Origin: a phage
Direction: 5' to 3' (one strand)
Length of the DNA stretch: 1,036 nucleotides
Sequence record: OR846502.1
Shown: one piece after another, positions 1 through 1,036 of the stretch
How positions within the stretch are numbered: position 1 is the first letter of the stretch
How the letters are laid out: the number at the start of each line of letters is the position of its first letter
Made by a program: the position numbers and the translations under genes
The notes under the pieces: generated by a model
What the model saw: only the letters and a program-made list of their open reading frames with translations
Told to the model about the DNA's origin: nothing
Database searches by the model: none

Positions 1-483
1 ATCGCTGCGGCTTTCCACGCGGGGTTTGAGTTCATCGCCCGGTTCAGGCTTTGGCTCCCGTTTTTTCACAGGCAAGTTCACCACAATACTTTCCCCGCGT
101 TCGGCCTCTTCTTTGAGAAGTGGAAGCCTGCCCGTCCAGTCCTCCTTCGGCTGAGGCTCAAACATGCCATTAAACAGCCGGGCCTCTTTCACATCCGCCA
201 GCGCCAGTTTGGTTGCGATAGTGCTTATCTGCATTTCGGAAAGCTCGCCAGCGCGGATCACACGAACACTGCGACGGCCGTTATCAACGATGTTTAATCG
301 TTCCAGTTCTGCCAGTTGCCTTTTGCCCAGATAAACAGGCGGCACATCATCCCACGCCCTTTTACCTTCGCTCTCGATCCAGTGCTGCACATGTGAATAG
401 GCATCTTCACCCGCAAAGATAATCGCCTCAGTAAATTTATCTTTCGGCAGAAATTTGATATTCGGGGCATTCTTCATCTTCAT
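1..483 (-). CDS. Hypothetical protein, N-terminal 161 codons (3' end beyond window start). Begins MKMKNAPNIKFLPKDKFTEAIIFAGEDAYSHVQHWIESEGKRAWDDVPP... and in-window part ends ...NLPVKKREPKPEPGDELKPRVESRSD
   Basis: Manual translation of the reverse complement of 1..483 gives an uninterrupted frame from the ATG at 483..481 to the window edge; each 60-nt block was checked against the plus strand. An SD-like AAGGTG (497..492 on the minus strand) sits 8 nt upstream of the ATG. The start overlaps the upstream stop (TGATG). Not in the ORF track because no stop codon falls inside the window. Confidence 0.8.
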   Translation of the reverse strand, partial: MKMKNAPNIKFLPKDKFTEAIIFAGEDAYSHVQHWIESEGKRAWDDVPPVYLGKRQLAELERLNIVDNGRRSVRVIRAGELSEMQISTIATKLALADVKEARLFNGMFEPQPKEDWTGRLPLLKEEAERGESIVVNLPVKKREPKPEPGDELKPRVESRSD

Positions 484-848
484 CAGTGCAACACCTTATT
501 GGACATATCCGCGCCCAGGTCTTCATGCAGGTACTCAAGGTGGCAGCTTTTCACTATCTGCAACCCCATTTCGTTAATATCGCCATCGTCGGTAAAGCAG
601 GTCAGCAGAATATCCCGCAAACGCCTTAACCCCTCATCGCGCCCGAATTCTTCAAAGCAGCCAAAAATCATATATTTCATCAATACGTTTTCAGTTACGC
701 GCGGCTCCAGCGTGAAGCGATAGCGGGCCATATACTTATCGCTTTCCACCAGCAAGGTTGCCGAACCGGTTTCCGCTATCTGGTGAGCAATACAGGTTTC
801 GGTCAGTTTGCGGAACAATGGGCCTATCACTTCAAAAATATCGGTCAT
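483..848 (-). CDS. Hypothetical small acidic protein, 121 aa, complete; function unknown
   Basis: ORF track entry 483..848 (-). The ATG at 848..846 is preceded on the minus strand by GGAGG (863..859) with a 10-nt spacer. The stop TGA (485..483) overlaps the start of the downstream gene. By my count the protein has about 21 D/E against 13 K/R, so net negative. I recognise no catalytic motif (no Walker A, no CxxC pairs). Confidence 0.8.
   Translation of the reverse strand: MTDIFEVIGPLFRKLTETCIAHQIAETGSATLLVESDKYMARYRFTLEPRVTENVLMKYMIFGCFEEFGRDEGLRRLRDILLTCFTDDGDINEMGLQIVKSCHLEYLHEDLGADMSNKVLH
492..497 (-). promoter_or_regulatory. Shine-Dalgarno-like sequence (AAGGTG) for the downstream gene starting at 483, embedded in the 3' end of the 121-aa gene
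   Basis: The plus strand reads cacctt at 492..497, which is AAGGTG on the minus strand, 8 nt upstream of the ATG at 483..481. Confidence 0.5.
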
Positions 849-1036
849 TGCGGGATACCTCCGCTCATCTGAAATTTGCCAAGTAATGGGTGATACCAGT
901 ACGCCGATCCATATTTGCGCTTCGCGCTGCGCAGAACCTGCCTCGCCACCTCTCTGAACTTGTTATCCGGCGCGATAAAGCCACCAGCTTTCATTCTGAC
1001 CAGCATCACGCCCGTGTTTTTTGCCAGCTCTTCGGC
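845..1036 (-). CDS. Hypothetical protein, C-terminal 63 codons only (5' end beyond window). In-window translation: AEELAKNTGVMLVRMKAGGFIAPDNKFREVARQVLRSAKRKYGSAYWYHPLLGKFQMSGGIPQ*
   Basis: Manual translation of the reverse complement of 845..1036: only one of the three minus-strand frames is open across the whole segment, the other two hit stops within about 30 codons. It ends at TGA (847..845), which overlaps the ATG of the next gene (848..846) in an ATGA arrangement. The tail is basic (about 11 K/R against 4 D/E). Not in the ORF track, presumably because it is truncated by the window edge. Internal ATGs exist, so a short ORF starting inside the window cannot be excluded. Confidence 0.6.
   Translation of the reverse strand, partial: AEELAKNTGVMLVRMKAGGFIAPDNKFREVARQVLRSAKRKYGSAYWYHPLLGKFQMSGGIPQ
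859..863 (-). promoter_or_regulatory. Shine-Dalgarno sequence (GGAGG) for the 121-aa gene, embedded in the 3' end of the upstream gene
   Basis: The plus strand reads cctcc at 859..863, which is GGAGG on the minus strand, 10 nt upstream of the ATG at 848..846. Confidence 0.6.

Follow-up and report, generated by a model that had tools for sequence, protein, structure and literature searches.

The window analysed here, a stretch of 1,036 nt from a phage record (OR846502.1), is coding at every base of its minus strand. It holds the last 63 codons of gene A with its TGA (845..1036; codons 1036..848, stop 847..845), the whole of gene B with 121 codons (483..848; ATG 848..846, stop TGA 485..483) and the first 161 codons of gene C (1..483; ATG 483..481), which runs off the end of the window. 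The longest ORFs on the plus strand reach at most 74 aa. A sequence-only reading of the same DNA had described overlapping stop and start codons at both junctions, ribosome-binding sites inside the preceding genes and an absence of non-coding DNA, and all of this holds. The stop of A and the start of B form ATGA (845..848) and the stop of B and the start of C form TGATG (481..485), both read directly from the minus strand; moreover, the RefSeq annotation of identical E. coli DNA has the same starts and stops for all three genes. A Shine-Dalgarno sequence for B, GGAGG (858..862, minus strand), lies within the Ser-Gly-Gly codons of A, 9 nt 5′ of the ATG, and its duplex with the 16S tail is worth -10.9 kcal/mol. 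The Shine-Dalgarno-like AAGGTG for C (492..497, minus strand) lies within gene B, 8 nt 5′ of the ATG (-6.4 kcal/mol), and a second in-frame ATG for C is found at 477..475 on the minus strand. Both junctions thus have the anatomy of a coupled pair, that is, a stop/start overlap with a Shine-Dalgarno in the upstream gene. They resemble the coupled overlapping genes of bacterial and phage operons in their 4-nt/1-nt overlaps and in the site of the Shine-Dalgarno, and at the level of sequence anatomy no structural difference was seen.

Both junctions recur in 6 related genomic loci. A search of IMG/VR gave 23 viral contigs of 14–19 kb that carry A and B together with packaging genes; the B/C junction is kept in 23/23 of these and the A/B junction is shown in 21/23, the other two (L058 and L059) having an N-terminally extended B, so that the junction scan read within the gene. 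The surroundings of AAGGTG at the B/C junction are conserved, with substitutions, across the related loci and the IMG/VR contigs. Moreover, GG(A/G)GG-N9-(A/G)TGA is found at the end of A in 26/26 distinct A genes from 26 different loci. Estimates of dN/dS are 0.03–0.07 for A, 0.11–0.20 for B and 0.04–0.07 for the start of C, and the reading frames of A, B and C are all under purifying selection. The junctions in the window are therefore real and selected, yet they are not unusual, since 9/17 co-directional junctions of the surrounding island overlap, 6 of the 9 being of the 4-nt or 1-nt type. They are the last two of five consecutive overlaps in a chain of six genes comprising an icd-like gene, two small ORFs, A, B and C, and overlapping stop and start codons in the window are routine operon compaction for such elements. 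Scanning the operon for sigma-70 promoters and for terminators gave no internal signal above background, and upstream of the icd-like gene the sigma-70 scan likewise gave no promoter above background. The overlapping chain and the scan of its interior are consistent with the co-transcription that had been proposed from the window. Rfam and tRNA scans gave no match within the window's region.

The window is 100% identical to DNA in two E. coli chromosomes, including that of E. coli 873.10, whose island spans 16.1 kb with yhdJ on one side and fis on the other. A 26-bp direct repeat stands at both ends of the island (10032 and 26117 of locus L001) and a tyrosine recombinase is encoded at L001 10269-11495, so the integrase and attachment-site flanks that were sought around the module are present. 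The annotated gene content comprises int, AlpA, a KilAC antirepressor, an Icd-like protein, a DUF927 replicase, HNH, TerS and TerL, together with head genes for a major capsid protein, an HK97 protease, a portal, a head closure protein and a head-tail connector. The AlpA protein, of 94 aa, matches PF05930 (Phage_AlpA) above the cut-off (E 2.4e-10), and the RNA motif int-alpA was also found in the island. Capsid and packaging genes, including the head-tail adaptor, TerS and TerL, stand in order in the annotation of L001 19189-25549, and Pfam families matching these genes are present in sister loci. At the level of annotation, no tail, holin or lysin gene lies in the 16.1 kb between the att repeats. 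It is because the island has capsid and packaging genes and no annotated tail or lysis genes that we assign it to the capsid-forming PICIs (cf-PICIs), a known kind of phage satellite, and by its gene set it is one. At gene level it has the integrase and AlpA at its left end, the replicase with an adjacent origin and the capsid and packaging genes of its own that characterise this class; the further characteristic, a length of ~15 kb with neither tail, holin nor lysin, is seen here by annotation over a span of 16.1 kb. This gene set agrees with the published definition of cf-PICIs (PMC10085698; bioRxiv 10.1101/2022.09.08.507074), and the earlier suggestion of a phage or mobile-element module is borne out insofar as the window lies in a phage-related island.

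Gene C was the one product that could be recognised readily, contrary to the sequence-only reading, which had found none of the three familiar. At full length it is a DUF927 protein of 711 aa (WP_046275058.1) that matches PF06048 (DUF927) with an E of 4.7e-50 and 171 bits against a cut-off of 22.6. Residues 269-608 match PDB 8tch, ‘Pathogenicity island protein’ (E 1.1e-13), and the protein matches the SCCmec Cch helicase model NF047345 at 42 bits, where the equivalog cut-off is 700 bits. Both PHROGs, through a match to PHROG 1139, and NCBI name it ‘DNA primase’, a name that goes without a detected primase domain of the Toprim/DnaG or archaeo-eukaryotic type: the whole protein matched no primase family in Pfam. 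On these profile matches gene C is predicted to be the DUF927 replication initiator/helicase of the satellite. Residues 1-161, the part encoded in the window, form a separate N-terminal domain that gave no Pfam or PDB sequence match at E up to 10 and that is also found fused to D5_N and AAA_25 helicases.

Directly 3′ of gene C lies an AT-rich origin with 11 exact copies of the iteron TGAACCAAC, confined to L001 17714-17990, a stretch of 65% AT. Each type of replicase is directly followed by iterons of its own. Two natural chimeras, the replicases of L039 and L051, are 98-100% identical to C in each 50-residue block of residues 1-600, fall to 52-58% identity over residues 601-700 and are followed by different iterons. 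Since the first 600 residues are shared and the iterons are not, iteron recognition probably lies in residues ~600-700 of C. The N-terminal domain was also considered as the iteron reader and was rejected on the same comparison.

The full gene A encodes 122 aa (WP_040194363.1; phrog_6610, a PHROG of unknown function). Its architecture is an N-terminal coiled coil followed by a domain that phage Rha/KilA-N regulators also have, in their C-terminal extension. Profile comparison of A with the C-terminal parts of Serratia phage BZS1 KilA-N and Edwardsiella phage EPP-1 Rha gave hhalign probabilities of 97.7-98.3% over residues ~21-117 of A, and both sides have the motifs G-x-IPPG-(M/W) and (Y)WYHP-x-LG-(K/R)-F. 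Unlike the phage Rha/KilA-N/Ant regulators, A has the coiled coil in place of their N-terminal DNA-binding domain (Rha or KilA-N). In phage D6 an Ant-type protein follows icd with a 1-nt overlap, which is reminiscent of the chain from the icd-like gene to A in the satellite. No Pfam, NCBIfam or PADLOC match to A was obtained at E up to 0.1, and searches of the PDB with the single sequence and the profile gave just weak GCN4-type coiled-coil noise. We rejected A as a Pfam ANT/KilAC antirepressor, given that it has no PF03374 profile match and that its profile reaches an hhalign probability of 0.5% with the KilAC protein of the island itself. AlphaFold modelled A too poorly (pLDDT 56) for a fold search, and the domain assignment rests on sequence profiles only. 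The coiled coil together with the Rha/KilA-N-type domain suggests a regulatory or protein-binding role for A.

Gene B encodes 121 aa (WP_001549749.1; phrog_7417, again a PHROG of unknown function) and is confidently predicted to fold as a helical bundle with one beta-hairpin. A fold search with this predicted structure found no known fold relative, single-sequence and profile searches of the PDB found no match, and neither Pfam, NCBIfam nor PADLOC gave a match at E up to 0.1. B belongs to a very small family, confined to Enterobacteriaceae, with 25 clusters out of 5.8 billion, and an exhaustive HMMER profile search of 1.84 billion representatives gave 8 matches. Only two of these 8 (P0146 and P0147) are clearly more distant and full-length, and they gave no functional lead. 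Identity of B across genera is 69-100%. As none of its homologues has a known function and its fold matched no other, any role proposed for B is a guess; the one we favour is that it modulates replication or the interaction with host or helper, independently of the class of replicase.

The company kept by gene A differs widely between loci. In the IMG/VR contigs, a relative of C is found on 22/23, of which 21 are full-length and one (L060) consists of the N-terminal domain only; the other contig, L055, has A and B followed by a DUF5906 replicase in place of C. In the 27 species-representative loci with A, B is found in 0/27 and a full-length relative of C in one only. A is adjoined either by B or by a helicase from one of three unrelated classes, the adjoining proteins matching AAA_25, D5_N/DUF5906/Pox_D5, DUF5906 only or DUF927. 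At L029, A is followed without B by a DUF927 replicase that is 81% identical to that of L001, where B is present. Likewise, L022 has A and then a DUF5906 replicase without B, and an 81% identical replicase is found in L055 with B. Comparison of these loci points to B being optional with two of the replicase classes and to the A-B-C trio not being a fixed unit. A restriction of B to the DUF927 replicase was considered and rejected, as L055 has B beside a DUF5906 replicase. Synteny in related genomes, which the sequence-only reading had named beforehand as what its proposal depended on, thus proved mixed: the junctions are kept, but A stands without B in 27 loci. By these comparisons, A appears to be a conserved core gene of the satellite lineage, its 3′ end, with the Shine-Dalgarno and (A/G)TGA, a fixed joint behind which replicase-plus-origin cassettes are swapped, and B an optional accessory cassette fitted exactly between the stop of A and the start of the replicase.

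We take the window to lie inside the early/replication operon of a cf-PICI of ~16.1 kb, with C as its replication initiator/helicase, at a probability of roughly 0.85. Several other accounts of the three genes were weighed against the same evidence. The multi-subunit complex with stoichiometric co-expression first proposed for this DNA would make A, B and C an obligate assembly, for example a helicase with two loader or accessory subunits, whose ratios are fixed by the overlaps. Both junctions are indeed tightly overlapped and conserved, and all 23 B-carrying viral contigs have A, and a relative of C is present on 22, in one case as the N-terminal domain only. However, the partners of A vary and B is optional: three unrelated helicase families follow A in the 27 species-representative loci, all without B, a DUF927 replicase 81% identical to C directly follows A at L029, also without B, and of the 81%-identical DUF5906 pair one has B (L055) and one does not (L022). 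The families are also of unequal size, with 417 clusters for A in the cluster search and 25 for B. We therefore do not support this proposal and regard an obligate complex as improbable. Still more so is a toxin-antitoxin or abortive-infection pair of A and B stabilising the island, which we consider the least credible of the accounts. Two overlapping small genes of ~120 aa in a mobile element would suit it, but no toxin, antitoxin or defence family was matched at E up to 0.1; A is without B in 27/27 species-representative loci, so the pair is not conserved; and both genes lie within a longer co-directional operon ending in a replicase and do not form an autoregulated two-gene unit.

A role for B, alone or with A, as conflict cargo made upon induction of the island (anti-defence, helper interference or host takeover) deserves more weight, and we hold it as a tentative, rather unlikely alternative. 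It would fit the presence/absence polymorphism of B at an exact gene boundary whatever the replicase class, the very small, Enterobacteriaceae-only family (25 clusters in 5.8 billion; 8 representatives in 1.84 billion), a dN/dS above that of the neighbouring genes (0.11-0.20) and the kinship of A with domains of antirepressor-type phage proteins. However, PADLOC, Pfam and NCBIfam gave no matches, a result that also leaves the defence cassette of the sequence-only reading without backing, and the purifying selection on B, 69-100% identical across genera, is unlike that of fast-diversifying arms-race genes. Moreover, published work (bioRxiv 10.1101/2025.02.11.637232) places the variable/immunity hotspots of cf-PICIs downstream of alpA and to either side of the packaging operon, and none in the interval from A to rep. 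Lastly, the phage-like capsid, portal and terminase genes, which NCBI names as phage proteins, could also belong to a defective prophage whose replication region is decaying. This we think very improbable, as the ~16-kb gene set recurs, intact, syntenic and with low dN/dS, in several genera and on 23 viral-fraction contigs, the att repeats are intact and accompanied by int, alpA and an iteron origin, and none of the tail, holin or lysin genes whose absence defines cf-PICIs (PMC10085698) is annotated.

Within an early/replication operon of a cf-PICI, expression might proceed as follows. A helper phage would switch on the AlpA-dependent programme of the island, by analogy with the prototype cf-PICI, for which a requirement for alpA has been published. 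The operon would then be read as a single mRNA, and ribosomes ending A would reinitiate at the ATG of B and those ending B at the ATG of C, each restart using the Shine-Dalgarno embedded in the upstream gene. Through such coupling the replicase would be made only within the early programme, and it would bind the iterons and replicate the excised island for packaging into its own capsids. A more speculative extension, which we judge unlikely, has A as a universal adaptor of this satellite lineage and B as a small effector with a new fold. As an adaptor, A may be the C-terminal domain of Rha/KilA-N proteins standing on its own and able to serve each of the three unrelated helicases; it might, for instance, bring a host or helper factor to the origin or lift the repression of the helper. 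As an effector, B may act on replication, host takeover or anti-defence and plug into the joint between the stop of A and the start of the replicase. If both were true, the end of A, with its Shine-Dalgarno and (A/G)TGA, would serve as a conserved ‘socket’ through which replication cassettes are exchanged as modules.

The type of element is already described and identical DNA is already in RefSeq. Judged from published descriptions, the island resembles the cf-PICIs EcCIEDL933, EcCIGN02175 and KpCIDSM30104 and the SatelliteFinder ‘cfPICI’ model in its size of ~16 kb, att repeats, int, alpA and primase-replicase slot, in its genes for capsid, protease, portal, head-tail adaptor/connector, HNH, TerS and TerL, and in having near-identical copies in several enterobacterial genera and in viromes. 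It differs in that its DUF927 replicase is preceded by A and B, which have no description in the cited cf-PICI literature. Similarities extend to the Rep-ori modules of SaPIs and PICIs: the helicase core of C is like that of SaPI Rep (PDB 8tch) and SCCmec Cch (NF047345), iterons stand immediately 3′ of rep, and rep and iterons are exchanged together. In contrast, gene C is larger (711 aa) with an extra 150-aa N-terminal domain, and the island has neither a separate pri gene nor a recognisable primase domain. What the present data add concerns the replication module. Gene A, unnamed but highly conserved, is always joined at an overlap to the satellite's own type of replicase, B is optional, comes from a very small family and has an orphan fold predicted with confidence, and the natural replicase chimeras point to the C-terminal ~100 residues for iteron specificity. 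The joint at A, the B cassette and the chimeras could together explain how replication modules are swapped with expression kept intact. We also note that ‘Klebsiella phage P12620-1’, a sparsely annotated record of 106 kb, contains part of the satellite at the end of the record.

The gene junctions of the sequence-only reading proved exact when the minus strand was read again. Gene A enters the window at 1036 and stops with TGA (847..845), gene B runs from ATG (848..846) to TGA (485..483; 121 codons), and gene C begins with ATG (483..481) and leaves the window after 161 codons, all three as open reading frames on the minus strand. On that strand A and B overlap in ATGA (848..845) and B and C in TGATG (485..481). 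Both ribosome-binding sites lie within the preceding gene, as had been claimed: GGAGG (862..858, minus strand) in A, 9 nt ahead of the B ATG, and AAGGTG (497..492, minus strand) in B, 8 nt ahead of the C ATG. Moreover, the window is indeed free of non-coding DNA, the minus strand being coding at every base, and the longest plus-strand ORFs are at most 74 aa. These overlaps are ordinary; in the same island 9 of the 17 co-directional junctions overlap (873.10 annotation). The junctions are conserved between loci and belong to an overlapping chain of six genes, the last being the replicase.

The A-B-C trio is not a unit. When one genome per species was scanned, 27 loci spread over about 20 genera carried gene A, and gene B was absent from all 27. 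A full-length relative of C was present in only one of them (L029), where A runs straight into a DUF927 replicase that shares 81% identity with C, without B; another (L015) has just the N-terminal domain of C, carried on a D5_N-type replicase. The gene after A is a ~455-aa AAA_25 (RepA-like) helicase, a ~580-aa D5_N/DUF5906/Pox_D5 protein, a ~560-aa DUF5906 protein or a DUF927 protein. B is optional next to two replicase classes: locus L055 reads A, B, DUF5906 replicase, and L022 has its 81%-identical replicase straight after A. Identity between islands is a mosaic, gene by gene. Between L001, the E. coli 873.10 locus (NZ_CP061754.1) that contains DNA identical to the window, and locus L004, DNA identity is 74% in A, 86.5% in B and 97% at the start of C; between L001 and L002 it is 75%, 97% and 86%, respectively. 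All 26 distinct A genes, each from another locus, end in GG(A/G)GG-nine bases-(A/G)TGA, and similarity between these loci ends directly after the TGA. The picture is that A is a conserved early-operon gene whose 3′ end works as a fixed expression joint; replicase-plus-origin cassettes have been exchanged behind it, with or without B.

From the couplings obligate co-transcription had been deduced, and the architecture had been likened to that of multi-subunit complexes, toxin-antitoxin pairs and phage or mobile-element accessory, anti-defence or defence cassettes. The co-transcribed, mobile module stands, as an overlapping chain in a capsid-forming phage-inducible chromosomal island (cf-PICI); the readings as a complex, a toxin-antitoxin pair or a defence cassette do not. 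Synteny contradicts the idea that A, B and C form an obligate complex, since A occurs without B in 27/27 species-representative loci. No family match points to toxin-antitoxin or known defence functions, neither A nor B having one in Pfam, NCBIfam or PADLOC, and the A-B pair is not conserved; both results contradict such a system. B may be an accessory conflict gene, although we consider this less likely than not.

The suspected phage or mobile-element origin is borne out by the source locus. Two E. coli chromosomes, those of 873.10 and KCJ3K291, contain the window at 100% identity, and six further E. coli genomes match it at 88-95% identity (5,426 complete genomes searched). In 873.10 it lies in an island of 16.1 kb inserted between yhdJ and fis, carrying an integrase and bounded by a 26-bp direct repeat, TCCCCATGCCGAGTAGCGCCTTTTTA (L001 10032-10057 and 26117-26142), presumably attL and attR. 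The left part encodes, in order, the integrase, DUF6387, a 94-aa AlpA-family regulator (PF05930) and an AntA/KilAC antirepressor, followed by a divergent YlcI/YnfO gene and the early operon: an Icd-like gene, two small ORFs, A (122 aa), B (121 aa) and C (711 aa, DUF927). Two small ORFs separate C from the packaging part, which comprises major capsid, HK97 protease, portal, head closure, head-tail connector, HNH, TerS, TerL and DUF3892. An int-alpA RNA motif (Rfam RF02996; 57.6 bits, E 6.5e-10) lies between the integrase and DUF6387 genes (L001 11504-11570). No tail, holin or lysin genes are annotated in the island. SatelliteFinder defines cf-PICIs by eleven core components and treats tails and holins as forbidden (PMC10085698); the defining gene set is the same as that of the island and also agrees with the founding paper (bioRxiv 10.1101/2022.09.08.507074). 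The island therefore belongs to a satellite type that has been described before, and annotated sequence identical to it is publicly available. The 16-kb gene set is intact, under selection and widely shared, without annotated tail or lysis genes, which contradicts the reading as a decaying prophage. Other assemblies have sister islands of the same gene order at a different site, adjoining gcd, and such an island also occurs in 23 IMG/VR viral contigs of 14-19 kb. This agrees with the report of near-identical cf-PICIs spread over enterobacterial genera and present in viromes (bioRxiv 10.1101/2025.02.11.637232).

Gene A matches PHROG 6610, a family without assigned function, and its own family comprises 417 clusters at 90% identity, in Enterobacterales only. 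Purifying selection on the gene is strong (dN/dS 0.03-0.07). Its predicted structure is of low quality (pLDDT 56) and shows a long N-terminal helix and then a small alpha/beta domain. Homology was traced by tblastn against phage genomes and then by profile comparison (hhalign). Residues ~21-117 are homologous to the C-terminal extension behind the DNA-binding domain of the Serratia phage BZS1 KilA-N protein, the Edwardsiella phage EPP-1 Rha protein (probability 97.7-98.3%, E 1e-12 to 1e-14) and, more weakly, of phage D6 Ant, with the motifs IPPG and WYHPxLG(K/R)F in common. Gene A is thus a free-standing copy of a domain that elsewhere forms part of phage regulators of the antirepressor type; a role as regulator or adaptor is purely hypothetical. 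Pfam search and profile comparison ruled out the Pfam ANT/KilAC domain. In the P1-like phage D6 (L035 932-2088) the icd and ant genes share a single base, and the domain resembling gene A is part of Ant; in the satellite, the chain from the icd-like gene to A looks like a split version of this immunity-region arrangement. P1 is a reported helper of a related cf-PICI (bioRxiv 10.1101/2025.02.11.637232).

Gene B belongs to an ORFan-like family: it matched only 25 clusters among 5.8 billion proteins, each at least 69% identical to the query, and searching 1.84 billion representatives exhaustively with a profile gave only 8 matches. B is a real gene (dN/dS 0.11-0.20), and its model is confident (pLDDT 89, pTM 0.81): a helical bundle with one beta-hairpin. 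B might hypothetically be an optional modulator or effector. In an Enterobacterales MAG (L020 13346-14280) a second 121-aa ORF lies 3′ of the replicase, followed with a 1-nt overlap by a 189-aa ORF; jackhmmer ruled out the former as a B homologue.

Full-length C matches Pfam DUF927 (E 4.7e-50) and PHROG 1139 'DNA primase' (E 2e-183), its residues 269-608 match 8tch, a solved structure named 'Pathogenicity island protein' (E 1e-13), and the SCCmec Cch helicase model matches more weakly. The 'primase' label is a name by database match and seems best treated as unverified, since no primase domain was detected in C. Window positions 1-483 encode residues 1-161, a separate N-terminal domain without a match in Pfam or PDB sequences. 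Its relatives (P0160, P0172, P0177; L015 2193-2603; L060 4225-4665), 50-70% identical, are fused to D5_N (PF08706), AAA_25 (PF13481) and DUF927 proteins; the domain is a shuffled module. Directly after the C stop lies a 65% AT stretch (L001 17690-18030), in which 11 exact copies and one near copy of the iteron TGAACCAAC occur in both orientations (17714-17990); none was found elsewhere in the 31-kb locus. This region is the presumed replication origin, and C with its iterons has the classic Rep-plus-iteron layout of PICIs. Each other replicase type behind A has its own iteron set at the same position. Replicases of two IMG/VR contigs (L039 and L051) are 98-100% identical to C (L001 15554-17689) in all 50-residue blocks of 1-600 and 52-58% identical over 601-700, and their iteron is TAACCCAC, unlike the TGAACCAAC of L001; L029 has the same iteron as these contigs and a similarly divergent segment. 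These natural chimeras place iteron specificity in the C-terminal ~100 residues of the replicase. We regard such by-products (the conserved 3′ joint of A, the optional B with its orphan fold, the shuffled N-terminal domain of C and this mapping) as small leads, not discoveries.

We propose that a helper phage would trigger AlpA-dependent induction, giving one early transcript; a requirement for alpA has been published for EcCIEDL933 (bioRxiv 10.1101/2022.09.08.507074). Termination-reinitiation at both overlaps would mean that replicase is made only along with the remaining early programme. Its C-terminal region may then bind the iterons, and the excised island would be replicated for packaging.

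Lastly, A-bearing islands occur as pairs, ~20 kb apart on the same contig, in Pantoea dispersa S68 (L021 and L023) and in MAG SMAGNO137 (L024 and L026); within each pair the replicase classes differ (AAA_25 and D5_N-type), and they look like tandem satellites. Between gcd and hpt in E. coli 1368KP and EC09 (L002 and L003) the left arm is the same (int, alpA, antirepressor, icd-like, A, B, DUF927 replicase, same iterons) and is followed not by capsid or terminase genes but by a PerC-family regulator, a pRiA4b ORF-3-like protein and many hypotheticals; these may be a different satellite type or cargo islands with a shared replication arm. Two GenBank 'phage' records, the unannotated 3-kb 'Salmonella phage' fragment OR851044.1 (3,185 bp) and the terminal part of the 106-kb 'Klebsiella phage' record PQ569648.1 (93-106.5 kb; L061), match the satellite at 99-100% protein identity and probably represent DNA of the satellite or a host that was submitted under a phage name.

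Follow-up and report, generated by a model that had tools for sequence, protein, structure and literature searches.

In the satellite phage P4, the gene directly preceding that of the alpha primase-helicase is ORF106, or cnr (Pfam DUF5375/PF17345). Terzano in 1994 and Ziegelin in 1997 are said to have found that the Cnr protein binds alpha and stimulates the binding of alpha to ori. For satellites of the PICI type, to our knowledge, the control of replication after induction is poorly described, and usually only the replicase and the origin are annotated. Cnr has been reported to control the plasmid copy number of P4, and cnr is present in 90% of the P4-like elements (PMC8628076). Capsid-forming PICIs (cf-PICIs) are satellites that a helper phage induces and that are released as small capsids devoid of tails, to which tails of the helper are then joined. 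In one account (10.1101/2025.02.11.637232), they are delimited by a size of 10–18 kb, by the presence of integrase, regulation and replication modules along with a complete set of capsid and packaging genes, and by the lack of tail and lysis genes; small genes ahead of the replicase gene are not discussed in that account.

The stretch of DNA analyzed here (the window) comprises 1,036 nt of the phage sequence record OR846502.1 and contains one complete small gene, B, between the 3' end of gene A and the 5' portion of gene C (Table 1). Among phage records, a 3.2-kb "Salmonella phage" entry matches the window at 100% identity, and the end of a 106-kb "Klebsiella phage" entry does so at 99.5%. The window is carried by 8 of the 5426 complete E. 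coli genomes, with 100% identity in two chromosomes and 88–95% identity in six more. In E. coli 873.10, the window lies inside an island of about 15 kb, with fis on one side and yhdJ on the other. The RefSeq annotation of the island reads, in order: integrase, DUF6387, HTH regulator and KilAC antirepressor; an oppositely oriented gene of the YlcI/YnfO family and an Icd-like gene; a trio of small genes ending with A, followed by B, C and two more small genes; and major capsid protein, protease, portal, head closure, connector, HNH, TerS and TerL. Tail and lysis genes are absent from this annotation. The island shares this gene content with the cf-PICIs (e.g., EcCIEDL933), although it is not among the named, tested elements; judged by gene content, it is a capsid-forming PICI-type phage satellite. 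The IMG/VR contigs that carry B are 14–19 kb long, with one of 27 kb. The first-pass annotation, made from the window alone, had placed gene B in an operon of a mobile element; given the gene set of the island, this is the early operon of a phage satellite.

Table 1 Features of the window and their positions in the annotated island locus L001
Feature	Position in window	Strand	Position in L001	Description	Basis
Island			2029-17768	Annotated island	RefSeq annotation
Gene A	845..1036	minus	12845-13213 (full CDS)	Last 63 codons and stop (window edge)	Translation
Shine-Dalgarno of gene B, GGAGG	858..862	minus		Within the 3'-terminal part of gene A, 9 nt ahead of the ATG at 848-846	Junction sequence
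A/B overlap	845-848			Stop of gene A overlapping the start of gene B, CAATGACC, 4-nt ATGA	
Gene B	483..848 (848..483, stop included)	minus	12483-12848	Complete 121-aa CDS	ORF list and translation
FEEFGRDEG	630..656	minus		Codons 65-73; predicted helix 2/helix 3 junction, conserved E67-F68-G69...G73 motif	
TDDGDINE	570..593	minus		Codons 86-93; predicted loop ahead of the last helix, within DG-x-(I/L)-(N/T/S)-x-x-G	
Shine-Dalgarno of gene C, AAGGTG	492..497	minus		Inside B codons K118-V119, 8 nt ahead of the ATG at 483-481	Junction sequence
B/C overlap	481-485			Stop of gene B and start of gene C, 1-nt overlap, TGATG	
Gene C	1..483	minus	10348-12483 (complete CDS)	First 161 codons only (window edge); NTD1 of the predicted 711-aa DUF927 SF3 replicase	

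The neighbors of gene B differ in how much can be read from them. The protein encoded by gene C matches Pfam DUF927 at residues 160–439 (E = 5e-50), and its N-terminal part matches PHROG 2850 and PHROG 1139 ("DNA primase"); by these domains, gene C encodes the SF3 replicase (primase-helicase) of the island. In the 340-bp gap 3' of gene C, TGTTGGTTCA occurs at least 14 times, some copies being inverted relative to others, and these repeats after the replicase gene have the makeup of a typical iteron origin. Because gene C is the putative replicase gene and the iterons directly follow it, B stands immediately before a predicted replicase-ori unit. The full-length product of gene A is a basic protein of 122 aa (pI 9.7) that falls within PHROG 6610 ("unknown") and has no Pfam match; a coiled coil is predicted in its N-terminal half and an HTH-like region in its C-terminal half, so that the protein is possibly DNA-binding. 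The coupling of gene B to both neighbors, proposed at first reading, is borne out by the ATGA and TGATG overlaps and by the Shine-Dalgarno sites (Table 1). Promoter and terminator sites detected by a scan of the operon were no more numerous than those in shuffled sequences.

Gene B is a real, selected gene rather than a chance ORF: it is annotated in RefSeq (WP_001549749.1), matches PHROG 7417, a functionally uncharacterized family, from end to end (E = 2e-85), and is under purifying selection, with dN/dS of 0.07–0.27 against six diverged copies. Searches of Pfam, NCBIfam, PADLOC and the PDB sequences produced no match to B, a Pfam scan at E ≤ 10 yielded no family, and no characterized enzyme family was matched. 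No copy was found in a scan of the GTDB representative genomes, and a literature search by protein accessions returned nothing. The family is narrow. In a word-indexed search, B retrieved 25 clusters, none of them from outside the Enterobacteriaceae or below 69% identity, and an exhaustive HMM search of 1.84 billion cluster representatives gave 8 hits, among which there were three full-length 50%-identity clusters, too few for a deeper family of B to be built. The most distant homologue, P0027, is about 32–33% identical to B.

Another line of evidence comes from the genomic context of B, which we examined in 23 IMG/VR contigs and in L002, L003 and L004, besides L001. In all 27 loci with readable downstream sequence, B is located immediately 5' of an SF3 replicase gene, and the B homologues of the 23 IMG/VR loci, L002, L003 and L004 end 1–4 nt inside the start of that gene. 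The downstream replicases show at least three architectures: most of the loci encode NTD1+DUF927, L028 combines NTD1 with a D5_N/DUF5906/Pox_D5 helicase, and L023 has a different N-terminus (NTD2) with a DUF5906/VapE-type helicase; the replicase of L004, of which the contig includes the first 75 residues only, shares the L023-type N-terminus. P0027 (in L003) again precedes an NTD1+DUF927 gene, in a satellite distinct from the island, which has a capsid of the lambda E type, a head-decoration protein (HDPD) and AlpA, and in which the gene upstream of the B homologue is unrelated to A. The divergence of B and of the replicase in this satellite is about equal (33% and 34% identity, respectively, with 46% in the replicase NTD).

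An unbiased survey of 80 loci, retrieved with the replicase as the query, included 21 loci with A, B and an NTD1 replicase, 3 with A and NTD1 but without B, 26 with NTD1 and neither A nor B, and 30 with other replicase N-termini. Since 29 of the 50 islands with an NTD1 replicase are devoid of B, replication as such does not require it. Where this optional gene is present, its insertion follows the gene boundaries exactly: without it, in L056 and L057, the end of A directly adjoins the replicase gene, and in sister islands the pre-replicase slot is occupied by other small ORFs, for example, acidic ones of 58–75 aa or basic ones of 100–107 aa. The ORFs before the related primases of Pasteurella Pmp7 and vB_KppS-Ant are unrelated to B. 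Among the islands, the identities of A, of B and of three parts of C vary independently, and the B alleles track none of the others.

The AlphaFold2 model of the B protein (pLDDT 89.7, pTM 0.81, built with 17 homologues) consists of a helix (residues 4–27), a beta-hairpin (31–36 and 41–46) and three further helices (49–68, 70–82 and 93–118), with a short bridged loop ahead of the long C-terminal helix. A Foldseek comparison of this model with the PDB gave ribosomal uS7 as the best match (E = 0.39), and a search of the viral predictions in BFVD yielded nothing at E ≤ 0.001, including no Cnr-like structure. The two stretches described in the first-pass annotation as acidic clusters are, in the model and in alignments, Gly-containing inter-helix motifs, in which the glycines persist in aligned remote relatives whereas the acidic residues do not. 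Among the B homologues, E67 and G69 of the first motif are invariant, and F68 and G73 nearly so; the B segment EFGRDEG aligns with KYGTKAG in a family of about 200-aa proteins and with QHGEEKG in Cnr. In the second motif, D88 is nearly invariant and G89 and G95 are invariant, and the pattern DG-x-(I/L)-(N/T/S)-x-x-G is seen again in three other families and in Cnr.

These three unannotated families, of about 200 aa ("long"), 113 aa (p113) and 123 aa (f123), came from the replicase survey, in which they occupy the slot directly upstream of Zn-ribbon/Toprim/DUF927 primase genes. The long family alone consists of about 600 clusters. All three follow one another in tandem in the enterobacterial islands L111 (positions 8001–9319) and L112, unlike B, which is single. 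Comparison of the B profile with each family by hhalign produced E-values of 0.0035 for the long family (94 columns), 0.009 for the 113-aa family (91 columns) and 0.027 for the 123-aa family (91 columns); against the three families merged, 101 of the 121 residues of B were aligned (E = 9e-4, HHsuite probability 23%). In column shuffles of the comparison of B with the merged alignment, none of 120 shuffles reached the observed score of 25.9 (mean 11.7 ± 2.2, maximum 23.1), and the null alignments spanned 13 columns on average. The score of B against the long family by itself likewise exceeded those of all its column shuffles. The scores are individually weak (HHsuite probabilities of 2–23%), and with single real ORFs as decoys the remote signal of B is, by score alone, within the tail of the noise; in a test with 452 ORFs, three of the five B/Cnr sequences were among the top eight, two of them with by far the longest alignments (87 and 91 columns).

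Other features of the three families bear on the same question. Like B, they are found directly upstream of a DUF927-type replicase gene, match it collinearly over nearly the full length and are mostly acidic, and His is the last residue in the long and 123-aa families. The identity to B over the aligned columns is 13–21%, and the long family differs from B by an extra N-terminal beta-rich domain of about 70 residues. An AlphaFold2 model of a long-family protein, which is of low confidence (pLDDT 64.5) and was used for the order of secondary structure elements only, predicts for the C-terminal domain the succession helix, hairpin, helix, helix, helix, the same as in B. Considered together, these similarities make the homology of B with the three pre-replicase families somewhat probable.

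The relationship with P4 Cnr is less direct. Compared with each other, as single sequences or as profiles, B and Cnr show no similarity (hhalign E = 0.49, probability 0.1%), and a scan of B with PF17345 gave no hit even at E ≤ 10 (the gathering score is 30 bits, and P4 Cnr scores 210.9 bits). The profile link runs via the long family, which matches Cnr/DUF5375 in hhalign with E-values of 3e-4 to 7e-4, a score reached by none of 200 shuffles. One member of the long family carries a precomputed PF17345 hit, and the long-family HMM, searched against 662 decoy ORFs, placed P4 Cnr at the top and a B protein next. A joint MAFFT alignment of B, the three families and Cnr is collinear, with the common motifs L-[FYW]-R-[KRW] in helix 1, hG-x3-G and G-x-(L/I)-(T/S/N)-x-x-G, and with a terminal His in four of the five families.

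Cnr and B are both small (106 and 121 aa, respectively), and the gene of each directly precedes, in the same orientation, that of an SF3 primase-helicase within a phage satellite of enterobacteria, each being optional but common in its own satellite lineage. They have in common L-[FYW]-R-[KR] at the start of helix 1, hG-x3-G, (L/I)-(S/N)-x-x-G-L (LSFLGL in Cnr and INEMGL in B) and a C-terminal ...VLH. The differences include the beta-hairpin of B, which is missing from Cnr in the alignment, the neutral character of Cnr (pI 6.95) as opposed to the acidic one of B, the gap of 14 nt between cnr and the alpha gene, whereas B overlaps its own replicase gene, and the partner replicases, P4 alpha for Cnr and NTD1+DUF927 for B. 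On these grounds, homology between B and Cnr may be entertained as a tentative possibility that falls short of being probable.

With the same degree of caution, we propose that B is an optional, Cnr-like modulator of the initiation of satellite replication, a reading by analogy that we find the best of those considered, although not one to be held with confidence. Under this scheme, B would be made together with the SF3 primase-helicase via translational coupling and, we infer, might bind the initiator or the origin complex; it would modulate the initiator at the iteron origin as Cnr does in P4 and could thereby set the timing or the extent of satellite replication after induction, whether by raising or by lowering it being likewise a presumption. 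The adaptor or accessory subunit considered in the first-pass annotation is compatible with this explanation. In its favor, the pre-replicase position is retained down to about 32% identity, in the P0027 satellite, and cnr occupies the same slot before the alpha gene in P4; against it, B precedes replicases with differing N-terminal domains and helicase families. Furthermore, the alleles of B vary independently of those of A and of every part of C, which speaks against a tight, specific interface between B and the replicase.

An extension of this proposal, which is speculative, is that B, the 113-aa, 123-aa and about 200-aa families and P4 Cnr might constitute one previously unrecognized superfamily of small "pre-replicase" proteins governing initiator activity, in the sense of the copy number or the replication timing of the induced satellite; one of them, or several in tandem, would precede the SF3 primase-helicase genes of most enterobacterial phage satellites. 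In that case, B would be the first such regulator identified for the capsid-forming PICIs. If B and the related families are indeed Cnr-like, the copy number control of P4 would exemplify a mechanism common to different classes of satellites, candidate functions would become available for several hundred clusters of "hypothetical" proteins, and there would be a simple genetic handle on the replication and transfer of cf-PICIs.

The adjacency of B to the replicase gene could, however, simply reflect the position of B as the last gene of the early module, beside an exchangeable replicase-ori cassette; the tolerance to different replicases, the absence of co-variation and the frequent absence of B fit equally well a host or helper target or such a last-early-gene position. 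The foremost alternative is that B is a stand-alone, "moron-like" early accessory gene acting not on the replicase of its own island but on a component of the host or the helper phage, for example, in helper interference, counter-defence or the recruitment of a host replisome factor, and placed where it is as the last gene of the early operon. The optional presence of B at exact boundaries, with A abutting C in L056 and L057, the many unrelated small ORFs in the same slot of sister islands, the independence of the B alleles from A and C, and the restriction of the family to Enterobacteriaceae are all consistent with this possibility, as is L023, where B has diverged by only 17% and the replicase is entirely different. 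Nevertheless, we consider it rather unlikely: B matches no defence family in PADLOC and no anti-defence family in Pfam, its dN/dS (0.07–0.27) shows no diversifying selection, its position before SF3 replicase genes persists down to 32% identity, and the weakly similar families are "pre-replicase" as well, one of them being linked to a known replication regulator. Should B target the host or the helper phage, it would be one more narrowly distributed accessory gene.

A modulator of the initiator also appears preferable to a role in which the acidic B protein pairs with or antagonizes the basic, putatively DNA-binding A protein, whereby the pair would regulate transcription of the island or the use of the origin. 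The opposite charges of the two proteins (pI 9.7 and 4.9), the ATGA coupling of their genes and the composition of the 80-locus sample, with 21 loci that have both genes, 3 that have A alone and none that has B alone, would be accounted for by such a partnership. Yet the distant B homologue in L003 occurs without A, behind an unrelated ORF, L051, L056 and L057 carry A but not B, and the alleles are shuffled independently (81% identity for A and 98% for B in L017, as against 96% and 79% in L026); besides, the DNA-binding role of A is a reading of its sequence, in which Pfam finds nothing. A dedicated A-B pair is, in our estimation, improbable.

The acidity of B was the starting point of the first-pass annotation, and its count (a net charge of about −8, 21 D/E against 13 K/R, four Cys and four His) was reproduced by ours: D+E 21, K+R 13, net charge −8.2 at pH 7 and pI 4.90, with Cys at positions 19, 64, 84 and 102 and His at 22, 103, 108 and 121. 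The net charge is negative throughout the B homologues, from −5 to −15. The density of −6.6 net charges per 100 aa is, however, surpassed within the same island by hyp111 (−9.9), the head-tail connector (−8.2) and hyp62 (−8.1), and closely followed by hyp104 (−5.8) and hyp170 (−5.3). The acidity of B is real and conserved, yet unexceptional for the island; the points of interest in B are its fixed position before SF3 replicase genes and its kinship, probable with the three families and tentative with Cnr, and not its charge. The suggestion of DNA mimicry or anti-restriction by B, in the manner of Ocr, ArdA or ArdB, to shield incoming satellite DNA, draws on the small size and acidity of a protein from the early operon of a mobile element, and does not stand up to these comparisons. 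The charge density of Ocr-type mimics is far above that of B, B has no HMM match and no fold match in the PDB or BFVD (ArdB, in Foldseek, gave E = 3.9 and a TM score of 0.19), the acidic residues of the inter-helix motifs are not kept in the aligned relatives, and B would be expressed from the integrated island after induction rather than from the leading end of entering DNA. This role for B is very unlikely, and it is not supported whether B acts on the replicase or on a host or helper target.

The antitoxin option raised in the first-pass annotation, by which B and either A or C would make up an addiction module, with B as its antitoxin (or toxin), is hardly credible: the overlap of two small genes with products of opposite charge speaks for it, but neither neighbor is a toxin (C being the predicted 711-aa replicase and A a basic, possibly DNA-binding protein), searches of Pfam, NCBIfam and PADLOC assign neither A nor B to a toxin or antitoxin family, and there are loci with A but no B as well as with B but no A.

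The Cys and His residues of B, noted at the outset to lack a canonical zinc-binding spacing, were considered as a ligand set, and zinc binding is not supported, as they are not conserved: C19 and C102 vary among the close B homologues, and P0027 has other residues in place of C64, C84, H103 and H108, or has them at shifted positions. A metal site in B is unlikely given this loss in P0027. At the C-terminus of B, the sequence KV(L/V)H is conserved, which may in part be due to the overlap of codons K118–V119 with the Shine-Dalgarno sequence of gene C.

Gene C encodes a replicase whose N-terminal domain of ~150 residues (within window 1-483), for which Pfam has no model, behaves as a mobile module. 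The fusion partner of this domain is either DUF927 or a D5_N/DUF5906/Pox_D5 helicase, and elsewhere, DUF927 cores carry other N-termini, including Zn-ribbon/Toprim. In three loci, homologues of gene A, the basic 122-aa upstream gene, directly abut the replicase gene, without gene B in between, so that B represents a gene-sized insertion or deletion; in one of these loci (L051), the A ORF has an altered C-terminus.

The long family (~200 aa; proteins P0149-P0268; P0176), which is encoded upstream of Zn-ribbon/Toprim/DUF927 primases, lacks a Pfam annotation; it comprises 593 clusters at E≤0.001. It appears to be related to Cnr (DUF5375), the copy-number regulator of P4, but differs from Cnr by the presence of an extra N-terminal beta-rich domain and an inserted hairpin. 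In L111/L112, three consecutive genes encode proteins that, by sequence, look like paralogues of each other and of B; the same island encodes P22 gp7/gp20/gp16-type ejection proteins downstream of the primase.

Most Cnr proteins have His as their C-terminal residue, and so do B and the long and 123-aa families. The K-V codons ahead of the terminal residues of B also form AAGGTG, the Shine-Dalgarno sequence of the replicase gene, and given this double role, the conservation of the KVLH end may reside partly at the RNA level.

A weak match to the Cnr HMM (E 0.012; 662 ORFs searched) was produced by a ~93-aa ORF in two related loci, L023 and L028, where it occupies the early-operon region that holds an Icd-like gene in the E. 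coli 873.10 island (L001). The string in common is IACELA(T/A)LL in these ORFs versus IACALLEDL in Cnr, and the match may be due to chance.

In the E. coli 873.10 island, the 340-bp gap behind the DUF927 gene contains at least 14 densely packed TGTTGGTTCA / TGAACCAACA iterons; this array is probably the replication origin of the island. DNA 99.5-100% identical to the window was found in E. coli chromosomes, in the 3.2-kb record of "Salmonella phage S.Kent 1-2-1" and in the last ~17 kb of the 106-kb record of "Klebsiella phage P12620-1"; the island is therefore present in three genera. The Klebsiella phage record may be a co-assembly of a phage and a satellite.

Coordinates of the features in the window and in the related loci
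Feature	Locus or record	Coordinates	Remarks
Replicase domain exchange	window	1-483	
	L028	4225-6042	
	L023	5033-6712	
	L058-L110		
Iteron array	L001	10043-10326	both orientations; beyond the 3' end of gene C, close to it but outside the window
A homologues adjoining replicase	L056	2594-3007	
	L057	2621-3007	
	L051	2532-2987	
B C-terminus (...KVLH)	window	483-497	
~93-aa ORF matching Cnr HMM	L023	3721-4002	early operon, upstream of A
	L028	3003-3281	early operon, upstream of A
Phage records sharing window DNA	H1, OR851044.1	window 1-1036	
	H2, PQ569648.1 (= L002)	window 1-1036	
Three consecutive genes (200 + 113 + 123 aa)	L111/L112	8001-9319	upstream of Zn_ribbon/Toprim/DUF927 primase
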